Source of the DNA: a virus
Lineage: Duplodnaviria > Caudoviricetes
Reading direction: 5' to 3' (one strand)
Length of the DNA: 49,651 nt
Virus record (IMG/VR): IMGVR_UViG_3300025018_000200
Span: 1-49,651 of that record
The notes under the pieces were generated by a model. That model was not told the origin of the DNA and did not search any database. It saw only the letters and a program-made list of their open reading frames with translations. Positions 1 to 49,651 of this stretch are shown here, piece by piece. How positions within the stretch are numbered: position 1 is the stretch's first letter; each line of letters starts with the position of its first letter. The position numbers and the translations under genes are program-made.

Positions 1-173
1 AATACGCCGGGTTCGTGGTGGTGGCTCGCTCCCTGAAGGATGCCCTGGGCTTCCACCCCGACGGGAACGAGCGTTCCGATGCGGTGAGCTACTGGGTCAC
101 CACCCCCGGGGCAATCGCCTCGTGTACGCTCGTCGGTTACGCGGCCCCTCGCGCCAAGCGCGGCGTGCTTCTC
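1..173. repeat. Terminal direct repeat, left copy
   Basis: Matches 49479-49651 except T34/C49512 and A156/C49634; indicates a circular or circularly permuted complete genome. Confidence 0.95.
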
Positions 174-193
174 GCCGACTTCCGGGCCGGCTG

Positions 194-343
194 ATGCCCC
201 CCTACCCCGCCCCCGTGGCCAAGCTGCTCCACGCCCTGGCCGAGTCCCGCCCCACCCCCGAGCAGTACGCCGCCGAGCGTACCCGCATCCTGAAGGAGGC
301 CCTGCATGGAACGTCTGACCGTCAACCTGCACGTCCGCGCTGA
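194..343 (+). CDS. Hypothetical protein (MPPYPAPVAK...)
   Basis: ATG at 194 overlaps the TGA (192-194) of the ORF that wraps from 49424; coupled-gene style typical of this arm. Confidence 0.55.
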   Translation: MPPYPAPVAKLLHALAESRPTPEQYAAERTRILKEALHGTSDRQPARPR

Positions 344-524
344 CAGCGAGCCCCGGCTCGAGATCTTCGGCAACTTCGTCGCTGTCAGCATCGGGGACGC
401 CACCCTGTTCTTCTCCCAGGGCACGCTGCCTGCCCTGCTCCGGCTCGCTGCCGTGGTCGGTCAGGCGGAGGCCGCGCTCCGGGACCTCGACGCGTCGGCC
501 GAGGAGGTGGCCGATGCCTCGTGA
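306..524 (+). CDS. Hypothetical protein
   Basis: GGAGG RBS before the ATG; GC3-rich codons. Confidence 0.7.
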   Translation: MERLTVNLHVRADSEPRLEIFGNFVAVSIGDATLFFSQGTLPALLRLAAVVGQAEAALRDLDASAEEVADAS

Positions 525-1422
525 CCCCGACGCCTACATCTCGAACGTGGACAGCCCGGAGGAGTACCCCCGGATCAGCGTCACCGAGCTCCGGGACCTG
601 CTCCGCTGCACGAAGAAGCACGACTACGCCTACCGCCAGGGGCTGAAGCCCGTCTCCACCCCCGGCTACTTCGGGAAGGGGCGCTACCTCCACGCCGTCA
701 TGGAGGCCCTGTATTCAGACCTCAAGTCCCGGGGGTCTGGGAGGAAGGGCCCTCGGCCGGAGTTCGGGGGCCTCGGTGCCCGGGCCCTGGCTGCGATGGC
801 CCTGGCCCGGGAGGCCGGGGACCCCTCCTCCGTGGTGGGGGAGCCCGACCGCCTGGAGATCGACGCGGTCGTGGCCGGGTACCTGAAGGAGCTCGACCCC
901 TCCGACATCACCGGGGTGCCGATGGTCGAGCAGGCCTTCTACGCCGACATCGGGCTGGTCAACAGCAACGGGGTCCCGGTCTTGCTCTACGGCTTCATCG
1001 ACGCGGTGCTCGACACCACGGCGGGGAGCTGGCTCGTCGAGCACAAGACCGCCAGCCGCGCCTGGTCGCTGGGGCAGTTCCTCTTCGACTACCAGACCCG
1101 GCTCTACGCCTCGGCCATCGAGGCCATCACCGGCACCCGCCCGCTGGGGACGATGTTCAACTTCTTCTACCCGAAGCGGTGGGAGTCCAAGCTGGTCTAC
1201 GTCACCCCCGAGGAGAGCGCCCTGCTGATCGAGGAGGTGCAGCGGGCCATCTACCTGCGCGACCAGGAGTCCATCGTCCGGCAGCCGCACTGGGGCTGCA
1301 ACGACTGCGGCTTCAAGAACATCTGCCACGCCGAGCTGATCGGGGCCGACTCCGACCACCTCCGCGCCACCGAGTACACCGTCGACCAGGACAAGGTCGA
1401 CCGCTTCAGCCAGGAGGACTGA
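514..1422 (+). CDS. Cas4/RecB-like PD-(D/E)XK exonuclease with a probable Fe-S cluster
   Basis: N-terminal Cys (LRCTKK), GRYLH, GFIDAV...LVEHKT, QTRLY and C-terminal GCNDCGFKNIC; lies upstream of Sak4 and SSB. Confidence 0.85.
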   Translation: MPRDPDAYISNVDSPEEYPRISVTELRDLLRCTKKHDYAYRQGLKPVSTPGYFGKGRYLHAVMEALYSDLKSRGSGRKGPRPEFGGLGARALAAMALAREAGDPSSVVGEPDRLEIDAVVAGYLKELDPSDITGVPMVEQAFYADIGLVNSNGVPVLLYGFIDAVLDTTAGSWLVEHKTASRAWSLGQFLFDYQTRLYASAIEAITGTRPLGTMFNFFYPKRWESKLVYVTPEESALLIEEVQRAIYLRDQESIVRQPHWGCNDCGFKNICHAELIGADSDHLRATEYTVDQDKVDRFSQED

Positions 1423-1775
1423 TGCCCCCGACCGCGTTCAACCTGGAGCCCGCAGCCGCCGAGCCCTCCCGCTACCGGGGGCCCCACATCTACCGGGCGA
1501 TCCCCTGCCTGGATGCCTGGGGCAGCGGGGACGGGACCGACTTCATCACCGGGGTGACCTTGGAGCGCGTCAGCCCCGAGCCCGAGTGGGACCCCATCTT
1601 CGACGACATCGCCGAGGCGGGGACGGACGCCGCCATCCACCTGCCCGAGGGCGGGCTGGTCGTCGGCCAGCTCTACACTGTCCACGTCGAGACCTACACG
1701 GACTGGGAGACCGGCATCGTCGACGACTACGACACCTACATCATGCCCTACGAGGGCACCGAGGAGACCGCATGA
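1422..1775 (+). CDS. Hypothetical acidic protein (MPPTAFNLEP...)
   Basis: TGATG coupling to the upstream gene; AGGAGG RBS. Confidence 0.7.
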   Translation: MPPTAFNLEPAAAEPSRYRGPHIYRAIPCLDAWGSGDGTDFITGVTLERVSPEPEWDPIFDDIAEAGTDAAIHLPEGGLVVGQLYTVHVETYTDWETGIVDDYDTYIMPYEGTEETA

Positions 1776-2572
1776 TCCCGAAGAGCCCGCTCCCGATCTC
1801 CACCCCCGCCGCCCTGCCCCAGTACCCGAACATCCTGCTCGGGGGCGTGGCCGGCGCCGGCAAGACCGCCTTCCTGGGCAGCGTCGGTCCCGACGACAAG
1901 GCCCTGATCCTCGACACCGAGGGGGGCTCGGTCACCTACCAGTCCCGCTGGTTCCTGGAGCAGCCGACCTCGGCCAAGCTCGAGAACCTGCACATCATCG
2001 GGTTCGACGACTGCACCACCGCCCAGGAGGTCGTGCAGCGTGTCGAGGGCACGCTCGACTACCTGATCCGCACGAAGAACAGCGACGGGTACAGCCTCTT
2101 CGCGCTCGACTCGCTCACCGAGTTCCAGCAGAAGTTCCTGTCCCTGCACGCCGCCCCCGACCCCCGGCAGTCCTACGGGGCCCTGAAGGACAGCCTCTAC
2201 AGCATCGTCCACAAGGCCCGGCAGGCCCAGCTGGTGACCGTCTTCACGGCCCGCCTGAAGGCCACCGAGGACGAGGTGCTGAAGCGGGAGATCGTCCGCC
2301 CGGACGTCAGCCCCGCCGTCTGGTCCCTGGTCTCGGGCCTCTTCGACGACATCGGGTTCCTCGACCTCACCGTCCAGGGCGTCACGACCAAGCGCGTCCT
2401 GGACTTCTCGCACCGCGTCCGGCACCAGGGCAAGGACCGCCACGGGTTCGGGTCCCTGGCCAACCCCACCATGATCGAGCTGCTGGAGAAGTTGAAGGGA
2501 GGCACCGCTCCGGCCGCACCCACCCGTCCCGCCCCGCGTCCCCAAGCCCCTCGCCCGGCGCCCCGCGCCTGA
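1772..2572 (+). CDS. Sak4-like (AAA_24) single-strand annealing ATPase
   Basis: Walker A GVAGAGKT, ILDTEGGS, Walker B FALDSLTE and C-terminal GKDR; ATG at 1772 with GAGGAG RBS; sits between the exonuclease and SSB. Confidence 0.85.
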   Translation: MIPKSPLPISTPAALPQYPNILLGGVAGAGKTAFLGSVGPDDKALILDTEGGSVTYQSRWFLEQPTSAKLENLHIIGFDDCTTAQEVVQRVEGTLDYLIRTKNSDGYSLFALDSLTEFQQKFLSLHAAPDPRQSYGALKDSLYSIVHKARQAQLVTVFTARLKATEDEVLKREIVRPDVSPAVWSLVSGLFDDIGFLDLTVQGVTTKRVLDFSHRVRHQGKDRHGFGSLANPTMIELLEKLKGGTAPAAPTRPAPRPQAPRPAPRA

Positions 2573-2586
2573 CCTAGGAGATCTAC

Positions 2587-3021
2587 ATGGCATCGTTCGT
2601 CGTCGACACCAGCAAGGCCGAGTCCTTCATCGGGGACTTCCCCCTCGGGCCCACCGAGGCCACCGTCACGTCCGTCAAGGCGGACATCTCGAAGAAGGGC
2701 GGGGCGATGCTGGTCCTGGAGCTCCAGCTCTACCACCCGTCCGTCGGCAGCGCGACCCTGAAGGACTGGCTCCCGGAGTCGTTCCCCTCGAAGGTCAAGG
2801 CCTTCTGGATGGCGATCAACGACTTCACCCACGAGCAGATGGCCGCCAACCCGGTCGTCGAGATCAACCCGCCGGACCTGGTCGGCGCCCAGCTGATCGT
2901 CCAGATCGGCGAGCAGGAAGACGAGAAGGAGAAGAAGACCTACAAGAAGATCGTCGCCCCCTGGTACTACCCGATCTCGCGCGTCGACCTCCTCGCCGCG
3001 CAGGAGGACACCCCGCTGTGA
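2587..3021 (+). CDS. Single-stranded DNA-binding protein (DUF669-like)
   Basis: SKKGGAMLVLEL and DLVGAQLIV motifs, acidic tail ending EDTPL, directly after Sak4. Confidence 0.7.
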   Translation: MASFVVDTSKAESFIGDFPLGPTEATVTSVKADISKKGGAMLVLELQLYHPSVGSATLKDWLPESFPSKVKAFWMAINDFTHEQMAANPVVEINPPDLVGAQLIVQIGEQEDEKEKKTYKKIVAPWYYPISRVDLLAAQEDTPL

Positions 3022-3290
3022 AGCACCAGATGTTCGGCATCGGCTACGAGTTCGACCCTTCCGTCCTCTACGGCAACCTCCCCTCCTCCCCGGCCACCAA
3101 GGCCCGGGAGGGGGTGGAGCAGGCCCTGCGCGAGGTGAACGCCTCCGACGCCTGGCACCCGAACCCCACCCGAACCGCCATTCGCCGGGGCACGCTCGAG
3201 GCTCTCGCCACGGGCGCCTGGAGCCAGGGCTACGACGACGGCTACGCTCAGGCCAAGCGGGACGTGCTCGATGCCCTCGGCCGCGACTGA
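3018..3290 (+). CDS. Hypothetical protein
   Basis: GTGA overlap with SSB; GGAGG RBS. Confidence 0.65.
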   Translation: MKHQMFGIGYEFDPSVLYGNLPSSPATKAREGVEQALREVNASDAWHPNPTRTAIRRGTLEALATGAWSQGYDDGYAQAKRDVLDALGRD

Positions 3291-3534
3291 GGCGCCGACC
3301 CGGGAGAGCGCGGCCAGCGAGGGCAAGCTCGACGACCTGACCCGCAGCGACGGGGGCGTCATGCCCCTCCTCACCGAGGTGCTCTCGATCATCGAGGGCA
3401 CCCCGGCGGGGGTCGTGCGCGTCGAACGCCTGACCTACGCCATCCGCACCGCCCTCCTGCATGCCCGAGGCGAGGCGTACCTGGACGGGGCCCACAGGGC
3501 CAAGCTGGAGGTGCGCCGTGCCATCGGACTCTGA
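3271..3534 (+). CDS. Hypothetical protein
   Basis: Fills the operon; its C-terminus (AYLDGAHRAKLEVRRAIG) resembles that of the previous ORF (GYDDGYAQAKRDVLDALG). Confidence 0.6.
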   Translation: MPSAATEAPTRESAASEGKLDDLTRSDGGVMPLLTEVLSIIEGTPAGVVRVERLTYAIRTALLHARGEAYLDGAHRAKLEVRRAIGL

Positions 3535-3874
3535 GGTCACACGCGCCTCGATCCTGGACGAGGCCAAGGGCTACGTCCACAAGGACCGCAACAGCAACTA
3601 CGGGGACCCGGAGGACAACTTCCTGGTCATCGCCGAGCTGATGCGGGCCTACCTGAAGCGCCGCTTCAACGTCGAGATCCCGCTCATGGCCTACGACGTG
3701 ACCCCGCTCATGTTCTGCGTGAAGCTGGGCCGTCTCGCCCACAACCCGTTCCACCACGACAGCTACGTCGACATGGCCGGCTACGCTGCGGCCGGCGGAG
3801 AGGTGGCCGCCATCTGGAACGAGCTCGCCCGAGGCATGAAGACCCTCATGCCCGAAGAGGACCCTGATGCCTGA
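3518..3874 (+). CDS. DUF6378-like phage protein
   Basis: ILDEAKGYVHKDRNSNYGDPEDNF...VKLGR...DSYVDMAGYAA pattern; GTG start at 3518 after GGAGG. Confidence 0.8.
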   Translation: MPSDSEVTRASILDEAKGYVHKDRNSNYGDPEDNFLVIAELMRAYLKRRFNVEIPLMAYDVTPLMFCVKLGRLAHNPFHHDSYVDMAGYAAAGGEVAAIWNELARGMKTLMPEEDPDA

Positions 3875-4052
3875 CGACATCGTGGAGGTGGCTTCGGCCA
3901 CCTCCTTCTCCCTCGCTGACCTGGAGCGTGCATACGCCGACGGGGTCGAGGACCTGGCCGACAAGGTCATTGAGCTGGTCTACCAATCCGACTACGAGAT
4001 CACCCTGCAGGAGGTCATCGACTTCTGCGAGGCCGAGAAGGGAGCCGCATGA
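3867..4052 (+). CDS. Hypothetical acidic protein
   Basis: GAGGA RBS; overlaps its neighbours. Confidence 0.6.
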   Translation: MPDDIVEVASATSFSLADLERAYADGVEDLADKVIELVYQSDYEITLQEVIDFCEAEKGAA

Positions 4053-4330
4053 ACCGAAACGACAACGCCTACCGAGGTCGCCTGTTCTCGCAGGGGGCCC
4101 ACTACCTGGTGGGGGAGGGACGCCCCCAGTCCGTCCGCATCCTCGCCACCCGCCCCGCCACCGACACCGAGCCCGCCAAGGTCCTGGTTCGCCACACGGA
4201 CGGGCACGAGCGCCTCGTCCCCCGCGACTGGATCTCGAAGGAGCCGCGCCGCTTCAACCGGAACAGCCCCATCCGCCGGGCCCGACGCGCCGCCGCCCAG
4301 CTCCTGACCGCCTTCGGGGTGCGTGCGTGA
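4049..4330 (+). CDS. Hypothetical protein
   Basis: ATGA overlap; GGGAG RBS. Confidence 0.65.
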   Translation: MNRNDNAYRGRLFSQGAHYLVGEGRPQSVRILATRPATDTEPAKVLVRHTDGHERLVPRDWISKEPRRFNRNSPIRRARRAAAQLLTAFGVRA

Positions 4331-4857
4331 GCGCCCCCTTCCAGAGCTTCGGGAAGATCCCCCGCCTGGCCAAGGTCAACATGGTGGTGACCGAGAAGAT
4401 CGACGGGACCAACGCCTGCGTGGTCATCACCGAGGACGGCGAGGTCTCCGCCCAGTCCCGCACCCGGGTCATCGTGCCGGGGGACGACAACTTCGGCTTC
4501 GCCGCCTGGGTCCAGGAGAACGCCACCGAGCTCCGCGCCCTCGGCCCGGGCTACCACTTCGGGGAATGGTACGGGCGTGGCATCCAGCGCTCCTACCACA
4601 TGCAGGACCGCCGCTTCGCGCTCTTCAACGTCCAGCGCTGGGGCGAGCAGCGCCCGGAGTGCTGCGAGGTCGTCCCCCTCCTGTACCACGGGCCCCTCAG
4701 CACCGAGGAGCTGGACTACCACCTCGACGTCCTGGCCATCTCCGGGTCCCGCATCGACCCCGGGACCCCCGCCGAGGGGGTCATGATCTACCTCACCGCC
4801 ATCGGGACCTACATCAAGCACCCCTTCGATCCGCGCCCCAAGGGAGCCACCCAGTGA
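4327..4857 (+). CDS. RNA ligase (Rnl2-like nucleotidyltransferase domain)
   Basis: FGKIPRL, motif I TEKIDGTN, QSR, DNFGFA, motif III FGEWYG, motif IIIa FALFN, motif IV EGVMI; GTG start at 4327. Confidence 0.85.
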   Translation: MSAPFQSFGKIPRLAKVNMVVTEKIDGTNACVVITEDGEVSAQSRTRVIVPGDDNFGFAAWVQENATELRALGPGYHFGEWYGRGIQRSYHMQDRRFALFNVQRWGEQRPECCEVVPLLYHGPLSTEELDYHLDVLAISGSRIDPGTPAEGVMIYLTAIGTYIKHPFDPRPKGATQ

Positions 4858-5249
4858 ACGACACCCCCGATCCCACCCCCCTCGCCGACTGGGAGGACGT
4901 CACCCTCACCTTGCTCTACGTCAACGGGCGTGAGGTGGGCTCCCAGCAGGTCCGCATCGTCCGCTCCGAGGTCGAGGCGGAAGAGCGGGCCGACGCCACC
5001 GCCCGGGCGCACGAGGTCTATCACCAGGACGACGACCGCCTGGCCGGGGCCCTGGAGGAGATCGCCGAGTGGACCCTGTCCGCCGAGGAGTTCCGCGACC
5101 GCATCCTCCGCAACGCCCAGCGGATGGTCACCAGCCCCGTCCAGGTGGCCGGCAAAGAGCCCCACGAGTTCAAGATCCTCCCCCCGTGGGCGGTGAAGGG
5201 GCTGCTGATCGAGGTCAACAACCTCAAGTCCCGCATCGTCAAGGCCTGA
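4854..5249 (+). CDS. Hypothetical protein (VNDTPDPTPL...)
   Basis: GTGA overlap with the ligase stop; GC3-rich frame. Confidence 0.7.
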   Translation: MNDTPDPTPLADWEDVTLTLLYVNGREVGSQQVRIVRSEVEAEERADATARAHEVYHQDDDRLAGALEEIAEWTLSAEEFRDRILRNAQRMVTSPVQVAGKEPHEFKILPPWAVKGLLIEVNNLKSRIVKA

Positions 5250-5252
5250 CGT

Positions 5253-5471
5253 GTGTTCTCCATCCGCGCCGCCATCGGGGGCTACGTCGTCGAGCGTGTG
5301 GAACCAGTACAGGGCGAGGTTGAGGAAGAAATCGTCTTCACTACCAAAGCTGCTGCACTCGGATTCCTACGAGCCGAGCTTCCTCCCAGCGAAGAAGGCC
5401 CAGATCCAAATGCCGCTGGCGGAGCCCACCCCCAAGGCCCTCGGGATCCGGTGGGAGATGTCTCTCCGTAG
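5253..5471 (+). CDS. Hypothetical protein
   Basis: Fills the gap, but codon usage is atypical and the RBS is weak. Confidence 0.4.
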   Translation: MFSIRAAIGGYVVERVEPVQGEVEEEIVFTTKAAALGFLRAELPPSEEGPDPNAAGGAHPQGPRDPVGDVSP

Positions 5472-5646
5472 GACCCCCCTCCGACACCGCTGCGGGTACG
5501 TCCCCCTCAAGACATGCGCCGATCTTGAGGAGGTCGGGATCCCGCTCCGGCAGATCGGCTCGACACAGGACCTGGGCTACAACGCGGTCATGTTCCAGTG
5601 CCCGGTGTGCCACCAGGTGATGACGGAGCACGAAGCGTACCGATGA
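5458..5646 (+). CDS. Small zinc-ribbon-like protein
   Basis: HRCG...TC...CPVCH motifs; start chosen as ATG 5458. Confidence 0.5.
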   Translation: MSLRRTPLRHRCGYVPLKTCADLEEVGIPLRQIGSTQDLGYNAVMFQCPVCHQVMTEHEAYR

Positions 5647-5825
5647 CCCCCCTCGTCGGCATCTCCTTCTTCGCCATCTTCATCGGGGGCGTGGCCGCCT
5701 TCTTCAACGCCCCCGCCTGGGTCATGGCCGCCACGCTGATCTTCTTCCTGGCCGCCGGCCCGACGTACATCGTGATCACGCGCGTCAGCGATGCCGTCCG
5801 TACCCCCTTGCGCGACTCCCAGTAG
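5643..5825 (+). CDS. Small membrane protein (two hydrophobic segments)
   Basis: MTPLVGISFFAIFIGGVAAFF...WVMAATLIFFLAAGPTYIVI; ATGA overlap. Confidence 0.7.
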   Translation: MTPLVGISFFAIFIGGVAAFFNAPAWVMAATLIFFLAAGPTYIVITRVSDAVRTPLRDSQ

Positions 5826-5835
5826 GAGCACCACC

Positions 5836-6069
5836 ATGGCCGATACCGTCACGACCAAGCCGCCCTTTGACATCGTCGGGGACCTGATCTACGACTCCAA
5901 GCTCTTCTACACCGTCGAGACCCTGGTCGCCCGCACGGGGCTGTCCGAGTACCAGGTCCGCACCGCACTCAAGACCCTGCACGAGCAGGGCGAGGTCCTG
6001 ATCGGGCGTCTGGCCGGAGTGGGCGCCGGGCGTCCCACTCAAGTGTTCTTCTCCGAAGGAGCTTTCTGA
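5836..6069 (+). CDS. Winged-HTH DNA-binding protein
   Basis: TVETLVARTGLSEYQVRTALKTLHEQGEV...GAGRP; AGGAG RBS before ATG 5836. Confidence 0.7.
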   Translation: MADTVTTKPPFDIVGDLIYDSKLFYTVETLVARTGLSEYQVRTALKTLHEQGEVLIGRLAGVGAGRPTQVFFSEGAF

Positions 6070-6320
6070 TGCAGATCCCCGAAGTGCTCGACGTCGAAGA
6101 CATCTCCCACACCACCTTCCAGGCGCTCAGCTTCATCGAGCGTGCGAGCGATGCCCAGCTGACCGCCTTCTTCGCGCTCACCCCGCTGTCGCAGGACCCC
6201 GACGCGCTCCTCGAGTACGTCGCCATCTTCCGCTCCCGGGTCGAGCTGATCGCCGACATCATCGCCCGGCAGCTGGGCCTGCGCGGGCCGGAGGAGCCTG
6301 AGGACGCCGACGAGGAGTGA
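6069..6320 (+). CDS. Hypothetical protein
   Basis: TGATG coupling; AAGGAG RBS. Confidence 0.65.
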   Translation: MQIPEVLDVEDISHTTFQALSFIERASDAQLTAFFALTPLSQDPDALLEYVAIFRSRVELIADIIARQLGLRGPEEPEDADEE

Positions 6321-8239
6321 TGGATACCCCCGCTCGCGTCCTGTCCTCCCTGATCGCCTTCGGCAAGTACGCTCGCTGGTGGGGGGAGCTCGGTCGCCGG
6401 GAGACCTTCGAGGAGGTGGTCGCCCGTGACTACCAGATGCTCGTCGACCAGATCGACTACCTTTCTCTCCCCCACGGCAACACTGACGTCCTCCTGCACG
6501 AGCTGAAGTACGCCTTCCGTCGCGTCCTGCGGCGGGAAATCCTCCCCGCCATGAGGGCTCTCCAGTTCGCTGGGGAGCCCATCTTCAGGGACAACAACCG
6601 GATCTACAACTGCGGCTTCATGCACGCCCGACGCCCGGCCTTCTTCAAGGAGCTGATGTTCCTGCTCCTGGGCGGGTCGGGGATCGGGTACAGCGTGCAG
6701 CGACACCACGTCGGCCAGCTGCCGGTGCTCCGCCCGCCTGGCCCTGAGCGCAAGTACCTGGTCCAGGACAGCGTCATCGGCTGGGCCCTGGCGGTCGACA
6801 CCCTGGTCAAGGCGTACTTCTTCGGGGCCCCGCTCCCTCGCTTCGACTTCTCCGAGGTCCGGCCCGCCGGCACGGTCCTGAAGACCAGCGGAGGCAAGGC
6901 CCCCGGCCCCGCCAAGCTGCGTGAGGCGCTCGAGCACACCCGCTCGATCCTCGAGATGCGCCTCGCCCACCCCGACCCGGCGCTCCGCCCCATCGACGTC
7001 CACGACATCGCCTGCTTCCTGGCCGACGCGGTCGTCTCGGGTGGCATCCGCCGCTCGGCGATGATCGCGCTCTTCAGCCCGGACGACCAGGAGATGCTCC
7101 ACGCCAAGAGCGGGCGCTGGTGGGACCTCGAAGACCAGCGTGCGCTGGCGAACAACAGCGCGGTCCTGCTCCGGGGCGAGGACGACCACCTGTTCGACTC
7201 CGTCTTCACGGCGCTGTCGACCAGCGGCTCCGGCGAGCCCGGGATCTTCTGGACGAACGACCGCGAGATGGGCACGAACCCCTGCGCGGAGATCGCCCTG
7301 CACGACATGCAGTTCTGCAACCTGACGACGATCAACGTCAGCGACGTTACCGGCCAGGAGGACCTGGACTGGCGGGCGTGGTCGGCGGCCATCATCGGCA
7401 CGGTGCAGGCCACCTTCACCGACTTCCACTTCCTTGACCCGGGCTGGAAGGAGACCACCGAGCGGGAGCGTCTGGTCGGGGTCAGCATGACGGGGATCGC
7501 CAGCGGCAAGATCGACGGCCTGGACCTGGCCCGGGCGGCCGACAAGGCACGTCAGGCCAACGCCCTGGCCTCGCAGCTGCTCGGCATCCGGCCGGCGGCG
7601 CGGGTCACCACCATCAAGCCCGAGGGCACCGCCAGCCTGGTCGTGGGCTCCAGCTCAGGGATCCACGCCTGGCACGCGCCCTACTACATCCGCCGCACCC
7701 GCTTTCACAAGACGGAGGCGGTCGCCCAGTACCTGCTCCGCAAGCTGCCGTACCGCCCCGAGCACGACCCGGCCTTCCCCTTCCCGCTCGAGGACGCGGT
7801 CGGTGACCCCAACACGCTGGTCCTCTCGGTCCCGACCCGGGCCCCCGAGGGCGCCGTCACGCGGGACGACGAGACCGCGCTCACCCTGCTCGACCGGGTA
7901 GCACACGTCACACGGGACTGGATCTTGCCCGGGCACCGCTCCGGCCCCAACCGGAACAACGTCTCGGCCACGGTCAGCGTGCGCCCCGAGGAGTGGGAGC
8001 AGGTCCGGCAGTGGATGTGGCGCAACCGGGAGCTCTACTCCGGGATCGCGCTGCTCCCGTACGACGGGGGGACCTACACCCAGGCCCCCTTCCAGGAGAT
8101 CGACGCTGACACCTACGACCTGCTGGCGATCCAGTTCACCGACATCGACGTGACCGAGATCGACGAGACCTCGGACTACACCACCCTGGCCGGCGAGGCA
8201 GCCTGCGCAGGGGGAGCCTGCGAGGTGAGCTGGGCATGA
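6317..8239 (+). CDS. nrdJ: Class II (adenosylcobalamin-dependent) ribonucleotide reductase, monomeric RTPR-like
   Basis: KYAR...RRET, PAMRALQFAG, YNCGF, SGGIRRSA, GEPG, TNPCAEI, FCNL, TTIKPEGT and C-terminal ACAGGACEV; no beta-subunit gene in the genome. Confidence 0.92.
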   Translation: MMDTPARVLSSLIAFGKYARWWGELGRRETFEEVVARDYQMLVDQIDYLSLPHGNTDVLLHELKYAFRRVLRREILPAMRALQFAGEPIFRDNNRIYNCGFMHARRPAFFKELMFLLLGGSGIGYSVQRHHVGQLPVLRPPGPERKYLVQDSVIGWALAVDTLVKAYFFGAPLPRFDFSEVRPAGTVLKTSGGKAPGPAKLREALEHTRSILEMRLAHPDPALRPIDVHDIACFLADAVVSGGIRRSAMIALFSPDDQEMLHAKSGRWWDLEDQRALANNSAVLLRGEDDHLFDSVFTALSTSGSGEPGIFWTNDREMGTNPCAEIALHDMQFCNLTTINVSDVTGQEDLDWRAWSAAIIGTVQATFTDFHFLDPGWKETTERERLVGVSMTGIASGKIDGLDLARAADKARQANALASQLLGIRPAARVTTIKPEGTASLVVGSSSGIHAWHAPYYIRRTRFHKTEAVAQYLLRKLPYRPEHDPAFPFPLEDAVGDPNTLVLSVPTRAPEGAVTRDDETALTLLDRVAHVTRDWILPGHRSGPNRNNVSATVSVRPEEWEQVRQWMWRNRELYSGIALLPYDGGTYTQAPFQEIDADTYDLLAIQFTDIDVTEIDETSDYTTLAGEAACAGGACEVSWA

Positions 8240-8364
8240 CCCTCTACGAACGCGCGATGGTCTTCTACCTTCGGGCCCTCTGCGAGATCGAGGCCTGGTG
8301 GATCCGGGCGGTCTTCACCTGGCGACTCCGTCGAGCGGTGGAGAGGTTCCGCCGTGGCCGCTGA
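8236..8364 (+). CDS. Small hypothetical protein (MTLYERAMVFYL..., 42 aa)
   Basis: ATGA overlap with the nrdJ stop; bridges to the next gene; below the ORF-track cutoff. Confidence 0.45.
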   Translation: MTLYERAMVFYLRALCEIEAWWIRAVFTWRLRRAVERFRRGR

Positions 8365-8608
8365 GCCCTTCACCCACCGCACCCGGGACGGGCGCACCCT
8401 GAGCTGGACCGGGCTCAACGTCTGCGTCTGCGCCAAGTGCGACGAGATCTTCGGCAGCCCGGCCGCCTTCGACGCTCACCTCAGGCGCCCGTCTGGGGGT
8501 GGGGCGGCCCCCGCCACGCATGACACCTCGAGGCTCTTCCGCAACGCCAAGGGGTGGCTGGTGACGGAGCTCTGGAATCCCACCCAAGTCCAGGGGTCCT
8601 CAACCTGA
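8354..8608 (+). CDS. Phage FDXHR-type zinc-binding protein
   Basis: WTG...CVCAKCDEIFGSPAAFDAH pattern. Confidence 0.7.
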   Translation: MAAEPFTHRTRDGRTLSWTGLNVCVCAKCDEIFGSPAAFDAHLRRPSGGGAAPATHDTSRLFRNAKGWLVTELWNPTQVQGSST

Positions 8609-8618
8609 GCTCTTCCAC

Positions 8619-8649
8619 GAGGGGGTCGGCTGTACTAGCCCACCCCCTC
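8619..8649 (+). promoter_or_regulatory. Intergenic stem-loop upstream of the lipoprotein gene
   Basis: GAGGGGGT-C-GGCT-gtact-AGCC-C-ACCCCCTC; no U-tract. Confidence 0.5.
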
Positions 8650-8675
8650 CCCATTCCCAGAACCCCGGAGGTTCC

Positions 8676-9065
8676 ATGAAGCGAGCCCTGATCGCCCTGA
8701 CCCTGGCAGCCGTCGTGCTGCTGACCGCCTGCGAGACCGAGGCCACGATGGCCTCCTACAACGTCTCGCGTGCGGCCGAGCAGTTCGAGATCGAGCGCCG
8801 GATCGTCTTCTTCAACGGCATCACCGACCAGTACCTGCTCTCCATCGAGGGCCTGTGCTCCATCGAGGCCGACGCGGCCGACGCCCAGCTCGAGGTGACC
8901 TGCAAGACCAGCTCCTCCGGCTACAAGAAGCACTTCCTCGGCCTGAGCGACAACGTCACCTACTTCGTGGAGCAGCTCGACGCCGCTGAGGTAGGGGTCT
9001 ACCGCTACCGGGTCATCTTCCGCCCCACGACCATCATCCCCAACATCGACCTCGCCACCCCTTGA
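8676..9065 (+). CDS. Conserved phage lipoprotein
   Basis: Signal peptide with lipobox LTAC; ASYNVSRAAEQFEIERRIVFFNGITDQYLLSIEGLCS resembles a widespread phage family. Confidence 0.8.
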   Translation: MKRALIALTLAAVVLLTACETEATMASYNVSRAAEQFEIERRIVFFNGITDQYLLSIEGLCSIEADAADAQLEVTCKTSSSGYKKHFLGLSDNVTYFVEQLDAAEVGVYRYRVIFRPTTIIPNIDLATP

Positions 9066-9070
9066 ACGAC

Positions 9071-9122
9071 AAACGCCCCCCTCCCAGACCACCAGATCGG
9101 TGGCCGGGAGGGGGGCGTTTTT
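9071..9122. terminator. Bidirectional intrinsic terminator between the convergent arms
   Basis: AAACGCCCCCCTCCC...GGGAGGGGGGCGTTT stem with an inner CCACC/GGTGG stem and A/T flanks. Confidence 0.85.
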
Positions 9123-9125
9123 CGT

Positions 9126-12100
9126 TTACATCCGGCCGAGCGTGGACCGGGTCTCTTCCTGCATCTCCATCAGCTGCGCCCGCAGGCGAGCGATGCGCTT
9201 CCGCTTCTCTTCCACCGACAGGCTCGGGCTGGAGCGGATCGAGGCCATCTGCCGCGCCACGTCGGTGGCCGAGCCCCGGAAGGCCGCCACCTCCTGCTGG
9301 CGTGCCTGGGTCGGGTCGGAGGCCGAGGTCCCGCCCGTCAGCAGGCCCAGGATCGAGCCCAAGATCGGGTCGCTGGACACCTGCGCCTGGCCCTGGGGGA
9401 GCATGCCCGGGGCGGGGAGCACCCGGTCCTGGTTCGCCCCGAGCCGAAGAGCTCGGCCCAGGTTCTCCTGCCAGTCCTGCGGCTCGGCGTCCGTACGAGC
9501 GGCGGCCTGTAGCGCCCGACCGACAGCGTCCGAGCGGGAACCGCCCAGCGCCGACGGGGGGAGCCAGAACTCGGTGAGGAACTTGCCCCACTGCAGGGCC
9601 GCCTCACCCGACGACATCCCCTGCTGCACGATGGGGCGCCCCAGGCTGTCTTCGTTCCGACGGAGCGCGTCGATCAGCGCCATCGCCGGAGGGGTCAGCA
9701 TCCCGCCCCGCAGGCCCTCGGTGGCCGGGGTACCCGCCGCACCGCTCCCGAAGAAGGACGCGATGGGATCGCCCGCCTGCTCCTTCAGGTCCTGCAGGAC
9801 GTACCAGGGCAGGAAGTACGCCAGGTCGATGTACTGCGCCCGACCCGCAGCGTCCGCGCCCGGCAGGCGCAGGACCAGGTTGTCCCGCAGGTGCCGAGGC
9901 AGGGCCGCCACCTCTCGAGCCACGCCCTCGGGGCCCTCAGCGGGCGACCAGGGGCCGGACTCGTTCGCCTCCTCCACGGTGCGGTGGTACTTCAGCACCC
10001 GGTGGGGGTTACGGTGCAGGGTCTCCGCGACGTACGGGACTGCCTTGAACGGGAACGTGGCGAACGGCACCACCCCGTACTTGCGAGCGAAGTCCACCAG
10101 GTAGGGGACGTCCGCGTAGTTGAAGAGCGCCTGCTCTGCCAGCGCCCCGGCCTGCTTGGCCAGGTCGACCCGCAGCTCAGGGGTCAGCGTCCGGCCGGCA
10201 CGCGCCACGCCGGAGGCCAGCTTCTCGTACTGGTCGATGAACACGTCGAGCTTGAAGGTCTGCTCCGAGAACTCGAACGCCTTCATGCCCGCCTGGGCGG
10301 TGCCCCGGTAGACGCCGTTCATCGCCTCGAAGACCCCGGTGAAGAACCCCTGCCAGGACCTGCGGTCCACGGGGGCCTTGGAGATCGTCTGCGCGAAGTC
10401 GATCAGCTCCTGCCGGGAGAAGGTGTGCTGGAACAGCGACAGCCCCGCCTCCTCGGCGAGCTTCATGTACGGGCCCAGGTCCCCGGTGGTCATGAACCGC
10501 TGGATCTCCCGGCCCGACTTGATCAGCTTGTCGACCCGGAGGGGGTTCGTGCCCTGCAGGTCCATCAGGACCATGTTGCCCAGCATGTTGCGGAACTGGG
10601 CGGTCGGGTCCATGATGACCTTCATGACCTTGAAGTGCCCGGTCGCGTCCCGGATCAGGTCCATGGTCTTGTTCGCCATGTTGGTCGTGGGGTTGGCCAC
10701 ATCGCCAACGCCCTCGAGCCGGCGGAGGGTCAGGTAGGTGCCAGGCTCAACGTACCGCCCGGCCATCTCCCCGTAGGTGGGGTTCGCCGGGACTTGCATC
10801 GTGTGCTTGGCGGTGCGGGTAGCCGAGGAGATCGTGTTGTCGACCTGCTCGATGATCGACCCGGCGCCCAGCTCAGCGATCTCGGTGGGCTTCAGCGGCC
10901 GACCGACGGCCCGCTCGATGTCGGTCATCAGCTGGTCCGGGAGCTTGTCGCCCCGGGTGATGATGGACTTGGCCCGCTCGATCAGCTCCCCAGCCTCCGG
11001 GCCGATGCGCCGGACGCCCGCCAGGTCGTCGAGGAACTTGCGCGTCTCAAGCAGCCGGCCAGCGTCGGCCGCCTCCGAAGCCACCCGGGGGGCGGCGGTG
11101 AGGATCTCGCCGAGCGCGTCAGCGATCTCGGGGCGGATGTTCTCCCGCTTGGAGACAATCTCCGCCCGCTCCTGGATCGCACGCCAGGTGGTGCCGTGCC
11201 CGTGCGCCATGTCCAGGAGCTTGTTCCGGTAGCTCTCCAGCCCCAGCTGGGTGTACTCGGCGCCCGAGAGGTGGTTGCCGATCTTCTCCCAGAACTTGCC
11301 GTCCATCTCGATGCCGCCCAGCATGTTGGTCTGGACGTGCTCGAAGACGTCGGAGGCGGTCTTGTCCGGGTTCTGGCCCAGCCAGTCGATCAGGTCCTTC
11401 GAGAAGGTCTCGGTGTCGAAGGCGTTGCGGGCCTGCGGGTTGAAGTAGGGGCTGGCGTTCACCGTGCCACGGAACGCAGCGCGCCCGGCCCGGTCGGTGG
11501 GGCGGACGGCCCGGAACCCGGCCCCGGCCACCTCGTCAGCGAACTGGTCGAGGTTCTGCTTCAGGGCCTTGAAGCTGACCCGGGTCACGTCCTTGGCGAG
11601 ATCCGGCTTGGAGACGATCAGCGCCTCCATCCGGTCGATGTAGTCCAGGGGCTTCTCGAACGCCGCGAAGATGCGACGCAGGTGGGTCCCCTGGTAGGTC
11701 TCCATGTCGGTCGCGTCGATCAGCCCGGCCCCGTACAGGCCCTTGCCGATCTCGTCGTCGAGCCGACGCGCACGGTCGTAGACCGAGTAGAACAGGTCCT
11801 CGCTGATCCCCTCGGCGGCCAGCTTCTTCGTGAAGGCGTCCGCCGCAAGCTCCTGCGCCGGCTCCAGCGTACGGCCAGCGCGGTTCAGGTAGACGGCCTC
11901 GGTCTCGAGCGCCTCAGCCAAGAGCTCTTGGGCCCGGGGGCCGCGCAGCTTCTCGGCCTTCTTCATGACCGCGAACCCTTCCATCCGCCACCGGGTGACG
12001 TCCTGCTCGAAGCGGCCCAGCTTCTGGACCAGCTCCTCGGGGACCCCGGCGAAGCGGTTGGTCGTGTACTGCGCGATCCGGGTGGACCAGAAGTCCCACT

Positions 12101-12656
12101 TCGTGGGGCCCATGACCTCCCGCCCGAGGCGGTGGATCTGGGCCCCGATCACGTCCTTGGCGACGAACTTCGTGGCGGAGATCAGCTCCTCAGCCGGGTT
12201 GGCGACCAGGTTGATCGCCCGGGCTACCCCGGCCCCGCCCGTGCCCAGCTTCGCCAGGCCCTTGGTCAGGCCGGTGAAGAGCAGCGGGTCGTAGAGCAGG
12301 CTGATCGCCAGGTTGGTCCCGAACTTCGCCCACCCGGCCTGCTCCGCCTGCTCCCCGAGGAAGGTGCGGCGGATCTCGTCGGCCTCGATGGGCTTCTCGT
12401 TCGACCAGGGGTTGAAGTACCGGGCCGCGTGACCCAGGGAGTCCATCAGGTCCATCGGCTGGAAGCCGTCGGACGCCACCCCCTGGGTCAGCGCGAAGAG
12501 CCCCTGCTGCGGTGCCTCGAAGGGCGCGAAGACGCGCTCCAGGAAGTTCCGCTCGTACTCGGGCTCAAACGAGACGTCCGAGAAGCGCGTGGGGGCAGTG
12601 GGGGTAGCCGGGCCCCTTACAGGCTGGGCCCCGTACACGCTGAAGAAGTCGGACAT
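9126..12656 (-). CDS. Large internal virion (ejection) protein, 1176 aa
   Basis: Last and largest gene of the structural operon; helical; C-terminal ALFNYADVP...VPFATFPFKA pattern; position equivalent to T7 gp16. Confidence 0.7.
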   Translation of the reverse strand: MSDFFSVYGAQPVRGPATPTAPTRFSDVSFEPEYERNFLERVFAPFEAPQQGLFALTQGVASDGFQPMDLMDSLGHAARYFNPWSNEKPIEADEIRRTFLGEQAEQAGWAKFGTNLAISLLYDPLLFTGLTKGLAKLGTGGAGVARAINLVANPAEELISATKFVAKDVIGAQIHRLGREVMGPTKWDFWSTRIAQYTTNRFAGVPEELVQKLGRFEQDVTRWRMEGFAVMKKAEKLRGPRAQELLAEALETEAVYLNRAGRTLEPAQELAADAFTKKLAAEGISEDLFYSVYDRARRLDDEIGKGLYGAGLIDATDMETYQGTHLRRIFAAFEKPLDYIDRMEALIVSKPDLAKDVTRVSFKALKQNLDQFADEVAGAGFRAVRPTDRAGRAAFRGTVNASPYFNPQARNAFDTETFSKDLIDWLGQNPDKTASDVFEHVQTNMLGGIEMDGKFWEKIGNHLSGAEYTQLGLESYRNKLLDMAHGHGTTWRAIQERAEIVSKRENIRPEIADALGEILTAAPRVASEAADAGRLLETRKFLDDLAGVRRIGPEAGELIERAKSIITRGDKLPDQLMTDIERAVGRPLKPTEIAELGAGSIIEQVDNTISSATRTAKHTMQVPANPTYGEMAGRYVEPGTYLTLRRLEGVGDVANPTTNMANKTMDLIRDATGHFKVMKVIMDPTAQFRNMLGNMVLMDLQGTNPLRVDKLIKSGREIQRFMTTGDLGPYMKLAEEAGLSLFQHTFSRQELIDFAQTISKAPVDRRSWQGFFTGVFEAMNGVYRGTAQAGMKAFEFSEQTFKLDVFIDQYEKLASGVARAGRTLTPELRVDLAKQAGALAEQALFNYADVPYLVDFARKYGVVPFATFPFKAVPYVAETLHRNPHRVLKYHRTVEEANESGPWSPAEGPEGVAREVAALPRHLRDNLVLRLPGADAAGRAQYIDLAYFLPWYVLQDLKEQAGDPIASFFGSGAAGTPATEGLRGGMLTPPAMALIDALRRNEDSLGRPIVQQGMSSGEAALQWGKFLTEFWLPPSALGGSRSDAVGRALQAAARTDAEPQDWQENLGRALRLGANQDRVLPAPGMLPQGQAQVSSDPILGSILGLLTGGTSASDPTQARQQEVAAFRGSATDVARQMASIRSSPSLSVEEKRKRIARLRAQLMEMQEETRSTLGRM

Positions 12657-12657
12657 C

Positions 12658-15174
12658 TCACCTCTCTCTCAGCAGCCCGTCGATGGACTGCACTGCGATC
12701 CTCTGGTCCGCCAGGGTGCCCTGGAAGCTCAGGAGGAGCTGGCGGAAGCCGGCACGGTCGGTGATGTTGCCTGCCTGGTTGACCAGCCCGCGCTCGAGTA
12801 GCCCAGCGAGGGGGATCCCCAGGGTGCGGGAGACGTTCAGGACGTACTGCGCCTCCTCGTGGCTGGGCTGCCAGCCCCCAACGAACCCGTTGAAGAAGTC
12901 CTGGGTCCGGGTAGGGAGCTCGTCGAGCATGCCGATGAAGGTCTCGGCCGTGTTCTCGTACGAGGCCATCGTCTGCTCGAGGTTCATGCGCTCGTCGGCG
13001 TTCTCGAGGTTCCAGGTCTGCCCGGTGATGGCGCCGAGGGACTCGGCCGCCGCCGTGGCCAGGTTGAAGTCCTGCTGGTACTCGGCGCTGGCCCGCTGCA
13101 GGATCGGCAGGACCGCCGAGGCGTCGAAGATGCCGGCCGCCTCCAGCGCCGTCTCGCCATGCGTCGCCAGCAGGTCCTCGTAGACCGCCGACGCGCCCCC
13201 GAACAGGATCCCGTCCTCGCCGATGCTGGGGGACAGCGTGGCGGCCAGGTTCTCCAGGTCCAGGGTCACCGCGTCCGAGGCGTCCGGGAGCAGGGTCAGC
13301 CCCGGGATGCGCTGGATGGCGGCGGTGTAGATCGGGTCGCCGGTCTCGAAGCCGAGCTCCCCGGCGGTGGGGATCCGGCCCGACTCCTGGATGAACGCCC
13401 GGGCGTAGGCCAGGGTGTCCGCCTCGGCGCGAGAGCGGGTGGTGTTCCGCTCCACCGTGATCAAGGTCTGGAGAGCACGTGCCGTCTCCTGCGGGTCCAT
13501 CAGGGAGGCGTCGATCCCGTACTGTTGCGCCAGGGCCGCGAGCCCCTCCCGGTCCCGGACCTCGAAGGTACCGTCGGGGTTGGCCGCGACCATCCCCATC
13601 ATGGTCTGGTCCGCCTGGACCCAGCCGTTGTAGTTGGAGGTGGCGGAGTTGAGGTCCCCCACGCTGATCCCGATCCCGTTCTTCACAGCGTTGTGGATGT
13701 CGGAGGTGGGGATCGAGACGGAGCCGGGCGCCGGGGCGTTGAGGCTGTTGAGGTAGCCTTGCAGGCGTTGCTCCTCCAGGGCCATCCCCTGCTGCTCCAG
13801 CGCCAGGCGCTGGGTGGCGATGTCGTTATCGAACCGGCGCTGTTCCTCTGCCGTGGCGGCCTGCCAGGTAGCGTGCCGGGCCTCGGCCAGGGCCACCTGC
13901 ACGTTGGCCTTCTCGATCTTCTCGGCGCTCGAGAGCCGGCTGTCGGCCGTCTCCCGGAGGGAGGCCAGCAGCTCGCCCTGCGCGTCCTCGGGAATCCCGA
14001 GACCGGCGAAGAGCTCCCCGCCTACCTGCGCCAGCAGGTCACCGCGCCCAAGCTCGACGAGCTGGGTGACCATGGCGACCCGGGTGTTGGTCATGTCGAG
14101 CCGAGCCGCGTCGGTGCTGACGTTCAGCCCCTCGGCCCGGGCGATGGACTCGGCCTCCTGGGCCCCGACGTAGTCGATGGTGGCCCGGAGGTAGTCGAGG
14201 TCCCCTTGGACGATAGCGTCGCGGGTGAGGCCGGTGGCAAGCGTGTGGCGAAGCTCCTCCTCGGCGATGCCCGTCTGGGCCGCGAACGTGCGGACCTGGT
14301 GCTCGAGCGTCCGGTTGAAGAGCTCCGCCCCGTTGTCGAGCTCTCGGGTGCGGGCCTCCAGGTTCCGCAGCTCGGCGGAGAACTGGGCCGGCAGGTTGCC
14401 GTTCACCAGCTCGAGCTGGTTGCCTTCGAGCGTGAGGAGCCGGTTCTGCAGCTCCAGGCTGTCGACGATGAACCCGTGCTTGTCCGCGTCGAACTGGGTG
14501 TTCTGGAAGATCTGCGCCGTCTGCGCGTCGATCTGCGTGGTCTGGGCCACCGTCTGGTCGACGTTGGCGCGGGCCTGGCTGAGCGAGGTGCGAGCGGAAT
14601 CCCACTGCAGGGCGTTCCACTCCTCCGCGTCCCCGCCGCGAGCGGCCAGGGCCTCGTCCAGCTGGTTGCGGAACGCCTCCGCCTCTTCCCCCTGCATCCC
14701 CGAGCGGGCGATGACCGCGTCAGCGGCCAGGCCCACGAAGGCGGGGTTGAAGGCGGTCCCGATGGGGGCCGTGAAGACGCTGTCGACCAGGTTGACCGCG
14801 TCGGAGAAGTTGTCGAAGAGCGAGGTGCGGACGCTGTTCTGCGCCACGCTCAGGAGCGGGCTCCCCAGCCCCTGCAGGGCCTCGACCTGGGCCCACTGCT
14901 GCTCCGGGGTCATGTTCGCCATCTGGTCGAGGGCGATCTTCGAGACCTCGAAGAGCTCGTTACGGTCGAGGACCCCCAGCTGGAACGCTTCCTGGGCCTT
15001 GGCCAGCCGCTCCTGGAACGCCTGAGCGTCCTTCTGCTGCTGGGCCTGGAAGGTCATCTGCTGCTGCGCGAGGTCGTACTGCTTGTTGGTCGCGTCCTGC
15101 TGCTGCCACAGCTGGCGCCACTGCAGGAGCGAGTCGTTGGTGGCCTGGGCGGCCGAGCCTGCGAAGAGGGCCAT
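12658..15174 (-). CDS. Internal virion (ejection) protein, 838 aa, coiled-coil rich
   Basis: Q/E/A/L-rich helical sequence between the other ejection genes; position equivalent to T7 gp15. Confidence 0.65.
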   Translation of the reverse strand: MALFAGSAAQATNDSLLQWRQLWQQQDATNKQYDLAQQQMTFQAQQQKDAQAFQERLAKAQEAFQLGVLDRNELFEVSKIALDQMANMTPEQQWAQVEALQGLGSPLLSVAQNSVRTSLFDNFSDAVNLVDSVFTAPIGTAFNPAFVGLAADAVIARSGMQGEEAEAFRNQLDEALAARGGDAEEWNALQWDSARTSLSQARANVDQTVAQTTQIDAQTAQIFQNTQFDADKHGFIVDSLELQNRLLTLEGNQLELVNGNLPAQFSAELRNLEARTRELDNGAELFNRTLEHQVRTFAAQTGIAEEELRHTLATGLTRDAIVQGDLDYLRATIDYVGAQEAESIARAEGLNVSTDAARLDMTNTRVAMVTQLVELGRGDLLAQVGGELFAGLGIPEDAQGELLASLRETADSRLSSAEKIEKANVQVALAEARHATWQAATAEEQRRFDNDIATQRLALEQQGMALEEQRLQGYLNSLNAPAPGSVSIPTSDIHNAVKNGIGISVGDLNSATSNYNGWVQADQTMMGMVAANPDGTFEVRDREGLAALAQQYGIDASLMDPQETARALQTLITVERNTTRSRAEADTLAYARAFIQESGRIPTAGELGFETGDPIYTAAIQRIPGLTLLPDASDAVTLDLENLAATLSPSIGEDGILFGGASAVYEDLLATHGETALEAAGIFDASAVLPILQRASAEYQQDFNLATAAAESLGAITGQTWNLENADERMNLEQTMASYENTAETFIGMLDELPTRTQDFFNGFVGGWQPSHEEAQYVLNVSRTLGIPLAGLLERGLVNQAGNITDRAGFRQLLLSFQGTLADQRIAVQSIDGLLRER

Positions 15175-16457
15175 CAGCTGCTCCGGGTGATGCCGCCGAC
15201 CCCGACCGTGCTAGAGGCCGAGAACGGCTTGGTCAGGTTCCCCCCGGCCGGTTGCTTCTGCCAGGCGTCGGCGGTGTTCTGGGCCCCGCTGATGGCGCCG
15301 CCGGTAGCGGCCCCCTTGCCGGAGCCTGCCGCCTTGACGCCCTCGGCCTGGCGGCCCAGGAGCTGGTCGAGCCCGCCGATCCCCTGGCCCATCAGGCCGC
15401 TGGCGATCTGGCCGATCTGCCCGAGGCCCTGGAGCTGCGGGTTGAGGTAGTTCTGCTGGTAGATGCCTTGCATGATGCCGAGCGGCTCGGTGTAGGCCGC
15501 GTTGCGGAGCGCCCCCTGCTGGAGGGTGACGTCGTTCTGCATGCCCTGGAGCCCGGCCATGCCCTGCGCCGCGCCCAGCCCGTAGTTGGCGGCCGACTGG
15601 TCGATCCCAGCCTGGAGCTGCTGACCGGCGAGCTGCTGTCCGAACTGCTGGCCCTGGGCGCCGAGGTTCGCGTTGAAGGCGTTGAGCGCCGACTGCTGCC
15701 CCAGCTGGTTCATGCCCAGGTTGTACTGGGAGCCCATCCCGGTCATCTGCATGAGGTTGTTCGCGTCGAGCTGGGCGCCCTGCAGGGCAGCGTTGCCCGT
15801 CATGTCGGCGATCCCGCGCTCGAGCCCAGCCAGCTGCTGCCCCGCACCGAGCGCGTTCTGGGTCAGGGCGGCGGCAGCCGCACCGCTATTGGGCGCCAGG
15901 CCCTGCGCGGCCAGCTGGGTGTTCAGCCCGCTCTGGAGCTGCCCCGTCTGGGCCGCTACCTGCTCACGGGCCGCCGTGCGGGCGTTGGCCCCCTGAGACA
16001 GGGCGTTCTGGGTGAACTGGTCCGCCAGCTGCTGCGGGTTCTGGAAGTTGAACTGGTCCATCCCGGGGGCGTTGAAGCTCATCTGCTGCCCCGCCTGAGG
16101 GATGCTGACGTTGTTCTGGTAGCCGCCCTGAAGCAGCGACAGCGCCTGACCGGCGATGCCCTGGTCACCGAGCGCGTTGGCGGTGGCGTTGCTGTTCTGG
16201 GCCACGCCGGTAGCTGCGCCCTGGGCCTGGTTCAGGACCTGGTTCGCCAGGTTGGGGTTCTGGAACTGCCCGTACTGGTCCGTCACGTTGCCGAGCATCT
16301 CCTGCCCGGTCGAGATGACGTTGCCCAGCATGTCGCGCTGGGCGTTCATGTCCTGGCTGTACTGCTTCTGGGCCTTGGCGCCCTTGATGCCAGAGTTGAT
16401 GGCCTGGCCGGCCTGGACGCCAGCACCGATGCCCTGGATGGCTGCGGGTACACCCAT
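15174..16457 (-). CDS. Gln/Gly/Ala-rich DNA transfer (pilot) protein
   Basis: Start MGVPAAIQGIGAGV at 16457 with AAGGAG RBS, coupled to the GNAT stop; composition typical of podovirus ejection proteins. Confidence 0.65.
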   Translation of the reverse strand: MGVPAAIQGIGAGVQAGQAINSGIKGAKAQKQYSQDMNAQRDMLGNVISTGQEMLGNVTDQYGQFQNPNLANQVLNQAQGAATGVAQNSNATANALGDQGIAGQALSLLQGGYQNNVSIPQAGQQMSFNAPGMDQFNFQNPQQLADQFTQNALSQGANARTAAREQVAAQTGQLQSGLNTQLAAQGLAPNSGAAAAALTQNALGAGQQLAGLERGIADMTGNAALQGAQLDANNLMQMTGMGSQYNLGMNQLGQQSALNAFNANLGAQGQQFGQQLAGQQLQAGIDQSAANYGLGAAQGMAGLQGMQNDVTLQQGALRNAAYTEPLGIMQGIYQQNYLNPQLQGLGQIGQIASGLMGQGIGGLDQLLGRQAEGVKAAGSGKGAATGGAISGAQNTADAWQKQPAGGNLTKPFSASSTVGVGGITRSS

Positions 16458-16951
16458 CAGCGATCTCTCCTTGCCCGCCAGCGGGCGTCCCAAGCGTCAC
16501 GGTTCATGATGTGGAAGTGCATGAAGGGCTTGAAGCCACCTCGATGCAGGATCTCCACAACCTTGGGGTCCTTGCCCTGGGTGAAGGCAACGACCCACTC
16601 AGCCTCGAGATTCTCGAAGGCCCACTTCAGGGCGTGCAGGGTGGCGCGAACGCCGGTCCCGCTGCCCCAGTCGGCTGGGTCCACCAGAACCGTGGCGATC
16701 TCCCACTCCCCGACGCGCTTGTCGAGGAGGGTGTGCCCCTTGTACTCGCCCCCCTTCATGATGGCCCAGGCCTCGAACGATCCCGCCTGGTGGGCGGCCA
16801 TGATGTTGTCGTAGAACTGCTCCAGCGTCGGCTTCTGAGCCAGGAGCGTGGGGTCGACCCCCATGTGGTCGCCCAGGAAGCCGTCGTACATGGCGTTCCA
16901 GGCGGCGTACCACATGGGGGGCGTCATCTCGTCGAGCGGGACGAGCGTCAA
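16457..16951 (-). CDS. GNAT-fold acetyltransferase-like protein in the virion module
   Basis: WEIATVLVDPADWGSGTG (acetyl-CoA motif A), LKWAFENL, LHRGGFK; upstream of the ejection genes, like T7 gp13. Confidence 0.75.
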   Translation of the reverse strand: MTLVPLDEMTPPMWYAAWNAMYDGFLGDHMGVDPTLLAQKPTLEQFYDNIMAAHQAGSFEAWAIMKGGEYKGHTLLDKRVGEWEIATVLVDPADWGSGTGVRATLHALKWAFENLEAEWVVAFTQGKDPKVVEILHRGGFKPFMHFHIMNRDAWDARWRARRDR

Positions 16952-16961
16952 GGGGTCTCCT

Positions 16962-17330
16962 TTACCGGCGAATCAGGGCAGCTTCGAGTTCCTGGATGCG
17001 GAGCTCGTCAGCGGTGAGAGCAGGAACGCGAGTCTCGATGGCGGCCTTGGAAGCGACCGCCACGACCTCCGGGGCAGGCCCCTCCTTGCTCTCGAAGATG
17101 CCGAAGCGGTTGAGGACCATGACGGCCAGGTCGATCAACCACTCGATCACAGTGACGGTGCGCTCGTTGACGGGGACCCCGAGCTTGCCCAGGGTGTCGG
17201 TCACAAACTTGACCGCCAGGGCCTTGCGCTGCTCCCCCGGGGTGCTTGAGTCGGCGAAGTTCTGGACGAACGTCACCGCAGCGACGATCAGGGGCAGGTA
17301 CTTGATGGCGAACGTGACAGCTGCAAGCAT
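16962..17330 (-). CDS. Putative holin or lysis-associated membrane protein
   Basis: Hydrophobic N-terminus; GEQRKALAV...IEWLIDLAV pattern; directly after the endolysin. Confidence 0.55.
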   Translation of the reverse strand: MLAAVTFAIKYLPLIVAAVTFVQNFADSSTPGEQRKALAVKFVTDTLGKLGVPVNERTVTVIEWLIDLAVMVLNRFGIFESKEGPAPEVVAVASKAAIETRVPALTADELRIQELEAALIRR

Positions 17331-17332
17331 GG

Positions 17333-17881
17333 TTACTCCTCGGCGGGCGTGGCCCGCGTGATGTCGATCTTCGTGCCCCGCGTGCGCCAGAGGAACTCCC
17401 CCCGAATCACGATGGGTGCCGACCCGAAGCCGTTGAAGACCACCGTCTCCGCTCGAGCGGGAGGGGCGCTCTGGTACCAGGCCCCGATGGCGTCAAGCAG
17501 GTTCGCCACCCGGCGGACCCAGCCCCGGCCGAAGGTGTCGAAGTGCCCTAGGCCGGCGTAGAACCGGAGGCGCGTCGCGGCGTAGGAGACCAGGTCGTGA
17601 TTCACCTCGAGCCACTCCAACGCTCGCCCCACGCCGTGGTTGACGGCCGCGTCGAAGACCATCCACCGCATCCCGTCCGGGAGCGTGGCGGGGATCTTCT
17701 CCCAGTAGTCGCGCCGGTAGATCTCAGCCGCCTGGGCCTTGGTCAGGGCGCGGATGTTGAGGTGGGGATAGCTTCGCTTGGAGATCCCGAAGTTCGTCTC
17801 GCCCCCTGGGTCGTCGGGGTGGTTGACGTACCCGCCCTCGGCCTTGAAGAGGTGCTCGAGCGCGGTCTCCCACAGGGTCAT
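17333..17881 (-). CDS. Endolysin, glycoside hydrolase family 108
   Basis: EGGYVNHPDDPGGETNFGISKRSYP, IYRRDYW, FDAAVNHG and FGRGWVRR. Confidence 0.92.
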   Translation of the reverse strand: MTLWETALEHLFKAEGGYVNHPDDPGGETNFGISKRSYPHLNIRALTKAQAAEIYRRDYWEKIPATLPDGMRWMVFDAAVNHGVGRALEWLEVNHDLVSYAATRLRFYAGLGHFDTFGRGWVRRVANLLDAIGAWYQSAPPARAETVVFNGFGSAPIVIRGEFLWRTRGTKIDITRATPAEE

Positions 17882-18156
17882 CCAACCACCACCAGCTTCA
17901 GCACGGCCCCGATCACGGCCACGATCACGACCCAGGTCACGTTGCGGATGTTGCTCGAGATCTGAGACAGGGTGTCGTTCATGTGCTTCAGCTCGTTCTG
18001 GAGCTTCGCCAGCTCAAGGTCCTGCTTCACCTGCGTCGCCATCAGGGAGGCAACCTCAACCTTCGTAGCAAAGTGAGCTTCCAGCCGGAGCTGGAACCGC
18101 TCCAGCACGTCGTTGAGGCGACGTTCCTGGGGCTCATTCCCCTCCGTCTGAGGCAC
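17878..18156 (-). CDS. XhlA-like holin/antiholin (coiled coil plus C-terminal TM segment)
   Basis: Coiled coil followed by NVTWVVIVAVIGAVLKLVV; directly upstream of the lysin. Confidence 0.65.
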   Translation of the reverse strand: MPQTEGNEPQERRLNDVLERFQLRLEAHFATKVEVASLMATQVKQDLELAKLQNELKHMNDTLSQISSNIRNVTWVVIVAVIGAVLKLVVVG

Positions 18157-18304
18157 TCTCTCCCTCCCCCGGCTCAGCGAGTAGGTCGTCCAGCAGCTGG
18201 ATCTGACCGAGCGTGCGCTCCATGCGCTGGGCCAGCTGCTGCGCTACCCCCCGCAACTGTGCGAGGTCATCCGCGAGTCGGTCGCGTCGTTCCTGTAGGG
18301 TCAC
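18134..18304 (-). CDS. Small coiled-coil protein (MTLQERRDRLADDLAQL..., 56 aa)
   Basis: GTG at 18304 after GAGGAG; TGA at 18134; fills the gap after the chaperone; below the ORF-track cutoff. Confidence 0.6.
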   Translation of the reverse strand: MTLQERRDRLADDLAQLRGVAQQLAQRMERTLGQIQLLDDLLAEPGEGESASDGGE

Positions 18305-18710
18305 TTCGCTCTCCTCGGTCGGCTGCCGTCGGGGGCTCCGGCCATGTGATGTCGTCCGGGAAGCCCGGCTGCTCTGGGACCGCTCGGAGCGCGCCCCGGT
18401 AGGTGCGCCAGATCAGCCACGTCTCCACAGGGACGTCCTCGAGCTGGGTCCAGTCGGTGGCGGCCAGGCGTCGGTCTCGCTCCATCCGCGCCAGGGCCTC
18501 ACGCTCCGCCAGGGGCGGCGGGGGCGGAGGCTCGTAGGCGGCTATGCCCTTGCCCTCGGCCTCCTCTCGCAGGAGCCGGGCGTAGATCTCTCGGCCGTGA
18601 GGCTCGGGGTCGTCGGGGGAGGCGGTGAAGGGGATCCACCCGAACTCCGGGTGCTCGATCTCCACGTCCACCGTTCCGTGCTGGTTGCGTCTAGGGTTGC
18701 GGGTGTTCAT
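18267..18710 (-). CDS. Tail fibre assembly chaperone
   Basis: HPEFGWIPFTASPDDPEPHG and RMERDRRLAATDWTQLED...YRGALRAVPEQPGFPDDITWP. Confidence 0.85.
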   Translation of the reverse strand: MNTRNPRRNQHGTVDVEIEHPEFGWIPFTASPDDPEPHGREIYARLLREEAEGKGIAAYEPPPPPPLAEREALARMERDRRLAATDWTQLEDVPVETWLIWRTYRGALRAVPEQPGFPDDITWPEPPTAADRGERSDPTGTTRPTRG

Positions 18711-19759
18711 CAGCTGATCCTTACGAAGAGGGTCAGGCGGCTACGGGTGGTGGTGGTGGCGATCCCGACGTCGCCCATCGCTCGCCAGGTGCCCGAAAGG
18801 GTGCCGCCGGTCTTGACGACGTAGGCATCCCCGATCTGCGCGGTGGTCAGGGTCCCGATGTGCTGGACCCCGCCGCCTCGGATGGATGACCCCGAGTAGG
18901 TGCTGTTGTCGTCGATGTCCTTAGTGTCCAGCCCGCCGAAGATGTACGACCCGATGCTGTTGAAGGTCGTGTTCTGCGTCCAGGCGTGGGTGTGGCTAGT
19001 GCTCGTGACCGCGTTGGTCGACGAGGTGGTGACGGTGCCTGGGGTACCCAGCGTGAAGGTCCGGTTGGCGGTGAGGCTGCCCCCGCCCGTCAGCCCGTTG
19101 CCGGCCGTGAGCGTCCGATCCTGCCGGGTGGCGGCGGTGGTGGCGGTCCCCTGCGCGGCCAGGGTCAGGACCCCAGTGCCGCTCACCGCGAAGACGTCCG
19201 CGTTGGCAGCGTTCCGGTAGGCGAAGCGCCCGTTGGCCGCGTTGGCGCGGAGCAGGAAGCCGTTCGAGCTGTCCGCCGCGTTGCCCAGGTAGATGCGTTC
19301 TGCCCCGACAGCGTCCACGAGCCAGGCCGCCACGCCCGGCACCAGGCTGAGGGTCCGGTTGGCCGACAGGTCCCCGCCGCCGGAGAGCCAGGTCCCGGCG
19401 GTCAGCGTGCGGGTGGTGGGGACATACCCGCCCAGCAGGGTGTCGACCTCGCTCTCGGTGTAGTAGCGGTCGTCGTGGGTGTGCCCCGCCAGCGAGAACG
19501 CCGAGGAGCTGAGCCCGTCGAGCAGGTCAGCGTCGAGCCCGGAGCCCGCCCCGTCCACCGTCAGCAGGGCCGCCAGGATGGCAGCCGCCGACATGCTGGC
19601 CCCAGCGATCAGGCTGTCGACCTCGGTCTTCGTGTAGTAGGCCGTCAGGTCGACGTCGGCCGCCTCGGTGACCAGGTCGTAGAGCGCCTGGATCTCCTTG
19701 CGGACCTCGTCGACGGGCAGCTTGCCGTACCAGCTGTTGGCGAACAGGGGGACGCTCAT
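18710..19759 (-). CDS. Tail fibre protein
   Basis: DGAGSGLDADLLDG, HTHDDRYYTESE, repeated TAG(T/N)xL(S/T)GGGxLxANRT and GTWRAMG tip; followed by the chaperone. Confidence 0.85.
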   Translation of the reverse strand: MSVPLFANSWYGKLPVDEVRKEIQALYDLVTEAADVDLTAYYTKTEVDSLIAGASMSAAAILAALLTVDGAGSGLDADLLDGLSSSAFSLAGHTHDDRYYTESEVDTLLGGYVPTTRTLTAGTWLSGGGDLSANRTLSLVPGVAAWLVDAVGAERIYLGNAADSSNGFLLRANAANGRFAYRNAANADVFAVSGTGVLTLAAQGTATTAATRQDRTLTAGNGLTGGGSLTANRTFTLGTPGTVTTSSTNAVTSTSHTHAWTQNTTFNSIGSYIFGGLDTKDIDDNSTYSGSSIRGGGVQHIGTLTTAQIGDAYVVKTGGTLSGTWRAMGDVGIATTTTRSRLTLFVRIS

Positions 19760-20235
19760 TGGATCAGCCCCAGGAGTGCCTCGAGGAGGTCCCCGTAGCC
19801 CGGCATGAACTCGAGCGAGGGGTCATCCCCCAGCGTGGCGCGGAACTGGGGGAACTGCCGACGCTGGTCGTCCTCGGGCGTCCACATCCGGTTGAAGTCG
19901 ATGTCGTAGTCGCCCTGGCGCATGCGGTAGGGCTCGAAGGGCTCCCCGCCGGTCAGCGCGTAGGCTAGGTAGAAGGCCGGGCCGAGCGCCTCCATCTGGT
20001 CGATGTGGGCGAGCTCCTCGCGGTGGACGCTGGGGTCCGCCTCCCCCGTGTACCAGTAGCCCAGGGGGGAGGCCTGCCCGGCGATGCGGGCCGCAGAGGG
20101 GCCGGGGAGGTCTACGCCCTGCTCGGTGTAGATCCGGGGGTGGACCCCGAAGTCCAGCGTCGGGGGCGGGGAGTTGGGCCCGAACGGGATGCTCAGGCCA
20201 AGGTAGGCGGAGGCAAGAGCGACGCGAGGGTCCAT
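19756..20235 (-). CDS. Hypothetical protein with a zincin-like motif variant
   Basis: HREELAHIDQ...GPAFYLAY...EPFE. Confidence 0.6.
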   Translation of the reverse strand: MDPRVALASAYLGLSIPFGPNSPPPTLDFGVHPRIYTEQGVDLPGPSAARIAGQASPLGYWYTGEADPSVHREELAHIDQMEALGPAFYLAYALTGGEPFEPYRMRQGDYDIDFNRMWTPEDDQRRQFPQFRATLGDDPSLEFMPGYGDLLEALLGLIQ

Positions 20236-20238
20236 CGG

Positions 20239-20451
20239 TTACACCGGCTGGAACCAGGCCTGCCCAACGATCTCCGTTGTGGCCGGGGTCTTGTTGAACG
20301 CGAGGAGGAACAGGTTGTCGGAGTCCGACTTGTAGAAGGCGATGGCCCCGGCGACGACCGCCTGCTTGGCATCGAGCTGCGTCTGCAGGGCGCTGGTGTC
20401 GCCGCCGTCGCCGGTTGGGTCGGTTCCCAGGCTGATGACTTCGAGGGCCAT
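20239..20451 (-). CDS. Small tail-associated protein
   Basis: TSALQTQLDAKQAVVAG is shared with the repeats in 20470-21546; AAGGAGG RBS. Confidence 0.65.
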   Translation of the reverse strand: MALEVISLGTDPTGDGGDTSALQTQLDAKQAVVAGAIAFYKSDSDNLFLLAFNKTPATTEIVGQAWFQPV

Positions 20452-20469
20452 ACAGGCCTCCTTCTTGGG

Positions 20470-21546
20470 TTAGCTCAGGCGTTGGACGAGGCCGATCTGG
20501 CGGGTTGCGTTGGCGAGACCGATCCGGCTGAGGCAGCGGTACGTGCCCGCAGGCAGGTACCCGGTCGCCGAGATCTCGGCGAAGCCCTGGTTGAAGAGCG
20601 CGTTGGAGTCGAGGGACCCGACCGAGAACGTCGAGCCGTAGGAGAAGCTGTCCAGCGGCTGCGCGTCGATGAGCGTGGTGGAGAGCCGGACCACGGCGAC
20701 GTCGCCCACACGCATGGTGCTCCCAGCACCCTCGACGATGTTGGCCAGGGCCGCACCCGTGGCGAGCTTCGCCGCGGTCACCGCGTCGTCGGCGATGTTG
20801 GTGGTCCCAACGGCGCCCGCGGCGGTGGAGAGCTTGCCGCTGAACTGCGTCTGGATCGCCGAGGTGACCCCGCCCAGGTACCCAAGCTCTGTTGAGGTGA
20901 CCGCAGACGCAGTAACCGCCCCGGACCCGTTGGAGATGACGGCCCGGTTGGCGGTCAGCGTGAGCGCGCCCTCCTTCGAGTTGAGCTGGGTCTGGATGTC
21001 GGACGTCACGTTCGCCAGGTAACCGATCTCCGTGTCGGAGACCCCGGCGACCACCGCCTGCTTGGCGTTCAGCTGGTTCTGGATATTGGAGGAGACGCCC
21101 TGCAACGTGAGAGCTTCCGCCTCGGTGACAGCGACACTCTTGAGGGTCTCGTCGGTGTCGGTGAAGACCATCAGGTCGCCCAGGGTGCCGTCCCCAACCA
21201 CATGGTAGGAGCCGCTCGGCTGCTTGCCGTCTAGCTGCGTCTGCAGGGCGCTGGTGACCCCATTGAGGTACCCGAACTCGGTGTCAGAGACCGTGCCCGC
21301 GCCGATCTTGGCCGCGTCGATCCCGGCCGCTAGCTTGGCGCTCGTGACCGCCAGGTCCTGGATCTTGGCGGTGGCGACGGACAGGGCCCCGAGCTTGTTC
21401 TCGGTGACGGCCCCGTTCGCCAAGTTGGCTGCGTCCACCAGCCCGTTCAGCAGCGTGGAGATCGCGGTGAAGTTGGCGTTCATCTCCGAGGACAGGATCG
21501 TCCCGCCCGGAGCGAACGAGGGGTAGGGGATGGTCAGGGTGGGCAA
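20470..21546 (-). CDS. Tail fibre/spike protein
   Basis: N-terminal FAPGGTILSSEMNANF anchor, AVTxAK(L/I) repeats, four or five TExxYLxGVTSxIQTQL repeats, GTYRC tip. Confidence 0.75.
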   Translation of the reverse strand: MPTLTIPYPSFAPGGTILSSEMNANFTAISTLLNGLVDAANLANGAVTENKLGALSVATAKIQDLAVTSAKLAAGIDAAKIGAGTVSDTEFGYLNGVTSALQTQLDGKQPSGSYHVVGDGTLGDLMVFTDTDETLKSVAVTEAEALTLQGVSSNIQNQLNAKQAVVAGVSDTEIGYLANVTSDIQTQLNSKEGALTLTANRAVISNGSGAVTASAVTSTELGYLGGVTSAIQTQFSGKLSTAAGAVGTTNIADDAVTAAKLATGAALANIVEGAGSTMRVGDVAVVRLSTTLIDAQPLDSFSYGSTFSVGSLDSNALFNQGFAEISATGYLPAGTYRCLSRIGLANATRQIGLVQRLS

Positions 21547-21554
21547 GGTCTACC

Positions 21555-23333
21555 TCACTGGCCGAGGAAGCGGTTGGCTTCCCGGTACTCGAAGGTGATG
21601 GGAGAGACCACCTCCGTCTGGGAGGGGACCTCTGCCGTGATCGTCACCTGCATGGTGTGCCCGAATAGGGTCTGAGCAGGCAGGGCGCCGATGAAGTATT
21701 GCAGGCCCTCAGCGGCCCACACGTCCGTGCCCCAGACCGCCGACCCCCACTCGCCCCCGACCGCGTCCGAGGTGGCCTCAAGGGGCACCGTCGTGCTGCG
21801 ACCGGAATCGGAGATGGTGATCGTGACGAGCCCGGCCGAGCCGATGGAGGCGAACGCGCCCAGGCGGCGGAAGAACTTGACCAGCTCGGGGTTGGTCAGC
21901 TGGAAGATCTTGGAGCGCCACAGGATGCTGATGTCGGCGCCCAAGTCGTTCACGGTTCCGTAGGTGTTCACGTATCGTGAACTCCCGGCGTCCGTGAACA
22001 GCGGGTAGCTGAGCCCGTCGATCCCGTTGGGGGCCCACTGGGTGCTGCCGAAGTCGTAGTGGCTGATCGCTCGGTTGGGGAGGTGGACCGTGTAGGTCCC
22101 GTCCGGGGACGAGATCCACAACGCCCGCTCCTCCGGGACGTAGAGCAGGGTCATCTGCTCGATGTCCGCTACCGACATCGCCGCGAAGACCCGGTCGAGC
22201 TTGGGGGCCACCCGCTGCCCGCCGGGGATCGTCTTCACCCCGTCGTAGTCCAGGTAGACCAGCGCCCCGTCAACCTCGGCGAAGGCCCGACCGTTCACGA
22301 TTCCCGAATCGACGTCAGTCCGGCTCAGGGACCAGCCGAGCCCCGTGTTGGGGGTCCCGCCGGACCCGGCGAGGAGCACGATGTTCCGCCGGCCGAAGAT
22401 GATCAGGGTGTCCTGGAAGGACGCCAGGGCCCGGATGGTGTCGTTCCCCTCGAAGGGGACCTGGGTGAAGTCCAGCGTCGGCCACGACTCGGGCGCGTAG
22501 GCCCGGGACCAGTACAGCGTGTCGCCGATGCTCCCGAACATGAAGCCCTTGACGAACGCCATGTGCTCGAAGTTGCCGGGGGCCCCGTTGTCGTAGCGGA
22601 GGGGGAGGAGCGGGTTCCCGGTGAGCGACCCGTCGTCCGCGTAGGACGAGGTGGCGATGGCGATGGTGGTGAGCAGGTAGTGCGTCCCGCCCCCGGGGTC
22701 GGTGCGGTAGATCCGCTTCTGGTCCGCTCGAGCGTGCGTCGTGGGGAGCCCCGTGACGTCGACGATCTGCGAGCTGGGGGTGATCTGGGCCGAGATCGGG
22801 CTGGGGTCGCTCTCCACCCCGGTCGTGCTGTCGTAGTAGGTGTAGGCGTAGGAGACGGTCCCGGTCAAGCTGCCGGCGCCGCCCAACGCCACCGTGGGGG
22901 CGGTCGTGGGGGCGTCGATGCCCATCTGGCGGGCGTCCGTGCCGTCGTAGAGCACCGGGCGGTCGGTCCCGTTGAAGTAGACGAGCTCGTCTTGCACCGG
23001 GAGGAACCGTCCCCCCACCGTGGTGCTGAGCCCCGAGAGCTCCGAGGGGTACCCGGTCTCGACCGTGACCAGGTTGCCGCTCGCCAAGTGGGCGACGATC
23101 TTGCCCCCCGACGTCTGCCCCTTGGGCAGCCAGCGACCGATGGCCAGGATGTCTGAGCCCGCGTCCTCGTCCAGGTAGCGCCCGTAGCCGCGCCGGGAGA
23201 CCAGGGACCCGAGCCGGTCGAGGCGGATGTTCGAGATCTCGGTCGCCTCGTTGTCGGCGATCAGGACCGGGTTCGAGTCGGGGTTCAGGCCCCCGGAGAG
23301 GTCCGTGATACGGAAGAACTGCCGCTTTGCCAC
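21555..23333 (-). CDS. Tail nozzle/stabilisation protein (P22 gp10 / tubular protein B position)
   Basis: Start GTG at 23333 (VAKRQFFRITDLSGGLN...NIRLDRLGSLVSRRG); beta-rich; LYWSRAYAPESWP. Confidence 0.75.
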   Translation of the reverse strand: MAKRQFFRITDLSGGLNPDSNPVLIADNEATEISNIRLDRLGSLVSRRGYGRYLDEDAGSDILAIGRWLPKGQTSGGKIVAHLASGNLVTVETGYPSELSGLSTTVGGRFLPVQDELVYFNGTDRPVLYDGTDARQMGIDAPTTAPTVALGGAGSLTGTVSYAYTYYDSTTGVESDPSPISAQITPSSQIVDVTGLPTTHARADQKRIYRTDPGGGTHYLLTTIAIATSSYADDGSLTGNPLLPLRYDNGAPGNFEHMAFVKGFMFGSIGDTLYWSRAYAPESWPTLDFTQVPFEGNDTIRALASFQDTLIIFGRRNIVLLAGSGGTPNTGLGWSLSRTDVDSGIVNGRAFAEVDGALVYLDYDGVKTIPGGQRVAPKLDRVFAAMSVADIEQMTLLYVPEERALWISSPDGTYTVHLPNRAISHYDFGSTQWAPNGIDGLSYPLFTDAGSSRYVNTYGTVNDLGADISILWRSKIFQLTNPELVKFFRRLGAFASIGSAGLVTITISDSGRSTTVPLEATSDAVGGEWGSAVWGTDVWAAEGLQYFIGALPAQTLFGHTMQVTITAEVPSQTEVVSPITFEYREANRFLGQ

Positions 23334-23334
23334 G

Positions 23335-24153
23335 TCACCTCCGGGGGTACAGCATGCGGAACTCCTCGTCCGTGTAGACGTTCGACGGGCGGAAGGCATC
23401 GCGGTTGTAGAACGCGATCTCGTCGGCCGCCGCCGATTGCCGGTTGACCGCGCCCATGTTGGCCGGGTACCGGACGGCGTCGATGCCGGCCTGCGCCGGG
23501 ATTCCGCCCAGGTCCGTACCGTAGCGGGCGGCCAGGTCGCGGAAGAGCTCGACCATGTCCATCTCACCGGCCTGCACCCGAGCCAAGGACTGGGCGACCA
23601 TCGGGTCGGCCATGTCCAGGTGCGGGATCATCCGCTGGAGCAGGTCGGCGGTGTCGAAGGCAGGGTCCGTCAGGTCGACGAACCCGCCGGGGCGTGCAGA
23701 GACGGTGCCCTCGATCACCCGGGTGCCGGGGAAGGCAAGAGCGCGTGCGGTCGCTGGGTCCACGCTGGCGTACCGGACGTCCCCTGCCACCCCCGCCATC
23801 GGGCCGGCGCCGGACGGCAGCTCAGCTCGGAAGGCGCGGAGCGGGGTGCCCGCGTCGGTCGCTCGGACCACGTCGCGTGCGGTGTCAGCCGCCCGGAGCC
23901 CGGAGGCGAGCTCCCCGGGGCCAGGCAGGACCGCCCCGAACCCCAGCCCGAGGAGGGCCGACGCCCACGGGGGCAGGCCGGCGTTCTCGAAGGGCTGGGA
24001 GAGGGGCATCTGCGGGTCGTAGCTGTAGTCGCCCTGGGGGTTGCCGATCCGGTTGGCCTGGTTCAGCCCGTTGGCGAAGACCCCGTCGAGCAGGCCCATC
24101 AGCTGGTTGAAGATCTCCTGGTTCGCTCGAGCCGAGCTGGGCCCGGGGAGCAT
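23335..24153 (-). CDS. Putative ADP-ribosyltransferase-fold protein
   Basis: PLRAFRAE...RYASVDPATARALA...GTRVIE...AGIDAVRY...DEIAFY follows the strand order of ART domains. Confidence 0.5.
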   Translation of the reverse strand: MLPGPSSARANQEIFNQLMGLLDGVFANGLNQANRIGNPQGDYSYDPQMPLSQPFENAGLPPWASALLGLGFGAVLPGPGELASGLRAADTARDVVRATDAGTPLRAFRAELPSGAGPMAGVAGDVRYASVDPATARALAFPGTRVIEGTVSARPGGFVDLTDPAFDTADLLQRMIPHLDMADPMVAQSLARVQAGEMDMVELFRDLAARYGTDLGGIPAQAGIDAVRYPANMGAVNRQSAAADEIAFYNRDAFRPSNVYTDEEFRMLYPRR

Positions 24154-26069
24154 CAGAAGCCGCCTTGCAGCATCTCGAGGAGACGCATGTTGCCTTCGCC
24201 TTCCTCGTCCTCCCCAGAGCCCTGGGGGGTGGCCGCTGCGAGCATGCGAGCTGCCCGGCGCCGGAGATCGTCGGTGGTGTCATGCCCCATGATGTGCGAG
24301 ATCGGGGCCTCGCCGACGTAGAAGCGGCGGATGGCCTCCGTGGGGGAGACCCCCGCCTCGCCCGCGTACCGGTGGATCCCGTTCAGGAACACCTGCCGGA
24401 AGGACTCCGGGTCCATGACCGTGCCGGCCCCCACCCAGACCGCCGCCTGGAAGTCGCGGGGGGTGACCCCCAGCTCCCGAGCGAACTCAGCAGCAGCGTC
24501 AGCGAGGGCGGTGTACGCCACCCCAGAGGGCGGCGGAGAGGCCCGGTTCCCCAGATCGTCGAGCATCATGCGAGGCATCCAGCGGTCGGCGGTGAACGGG
24601 TCCCCCATCCCCTGCAGGTCGCTGGTGTAGTTGCCGCTCTTCAGGGCCTCAGCGCTGAACGGGGAGGCCCCGGCGTCGAAGCGAGAGAGCGGGGGGACCT
24701 GTGCCGAGGACCAGGTCATGGCCCCCAGCCCAGGGGGCAGGTCCTCGAGCTTGATCGAGCTGGGAGGAACCCCGTTGGCGAGTTGGTACCAGAGCCAGCT
24801 GGCACGCTTCGTCTGCGCGGGCACCGAGGAGCCGGCCGAGGCCACCCCCTCGATCTCCATCAGCATGTCGAAGAGCGTGCGCCCCACGACCGGGTCGTCG
24901 AAAGCCTCGACCGTGAGGTCCAGGATCTCCTGGTTGTCGTACCAGCGGACAGCGCCCTGAGCGCGTCCGGCCTCGAACATGCGGAAGGTGGTGGCCTTGT
25001 TCGCCTCGATGGACTCGCGGAGCGCGTCGTACGTCGCCTGCGAGCCACGGGTCTGCGGGCGGGGGAGGACCATCCCGCTGCCGGAGCGCTCCCACTGCGC
25101 GGGGTCGAAGCCCAGCGCCGCGAGGGTGCTGACGTCGCGCCGGATGGCGTCGAAGCGGGGGTGCCCGGTGATCGTGGAGGGGATGTTGGCCGCCTCGAAG
25201 CGGGCCGCCTCCACCGGGTCGACCGCGCCCCGGACGATGCCGGTGGAGATGGCCTCCCGGTTGGCAACGTCCCAGATCGCCAGCTGGTTCATGTCCCGAG
25301 CCACGGTGATCGCGGTCTCTCGGTCGGGGATGACGCGGGAGACGTCCAGGTAGCCCCGGCCCTCCTCCGCGTTCAGCCAGCCGCCCAGGAGCGCCCCGGG
25401 CTGCTCGAGGATGTCTTCGGTCTTGGCCACGTAGGCCGAGATGACCTCGGGCCCCATGAGCCGGGTGTCGAGCGCCACCTCGTCCCCGTACCCCCCGACC
25501 GTGAAGCCGCCCTCAGCGGCGGCCATCTCCCCGGTGCGCGGGTCGTAGGAGAACCCGCCGCTGGTGGGGTTGGCCCGGCTCGCGGGGCGTCGCACGAGGT
25601 CGGAGAGGACCTCCATGACATCGTCCCCCTGCCGGATGGCGCCGAGCACGTCGCCAGCGCCGGAGACCAGCCCGGGAAGCGCACGGACCCCGGAGGCGAT
25701 CCCCTGGGCCATGTCCGCCGCCCCGCCGCCGGGGGAGACGATCCCGCCCACCAGACGCTCGCCCAGGGAGGCGTCAGCGTACGGGCTCTCGTAGCCCTGG
25801 TGGTTCAGGAAGGCGGTCTGCGCCGCGTCGAGGATGGCCTCGAAGCCGCCCCTGGTGTCGGCGCCCCGGATCTGCCTGGTGCCGGCGATCCCGAAGTCGT
25901 CGAGGAGGTCCAGGTAGCTGGCCGCCTCGCCCCAGGTGAGGTCAGGGGTTCCGGTCTGGGCAGCCTGGAAGGGCATGGGGAGGCTTGGGGTGCCACCCCG
26001 CCCGCCGGACGAGCCCTGGGGAGAACCCCCACCCCCCAGCAGGGAACGTAGGAGCTCCATCAGATCCAT
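24153..26069 (-). CDS. Multidomain protein with a C-terminal HhH-glycosylase-like (DUF7178-like) domain
   Basis: RWYD...KSGNY...FTADRWM...AY...LGVTPRDFQAAVWVG; middle domain GGFSYDP...LGGW...YLDVS...NQLAIWD. Confidence 0.55.
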   Translation of the reverse strand: MDLMELLRSLLGGGGSPQGSSGGRGGTPSLPMPFQAAQTGTPDLTWGEAASYLDLLDDFGIAGTRQIRGADTRGGFEAILDAAQTAFLNHQGYESPYADASLGERLVGGIVSPGGGAADMAQGIASGVRALPGLVSGAGDVLGAIRQGDDVMEVLSDLVRRPASRANPTSGGFSYDPRTGEMAAAEGGFTVGGYGDEVALDTRLMGPEVISAYVAKTEDILEQPGALLGGWLNAEEGRGYLDVSRVIPDRETAITVARDMNQLAIWDVANREAISTGIVRGAVDPVEAARFEAANIPSTITGHPRFDAIRRDVSTLAALGFDPAQWERSGSGMVLPRPQTRGSQATYDALRESIEANKATTFRMFEAGRAQGAVRWYDNQEILDLTVEAFDDPVVGRTLFDMLMEIEGVASAGSSVPAQTKRASWLWYQLANGVPPSSIKLEDLPPGLGAMTWSSAQVPPLSRFDAGASPFSAEALKSGNYTSDLQGMGDPFTADRWMPRMMLDDLGNRASPPPSGVAYTALADAAAEFARELGVTPRDFQAAVWVGAGTVMDPESFRQVFLNGIHRYAGEAGVSPTEAIRRFYVGEAPISHIMGHDTTDDLRRRAARMLAAATPQGSGEDEEGEGNMRLLEMLQGGF

Positions 26070-26350
26070 CAGCGACCCCCGCGCTGAAGCAGCCGCGCGA
26101 TGTTCTGGAGGACGGTGTCGGGGATCAGAGGGAACTCCCGCTCCTGGGCGGGCGCTTCACGGTAGAAGCCCCGGTCCTCCCAGGGGGACTGGCTCTGGAT
26201 GATGGGCATGTTGCTGGTGAAGCCACCTTCCCTGGGGGGTTGCAGGAAGCCAGGAACCCGCTCATTGGCGGGGGCCGAGGGGCGAGACTGTAGCTGGGTC
26301 GCCATCTCGAGAAGGCGTCGGAGCGTCTCAAAGTCCAGGCCCGGTCCCAT
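26069..26350 (-). CDS. Hypothetical protein
   Basis: TGATG coupling on both sides. Confidence 0.6.
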   Translation of the reverse strand: MGPGLDFETLRRLLEMATQLQSRPSAPANERVPGFLQPPREGGFTSNMPIIQSQSPWEDRGFYREAPAQEREFPLIPDTVLQNIARLLQRGGR

Positions 26351-26619
26351 CAGCTACCCCTGGGCCGGCCGCCCATGCCGCCGAATGGGGCCCCCGCCCC
26401 GCCCTGCACGGCGTTCTGCGACTGCTGGCCCGACTGCTGCATCTGGAGCATCTGCGCCATCTGGTGGAGCTGGGCCATCTGCTGCATCTCGGGCGACATC
26501 TGCATCGTCGAGGAGGGGATCCCCGTCGGGGGCAGCCCGCTAGGCACGTTGCCTGCCGGCTGGTCCGGGGACTGCGTCAGCATCTGCATGATCATGTCGA
26601 GCAGGGCGTTCAGGTCCAC
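26350..26619 (-). CDS. Gln/Met-rich low-complexity protein
   Basis: GTG start after AGGAGG; QMAQ repeats. Confidence 0.65.
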   Translation of the reverse strand: MDLNALLDMIMQMLTQSPDQPAGNVPSGLPPTGIPSSTMQMSPEMQQMAQLHQMAQMLQMQQSGQQSQNAVQGGAGAPFGGMGGRPRGS

Positions 26620-26620
26620 G

Positions 26621-27280
26621 TCAGTCCTCCTGTGTGGGCCAGACGCCCGGCTTCCACTGCGGGCTCGAGCGGACGAAGTGCCGCATCAGCCGCTCCTGCT
26701 TCTCGTAGAGGTCCTGGAAGGCGCCAGCGATCTGCGGGGCCCGGGCCAGGGTGAGCACGAACGCCACCTTGTAGGCCAGCGCGGGAGCGAACCGGTTCAG
26801 CGAGCGGATCCCGTTGAAGGGGACGTCCGCTTCCGTGGCCAGCTCGTCGGGCTCCACCAGGTAGGGGAGCTTCAGGGTCCCGTCGGCGTCCGGGGTCGGG
26901 TAGACGGTGATCTCCCCGCCGCGCACGAACAGGTGGGTCGGGGAGCCCGTCTGCAGGTCCTCGTCCTGCCAGCCGGGCAGGATCCGGTCCAGGTAGGCCG
27001 GCTCGACCACCTGGAGCTTGTAGTAGGTGCCCCCGGAGTCCACGAACTGGGGGGCCTCCCTGTCGAAGTCGAGGAAGTCGGCCGGGAGCGTGTAGGTACG
27101 CGTGCCGGAGACCACCGCGATGTCCGAGCTGGATGCGATGGCCCGCGTCTCGTGGTTGAGCTCCCGCTGGGCCTGGTTGAAGAGGTCCAGGCGGGTCGAG
27201 ATGTTGTAGAAGGAGCCAGGCGCCTCAGCGATCAGCTCCTGAACGTGGTCCAGAAGGCGGCCTACCGTCCACTCAGCCAT
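26621..27280 (-). CDS. Head-tail adaptor (tubular protein A-like) 2
   Basis: LFNQAQREL, YTLPADF, VYPTPD and ALAYKVA pattern; located after the capsid genes. Confidence 0.7.
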   Translation of the reverse strand: MAEWTVGRLLDHVQELIAEAPGSFYNISTRLDLFNQAQRELNHETRAIASSSDIAVVSGTRTYTLPADFLDFDREAPQFVDSGGTYYKLQVVEPAYLDRILPGWQDEDLQTGSPTHLFVRGGEITVYPTPDADGTLKLPYLVEPDELATEADVPFNGIRSLNRFAPALAYKVAFVLTLARAPQIAGAFQDLYEKQERLMRHFVRSSPQWKPGVWPTQED

Positions 27281-27905
27281 TCGGGGCCGCCTCCCTCAGC
27301 GGGGGGATGCGAGCGGGGTCGACGCCCAGGGCGGAGATCTCCTGGATGGCGAACTGGTAGAACCGCTCAGCGTCCTGGTCGTAGCGCTCCTTCAGGAGCA
27401 GGAAGGCCGCCGCCATCGAGAGCAGGGGGCCCTGGTACTTCTCCATGACCGTCTCCCCACCGAAGAGCTCGTCGGAGTCGGCCGCCAGATCGGCCGGCAG
27501 GACGCTCACCTTGACGGTGACCGCGTCCGCGACCGTGTTCGTCGGGGTCAGGTAGACCCGGCTCTCGTCGGGGGCGACGACCGCCCACCGGGGGGTACCC
27601 TCGGCGGTGCGCCAGCCGGGGTAGGCCCGGTCGGCGAGCTCCTGGACCGTGAAGCCCAGCGCCCGGCCGCCGTCGACCTGCCCGGCGGTGACGTAGTCGC
27701 CGAGGAGCTTGCCGCTCACCGCCAGGTAGGGCGTGGCCTGCGAGACGGACCCGGTCAGGGTCTGCGGGACCCCCCGGGTGACGGCCGCGATGAAGCGCTG
27801 CGCGTCGTTGATCGCGTCATCGCGCTCCGTTGCGTCCCAGAAGACGGTGCTCTCCTCGGCCAGCCGCTCCCCGAGGCGGGTCCGCGTGGTGGCGAGGTCC
27901 CACAC
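27273..27905 (-). CDS. Head-tail adaptor (tubular protein A-like) 1
   Basis: FWDATERDDAINDAQRFIA, YPGWRT...GTPRW, VYLTPT; apparent paralogue of 26621-27280. Confidence 0.65.
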   Translation of the reverse strand: MWDLATTRTRLGERLAEESTVFWDATERDDAINDAQRFIAAVTRGVPQTLTGSVSQATPYLAVSGKLLGDYVTAGQVDGGRALGFTVQELADRAYPGWRTAEGTPRWAVVAPDESRVYLTPTNTVADAVTVKVSVLPADLAADSDELFGGETVMEKYQGPLLSMAAAFLLLKERYDQDAERFYQFAIQEISALGVDPARIPPLREAAPNG

Positions 27906-27906
27906 G

Positions 27907-28134
27907 TCAGAACCCCGAGATGCTCAGGCCGGGGAACTCGCGCCTGAAGTCGGCCAGGACCCGCTCACGCTCTTCCTTGAGCGACTTGAGCCGTTCCTCG
28001 GCGGTCTCGTACGCGAGGGTGGCCGTGCGCTTCAGCGCGTACGCCTCGCGGAAGGCGGTCTCGGAGCTGGCGATCAGGTCGCCCATGTGCTTGATGTGGT
28101 CCAGGTAGACGTCACGGACAGCCTGCGTGCTCAT
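27907..28134 (-). CDS. Hypothetical coiled-coil protein
   Basis: ATGA overlap; AAGGAG RBS. Confidence 0.6.
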   Translation of the reverse strand: MSTQAVRDVYLDHIKHMGDLIASSETAFREAYALKRTATLAYETAEERLKSLKEERERVLADFRREFPGLSISGF

Positions 28135-28370
28135 CGCCGCTCCTTGAAGCCGTAGATCCCGGTCGCGGTGGTGCCAGTGGCCCGGACCCGGGTGACCCGA
28201 ATCGGGAGCCAGGTGTCGGCCGGGACGCCCGTGAAGGTCACGTCGTTCCCGTCCTCACCTTGGACCACCAGGTTGCCCGTGCCGACCACCCAGAGGGCGT
28301 CAGCGCGGTTCACGTCGGTGTCGTCGGGGGTGATGGCGACCGCCCCGTCGTAGTTGCAGCCGCAGCGCAT
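28131..28370 (-). CDS. Head spike base protein, RcGTA Rcc01079-like
   Basis: AVAITPDD...ALWVVGTGNLVV...VTF...LPIRVTRVRATGTTATGI. Confidence 0.8.
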   Translation of the reverse strand: MRCGCNYDGAVAITPDDTDVNRADALWVVGTGNLVVQGEDGNDVTFTGVPADTWLPIRVTRVRATGTTATGIYGFKERR

Positions 28371-28373
28371 GGC

Positions 28374-28580
28374 TTACTGGATCCGTTCGAGGATCGCGTT
28401 GATGGCGTCTTCGATGGTCCCGAGCCGGGCGTCCACGTCCGCCTTGGAGGCAGCGTTGGAGCCCGTGCCGTCCACGCCCGTCACGACAGCGAGGGTGATG
28501 GACTCACCGGGGGTGGCGAAGGCGGTGGCGTTCGGGGCAGCGACGAGGGTCAGGGGGCCGGTCAGGGTCGTTCCGGGCAT
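28374..28580 (-). CDS. Small head fibre/decoration protein
   Basis: ATG at 28580 after GGAGA; C-terminal DARLGTIEDAINAILERIQ coiled coil. Confidence 0.6.
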   Translation of the reverse strand: MPGTTLTGPLTLVAAPNATAFATPGESITLAVVTGVDGTGSNAASKADVDARLGTIEDAINAILERIQ

Positions 28581-28593
28581 GTGGGGTCTCCCA

Positions 28594-28627
28594 AGCAAAC
28601 GGGGCGAGGCGATGAACGCCCCGCCCC
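28594..28627 (-). terminator. Weak terminator or attenuator hairpin after the major capsid gene
   Basis: GGGGCGGGGCG-ttcat-CGCCTCGCCCC-GTTTGCT on the - strand. Confidence 0.5.
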
Positions 28628-28646
28628 CAAGAGGTTAGGTTGTGAC

Positions 28647-29552
28647 TTACGAGCCCTGCGAGCCGAAGACGCCGACGTGATCCGAGAAGCCGAAGCTGTA
28701 GCGCTCGTACGCCAGGTGCTTCATGCTCTGGTTCTCTTCGATGTCCTTCATGATCTGGCGCAGGGGCCAGCGCTCGAAGTAGTGCAGGCCGGTCTGGGCC
28801 TTGGGCGCCAGGAGGAACCAGCTGTCCGTCGAGGTGAGGTAGCTCCACTCGACGATCTGCAGGCCCGAGCTGGACAGCGTGTTGATCGTGCGATCCGCCG
28901 AGTAGGGAACCGTCGGGGTGCCGAGGATCTCACGCGCGGTCGGGCCCAGCTGATCCGGGACGAGCAGGATCGAGGGGGTGACCGGCGAGAAGATGTCGTC
29001 GTCCGCCTTGTTCCGCTTGAGCTGGATCAGCGCGTTCTGGAGCGCCGTGTGCGACAGCGGGGTCGCGGTGGCGAAGGTGTTGCTCGAGGTGCCGCTGGCC
29101 GCCCCGTAGAGCGGGTGGTCGGTGGCGAAGAGCGCCTTGCCGTCGCCCCCGGGCTGGGTCGCGCTGAAGCCCAGGTTGAAGATCGTCGCGGCGACCGTCT
29201 CCTTCGTGGCGCGGGCCGCGCGAGCCAGGTGGCTCGGGAAGGCCTCGATCACGCCGGAGTACAGGTTGTCGTCGACGAGCTCCTGCGACAGCTGGTAGCC
29301 GAGGCCCCACTTGCGGTGGACGTACCGCACGGTGTAGCCGGGCTTCGCGTTGCGGAGCTGGATGTCCTCGAGCTCGTTGTAGTTCTGGAACGGCTCGAAG
29401 CCACCCCAGGTGTACTGCTCCTCGTACTGACGCTCGGACTTCTGCAGGTTGAACATCGTCTGCCAGAGTTCCGGGGTCTCGTTGTAGGCGCGGTTGAAGA
29501 CCTTGTTCAGGCCGGGCGCCAGAAGCTCAGAGAAAGTACCCGAGACCATCAT
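28647..29552 (-). CDS. Major capsid protein (HK97 fold, Mu gpT-like)
   Basis: FSELLAPGL...F, ELVDDNLY, LARAARATKE, GGDGKALFATDHP, LLVP, YLTSTDSWFL, ERYSFGFSD. Confidence 0.88.
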   Translation of the reverse strand: MMVSGTFSELLAPGLNKVFNRAYNETPELWQTMFNLQKSERQYEEQYTWGGFEPFQNYNELEDIQLRNAKPGYTVRYVHRKWGLGYQLSQELVDDNLYSGVIEAFPSHLARAARATKETVAATIFNLGFSATQPGGDGKALFATDHPLYGAASGTSSNTFATATPLSHTALQNALIQLKRNKADDDIFSPVTPSILLVPDQLGPTAREILGTPTVPYSADRTINTLSSSGLQIVEWSYLTSTDSWFLLAPKAQTGLHYFERWPLRQIMKDIEENQSMKHLAYERYSFGFSDHVGVFGSQGS

Positions 29553-30031
29553 TACGAGATCACCTGCCGGTTAGCGGGGAGGAACACGAAGCGGACGGGG
29601 ACGTTGATGTCGCCCACCGCGACACCATCTTCGACGCCGACGATGCGAACACGGGTGTTCGTGGTGTCGGAGCGGTCGATGGTCCAGTAGCCGGTCGCGT
29701 CGAGGACCACACCGAAGTCGCCACCGAGGTCGGCGGCGGCGTAGGTGCCCTCGAGCGTGCCACGGAACTCCTGGTCGGCCGTGGCGATGGGAACGCGGGC
29801 AACCACGGTACCGAACGTGTCGGCCGGGTTCGCGTCCGCGACGGAGTGCAGGGCGATGCCGGCGATCAGCGCGGGATCCGCGCCGACTTCGGCAGCGTTG
29901 CCGTCGGCATCGCGCAGGACGAGAGCGCCTTCCAGGAAGGTCTCACCCGACGCGATGGGGAGGTTGACGAACGTGTACCCATCGAGCCGCTTGACCGGCG
30001 CGATGGGACGGATGGCGTAGGTGGTCGCCAT
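29552..30031 (-). CDS. Capsid cement/minor capsid protein
   Basis: Beta-rich; FLEGALV...IAGIAL; directly upstream of the capsid gene. Confidence 0.6.
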   Translation of the reverse strand: MATTYAIRPIAPVKRLDGYTFVNLPIASGETFLEGALVLRDADGNAAEVGADPALIAGIALHSVADANPADTFGTVVARVPIATADQEFRGTLEGTYAAADLGGDFGVVLDATGYWTIDRSDTTNTRVRIVGVEDGVAVGDINVPVRFVFLPANRQVIS

Positions 30032-30051
30032 GCTGTTACCTCAAGAGGGGC

Positions 30052-30750
30052 TCAAAAGCCCGACATCTTCAGGCCGCTGCTGACCTCGTTCGAGATCGGG
30101 CCTGAGAGGTTCTTCACCCCGGCCTGATCGAGTGCTGCTTGGTTCTGCTCGTCGGTCATGCGGATGCGCCGCTTGGCCGCGTCTTCTTGCTCAGCGCGAT
30201 GCTGACGCCAGATGACGCGCGGGACGCGCATCAGGACCAGATCCCCGTACTGCATACGGGACCCCAGCTCGGTGGGCATGAGGAGGTTGAGGTAGTGCTC
30301 CGGGACCTTGCCCGTCTTCACTTCCTCCTCCACTTCCTCGCGGGTGACGACCCGGTAGCCACGAGCCTGCTTGGAGGCGATGTCGTTGCCGGTCGCCCGG
30401 CCCCAACCCCACGCCCACGCTCGGTCGTAGTACGGGTTGATGTCCCCGTCAGGGAGGTACACCTCGTTCATCGGCAGCTCAGTGAGAGAGCCACGGATCT
30501 CGAGCGTGCGGGCGCGAACCTCGAAGCCCTCGGGGAGAACGTCCCCGAACTGCTCCGCGTACGCGGCTGCCTTCTCGAGCTCCTTGACGTACTCTTCGGC
30601 GGCTGCCTTGCCCTCGAAGACCTTGCCGGTGCCCCCCACCAGGTACTTGCCGAACCCCTTGTGGGTCAGCTTGTACTTGCCCACAGTGGCCTCGGCCACC
30701 ACGGGCTCCTCGGCCGGGGCCGGGGTCGCTGCTTGCTTGGCCTCAGCCAT
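30052..30750 (-). CDS. Head-associated hypothetical protein
   Basis: GGAGGG RBS before ATG 30750; WGW...RGYRVV...GDLVLMRVP pattern between scaffold and capsid genes. Confidence 0.7.
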   Translation of the reverse strand: MAEAKQAATPAPAEEPVVAEATVGKYKLTHKGFGKYLVGGTGKVFEGKAAAEEYVKELEKAAAYAEQFGDVLPEGFEVRARTLEIRGSLTELPMNEVYLPDGDINPYYDRAWAWGWGRATGNDIASKQARGYRVVTREEVEEEVKTGKVPEHYLNLLMPTELGSRMQYGDLVLMRVPRVIWRQHRAEQEDAAKRRIRMTDEQNQAALDQAGVKNLSGPISNEVSSGLKMSGF

Positions 30751-31636
30751 TGTTCCCTCCATAGAAGGCGGTGTACTCCGCCGGGGTCATGCCGAACCGC
30801 TTGGCGATCTCCTGCTGCTGCGGGGACAGGGACGGCTGCTCGGGCTGCCCGAAGTTCGCAGCGCCACCGGGGGTCTCCGAGAACGGGACCTGGCGAGGCT
30901 GTTGGGTAGCGGTGAGCATGCCGGCCTGAGCCCGGGCGATGCCTTCGATGGCCTGCAGCGTCTGCGGGGTCAGCTGCATGCCGCGCTGAGCGGCTTGAGC
31001 GACCAGCTGGTTGAACGCTGGGGCCACCTGGGAGAAGCCTGGGTCGGCCTGGGAACGCTGGGAGACGTAGCTGTTCAGCTGCTGCTGGAGGAACGTCTGC
31101 TGGATCGGGGAGATCTGCTGCGTGATCTGCTGGCGGAACTGCTCGAGCAACGGGCCGCCCTCGGTCTGGATCAGCAGGGAGACGAACTCGCGGAGACCCG
31201 TCACCGGGTTGTTTGCGATCTTGTCTCGCCACTGCTTCTGGACCTGCGGGTCGGCGAAGTCGGGCACGTTCGCCGGACGAGCCTGCTGCGGCTGCTGCCC
31301 CACCATGCCCGTCGGGGAGAACCCCTGGGGCTGCTGTTGGAACTGCGGCTGCTGCGGTTGAACCTGAGCTCGAAGCTGGTTGCGCTCGTTCAGGACCTGG
31401 TCAAACCGCTCGCGGGGGATGAACTGCTCGCGGTTGTCCGGGGAAGAGGTGACCGCTCCATGCGCGGGAGCGGACGCGGCGGGCTGTGTCTGGTCCTTCG
31501 GAGCGTTCGACGAGGACGCTCGAGCCGCCATGTAGCGTTCCAGCGAGGAGATCTCGTTGGACTGCGGGGCGGGGGCCTTGTTTTCCGTCGGGGCCGGGGA
31601 CGCAGGGGCCTGCGCCTGGTTCTGTTGGTCGGGCAA
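30743..31636 (-). CDS. Capsid scaffolding protein, Gln/Pro-rich
   Basis: TTG start after AAGGAG; IPRERFDQV; C-terminal LSPQQQEIAKRFGMTPAEY helix typical of scaffolds. Confidence 0.75.
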   Translation of the reverse strand: MPDQQNQAQAPASPAPTENKAPAPQSNEISSLERYMAARASSSNAPKDQTQPAASAPAHGAVTSSPDNREQFIPRERFDQVLNERNQLRAQVQPQQPQFQQQPQGFSPTGMVGQQPQQARPANVPDFADPQVQKQWRDKIANNPVTGLREFVSLLIQTEGGPLLEQFRQQITQQISPIQQTFLQQQLNSYVSQRSQADPGFSQVAPAFNQLVAQAAQRGMQLTPQTLQAIEGIARAQAGMLTATQQPRQVPFSETPGGAANFGQPEQPSLSPQQQEIAKRFGMTPAEYTAFYGGNNG

Positions 31637-31695
31637 GTGGGGCTCCTTCCGGCGGGACGAGACCGAAGGTAGTGTTTACCGTCCCAGTACCTAAT

Positions 31696-31725
31696 ACCCT
31701 ATCACACTTTGGGGGTGTCTGTCAA
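31696..31725 (-). promoter_or_regulatory. Sigma70-type promoter for the scaffold/capsid genes
   Basis: TTGACA-18 nt-TAGGGT with a TG extension. Confidence 0.7.
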
Positions 31726-31970
31726 GCCCCCCTCTCGGATCGAAGCTGCTTCGCGTGCCGCTCGGCCTTCTCTTCGATGGTCGTCACGAGCTGTCGGAGC
31801 CCCGCTAGACGGCTCGAGTGGCCCTCCTTCGCCACCAGCTCGATCAGGGAGGTGCTGGGCTGGAGGAGGCGGGCAGTGACGCCCACCTCCATCTCACGGA
31901 TCTCGCGCTTGATCGCTCGCCAGTACGGGCCGGTCGTCAGCTCGAGGAGGATGTCCAGGTGCTCTTCCAT
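31722..31970 (-). CDS. Small helical protein downstream of portal
   Basis: TGATG coupling; GPYWRAIK pattern and position common in podoviruses. Confidence 0.65.
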   Translation of the reverse strand: MEEHLDILLELTTGPYWRAIKREIREMEVGVTARLLQPSTSLIELVAKEGHSSRLAGLRQLVTTIEEKAERHAKQLRSERGA

Positions 31971-33787
31971 CAGCCGGCCGCCTGCTGGGCCGCCTGAGCG
32001 CCCTGCTGCATGCCCTGCTGCATCCCCTGCTGGAACGCCTGCTGGAGCTGCTGCTGGATGACGCTCCAGGGCGGGCCAAGGACCTCGGTGCGGTTCTTGA
32101 TGTCGTAGGAGGCGAAGACCTCGTCGAGGAGCTTCTGGATCCCGTCAGGGTAGAACTGAGAGAGCGGGCCGGTGGCGACCTGGAGGAGGAAGGTCAGCTG
32201 CTGCCGGCGAGCCTCCTTCGAGGAGTCGGAGTGCATCCCGTGGGGGGTGAACTCGAAGGGCATGAGCCCGTTCTGCGTCGGGCGCATCTCGTCCTTCGTG
32301 ATCGTGGCCTCTTGGCCGTCCACGAGGAAGGCGTCGACGTACGGGCGGTACTGGTACAGCAGCCACCAGATGACCCACGCGAGCTTCTTCATGCCGCTCT
32401 GGAAGCGGCTCACGTTGATGTCCATGCGGGCCAGGCCTTCGGAGGTGACCCGGTTGACCGCCGTCGCGGTGGCGTACGGGGAGCCCATCCGGCCCATGAA
32501 CACGTCGCTCATGCCGGTCATGCGCTCCGTGAAGGCCATGATGTCCTGCTCGTGCGCGAAGAGCCCGTTGGGGACGTCGGACATCGCCAGCTCGATCAGC
32601 TCGGCGGGGTCGTTGACGTCGATGACCATCCCCGGGCGCCACGGCTGCTCGACGGGGTCCCAGCGGGCGCCCGTGCGGCGGAGGAGCGGCGGGGCGATGC
32701 GCCGTGCGACCGCGTCCGAGCGCATGTTGTGCAGCGTGGTGAGCTCTTCCTGCTGCGAGGAGAGCATGTCGGCCATGCTGCGGGCCCAGAAGAAGTTGGG
32801 CCGGGGGTAGACCGCGAAGCTCAGGTAGGGCGCCCGGCCGTACTCGTACGGGTAGGGCTCGACCCGGAGCAGGATCTTGTGCTCGGGGCTGAACGCGAAC
32901 AGGGTCGGGGTCGGGCCGTCCCCCCAGTCGTAGGGCCCGTAGAGCTCGACGATCTCGTACTGGCGGGTCTCTTCGTACTCGCCCGAGTAGTCAGAGGTGG
33001 CCAGGACCTGGCTCGGGTTGGGGGTCCGGTCCAGGGTGCTGTCCCCGTCCGTCCGCTCGAGGAGCTCCTTGACGTTGAAGTAGTGCCCGGCCCGCTCCCG
33101 GTCCAGCAGCTGCTGGTGGGTGCGGAAGACCCGGTGCCCGACGTAGACCGCGTCCTCGATAGTGGGCGCGTCGGCGGGGATGTGGACATAGTCCTTCAGC
33201 GGCACCGGGCGGGCGGCGGGGCCCTCGTACTCGGTGATCATCTGGGGGCCCGTCTGCTGCTGCATGAGCCCCGTGGCGGGGTCCGGCATGGCGACCTGGG
33301 GGATCTGCCTGGTACGGCGGTCCCAGTCCATCCTGACCACGCCCACGCCCTCGATCAGCATGTTGTGGATGACCATGTCCAGCCGGTCGGGGAGCGACAT
33401 CTCGTCCGCCCAGTAGTCGAGGTACGCCTCGGCCTTCTTGCCGAGCATGACCCCGGAGCTGGAGCGGGGCTTCGAGAGCCACAGCGGGTCCACGTCGAAG
33501 ACCGCCTTGGCGATCCGCGCGTGGATGCTGTCGATGGTCGCCATGATCAGCGGGACCTGGTAGTTGGCCGCCCCCGGCCAGGGGAAGTTCTTCTTGCCCT
33601 GCTTGGCGGCCTCGTACATGGCGTGCCACTTGTCGATCTTCTCGTGCAGGGGGGCGATCTGCTGCTTGAAGCGGTCGTACTGGGTGTAGAGCCGGCGGAC
33701 CAGCTTCTCCTGCTCGGTCACCGGAATCGGCGGCGGCAGGGGCTGCTGGTCCATCATCTGCTCAGGGGACGCGATCTGATCGCTCAT
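31970..33787 (-). CDS. Portal protein
   Basis: PWPGAANYQVP, LIEGVGVV, TGMSDVFMG...TATAV and Gln-rich C-terminal helix; 605 aa; follows terminase. Confidence 0.88.
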   Translation of the reverse strand: MSDQIASPEQMMDQQPLPPPIPVTEQEKLVRRLYTQYDRFKQQIAPLHEKIDKWHAMYEAAKQGKKNFPWPGAANYQVPLIMATIDSIHARIAKAVFDVDPLWLSKPRSSSGVMLGKKAEAYLDYWADEMSLPDRLDMVIHNMLIEGVGVVRMDWDRRTRQIPQVAMPDPATGLMQQQTGPQMITEYEGPAARPVPLKDYVHIPADAPTIEDAVYVGHRVFRTHQQLLDRERAGHYFNVKELLERTDGDSTLDRTPNPSQVLATSDYSGEYEETRQYEIVELYGPYDWGDGPTPTLFAFSPEHKILLRVEPYPYEYGRAPYLSFAVYPRPNFFWARSMADMLSSQQEELTTLHNMRSDAVARRIAPPLLRRTGARWDPVEQPWRPGMVIDVNDPAELIELAMSDVPNGLFAHEQDIMAFTERMTGMSDVFMGRMGSPYATATAVNRVTSEGLARMDINVSRFQSGMKKLAWVIWWLLYQYRPYVDAFLVDGQEATITKDEMRPTQNGLMPFEFTPHGMHSDSSKEARRQQLTFLLQVATGPLSQFYPDGIQKLLDEVFASYDIKNRTEVLGPPWSVIQQQLQQAFQQGMQQGMQQGAQAAQQAAG

Positions 33788-35025
33788 GGCTCACCTACGA
33801 ACGTGACGGGGAACTCGGCCACCGGGCCCAGGTCCTGGTTCCAGAGGATCCCGGTGATGCTCTTCGCGTTGTGGTTGAAGAGCCGCTCCGAGGCCCAGGT
33901 GTTGTCGGGGGTCGGGGTGCGGAACCGGCGGAGCAGGACCCCGTGGACCTCGTCCTCCCGGCGGGTGTGCAGGTGCCCGAGGTGAACCTCGAGGACCCGC
34001 TTCTCGGTCGTGTTGAACTCGCGCATGAGGGTCATGGCGATGTCCTCGTTGCGCTGCTTGTCGCCGTGCCACAGCCCGATCAGGTTGACGCCCCAGTCGA
34101 TGGCCGCCCGGTCGGTGTTCCGGTGGACGGTGACCTTGGGGTGCTCACGGAAGAGGCCCGCCAGGCTGTCGACCGCGTAGAAGGCCCGCTCCCGGTCGTG
34201 GTTGCCGCTCAGGATGTAGAGGTCGACGTGCGCGAGGTGGGCAGTGTTGCGGACCAGGGTCCCGATGAAGTTGCGGATCGCCAGGTAGCTCTCGCGCGGG
34301 TCGCCCTGGACCTGCTGGGGGGTGCCGTTGGAGGTGGCCCCGTTGCCCTCGTGGTCGAAGGTGTCGCCGAGGAAGACGAACGCGACCCGCTCGATCCCGT
34401 CCGGGTAGGCCCCGTCGGCGCGGTCGATGATTCGGTCGACCGCCTGCCCGACCCGCTCTAGGTGCTGCTCGAGGCTGGTGCCGAAGCTGGTCAGCTTGTC
34501 GGCGTGCAGGTCGCTGATGACGATCTCGAGCAGGTTGCCGGAGGTGGCCGTCCAGCCGTCCGTCGGCTCCCACTGAGGCGACAGGGCCGCGAACCAGTCG
34601 GTGACCGCCTCCCGGTCGGCCGCCTCGAGGCCCTTGTACTCGACCTCGCAGAAGTTGGCCTTGACCTGGAAGTTGGGGCTGCTCTCGTTGCCCCAGAAGT
34701 TGAAGAGCTGCTGGGTGGGCTTCCACCGCTCCAGGTCGATCTCGTAGAACTCGACCAGCTCCTCGAAGGAGGTGATCGGTAGCCGGCCGGCCTTGAGGGT
34801 GATGGACCGCTCGGTCCCGTTGATCTCCTGCCGGATGCTGACGGTCTCGGTTTGCGTCTCAGCAGGGAGCTCCCCGCGCTCGGCAAGATCGCTGAGCCGG
34901 CGCCCCTGCTCGGAGTGGGCGCCCAGGATCTCCCGGGCGAAGGCCTTGAGCGGGATCTCTGGGTAGCGGTCCCGGATCCCGATCAGGATCTCGGTCGCGG
35001 ATCGTTCGTCGGTGATCAGTGGCAT
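33784..35025 (-). CDS. Calcineurin-like metallophosphoesterase
   Basis: SDLH, LGDTFD, SGNHD, WHGD and HLGHLH motifs. Confidence 0.85.
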   Translation of the reverse strand: MPLITDERSATEILIGIRDRYPEIPLKAFAREILGAHSEQGRRLSDLAERGELPAETQTETVSIRQEINGTERSITLKAGRLPITSFEELVEFYEIDLERWKPTQQLFNFWGNESSPNFQVKANFCEVEYKGLEAADREAVTDWFAALSPQWEPTDGWTATSGNLLEIVISDLHADKLTSFGTSLEQHLERVGQAVDRIIDRADGAYPDGIERVAFVFLGDTFDHEGNGATSNGTPQQVQGDPRESYLAIRNFIGTLVRNTAHLAHVDLYILSGNHDRERAFYAVDSLAGLFREHPKVTVHRNTDRAAIDWGVNLIGLWHGDKQRNEDIAMTLMREFNTTEKRVLEVHLGHLHTRREDEVHGVLLRRFRTPTPDNTWASERLFNHNAKSITGILWNQDLGPVAEFPVTFVGEP

Positions 35026-36423
35026 CTAGCTCCCGTAGAGGCCCGCATGCGAGTCGGGGACCTCCAGCCCTTTCCTCTTCCGCTGCTCGCGGAGGAACAC
35101 GGTCTCGTCGTTCTCGTCCTTGGAGGCACGCTCGCTCTTGATGACGTACCGGACGTCGTTCCGCCAGAGCCACCGGACGGACCAGACGGCGTAGCCGATG
35201 GCGTCCATCGCGTGGTTGTCGCGGTCGAGGGGCTTGCGGTCCTTGTCCCGGTAGAGGCGGTCCTCCTCGGGGTACTGGTAGAGCTGGAACTCGTCCCTGA
35301 CGAACGGGGCGCGGTAGCTGACCTTGAAGCGGTTGTGGTCCGCGAAGATCGCCAGCTCCCGGATGCGGTCCTCGATCTTGGGCTTGACGACCGGCTGGAC
35401 GGGCATCCCCCGGGCCCGCAGGTCGCTGATCAGGTCGGGGCGGGCCGAGTCGGCGTACCAGCTCTGGACCCCGTACTCGGCGGTCAGAATGGCCAGCTGG
35501 TCGGCCATCTCGTTGAGATCCATCTGGGACTCGTAGAACCCATCAAGCGCGAACCAGTTACCGTCCCGGTACCCAAGCACGATGGCGGCAGACGGGTCGG
35601 TCCAGCCGAAGTCGAGCCCGCCGATGATCTGGGTGAACTCGCCCAGGTTCTCGTAGAGCTGCTTGTGGGGCAGGAAGTTGCCCTCGTCCCACTTGAAGAC
35701 CAGACCCTCGTAGCTGACGAACTCACCGGAGATCTCCTGCTTCGCGTAGGCGCTGCCCTTGCCGTACTGGTCCTCGAGCTGCTTGACCGCGTCCTCGGAC
35801 AGGTACTCGACGTTGTCCCAGGTGCTGCCGAAGACGGTGGCGTAGGCCGTGTGGTAGAGCTGGGGGTCGTGGTCGGGGTGCCCTGGCTCGCAGCTCTTCA
35901 GGTAGAGCCGGCGGTAGACCCAGTTCTGCTTCCCGCGCGGGGTGGTGGTGCCCAGGAAGCTGCCCCCCGTGGCGAGCAGGGTGGGCACGAGGACGTCGAA
36001 CGCCTCCTCGGCGGCCTTGGCGACCTCGTCGAACCAGACGGCCGAGACCGTGGGGCCACGGAGCGCGTCGGGGTCGTCGGCCGAGTGGACCTCGATGATC
36101 CACCCGTTGGGGAACTCGTAGGTCGGGATCGGCTGCTTCGTGTGCTTGATCCGCGCCCACAGCGCCGGGTCCGACTTCAGGACCTCCTCGAGCTTGCGCT
36201 GCATGACGCGGGCCATGCGGTAGGTCGGTGCGACGGCGAAGGCCAGCTTGACCTTCACCCCGGGGCGCATCGTCTGCGTGAGCAGCCAGCGGGCCCCGAA
36301 GTGGCTCTTTCCACCCTGGCGGCCGGAGACCATCAGGACGAAGCGTGACCCGCCCCGGAACGCCGCGATCACCTTCTCCTGGAGGGCGTTCAGGGCGCCG
36401 AACGCGAGCTGGACGACCTTCAT
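35026..36423 (-). CDS. terL: Terminase large subunit
   Basis: Start MKVVQL at 36423; Walker A SGRQGGKS, Walker B WFDEVA, TTTPRG, nuclease GLDFGWTDP and DNHAMDA. Confidence 0.93.
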   Translation of the reverse strand: MKVVQLAFGALNALQEKVIAAFRGGSRFVLMVSGRQGGKSHFGARWLLTQTMRPGVKVKLAFAVAPTYRMARVMQRKLEEVLKSDPALWARIKHTKQPIPTYEFPNGWIIEVHSADDPDALRGPTVSAVWFDEVAKAAEEAFDVLVPTLLATGGSFLGTTTPRGKQNWVYRRLYLKSCEPGHPDHDPQLYHTAYATVFGSTWDNVEYLSEDAVKQLEDQYGKGSAYAKQEISGEFVSYEGLVFKWDEGNFLPHKQLYENLGEFTQIIGGLDFGWTDPSAAIVLGYRDGNWFALDGFYESQMDLNEMADQLAILTAEYGVQSWYADSARPDLISDLRARGMPVQPVVKPKIEDRIRELAIFADHNRFKVSYRAPFVRDEFQLYQYPEEDRLYRDKDRKPLDRDNHAMDAIGYAVWSVRWLWRNDVRYVIKSERASKDENDETVFLREQRKRKGLEVPDSHAGLYGS

Positions 36424-36824
36424 GCAGGGCCTTTGGGCGTGGTGTCCCACTCCCCGCCGACGACCCACAGGGTGTCGGTGCTCTCGTCCGCCATGCCGGC
36501 CGCGTCCATCCCGAGCCGGGTCCACTGCCGCAGCTCCTTGCTGGCCTCGATGCGGTCCTTGAGGGTGAGCCCCTCGTCGAGGAAGATCCGCTCGAGCACG
36601 TCGCTGGCGACCTCGATGCGGCCGATCTTCGTGTCCAGGGTCCCGGCCGCGACTTCCTTGGCGCGGTTGACGTCTGCGGCCCGCTGGACGCTGCCCTTGA
36701 TCTTGACGACCATGGTGATGGGGACGACTCGTCCCAGCTGCGCGCCGACATCCTTGGCCACCTTGGCGAGATCGTCGCTGGGGTGGCGCATGATGGCCTG
36801 TTGAAGCTCGGGGTCAACCTTCAC
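36420..36824 (-). CDS. Putative terminase small subunit
   Basis: GTG at 36824 after GGAGG; helical; KDRIEASKEL; overlaps the terL start (ATGA). Confidence 0.6.
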   Translation of the reverse strand: MKVDPELQQAIMRHPSDDLAKVAKDVGAQLGRVVPITMVVKIKGSVQRAADVNRAKEVAAGTLDTKIGRIEVASDVLERIFLDEGLTLKDRIEASKELRQWTRLGMDAAGMADESTDTLWVVGGEWDTTPKGPA

Positions 36825-37242
36825 GGGTCCTCCGGGGTGGGGAGAAGGCCTCCAGCCACTCTGGGGTGAGGAGGGCGATGTCCAGGCGCCCGAGGCGGTA
36901 GGGGCCGCGTCGGACGAGGTGGTTGAAGCCCATCCGCCAGGCGTTCTGGCCAAGCATCCCAAGCTGGCCCAAGGGGGCCCGCATGGGGGTGTCGTGCCAG
37001 CTGGGGTGGGCGAAGACGATGCTGTCGGCGGTGGCCCGGAACGGGCCGGCGGGGGTCTTGATGGGGCGGTGCGACTCGATGACCAGCGTGTCGGCCTTGA
37101 ACCGCTCGAGGTAGGCGCCGACCACGTCGGTCCCCACGGACCCGACGGCGACCCGGGTGATCTGGCTGTCGTCGATGATCCACAGGGACAGGCCGACCTT
37201 CTGCGCCCCCGGGAAGGCGACCGCTATCCGCTCACGGATCAT
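36814..37242 (-). CDS. Hypothetical protein, possibly a degenerate RuvC/RNase H fold
   Basis: ATG at 37242; IAVAFPG...GLSLW...DTLVIES. Confidence 0.55.
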   Translation of the reverse strand: MIRERIAVAFPGAQKVGLSLWIIDDSQITRVAVGSVGTDVVGAYLERFKADTLVIESHRPIKTPAGPFRATADSIVFAHPSWHDTPMRAPLGQLGMLGQNAWRMGFNHLVRRGPYRLGRLDIALLTPEWLEAFSPPRRTREG

Positions 37243-37615
37243 GGGCCTGCGGCCCGCGCAGGTCGAAGATCCGCTTGAAGGTCGAGATCGCGTACCCGTT
37301 GCGGACCTGGTCGCTGGTGTACCGGACGGTGATGATCCCCTGGAGCAGGGCCTCGACGTCGCGCTCCCGGTCGCTCGTGTAGCCGGCGCCGCTGGTGTGC
37401 CCGCTGCGGGGCATCCAGACACCACCGTCGACCTCGAGCGCGATGCGCTTCTCGGGCCACCAGAAGTCCGCCTGGAACTTACGGCCCCGGATGAAGTATG
37501 CGTTCTGCTGGAAGGGGGCCAGCCCAGCGTCGTGCAGCTGGGAGGCCATGAGCTCTTCCACGACGGTCTTCTTGTTCTTGCGCTTCACAGGCTTGGTTGA
37601 TGCCACGAAGGTCAA
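37232..37615 (-). CDS. Vsr/DUF559-like endonuclease
   Basis: FQADFWWPEKRIALEVDGGVW...GH...DRERD...GIITVRY. Confidence 0.8.
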   Translation of the reverse strand: MTFVASTKPVKRKNKKTVVEELMASQLHDAGLAPFQQNAYFIRGRKFQADFWWPEKRIALEVDGGVWMPRSGHTSGAGYTSDRERDVEALLQGIITVRYTSDQVRNGYAISTFKRIFDLRGPQAHDP

Positions 37616-37627
37616 GCTCCCTCCGCG

Positions 37628-39940
37628 TCACCCCAGGGCGGCCCAGTTGGGGCCGGTCTTGACATCGGCCTCGAAGCGAACGGGCCCGGGGAGGACGCTT
37701 TCCATGACGTCTTTGATGGTGCGGGCGACCTTCTCCTCTTCACCCTCACGCGCTTGCGCGTAGATCGCGTCGTGGAATGGGAACAGGGTCTGGATGCCTC
37801 GAGCCTCCACCTCGGCGAAGGCTGCCAGGTTCATGTCGCTGGACATGCCCTGGTTGGGGGCGTTGATCGCCTCCCGAAGCTGATCCTCGATCATGCGCTC
37901 GTCGAGCGCGGGGTGGATCAGGAAGCGGCGGGTGCGGCCCCAGGGGGTCGTCACGCTGCCGTGCTCGAGCACGCTGGCCTTGACCCGCTCCTGCCACACC
38001 TGGACCCCGTTGTAGCGGGTCCGCAGCGCAGTGAGGATCTTCACAGCCAGCTCCTTGTCGATCTTGAGCTGGTCGCGGATCGCGGCCTCGGTCCCCCCGT
38101 ACAGCCAGGTGAAGGTCCCGCGCTTGGCGATCTCGCGGAGGAAGGCGTGCCCCTCCTGGACGCGCTTCTTCAGGGTCGCGCGGGGCTCAAGCGGGATCCC
38201 TAGCTCGAAGGCGTCGATGGCCAGCGCGGAGTGCGTGTCCAGGCGGGTGTTGTAGTCGTCGACCAGCTGGTGGTCGTTCGTGAGGTAGGCGCCCATCCCT
38301 ACCTCGAGCCCCCGGTAGTCGGCGCCGATCATGACGTAGCCCTCGTCCGGGAGGAACAGCTCACGGAGCCGGACCTGGTACTGCTTGCCCAGGTCGGGGT
38401 TCGTCAGGTCGTCGGCGCGAGGGATCAGGGTGATCAGGGGCTCAGTGACGCGCCCCGTCTCGGTGCCGGCCAGCTTGAACTGGGCGTGGTAACGCCCGTC
38501 CCGCTCGCTAACGGCGAGGATGTTACGAACATAGGTCCCGCCGGCTTTTGTCAGGTGTCTGTATTCGAGAATGTCCCGAATGACAGAGTGCTGCTGCGCA
38601 AACGGCTCGATGATCGAACTGCTGGTGCTGACCTTGCCCTTCAGCTTCGGCAACCGTAGTTGCATGCGGTTGACGAGCAGCTCCTGGACCTGGACGGGGC
38701 TGTTGGCGTTCTCGAGCCCGTAGACGTCGGCCAGGTAGATCTGCTTGTCGTGCAGGGCCTTCTGGATGTCGCGCTCGAACTCGAGCGCCTTCTCGCGGTC
38801 GATGCGGATCCCGCGCAGTGAGCTGCGGGTGATCGCGTTCTGGGCGCGGTGGATGACCTTGTGGACGTAGCGGCCCTCGACCTTGGGGCGGAAGTGGTTG
38901 GCGAGCCGGAGCGTGAGGTCCGTGTCGCGTGCCCCGTAGCGGCCCAGGGTCTGGAGGTCGTTGCCCTCCATGTCGTCGTAGTTGACCGTGTCGCCCCACT
39001 TCTCGACCCCCAGGTACCGCTGGGCCATGAGCTCCATCGAGTGCGAGCCCGGGGTCTCGTCGATCAGGGAGTGCATCAGCATCACGTCCTCGTGGATCTG
39101 GACGTGGACGCCGTTCACGGCGAGGAAGGTGACGTCGAAGGTGCCGTTCTGGAAGATCAGGTGCCGGCCCCCGAGGAGCGCGGCCCACTCGGCCGGCTCG
39201 AACAGGGTCCACGGGAAGGCGTACCCGACGCCCTCCTCCCAGCTGATCTGCAGGGTCAGGATCCGGTCGGACCAGGGGTCCAGGCCGGTGGTCTCGATGT
39301 CCAGGGCCACCGGATTCGCCACGCGAGCGAAGATGCTCCGAGCCTGGAGCTTGTTCTGGACGACGTAGTAGCGTTCGTAGCTTGGCGGCGCGACGGGCGG
39401 GGCGGTGGTGGGGCTGATCAGCTCGTCGACCCCGCGCAGGAACTCCTGGAAGATGGCGGGGTTGGCGACCACGGCGGCCGGCGCGTGGGTGACGCGGAAC
39501 CGGGCCCCGTCGATCTCGAACGTGCGGCCGACGATCTCGTCGAACCGCTTGAAGGGGTAGCTGAAGAGGGGGCAGAAGCGTGCGGCGTCGGCCCCCATCA
39601 GGAGGTACTTCGTCGCCGGTACCCGCCGGAGCTCCTCAGCTACCACGGGCGCGGCCAGACGCACGTCCTTCGCGTTGGCCTTCGCTCCCCCTCGGAAGAA
39701 GGGGAAGACCGTGGTGTAGTAGGCCTTGATGCCCTGCTGCATGAAGTGGCGGCGGATCGGGATGCCGTCCTTCCCCAGGAAGGGCTTGAAGTTCTGCATG
39801 TCCCAGCCGCTGGGCTGGTACTTGACCACGACGATGTCGGGGTTGTCGTCCCCGTCTCCGAGCAGGGCCCGGGCGTCGGTGAAGAGCTCCTGGTTGGGGA
39901 GGAAGCTGCGGAGCTCCTTGGCGTCCTGGAAGGCCCTCAT
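37628..39940 (-). CDS. polA: Family A DNA polymerase with an N-terminal UDG-like domain and a 3'-5' exonuclease
   Basis: Exo I LDIETTG, Exo II QNGTFD, Exo III YGARD, TETGR, motif A ADYRGLE, motif B REIAKRGTFTWLYG, motif C HDA. Confidence 0.92.
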   Translation of the reverse strand: MRAFQDAKELRSFLPNQELFTDARALLGDGDDNPDIVVVKYQPSGWDMQNFKPFLGKDGIPIRRHFMQQGIKAYYTTVFPFFRGGAKANAKDVRLAAPVVAEELRRVPATKYLLMGADAARFCPLFSYPFKRFDEIVGRTFEIDGARFRVTHAPAAVVANPAIFQEFLRGVDELISPTTAPPVAPPSYERYYVVQNKLQARSIFARVANPVALDIETTGLDPWSDRILTLQISWEEGVGYAFPWTLFEPAEWAALLGGRHLIFQNGTFDVTFLAVNGVHVQIHEDVMLMHSLIDETPGSHSMELMAQRYLGVEKWGDTVNYDDMEGNDLQTLGRYGARDTDLTLRLANHFRPKVEGRYVHKVIHRAQNAITRSSLRGIRIDREKALEFERDIQKALHDKQIYLADVYGLENANSPVQVQELLVNRMQLRLPKLKGKVSTSSSIIEPFAQQHSVIRDILEYRHLTKAGGTYVRNILAVSERDGRYHAQFKLAGTETGRVTEPLITLIPRADDLTNPDLGKQYQVRLRELFLPDEGYVMIGADYRGLEVGMGAYLTNDHQLVDDYNTRLDTHSALAIDAFELGIPLEPRATLKKRVQEGHAFLREIAKRGTFTWLYGGTEAAIRDQLKIDKELAVKILTALRTRYNGVQVWQERVKASVLEHGSVTTPWGRTRRFLIHPALDERMIEDQLREAINAPNQGMSSDMNLAAFAEVEARGIQTLFPFHDAIYAQAREGEEEKVARTIKDVMESVLPGPVRFEADVKTGPNWAALG

Positions 39941-39957
39941 GGGGGTCCTTTCTCCGC

Positions 39958-40005
39958 TGTTGCGTTTCTACGGCAGTTGTGCTCAAGTGCCGTGGGAGTG
40001 CAACA
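39958..40005. promoter_or_regulatory. Long imperfect hairpin between the primase-helicase and polymerase genes
   Basis: Nested arms TGTTGC/GCAACA, ACGGCA/TGCCGT and TTG/CAA just upstream of the polymerase RBS. Confidence 0.55.
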
Positions 40006-40010
40006 CGCGA

Positions 40011-41741
40011 TCAGTTGACGGCGTCCATCCGCACCCGCATCGTGGGGTTGGCGGCGAAGAACTGGGCCTTGTCGTGCGTGAAGCTGCCGTTGGGCAGGCG
40101 GTGCAGGTCGAGCGGGTCCCGGTCGGGGGCCGCGCGGAAGATGAACTTGACCCGCGTGTGCTGCCCGCTGGGGTCGGTCTTGTAGTGCAGGGCGAGCGCG
40201 TCCGCTGTGGCGAACCAGGCCCCCGAGCCCCGGATGTCGTTGAAGGTCGGGATGTGGGCGTTGCCCTTGGAGTCGTTCCCGACCTTGCGCGTGTGGTGGA
40301 CGAGGATTACGGCCTTGCCCTTCGAGCGCAGGTGGTCGAAGACGCTGATGACCTCGTTGACGTTGTGGCTGCTCTTCTCGTCGTTCTGGTGGAAGACGGA
40401 GATCGGGTCGACGATCACGACGTCGTAGGGGTCCGCGAGGTCGGTGAGGATCTCGGGGTTCCGCACGAGGTTGATCGGCTCGTCCGGCTTTGCAGTCATG
40501 GCAAACCGGCGGGGGTCCTGGATGGACTGGATCCCGAACATGCCCTTCGCGCGGCTGTAGACCATCCCCTTCGACAGCTCGCCCTGGAAGTACAGGACCC
40601 GTCGCGGGGTGGGGTCGGTGTCGAAGTCCCAGAGCCGCTGCCCGGTGGCGAGCGCGTACCCGATCTGCATCGCGGCGAAGCTCTTGCCGGTCTTGGGGTC
40701 GGCGGCCCAGAGCGTGAGGAGGCCCGGCCCGACGAGCCCGTGGACCCAGAACTCCTGCTCCTTGAGGTCGTCGGTGAAGTCGATGACCTCGATCTTGCGC
40801 TTGGGCGGGGTGACGATGCGGAACTTGAAGCTGTCCCGGACCTTGGGCCGGATCCCCAGCTCCTCGAGCGCCCGCATGCCGGCCACGGTGGACCAGATCC
40901 GCGCGTAGGTGTCCTTGACGGCGCGCACCAGGAGCTCGTCCGGCTCGTAGCCGGCTTCCCGGTGGATGCTGACGATCTCCTCGAGCGCGGAGGCCTCGTC
41001 GTAGTACAGGTTCTTGCGGAGGTAGCCGGCCACCGCGAGGACCATCTTGTGCTTGATGCCGTCCAGCCAGTTGGCGAGGAAGAGCTCCCTGTCCTCCTGG
41101 CTCAGGGGCGTCATCTGGGCGGGTTTCGCACCCGTTGCGACGACCTCGGTCACTTCCGCCTGGGGGAAGACCTGCAGGTCGTAGACTCTCTCCGGCGCGT
41201 GCTCTGCGATGTAGCAGGCGTGCGGATGGGCCGGGTCCTTCGCGTTGATGGTCCCGGGGACGCGCATGATGCGCGATGAGTCGTGCGTGGCGTCCGTGGG
41301 GAGCGCCTGGTGGAGGCCCTTCGCGTGCGGGCGGACCTCGTCGGGGGTGTAGTCGCGGTCGAGCGCCCAGTAGCCGTGGACGCCGTTCCCGCTCCAGACG
41401 AGCATCGTGGCCGGCGGCAGGCCGGCGGAGAGGATGTGGGCGCGTGCGACGTCGACGCTCTTGACGGAGGCGCTGAAGTCGGCCCACAGGGCCCGGTGGA
41501 GGACCGGACTGCTGTCGTCCACACGCGGCCGGGGGGCGACGCCGATCCAGATGTGGCGCCCGTGGCTGGTGTGGGTGGGGACGTGGATGTTGACGAAGTC
41601 CTCGAGCTTCCCGAAGGGGAGCCAGATCTGCTTCGCGCCGCGCTCCTCGTTCGTCTTGACGCGAACCTCGAAGGTGTCGCCTGGGCGGAAGAGCATCTTC
41701 ATCCAGGCTCGGGTGTCGTCGGGTCGCAGTTGGTCTGTCAC
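40011..41741 (-). CDS. Primase-helicase (RepB-like AEP primase plus AAA_25/RecA-family helicase)
   Basis: WADF, WSGNGVHGYW, DSSRIMRVPGT; Walker A ADPKTGKS, YFQGE, VIVDPI, LVHHTRK, RGSGAW. Confidence 0.88.
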   Translation of the reverse strand: MTDQLRPDDTRAWMKMLFRPGDTFEVRVKTNEERGAKQIWLPFGKLEDFVNIHVPTHTSHGRHIWIGVAPRPRVDDSSPVLHRALWADFSASVKSVDVARAHILSAGLPPATMLVWSGNGVHGYWALDRDYTPDEVRPHAKGLHQALPTDATHDSSRIMRVPGTINAKDPAHPHACYIAEHAPERVYDLQVFPQAEVTEVVATGAKPAQMTPLSQEDRELFLANWLDGIKHKMVLAVAGYLRKNLYYDEASALEEIVSIHREAGYEPDELLVRAVKDTYARIWSTVAGMRALEELGIRPKVRDSFKFRIVTPPKRKIEVIDFTDDLKEQEFWVHGLVGPGLLTLWAADPKTGKSFAAMQIGYALATGQRLWDFDTDPTPRRVLYFQGELSKGMVYSRAKGMFGIQSIQDPRRFAMTAKPDEPINLVRNPEILTDLADPYDVVIVDPISVFHQNDEKSSHNVNEVISVFDHLRSKGKAVILVHHTRKVGNDSKGNAHIPTFNDIRGSGAWFATADALALHYKTDPSGQHTRVKFIFRAAPDRDPLDLHRLPNGSFTHDKAQFFAANPTMRVRMDAVN

Positions 41742-41760
41742 AGCCTCCTCTTTCTGGGCT

Positions 41761-41834
41761 TGGTTGGCCCCCAGGGACTTGAACCCCGACCTCGCGGTTC
41801 AGAGCCGCGCGTCCTGCCGTTGGACTAGGGGCCA
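41761..41834 (-). tRNA. tRNA-Gln, anticodon CTG, CCA encoded
   Basis: TGGCCCC-TA-GTCC AACGGCA GGAC-G-CGCGG CT CTG AA CCGCG-AGGT-CGGGG TTCAAGT CCCTG-GGGGCCA-A-CCA; U1-A72 pair typical of tRNA-Gln. Confidence 0.93.
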
Positions 41835-41928
41835 GAGAGCGACCCCCCGGGGTTGGCCCCCCAGGGGATCACCGCAGCTGCTTTCCCCCTCGAGGGGGGA
41901 CGCCGGGGATCCAACCGGCGACCCCTAT

Positions 41929-41958
41929 ACCCTATCACGGTTGAGGGGGGCGTGTCAA
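41929..41958 (-). promoter_or_regulatory. Sigma70-type promoter for the tRNA and replication genes
   Basis: TTGACA-18 nt-TAGGGT with a TG extension. Confidence 0.72.
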
Positions 41959-41961
41959 GCC

Positions 41962-42186
41962 CTAGTCCCGCGCGAAGGGGGAGCTTGACTCGAGGTTCTG
42001 GGGCGCCTGGGGGTAGCCTCGGTAGCCGGCGAAGGGCAGATCGCGGCACAGGGACACGATCTTGGCCTTCGAGGTCCCGAAGACGCCGGCCAGCTTGGCC
42101 ACGGTCCAGTTCTGGGTTGAGCCCCGGAGCGAGTAGAGGCGCCGGATCTCGGCGATCTGGGCGTCAGTCAGCTTGCTTCTGGGCAT
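41962..42186 (-). CDS. HTH DNA-binding protein
   Basis: SKLTDAQIAEIRRLY...TVAKLAGVFGTSKAKI. Confidence 0.7.
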   Translation of the reverse strand: MPRSKLTDAQIAEIRRLYSLRGSTQNWTVAKLAGVFGTSKAKIVSLCRDLPFAGYRGYPQAPQNLESSSPFARD

Positions 42187-42745
42187 GGCGCTCTTTCTGG
42201 CCGGCTCGGTAGCAGGCCTTGCACTGGTGGCGGTAGGGGTCCTTGAGGGTCGGGTAGGCGGCGCGGTAGTAGGCGTCCGGGGGGAGCATCTCGCCGCACA
42301 CGGAGCAGGCCTTGAGGAAGGATCCGTCGGGCTGCTCCTGCCAGCGGGGCGCCAGACGCAGCCGGACGTTCGCCGCGTGCTCCAGGTTCGGCGTCCCGGG
42401 CAGAATCACCCACCCGTGGGCCCTCACGAAGACCCCGGTGCCCGTCGCGGCGAGGAACGGGGCCTGCTCGAGCACCTGGTGGGCCCTTGGATTGGGTCCG
42501 TCGACCAGAAGCACCTTCGCTGGGGTCTCATCGGTCACCAACTTCGTGATCTGGGACTCCGTGGGGGCGTTTCGGACGGTCTTGATGGCCAGGACGGGCT
42601 CGTCGGCGTCCCGGAAGACCTCGAAGTCCCAGAATCCGTAGGTCAAGCGGGCCGAGTAGCCCCTCTCGTGCAGGAAGTTCACGAACTCGATGATCAGCGG
42701 GCGGTCGATCCGGGGTGCGAACGCCTCCAAGTCGTCTCTGAGCAT
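42164..42745 (-). CDS. Hypothetical protein with a C-terminal zinc finger
   Basis: KACSVCGE...CKAC; N-terminal alpha/beta region; GAGAGGAG RBS. Confidence 0.7.
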   Translation of the reverse strand: MLRDDLEAFAPRIDRPLIIEFVNFLHERGYSARLTYGFWDFEVFRDADEPVLAIKTVRNAPTESQITKLVTDETPAKVLLVDGPNPRAHQVLEQAPFLAATGTGVFVRAHGWVILPGTPNLEHAANVRLRLAPRWQEQPDGSFLKACSVCGEMLPPDAYYRAAYPTLKDPYRHQCKACYRAGQKERHAQKQAD

Positions 42746-42788
42746 GGGTTTCTCCTCTCTGGAGGCGTTCTCGCCCCCGTCTCCCTCT

Positions 42789-42818
42789 ATTCTGGCACAC
42801 TCGAGGGCCTGTTGTCAA
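42789..42818 (-). promoter_or_regulatory. Leftward sigma70-type promoter
   Basis: TTGACA-18 nt-CAGAAT with a TG extension, upstream of the first gene of the - arm. Confidence 0.65.
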
Positions 42819-42938
42819 GGGGGTGGGTGTCACGGGGGCCCCCGAAGGTGCGGAATCCGACACTCAGGGGCCCAAAGTGGCACTTTTCTGGGGTTTTTTC
42901 CGTCCAGGACAGCGTTTCCACCTTCCAGAAAGCGGGAC

Positions 42939-42968
42939 TTGACGAGAAGCACCCCCGTGGTGTAGACT
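42939..42968 (+). promoter_or_regulatory. Rightward sigma70-type promoter firing into the low-GC non-coding region
   Basis: TTGACG-18 nt-TAGACT. Confidence 0.55.
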
Positions 42969-42969
42969 G

Positions 42970-43370
42970 AAAGACCTTGATTGTAGAGTTCTTACCCCTC
43001 CCTAAGACTTACACAGGGATCAAGTACGAACGTCAGAGGATGGACAGGTAGTAGGAGTACGACTTTCGAGGGGTATTCTATCGAGGTGACTTCTCTTCAG
43101 GTGGGTGGGTGCTGAGTTTCGGGTGGGGGTTTCGCTGTATAGACCTACAGACAGTAGGGGATTAGAGTTTGCGTGGTGGACGGGGTTGTTGAGGGGAAGG
43201 TGTATAAGTTGTGAGGAACAGAACAACGAGTTATAGCGTGTGGGACGGTGATCCTAGCCTTGGATGGTAGTGGGTATGCAGGAGGAGATAGAGCGTCTGG
43301 GAGGGAGGAACTGGATATACGTTCGTGGAGGTACCTAATACATGCAACCATCCGATCCTTGAGCTGTACA
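42970..43370. other. Low-GC, G-skewed non-coding region (candidate origin or packaging/terminus region)
   Basis: Two hand-counted 60-nt lines are 43% and 47% GC against about 70% elsewhere; no credible ORF; lies between the divergent arms. Confidence 0.55.
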
Positions 43371-43469
43371 CCTACCAGGGGGGCTGTCGAGCCTTGCGAT
43401 CCCCCACCCCGGTCCTTGGCTTCCGAACGCACCTGGTACTGTCGGTCCTGGGGCTGATCCCCTGACCCC

Positions 43470-43635
43470 TCGACGTGTCGATCCGGTCGACGTGACGACG
43501 TGACGTGTCGACGCCCCTGCCCCCACGTCGACGTGGTGCCACCTCGGTGTGGTGGCCGGGCGCCTCGACTCGACTCGAGCGACGCTGTGAGAGGAGCGCG
43601 TCCTGGACGGCGTTCGCTCGACGCGGCGACGTGGC
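43470..43635. repeat. Cluster of GACGTG/TCGAC short repeats with a 14-bp palindrome
   Basis: GACGTG at 43472, 43489, 43497, 43502, 43530 and 43628; CCACGTCGACGTGG at 43523-43536; CTCGA three times in tandem from 43564. Confidence 0.65.
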
Positions 43636-43746
43636 CGCAACCCGGCTACTACAGGTGGCCCTGCCGGTCGGGCGCCGGACGCGCTCCGGTCAGGCGCCAT
43701 GCGAGGGGCCCTTCAGGCCGTCCAGCACGACATCGGAGGAGGGGGG

Positions 43747-43775
43747 TTGACAAGTCAGGCCCCATGCCCCATACT
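43747..43775 (+). promoter_or_regulatory. Major early promoter
   Basis: TTGACA-17 nt-CATACT. Confidence 0.75.
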
Positions 43776-43781
43776 TTCCTC

Positions 43782-44070
43782 ACGCCCCGCTGAGGGGCAG
43801 ACCGAGGAATCGACCTCGGGGGCTTACGAGCCCGGAAGAGGAGCCCACGCTCCGAGTCGCCGTCAAGCAGCCCGCCCCAGGCGTCGCATCTGGGGCTCCG
43901 ACGGGCGAGGGAGGCTGAGGACGAACACCTGACCGACCGACAGCCGCTCCGACCGGTGACGACACCCCGGTTCCGTACGCCGTGGGGCGAGCCGCTGCAA
44001 CGGGGTCAGGACCTGCTGGGCTTCAAGGCCCAGCGTCGGCGGTAGAGCCCCAGGCTCCTGTCGACCGCAC
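43782..44070 (+). ncRNA. Candidate structured leader/ncRNA
   Basis: About ten consecutive hairpins between the promoter and the first ATG (44171); no credible ORF. Confidence 0.45.
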
Positions 44071-44073
44071 CAC

Positions 44074-44163
44074 GATCACCCCGGCCGGACCCCGCGTCAG
44101 CGACCCGGCCGGTATCTTGCCGCCGCTCCAACGGCGCACCGCTGCCAATCGGCAGCAGGAAGG
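44074..44163 (+). promoter_or_regulatory. Triple-hairpin element, copy 1
   Basis: CCGGCCGG...CCGGCCGG-TATCTTGC-CGCCG ctccaa CGGCG-CACC-GCTGCC aatc GGCAGC-AGGAAGG; ATG at 44171. Confidence 0.75.
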
Positions 44164-44170
44164 CTCCACC

Positions 44171-44482
44171 ATGAGCACCACGACCGCCCGCATCTTCGCC
44201 GAGAACACCGCCTGCCGCCCCGCCCACCACGGCCCGTACACCGTCGCCTCCAGCTACGAGGGCCGCGTCGACCTGTCGCTGCACCTCGGCACCGCCGACA
44301 TCCGCGCGGATCGCTTCGAGACGTTCGCCGTCGTCAAGATGGAGACCCCCTGGACGGCGGACCACGGCGCCCAGGTGGCAATCTTCGTCGACGGGACCGA
44401 GCCCGACTCGCTTGAGGCCGCCGTCGCCCTGCGGGACGCCCTGAACGTCGCCATCCGGCACGCCCGGAAGGTGCCCCGCTAA
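44171..44482 (+). CDS. Early hypothetical protein (MSTTTARIF...)
   Basis: ATG after element copy 1; GC3-rich. Confidence 0.7.
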   Translation: MSTTTARIFAENTACRPAHHGPYTVASSYEGRVDLSLHLGTADIRADRFETFAVVKMETPWTADHGAQVAIFVDGTEPDSLEAAVALRDALNVAIRHARKVPR

Positions 44483-44640
44483 TGCCCGGCTACCAGTCCG
44501 ACCGGGCCCGGCAGCACGCCGAGGGACGCGCTGAGCAGACCCGCCTGGTCTCCGAGGCGGTCGCCGCCATGCGCCCCCTGAAGCGCCGGGTCACCTGGCG
44601 CTGGAACGAGGTCACGATGCGTTACGAGGAGGTCCGCTAA
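44482..44640 (+). CDS. Small early protein (MPGYQSDRAR..., 52 aa)
   Basis: TAATG coupling at both ends. Confidence 0.55.
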   Translation: MPGYQSDRARQHAEGRAEQTRLVSEAVAAMRPLKRRVTWRWNEVTMRYEEVR

Positions 44641-44798
44641 TGCGCCTGCGCTGGATGCGCTGGTACGACGGGTCCTGGACCTGCGCGGCGACGTGGCGCG
44701 GGATTACCTGCCACGGGTCCTCGGTCTCGCGCCGGGTGGCCACGCTCGACGCCGTCCAGAACTGCTACTCTGAGGCCCGCCGGATGGGGCTGAACTGA
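44640..44798 (+). CDS. Small early protein (MRLRWMRWYDG..., 52 aa)
   Basis: TAATG coupling; GGAGG RBS; its stop lies inside the AACTGATCGAC of element copy 2. Confidence 0.55.
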   Translation: MRLRWMRWYDGSWTCAATWRGITCHGSSVSRRVATLDAVQNCYSEARRMGLN

Positions 44799-44874
44799 TC
44801 GACTCGGGCCCTCCGGGGCCCTATCTTGCCGCCGGACCAACCGGCGCACGGGCCCACCTATCGGGCCCAGAAGG
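44793..44874 (+). promoter_or_regulatory. Triple-hairpin element, copy 2
   Basis: AACTGATCGAC-tc-GGGCCC tccg GGGCCC-TATCTTGC-CGCCGG accaa CCGGCG-CAC-GGGCCC acctatc GGGCCC-AGAAGG; ATG at 44883. Confidence 0.85.
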
Positions 44875-44882
44875 AGATCGCC

Positions 44883-45155
44883 ATGAAGGTCTACATCGTC
44901 TCGCCCGGGCACGACTATGAAGGTCTCGGCGCGCCGCTGTGCGCTTGCGCCTCCCTGGAGGCAGCACAGGCCGTTGTGGCCGCGCATGAGGCCGCTGACG
45001 CCGCCATGAACGCCTGGGAGGCTGACCGCCCCTGGCCGCTGCGTCACGACGAGCCCGTGAGCGACGAGCGCATCGCCGCGTGGCGGGCCCGGCAGCCCGC
45101 CCTCAACGTCGGCGCGGACGCCTACGAGATCACCGCCCTGGAGGTCCTGGAATGA
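44883..45155 (+). CDS. Early hypothetical protein (MKVYIVSPGHDYEG...)
   Basis: AAGGAG RBS; YEITALEV end typical of small phage proteins. Confidence 0.7.
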   Translation: MKVYIVSPGHDYEGLGAPLCACASLEAAQAVVAAHEAADAAMNAWEADRPWPLRHDEPVSDERIAAWRARQPALNVGADAYEITALEVLE

Positions 45156-45442
45156 TCAAGCACACCGTCTACGTCCCCGCCCACCTGGCCGAGAAGGCCC
45201 GCGATATCGCCCTGGCGCACGCCGGGGGCGTCACCCTGAGCCCCGGCCACCAGGGCTACTGGCGCGACGACGCTGGCACCCTGCACGTCGACGACATCAC
45301 CCTGGTGACCGTCTTTGAGCGCCTCACCCCCGCCCTGGACCGTATCATCGCGCTCCTCCTCGACTCCGGCGAGCAGTCGGTGGCGTACGAGGTCGGCGGC
45401 ATCCCGTTCCTGACGACCATCCGCCCGGAGGTGCGCTACTGA
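45152..45442 (+). CDS. Putative SAM-lyase-like (SAMase/DUF3574-like) protein
   Basis: GGVT...GYWRDDAGTLHVDDITLV...GEQSVAYEV; ATG at 45152. Confidence 0.45.
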   Translation: MIKHTVYVPAHLAEKARDIALAHAGGVTLSPGHQGYWRDDAGTLHVDDITLVTVFERLTPALDRIIALLLDSGEQSVAYEVGGIPFLTTIRPEVRY

Positions 45443-45705
45443 TGCGGAAGCCTGCGAAGACCACGCCGGTCGCCGTCTGGCCGGACGGGACCACGTCCCA
45501 CGTCACCCGTCGGGGCGGGTTCTGGATGCTCTGGCTGCCCAACGGGCAGCAGCACGGGTCGAGCGACATGCTCGGCGTCAAGGACAACGTCGCCGCCCAC
45601 GGCGGCACGCTGGAGCGGCGTCCGAACCCGCACTACGCCCACCAGCTGCGCGAGTACGAGAACGCCCAGCTGCGCCGGATGTTCGCACCCTACTTCCGCT
45701 TCTGA
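45442..45705 (+). CDS. Early hypothetical protein
   Basis: TGATG coupling; GGAGG RBS. Confidence 0.65.
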   Translation: MRKPAKTTPVAVWPDGTTSHVTRRGGFWMLWLPNGQQHGSSDMLGVKDNVAAHGGTLERRPNPHYAHQLREYENAQLRRMFAPYFRF

Positions 45706-45715
45706 AAGGAGCCCC

Positions 45716-45898
45716 ATGGACACCACCCTGACCACCGTGACGCTGCCCAAGGACCTGATCCCGTACCTCCTGGACATCCTGCAGCGCGAGCGTGAAGCTG
45801 TCACCGGGCATACCCGCCAAGAATACAAGACCCGCCACGAGCTGGACCTGCTGCTCGCCGAGTTCGACACGCCCGGCGTTGTGGACTGGGACAACTGA
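45716..45898 (+). CDS. Early hypothetical protein
   Basis: AAAGGAG RBS; its stop lies inside the AACTGATCGAC of element copy 3. Confidence 0.7.
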   Translation: MDTTLTTVTLPKDLIPYLLDILQREREAVTGHTRQEYKTRHELDLLLAEFDTPGVVDWDN

Positions 45899-45970
45899 TC
45901 GACCGGGGGCTCCGGCCCCCTATCTTGCGCCCGACCAACGGGCACGCCCCCACCTATCGGGGGCCGAAGG
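45893..45970 (+). promoter_or_regulatory. Triple-hairpin element, copy 3
   Basis: AACTGATCGAC-c-GGGGGC tccg GCCCCC-TATCTTGC-GCCCG accaa CGGGC-AC-GCCCCC acctatc GGGGGC-CGAAGG; ATG at 45979. Confidence 0.85.
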
Positions 45971-45978
45971 GACCGACC

Positions 45979-46080
45979 ATGACCGACCTCCAGACCCGCC
46001 AGATCGCCGACGCCTGGGGGGTCGACTTCGCGCAAGTCGTCACCCTGTCCGCCTTTCACCACCGAGAGGAGCACGACTGA
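45979..46080 (+). CDS. Small peptide (MTDLQTRQIADAWG..., 33 aa)
   Basis: ATG after the RBS of element copy 3; TGATG-coupled to the next gene. Confidence 0.55.
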   Translation: MTDLQTRQIADAWGVDFAQVVTLSAFHHREEHD

Positions 46081-46481
46081 TGCCCTACACCACCGTTCAC
46101 CCCAGCCACCGCATGCACGGCATCGTCAACGTCCCGGGCGAGCGCTGCCCCCATGGGGGGTTCGCCATCCACCGACAGCTGGGCGAGGCCCGCGACGCTG
46201 TCGAGCCCGATGGCAAGTGGGTCGTCTCCCACGAGCGCACCGGCTTCCAGGTCGCCGCCTTCGACGACCGCGCCCGGGCCCGCACCTTCGCTCGGGCAGC
46301 GCGCCGACTGGTCGATTACTTCGGGGACGCCGGGCGCTCGGGCGATCTCCGGCCCCTCCGCGAGCACCGCCTGTACCCGGCCCTCCGCAAGCTCACCGAG
46401 TACGCCAACCGCGAGTGGCGGGGCTACCGCTACAGCATCGAACGCAAGGTCGTCGACATCATCGAGGAGGCCCGCGCGTGA
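46080..46481 (+). CDS. Early hypothetical protein (MPYTTVHP...)
   Basis: GAGGAG RBS; FAIHR...KWVVSHERTG pattern. Confidence 0.7.
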   Translation: MPYTTVHPSHRMHGIVNVPGERCPHGGFAIHRQLGEARDAVEPDGKWVVSHERTGFQVAAFDDRARARTFARAARRLVDYFGDAGRSGDLRPLREHRLYPALRKLTEYANREWRGYRYSIERKVVDIIEEARA

Positions 46482-46666
46482 CCCGCACCGAAGTAAAGGA
46501 CACGCTGGACCGCCACGTCTACATGCTGCGCCAGCTGCTGTGGGAGCTGCAGGTCGGGACCCCCACCCCCAGCGCCGTGAAGGTGGCGACCCGGATCGAG
46601 GACGCCATCGACCTGCTCCGATCCGCCCGCCAGGACGCGACCATCATGACCGGGGTCCCGAAGTGA
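46478..46666 (+). CDS. Early hypothetical protein
   Basis: GTGA overlap; GGAGG RBS. Confidence 0.6.
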   Translation: MTRTEVKDTLDRHVYMLRQLLWELQVGTPTPSAVKVATRIEDAIDLLRSARQDATIMTGVPK

Positions 46667-46872
46667 GGGGCCGCGTCGGAGCCATCGAGGTCGTGGTGGT
46701 CTTCGTCGTCACCTTCGCCCTGGTCCTGATCTTCGGGCTCGCCACCCTGCCTGACGAGACCCCCGACCACTGCCCCGCGTTCGCTGCCGAGACCCTGCCC
46801 AACGGGGCCCTGGTGGTCTACCGGGACTGCGGGGACCACATCGTGACCGAGTACCCCTGGAGGGACGAATGA
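46663..46872 (+). CDS. Small membrane-anchored protein
   Basis: GTGA overlap; AIEVVVVFVVTFALVLIFGLA hydrophobic segment; two Cys. Confidence 0.6.
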   Translation: MRGRVGAIEVVVVFVVTFALVLIFGLATLPDETPDHCPAFAAETLPNGALVVYRDCGDHIVTEYPWRDE

Positions 46873-47129
46873 ACAGCAGCCTGACCGCCCACGTCTTCTA
46901 CGTCGCCGACCTGAGCGACGACCTGACCTTCACCGCCGACCAGACCGAGGTCGCGGAGGTCCTGCGCCACCTCGGGAAGGAGAGCCTGCTCCTCACCGGG
47001 GTGGCCCGGGGCATCTACTACCGCAGCGTCGGCGGCCACGACGGGCTCGACCCGGCGGAGATCGTCGAGGCGTACTTCGTCACCACCCCCACCCCCCGGG
47101 CATCCACCCGGGCGCACGAGCTGCTGTGA
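46869..47129 (+). CDS. Early hypothetical protein
   Basis: ATGA overlap; GGAGG RBS. Confidence 0.65.
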   Translation: MNSSLTAHVFYVADLSDDLTFTADQTEVAEVLRHLGKESLLLTGVARGIYYRSVGGHDGLDPAEIVEAYFVTTPTPRASTRAHELL

Positions 47130-47140
47130 AGGAGGCACCC

Positions 47141-47353
47141 GTGTTCGACATCGAGACCATCGAGCTGCTGCAGGACCTGGTGGAGCGGCGCATCACCAAC
47201 GTGTTGATGGAGAAGCGTGCTGCCCCCAGCCGCCCGGACTGGGCCCGACGCACCCTCCGGGAGATCGACGACGAGCTGCTCAAGCTCTACAACGCCGCCA
47301 AGGAGCTGCGCGTGGCCTGGGACGAGTTCGACATCGAGCAGGCGGTGGGCTGA
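47141..47353 (+). CDS. Early hypothetical coiled-coil protein
   Basis: GTG at 47141 after AAGGAGG (alternative start 47126). Confidence 0.65.
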   Translation: MFDIETIELLQDLVERRITNVLMEKRAAPSRPDWARRTLREIDDELLKLYNAAKELRVAWDEFDIEQAVG

Positions 47354-47712
47354 TGCCGGAGTACCGCATCACCGCCGACGTCCTCCTGAAGGACACCTAC
47401 GAGGGGGTCCAGGAGGGCTCGAGCGAGGCCGAGGCCCGGCGCCTGTTCGTCGAGCGCGTCAAGGCGGAGGACTTCGACGAGCACCCCGTGGTGCAGGTCC
47501 AGATCACTGGCATCTCCCGGCTCCCGGAGCGCAGCGCCCCCGATGACCTGTGGCGCCTGGAGCTGGCCACCCAGGTGAAGGGCGGCTCCCTGCTGGACAT
47601 CCAGACCGTCCGCGTCGACCGGCTCGCGGACACCATCAACCTCGCCCTGCGGAAGGGCCAGCGCGTCAACAGCCTGACCCCCCTCTTCTCCCCCTCCATG
47701 AACGGAGCCTGA
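47353..47712 (+). CDS. Early hypothetical protein
   Basis: TGATG coupling; GC3-rich. Confidence 0.65.
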   Translation: MPEYRITADVLLKDTYEGVQEGSSEAEARRLFVERVKAEDFDEHPVVQVQITGISRLPERSAPDDLWRLELATQVKGGSLLDIQTVRVDRLADTINLALRKGQRVNSLTPLFSPSMNGA

Positions 47713-47714
47713 CT

Positions 47715-47942
47715 ATGGGGTTCTACACGCAAGGCAAGGCACGCCAGCTGGGCGCGTGGAGCATGACCTCCCCCGCCGCCCCCCTCTGGGACCTCTCCAA
47801 GCGCGAGCTGATCGAGATCGCGCTGCACCTGGCCTCGCTCCTGACCGACGAGGACGACGCGGACGAGGCCCTGCGGAATGGGGCTGCCGCCCAGCGGGTC
47901 CTGGACGAGCGTTACGCCCTCAAGCGTGCGAAGCTGATCTGA
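47715..47942 (+). CDS. Early hypothetical protein (MGFYTQGKAR...)
   Basis: ATG at 47715 after GGAG. Confidence 0.65.
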   Translation: MGFYTQGKARQLGAWSMTSPAAPLWDLSKRELIEIALHLASLLTDEDDADEALRNGAAAQRVLDERYALKRAKLI

Positions 47943-48133
47943 TGGGCATCCTCCGTGACCTCGACCGCATCCGCGAGCTGTGCCCCGACACCCACCTGAC
48001 CCTGTTCTCACGCTGGGAGGACGTGATCGACCGCCTCCGGCGAGGGCATCCCCTCAAGGCTCAGGACCGAGAGGACCTGCGGATGGACGTCGACGACGCC
48101 CTCGGCGGGCTGATGGACGACGACCTGCTCTGA
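47942..48133 (+). CDS. Early hypothetical protein (MGILRDLDR...)
   Basis: TGATG coupling. Confidence 0.6.
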   Translation: MGILRDLDRIRELCPDTHLTLFSRWEDVIDRLRRGHPLKAQDREDLRMDVDDALGGLMDDDLL

Positions 48134-48137
48134 CCCC

Positions 48138-48179
48138 TTGACACGGGGCCCCCCGGTGTGAGCATACTGGGGGGTCCCC
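48138..48179 (+). promoter_or_regulatory. Internal promoter overlapped by an inverted repeat
   Basis: TTGACA-19 nt-CATACT; spacer and -10 lie inside GGGGCCCCCCGGTGTG/CATACTGGGGGGTCCCC; a second TTGACA at 48199. Confidence 0.5.
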
Positions 48180-48235
48180 GGAATCCGGGGAGCGCACCTT
48201 GACAACCGAATGAGTCGACCTGAAAGGAGGCCCTC

Positions 48236-48661
48236 ATGGGCCGATCCGTAGGCGTCCTCACCGACGCCATCGCAACCGTGTACGCCGGGGTCCAGCAGGA
48301 CGACCCTCCGGCCTACTACAACAGCTTCACCGACACGCTGCAGGAGGCCCTGCTCGAAGCCTTCCCCTCCATGATGGCCCCGCCCCTGCGACGTGGCTGG
48401 ATCGACCGGGAGGGCATCCTCCTCCTGGAGAACGCCCACGCCCGGGTCGTGGTCTACGAGTACCTGGACATCTGGTCCGTCAGCCTCGGGGTCGAGCCCC
48501 ACGCGGAGCGCCCCGGTCTGGCCGAGTCCTGGTGCCGGAAGAACGCTGAGCGATTCGTCTCCGTCGTTCGCACCGCCATCACCGACGTGGGGGGCACCCC
48601 CCTGGAGCGGCTCGGCGGGTTCTCGGACGGCACGTCCGTCTACCGGGAGGTGACCGCGTGA
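48236..48661 (+). CDS. Hypothetical protein
   Basis: AAAGGAGG RBS; GC3-rich. Confidence 0.75.
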   Translation: MGRSVGVLTDAIATVYAGVQQDDPPAYYNSFTDTLQEALLEAFPSMMAPPLRRGWIDREGILLLENAHARVVVYEYLDIWSVSLGVEPHAERPGLAESWCRKNAERFVSVVRTAITDVGGTPLERLGGFSDGTSVYREVTA

Positions 48662-48957
48662 GCCGCGTCGAGATCGTCGATCTCCATTGCCACAACCCCG
48701 CCTGCGCCCTGTTCAACCGTGAGCAGGAGTTCCGCTGGGCGCCCACCTGCTGGGAGCACCCCGGCGAGTGGGTGGACGAGCCCGAGTGCCGCTTCTGCTA
48801 CTCTGAGATGCACGAGCTGCCCATCGACGTGCAGGCTGTCGTCGAGGAGGCTGCTCAGCGCTTCAACGACGACTGGCTCGACTGGACCCCGGCTGACCGG
48901 GTGTTCTTCGCGGCGGTCACCGCCTACCTCGCCCACCTGGAGGACGACGGTGCTTGA
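48658..48957 (+). CDS. Cys-rich (putative Zn-binding) protein
   Basis: CHNPAC...CRFC; GTGA overlap; GGAGG RBS. Confidence 0.65.
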   Translation: MSRVEIVDLHCHNPACALFNREQEFRWAPTCWEHPGEWVDEPECRFCYSEMHELPIDVQAVVEEAAQRFNDDWLDWTPADRVFFAAVTAYLAHLEDDGA

Positions 48958-49246
48958 CAGCACGGGTGACGGGGAGTACATCGAGGCGCTGGAAGCCGAG
49001 GTCGAGCGGTTGCGGGCGCTCGTACCCACCGACGAAGAGAACGCCGAGGTCGTCAGGCTCAAGGAGGAGTACCTGCGCTTGCGTCAGCGCATCCCGGACC
49101 CGGACGACCTGCGGGCCTGCGTCCAGATGCTCACCTACAGCATCCGGGAGACCGACTTCGATGGCGATGGGAACCCCGGCGTGGTTGCCCTACGCGACCG
49201 CCTTCGCGCCACTCTACCGACGACGAAGGGAGAGGATGATGTCTGA
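48950..49246 (+). CDS. Hypothetical coiled-coil protein
   Basis: GTG at 48950 after GGAGG; YIEALEAEVERLR. Confidence 0.6.
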   Translation: MLDSTGDGEYIEALEAEVERLRALVPTDEENAEVVRLKEEYLRLRQRIPDPDDLRACVQMLTYSIRETDFDGDGNPGVVALRDRLRATLPTTKGEDDV

Positions 49247-49424
49247 GTTCGACATTGACCTGAGCGAGCGGGACCTGCGGCTGATCCGCGAGGCGCTGGC
49301 CGGGTACTTCCACAAGCAGGTCCGCACCATGCAGGATCCGAAGAAGTCGAGCGGCGTCAGGGACGCTGCCCGCAGCAAGAGCCTGAAGCTGTCCGACCTG
49401 ATCTCCAGGCTGGGGGACGACTGA
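49236..49424 (+). CDS. Hypothetical protein (MMSEFDIDLSERDL...)
   Basis: GGAGAGG RBS; coupled to the next gene. Confidence 0.6.
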   Translation: MMSEFDIDLSERDLRLIREALAGYFHKQVRTMQDPKKSSGVRDAARSKSLKLSDLISRLGDD

Positions 49425-49651
49425 TGGCACGCCTGAAGGTCTACCTCGTCGAACGCTCCGACCGCCCCGACTACGACGAATACGCCGGGTTCGTGGTGGT
49501 GGCTCGCTCCCCGAAGGATGCCCTGGGCTTCCACCCCGACGGGAACGAGCGTTCCGATGCGGTGAGCTACTGGGTCACCACCCCCGGGGCAATCGCCTCG
49601 TGTACGCTCGTCGGTTACGCGGCCCCTCGCGCCCAGCGCGGCGTGCTTCTC
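49424..49651 (+). CDS. Hypothetical protein spanning the circular junction (continues at 174-194)
   Basis: MARLKVYLVERSDRPDYDEYAGFVVVARS...RGVLLADFRAG*; open through the repeat, stop at 192-194. Confidence 0.75.
   Translation, partial: MARLKVYLVERSDRPDYDEYAGFVVVARSPKDALGFHPDGNERSDAVSYWVTTPGAIASCTLVGYAAPRAQRGVLL
49479..49651. repeat. Terminal direct repeat, right copy
   Basis: 173 nt matching 1-173 with two mismatches. Confidence 0.95.

Follow-up and report, generated by a model that had tools for sequence, protein, structure and literature searches.

A repeated three-hairpin element ahead of small-gene blocks in a phage genome, a candidate processing signal of early mRNA

An element of three hairpins is present three times on the plus strand of a 49.6-kb phage genome (the window, the whole stretch analyzed here), always in the order P1, UAUCUUGC linker, P2, AC, P3, ribosome-binding site, and AUG. 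This is a real structure, beyond what chance produces. The reading that we prefer, at a probability of about 0.35, is that the element is a processing and stabilizing signal of early mRNA with a proposed cut in the linker, for which a host single-strand endoribonuclease is the most likely agent, as argued by analogy with self-cleaving RNAs in the equivalent slot of a related phage.

Architecture and genomic setting

Copy 1 (44074 to 44173) consists of P1 (44081 to 44112), the linker (44113 to 44120), P2 (44121 to 44136), P3 (44141 to 44156), GAAGG (44159 to 44163), and the ATG at 44171. Copy 2 (44793 to 44885) has P1 at 44806 to 44821, the linker at 44822 to 44829, P2 at 44830 to 44846, P3 at 44850 to 44868, GAAGG at 44870 to 44874, and the ATG at 44883; the same parts of copy 3 (45893 to 45981) are at 45905 to 45920, 45921 to 45928, 45929 to 45943, 45946 to 45964, 45966 to 45970, and 45979. 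GAAGG lies 7, 8, and 8 nt from the ATG in copies 1, 2, and 3, respectively, the P2 and P3 loops are 4 to 7 nt, and the shortest P1 loop is 4 nt. The linker word TATCTTGC occurs three times in the whole window, each time on the plus strand and within a copy.

The nine stems, both linkers, GAAGG, and the start codons all lie where a preliminary description had placed them, its claim that the stems are entirely Watson-Crick is true of the window copies (54 of 54 pairs), and the element supplies a stop codon in copies 2 and 3, as had been noted (TGA at 44796 to 44798 and 45896 to 45898). The common layout is shared by all three, with the qualification that P1 of copy 1 holds a 16-nt insert. The leading (AACT)GATC fared less well: AACT precedes GATC in copies 2 and 3 only, and the 5' GATC is absent from the copies in relatives. 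Linkers are conserved as claimed, but comparison with the relatives' copies shows that the loops are kept only in part.

All three real linkers match a structural descriptor, compared with none of the 217 linker sites that occur in a simulated set of 300 first-order Markov genomes, and RNA folding z-scores of the three copies are strongly negative (−4.1, −3.8, and −3.1); the element is thus not a chance product. As DNA, all three hairpins fold on both strands (z of −3.9 to −4.7), and the single-stranded DNA form raised earlier is compatible with the folding energy. It is disfavored by the constant distance of the element from the start codon, by three G-U pairs in helices of the relative L011, and by the cUCCGg loop on P1 of copies 2 and 3. 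UNCG tetraloops are stable in RNA, and because of these loops and the G-U pairs, RNA of the sense strand is the favored active form.

Upstream of copy 1 is a sigma70-type promoter (TTGACA-17-CATACT, 43747 to 43775, plus strand) that matches 10 of 12 consensus positions and likely drives the early transcript; the promoter scan found three sites in the window against 0.3 expected, and in relatives the equivalent place holds a TTGAC-type promoter. It is followed by a structured leader of about 300 nt (43776 to 44080), which has few 8- to 9-mers in common with the L011 leader. Three blocks of small plus-strand genes without PHROGs matches come next: block 1 (44171 to 44798) has three overlapping open reading frames (ORFs) of 103, 52, and 52 amino acids (aa), among them the 52-aa "RDEQ" ORF (44482 to 44640); block 2 (44883 to 45898) has four of 90, 96, 87, and 60 aa; and block 3 (45979 to 48133) has nine, most with stop/start overlaps. 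Each copy follows either a stop codon or, for copy 1, the leader and precedes the ribosome-binding site of its block, and we infer the early status of the blocks, part of the original claim, from their position downstream of the promoter at 43747. Among 15 junctions between 44171 and 48133, only two gaps exceed 11 nt, and these are occupied by copies 2 and 3. Two terminators were called against 2.0 expected, none of them at any copy. The presence of a GH108 lysin points to a Gram-negative host.

Copies in relatives, covariation, and distribution

The element is present in two of five relatives with enough sequence, giving two clean copies (L011a and L013a) and a degenerate one (L011b), and hence six copies in total, five of them clean. 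The stems of the relatives' copies are rewritten in sequence and retain pairing; over the five clean copies, 12 of 14 base-anchored columns have two or three pair types, and all 70 cells are Watson-Crick. The end of P3 is 14 nt from the AUG in four of the five (16 nt in L013), and the linker starts 58 to 61 nt upstream of the AUG. Linker invariance is partly circular, since the relatives' copies were spotted partly by the same linker. The L013 copy begins 43 nt after a −10 box, its P1 is weak (folding z of −0.9), and its P3 is one of seven copies of a genome-wide palindrome.

The preliminary description proposed a selected structure of no known family, and this is borne out by compensatory changes in two relatives and by the Rfam search it had called for, in which no described motif, RAGATH models included, matched the element. 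HDV-like, pistol, hatchet, and riboswitch families are likewise without an Rfam match to it. Exact-pattern scans of IMG/VR returned 3, 3, at least 121 (36 of 64 parts scanned), 43, and 14 stretches, and beyond this phage's copies and L011a, none of the inspected matches has the full architecture; L011a is the positive control in the 14-stretch scan and falls outside the gap range of the 43-stretch scan, and L013a fits none of the patterns. A loose descriptor was also passed by four sites outside the family (L069, L071, L081, and L165), which have GU-rich or long-looped stems. A sequence-only model of the six copies recovers just those six well in 14 sources (next best E=0.03). An alignment of Sak4 yielded no new close relatives (four loci at 23 to 30%), and a GTDB scan (36 of 64 parts) yielded no prophage relative (three loci at 22 to 30%). 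Among the literature matches listed for the linker word, no paper is relevant by title, and the searchable part of the supplements of PMC10690425 holds no match; an earlier computational listing is possible. By these searches, the element appears uncatalogued and known so far from one phage family.

In the relative L022, whose primase is 53% identical, the syntenic slot contains three type II hammerheads (RF02276), two above the Rfam cut-off and one at 29.4 bits. Two begin right after a stop codon, and each predicted cut lies 52 nt upstream of an AUG. No phage examined has element and hammerhead together, and L027 has neither a clean element nor a hammerhead in 4.7 kb. RDEQ homologues are present in L011, L013, L027, and L022, and a family hidden Markov model of four members recovers the L022 ORF at E=2e-6 among 1,242 ORF segments. 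In L022 the RDEQ gene is directly behind a hammerhead, and in L011 it is directly behind the degenerate element copy, a single case of such correspondence. Gene content between copies, for which a comparison among relatives had been suggested, does vary (window versus L011).

The element itself is not a hammerhead. No copy contains CTGANGA, GAAA, or an Rfam match, whereas the L022 hammerheads are detected. Hammerhead-like sequence in copies 2 and 3 is limited to the 8-nt CTGATCGA outside P1; inspection by eye eliminated a non-circularly permuted hammerhead (C-S-G order) for these copies, as stems II and III cannot form and three other copies are without the block.

Candidate functions

According to the processing reading, host sigma70 RNA polymerase would make one long early transcript from 43747, which would be cut in the exposed linker about 55 to 58 nt before each AUG. 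The upstream piece would keep P1 as a 3' cap, and the downstream piece would carry P2-P3 as its 5' cap, beside a free Shine-Dalgarno sequence. Each gene block would then have its own stabilized, translation-ready mRNA, the presumed job of self-cleavage in L022. Because the copies repeat, they are also possible recombination points, and gene gain and loss may be a by-product. RNA processing was among the options listed previously and gains support from the L022 hammerheads, whose cut is 52 nt from the AUG, compared with 58 to 61 nt for the linker start. The reading is also consistent with stems that are rewritten yet paired, with linker positions +1 to +4 that are mostly free (predicted pairing with the 3' tail of at most 0.07 in copies 1 and 3 and 0.28 in copy 2), and with the placement of copies 2 and 3 in the only two sizeable gaps. 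The mycobacterial RNase E site is described as RN↓CNU (PMC10641625). AU↓CUU, in all six linkers, fits this, although the consensus is mycobacterial and may not be that of the host; a Gram-negative host, as the lysin suggests, would make it irrelevant. In the cip-cel operon, intergenic stem-loops are described as both cleavage signals and end stabilizers (PMC10311766).

We note, however, that the invariant 8-mer exceeds the need of a loose RNase E preference, and that the L013 copy, so close to its promoter, has no upstream gene to protect, with a weak P1 and a P3 that recurs genome-wide. The slot argument comes from one relative, L022, and L027 has neither structure.

The main rival is a translational switch, which we consider unlikely, if less so than the other alternatives. 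The linker UCUU would pair with the Shine-Dalgarno region, enclosing P2 and P3 in a three-way junction, and the pairing would be released by a protein, a ligand, or a cut. A 4- to 5-bp pairing can be modeled in all five clean copies, UCU pairs fully with the 3 nt directly after P3 in four of them, and the switch would account for half of the invariant linker and for the 14-nt distance from P3 to AUG (four of five; 16 in L013). Predicted pairing reaches 0.44 in L011a and 0.6 to 0.9 in L013a, but it is at most 0.07 in copies 1 and 3; translational control, as proposed earlier, keeps some probability. The register varies among copies with no compensatory change seen, a purine-rich Shine-Dalgarno sequence pairs with any U/C tract, and P1 is left unexplained. 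Inspection found no conserved pseudoknot; pairing of CC in loop 2 with GG of the Shine-Dalgarno sequence is possible in four copies and not in L013a.

A cut by the host is more probable than self-cleavage, yet the linker might belong to a new small self-cleaving ribozyme that does autonomously what the L022 hammerheads do, a proposal by analogy that we regard as improbable. It could be a rearranged twister-like fold, with P1 moved 5' and a nested junction for the pseudoknots, in which the cut would be coupled to exposure of the ribosome-binding site. The shared slot and similar cut-to-AUG distance are in keeping with this, and unrelated ribozyme classes share such loci (PMC6765202). The order of UA by P1, 4 nt, GC, a hairpin with a CCAA or CCAC loop, an extra hairpin, and a purine tract echoes the twister blocks of PMC8501958, and twister P1 is dispensable (PMC5408937). 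UA directly follows P1 in all five clean copies (AA in the degenerate one), and UCUU can pair with the purine tail in several registers in the place of a 4-bp twister P2, although this would take up the bases needed for T1. Against this, no match to RF03160, RF02684, or RF03154 was found at E<=10 in any of three records, the GC/GC pseudoknot is impossible (GC is not followed by a spacer, and the loop contains no GC), and the GAGGG block that includes the catalytic G is missing, the tail being GAAGG or AGAUUGGAG. Few invariant bases are unpaired, and by the account in PMC11061315, 3 of 36 RAGATH motifs are proven ribozymes.

Marginally less probable still is a composite resembling the PeSL cassettes of T4-like phages, with TATCTT as a −10 box, P1 in the spacer or as an attenuator, and transcription restarting at each copy. 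Copies 2 and 3 do have a stop codon, TCGACY (4 of 6 matches to a −35), 17 or 16 nt holding P1, TATCTT, Shine-Dalgarno, and ATG, the commonest PeSL order as described in PMC2839356. The earlier suggestion of PeSL-like elements thus suits these two copies in layout and fails for the other four, which score no more than 3 of 6 (range 1 to 3) with spacings of 16 to 19; even the best −35 (4 of 6, two copies) falls short of the sigma70 consensus. An extended −10 TG is present in none of the six. The clear promoters of this phage family use TTGAC and the promoter scan called none at the copies, the L013 copy lies just downstream of a real promoter, and no copy has a called terminator. Initiation 7 nt downstream of TATCTT would place the start within the 5' arm of P2, yet that arm is conserved.

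We give little credence to a signal in cis for pausing or antitermination, to which elongating RNA polymerase or an N-like protein would respond, as in the put and nut systems. The first copies lie 43 to 337 nt past the early promoter and have hairpins joined by short conserved linkers, but element position is tied to the start codon rather than the promoter, few terminators would need to be read through, and a separate boxA-like word is located at 48198.

Single-stranded DNA structures are very improbable. Folding of the DNA on both strands, Watson-Crick stems in the window, and gene content that differs between window and L011 would suit an attC-like site or an N4-type hairpin promoter, whereas the G-U pairs of L011 would not. 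The attC option has no footing: by the IUPAC core motifs, a complete core pair is present in none of six copies (one inverse core lies near the degenerate copy), and the one record searched has no PF00589 tyrosine integrase (control positive in 14 of 14). Contigs of two DNA runs have no variant or joint at the copies, which carries no weight against mini-circles. N4 virion RNA polymerase promoters are template-strand hairpins with a 3-nt loop, and the suggestion of such a promoter is unsupported by loops of 4 to 7 nt and by PHROGs, Pfam, and PDB sequence searches that found no RNA polymerase; the largest ORF (1,176 aa) resembles virion proteins.

Significance and comparison with known systems

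The logic of shared slots earlier yielded twister sister, pistol, and hatchet. That a different structure occupies the hammerhead slot, ahead of a gene family that hammerheads also head, provides a natural swap experiment. Cleavage of the element would mean that a processed 5' end is what the slot requires; without cleavage, the requirement would be another one, for example insulation or control of translation. The clean copies provide five ribozyme candidates of 65 to 85 nt, and even without catalysis the element would represent a new RNA motif of compact size and might serve as a 5'/3' insulator part. The early RNase III sites of T7, GC-rich intergenic structures that direct a cut, can be likened to it.

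The SRPS stem-loops of cip-cel, as described in PMC10311766, are similarly GC-rich and intergenic and able to direct a cut and cap both polycistronic products; the element differs in having three hairpins per repeat and an invariant linker, rather than one long hairpin, and its cut is predicted. PeSL cassettes are also repeated stop-hairpin-Shine-Dalgarno-start units among small ORFans, with the stem-loop between −35-like and −10-like words as in copies 2 and 3; as described in PMC2839356 and PMC4122927, however, they have consensus sigma70 promoters and working terminators, whereas four of six element copies are without a −35 and P2-P3 has no PeSL counterpart. The DUF1874 motif (PMC5737381) is likewise built of several stems and occurs, without an integrase, in consecutive intergenic regions, but it centers on a conserved internal loop, and the element differs in structure and has no Rfam match. 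Twister (RF03160, RF03154, and RF02684) is alike in block order, UA beside P1, GC, and the CCAA-type loop, and differs in its two pseudoknots and catalytic G block, with no model match. RAGATH-type motifs are structured RNAs of unexplained action near ribozyme-associated genes, a neighborhood that the element shares through RDEQ (one case), although it matches no RAGATH model in Rfam and is known from one phage family so far. The purpose that self-cleaving ribozymes have ahead of small early genes in phages is an open question (PMC6765202), and the closest comparison is with the clustered hammerheads of phages and prophages (Perreault et al. 2011, PMC3088659). Although the element is without the hammerhead core, has three side-by-side hairpins, and is a candidate for cleavage, it too recurs in an early region as a structured RNA that separates a stop codon from the Shine-Dalgarno sequence downstream and, with L022 included, lies at a similar distance from the AUG and heads the same small gene family.

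A conserved triple-hairpin element

The three triple-hairpin copies announced in the preliminary description (window + strand, 44074..44173, 44793..44885, and 45893..45981) were borne out exactly by sequence inspection, and each heads an early gene block. The linker between the P1 and P2 hairpins, TATCTTGC, occurs three times in the window, always on the + strand and inside these copies. A structural descriptor (P1 of at least 4 pairs running up to the linker, at least 5 pairs in each of P2 and P3, AC between) matches 3/3 real linkers versus 0/217 in 300 simulated genomes. RNA folding z-scores of copies 1, 2, and 3 are −4.1, −3.8, and −3.1, and the hairpins also fold as DNA on either strand. 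Among 15 gene junctions (44171-48133), only two gaps exceed 11 nt, and these are filled by copies 2 and 3. That no known family is involved also holds: an Rfam scan of the window at curated cut-offs returns tRNA only, the copies themselves match nothing at any E up to 10, and the motif is absent from Rfam 15. We did not find it in the literature, including the part covered of the supplements to a 10,000-candidate phage RNA survey.

Primase homologues number 78 at E≤1e-20, and a 67-sequence primase alignment was used to retrieve loci from viral and metagenome contigs. Three loci were left out as the same phage (L001, 100% identical over 2400 nt, L009, and L017) and two as duplicates (L019 of L011, L024 of L013), and five have at least 3.9 kb upstream of primase (L011, L013, L022, L027, and L029, the last stopping where its early genes start). 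The element occurs in L011 (68%) as a clean copy, a degenerate copy, and a partial unit, and in L013 (51%) as a single clean copy. Across the five clean copies, including those in the window, the linker is identical and starts 58 to 61 nt upstream of the start codon, with 14, 14, 14, 14, and 16 nt between the end of P3 and that codon. With hand-chosen helices in this small set of five copies, 12 of 14 base-anchored stem columns have two or three pair types and all 70 cells are Watson-Crick; P1 is the most variable stem, and P2 and P3 stay at 5 to 6 pairs. The L011 helices have three G-U pairs, two of which close an ACCUAUC loop that copies 2 and 3 also have. Folding of the L013 clean copy and the degenerate L011 copy alone is not significant (z −0.9 and −1.4), and P3 of the former matches a palindrome present in 7 copies, which also occurs inside ORFs. 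IMG/VR pattern scans gave no members outside this phage family. The element is real and conserved, and belongs to none of the families tested. We note that partial units (long hairpin, shortened middle, hairpin, SD, ATG) lie at L027 ~2401 (−) and L011 ~1975 (−) and may be shrunken element forms.

The phage genome and its early regions

The window has a 173-nt terminal overlap and is a complete or near-complete phage genome; the IMG/VR record is classed as linear and 58% complete. It codes for a family A DNA polymerase, primase-helicase, terminase, portal, major capsid protein, and a GH108 lysin that points to a Gram-negative host cell. There is no close cultured relative, every tblastn match being <60% (22 to 34% among the matches listed). 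The element copies lie just downstream of a sigma70-type promoter at 43747, in a run of small ORFs (0/18 with PHROGs matches) that we infer to be the early region.

Several neighboring features are recorded here. A second promoter-like site (48138-48235, +; TTGACA-19-CATACT, with an inverted repeat within the spacer) is followed, ahead of the next RBS, by a hairpin and a word at 48198 that we take to be boxA-like. GTCGAC/CGACGT words cluster at 43430-43700 (9 versus 0.7 expected). The cluster lies between divergent promoters and follows an AT-richer, strand-skewed stretch common to all relatives; this is likely a physical genome end or packaging region, where one DNA sequencing run (X1) and the window show 3 base differences and 1 gap. 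Adjoining the divergent promoter is a 193-aa gene (42164-42745, −), kept in 6/6 relatives compared (31 to 47%), with a zinc-finger/endonuclease VII-like C-terminal match and a weak PD-(D/E)XK resolvase likeness that is a lead only. A single tRNA-Gln(CTG) lies at 41761-41834 (−), the matching position in L029 (4076-5078) having an 11-tRNA cluster. Short pieces at 48979-49230 are common to several X1 contigs, with joints skipping 71 to 81 nt, and L013, which bears a similar gene, may be their source.

A conserved structured non-coding stretch of ~330 nt follows a second early promoter in L013 (~5330-5780, −) and L027 (~1530-1960, −). It begins GTGYG, has a mean column identity of 79% with 27/103 predicted pairs altered on both sides, is without a match in an Rfam search, and contains a loosely element-like CUUGC-hairpin-AC-hairpin-AGA part; it may represent a large ncRNA or an RNA derived from an intron. 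The early regions of these two loci also have operator-like palindromes, repeated inside ORFs too (GTTAKCA-N2-TGMTAAC, seven times in L013 and three in L027; TTTAG-N2-4-CTAAA, six times in L027). Both have an additional first early gene of 170 to 200 aa, missing from the window, L011, and L022, whose product could be the palindrome-binding protein.

Hammerheads in the same slot and candidate functions

The element is absent from L022 (53% primase identity), where three type II hammerheads head the first three early genes, each with a predicted cut 52 nt upstream of an AUG. Two start directly after a stop codon and have the stop and flank in common, a feature also of window copies 2 and 3. The third stands before a 55-aa gene of the small 'RDEQ' family (E=2e-6); the L011 member of this family comes immediately after the degenerate element copy, and the window member is the second gene in block 1. 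Searches of the window, L011, and L013 gave no hammerheads. The first L022 hammerhead (944-1069, −) has a long stem III insert and is preceded by a ~450-nt leader after an early promoter.

Beyond its architecture, covariation, spacing, and the slot in common with hammerheads, which are observed, the element would act in sense-strand mRNA by defining a cut in the linker. The upstream product would keep P1, capped by cUCCGg in two copies, and the downstream product would carry P2-P3 next to an open SD. Of the functions listed in the preliminary description, RNA processing is the one that the L022 hammerheads favor. The cutting agent is tentatively a host single-strand endoribonuclease (probability roughly 0.35), favored over self-cleavage because few unpaired bases are invariant, there is no conserved pseudoknot, the linker is predicted to be mostly open in the window copies, and stem-loops are known both to direct cuts and to cap the products, as reported for the cip-cel operon (PMC10311766). 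The linker AU|CUU fits an RNase E motif (PMC10641625), which is described from mycobacteria while the lysin suggests a Gram-negative host.

An anti-SD translational switch is the strongest rival, although unlikely: UCUU could pair with the SD region in 5/5 clean copies, but the pairing is weak and its register shifts between copies. The chance of a new self-cleaving ribozyme is modest and smaller still; the L022 hammerhead slot speaks for it and the order of the blocks recalls twister (PMC5408937, PMC8501958), but the two twister pseudoknots are absent, as is its catalytic G block, three twister models are without a match in 3/3 records, published searches for additional twister permutations (PMC10085705) came up empty, and only 3/36 RAGATH motifs are reported as proven catalytic (PMC11061315). 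Quite improbable too is a promoter like PeSL, whose published layout copies 2 and 3 share (PMC2839356, PMC4122927), since the −35 is missing in 4/6 copies and a transcription start there would disrupt P2. Antitermination, highly unlikely, and ssDNA roles, the most improbable, are the worst-fitting readings: no attC cores were found at the copies, no integrase, and, for an N4-type hairpin promoter, no polymerase (one of the searches being without a working control).

Comparison with known systems

Clustered hammerheads flanking phage genes are already reported, including a halovirus hammerhead located 13 nt upstream of a start codon, near whose cut site an mRNA end has been mapped (PMC3088659), and a hammerhead role in polycistronic mRNA processing is described as proposed, not demonstrated (PMC6765202). 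The DUF1874 motif, as described in PMC5737381, is a precedent that resembles the element in being multistem, in lying in successive intergenic regions, and in having no integrase. By analogy, the element would work in the way of phage early operons punctuated by ribozymes or hairpins, a kind already known.
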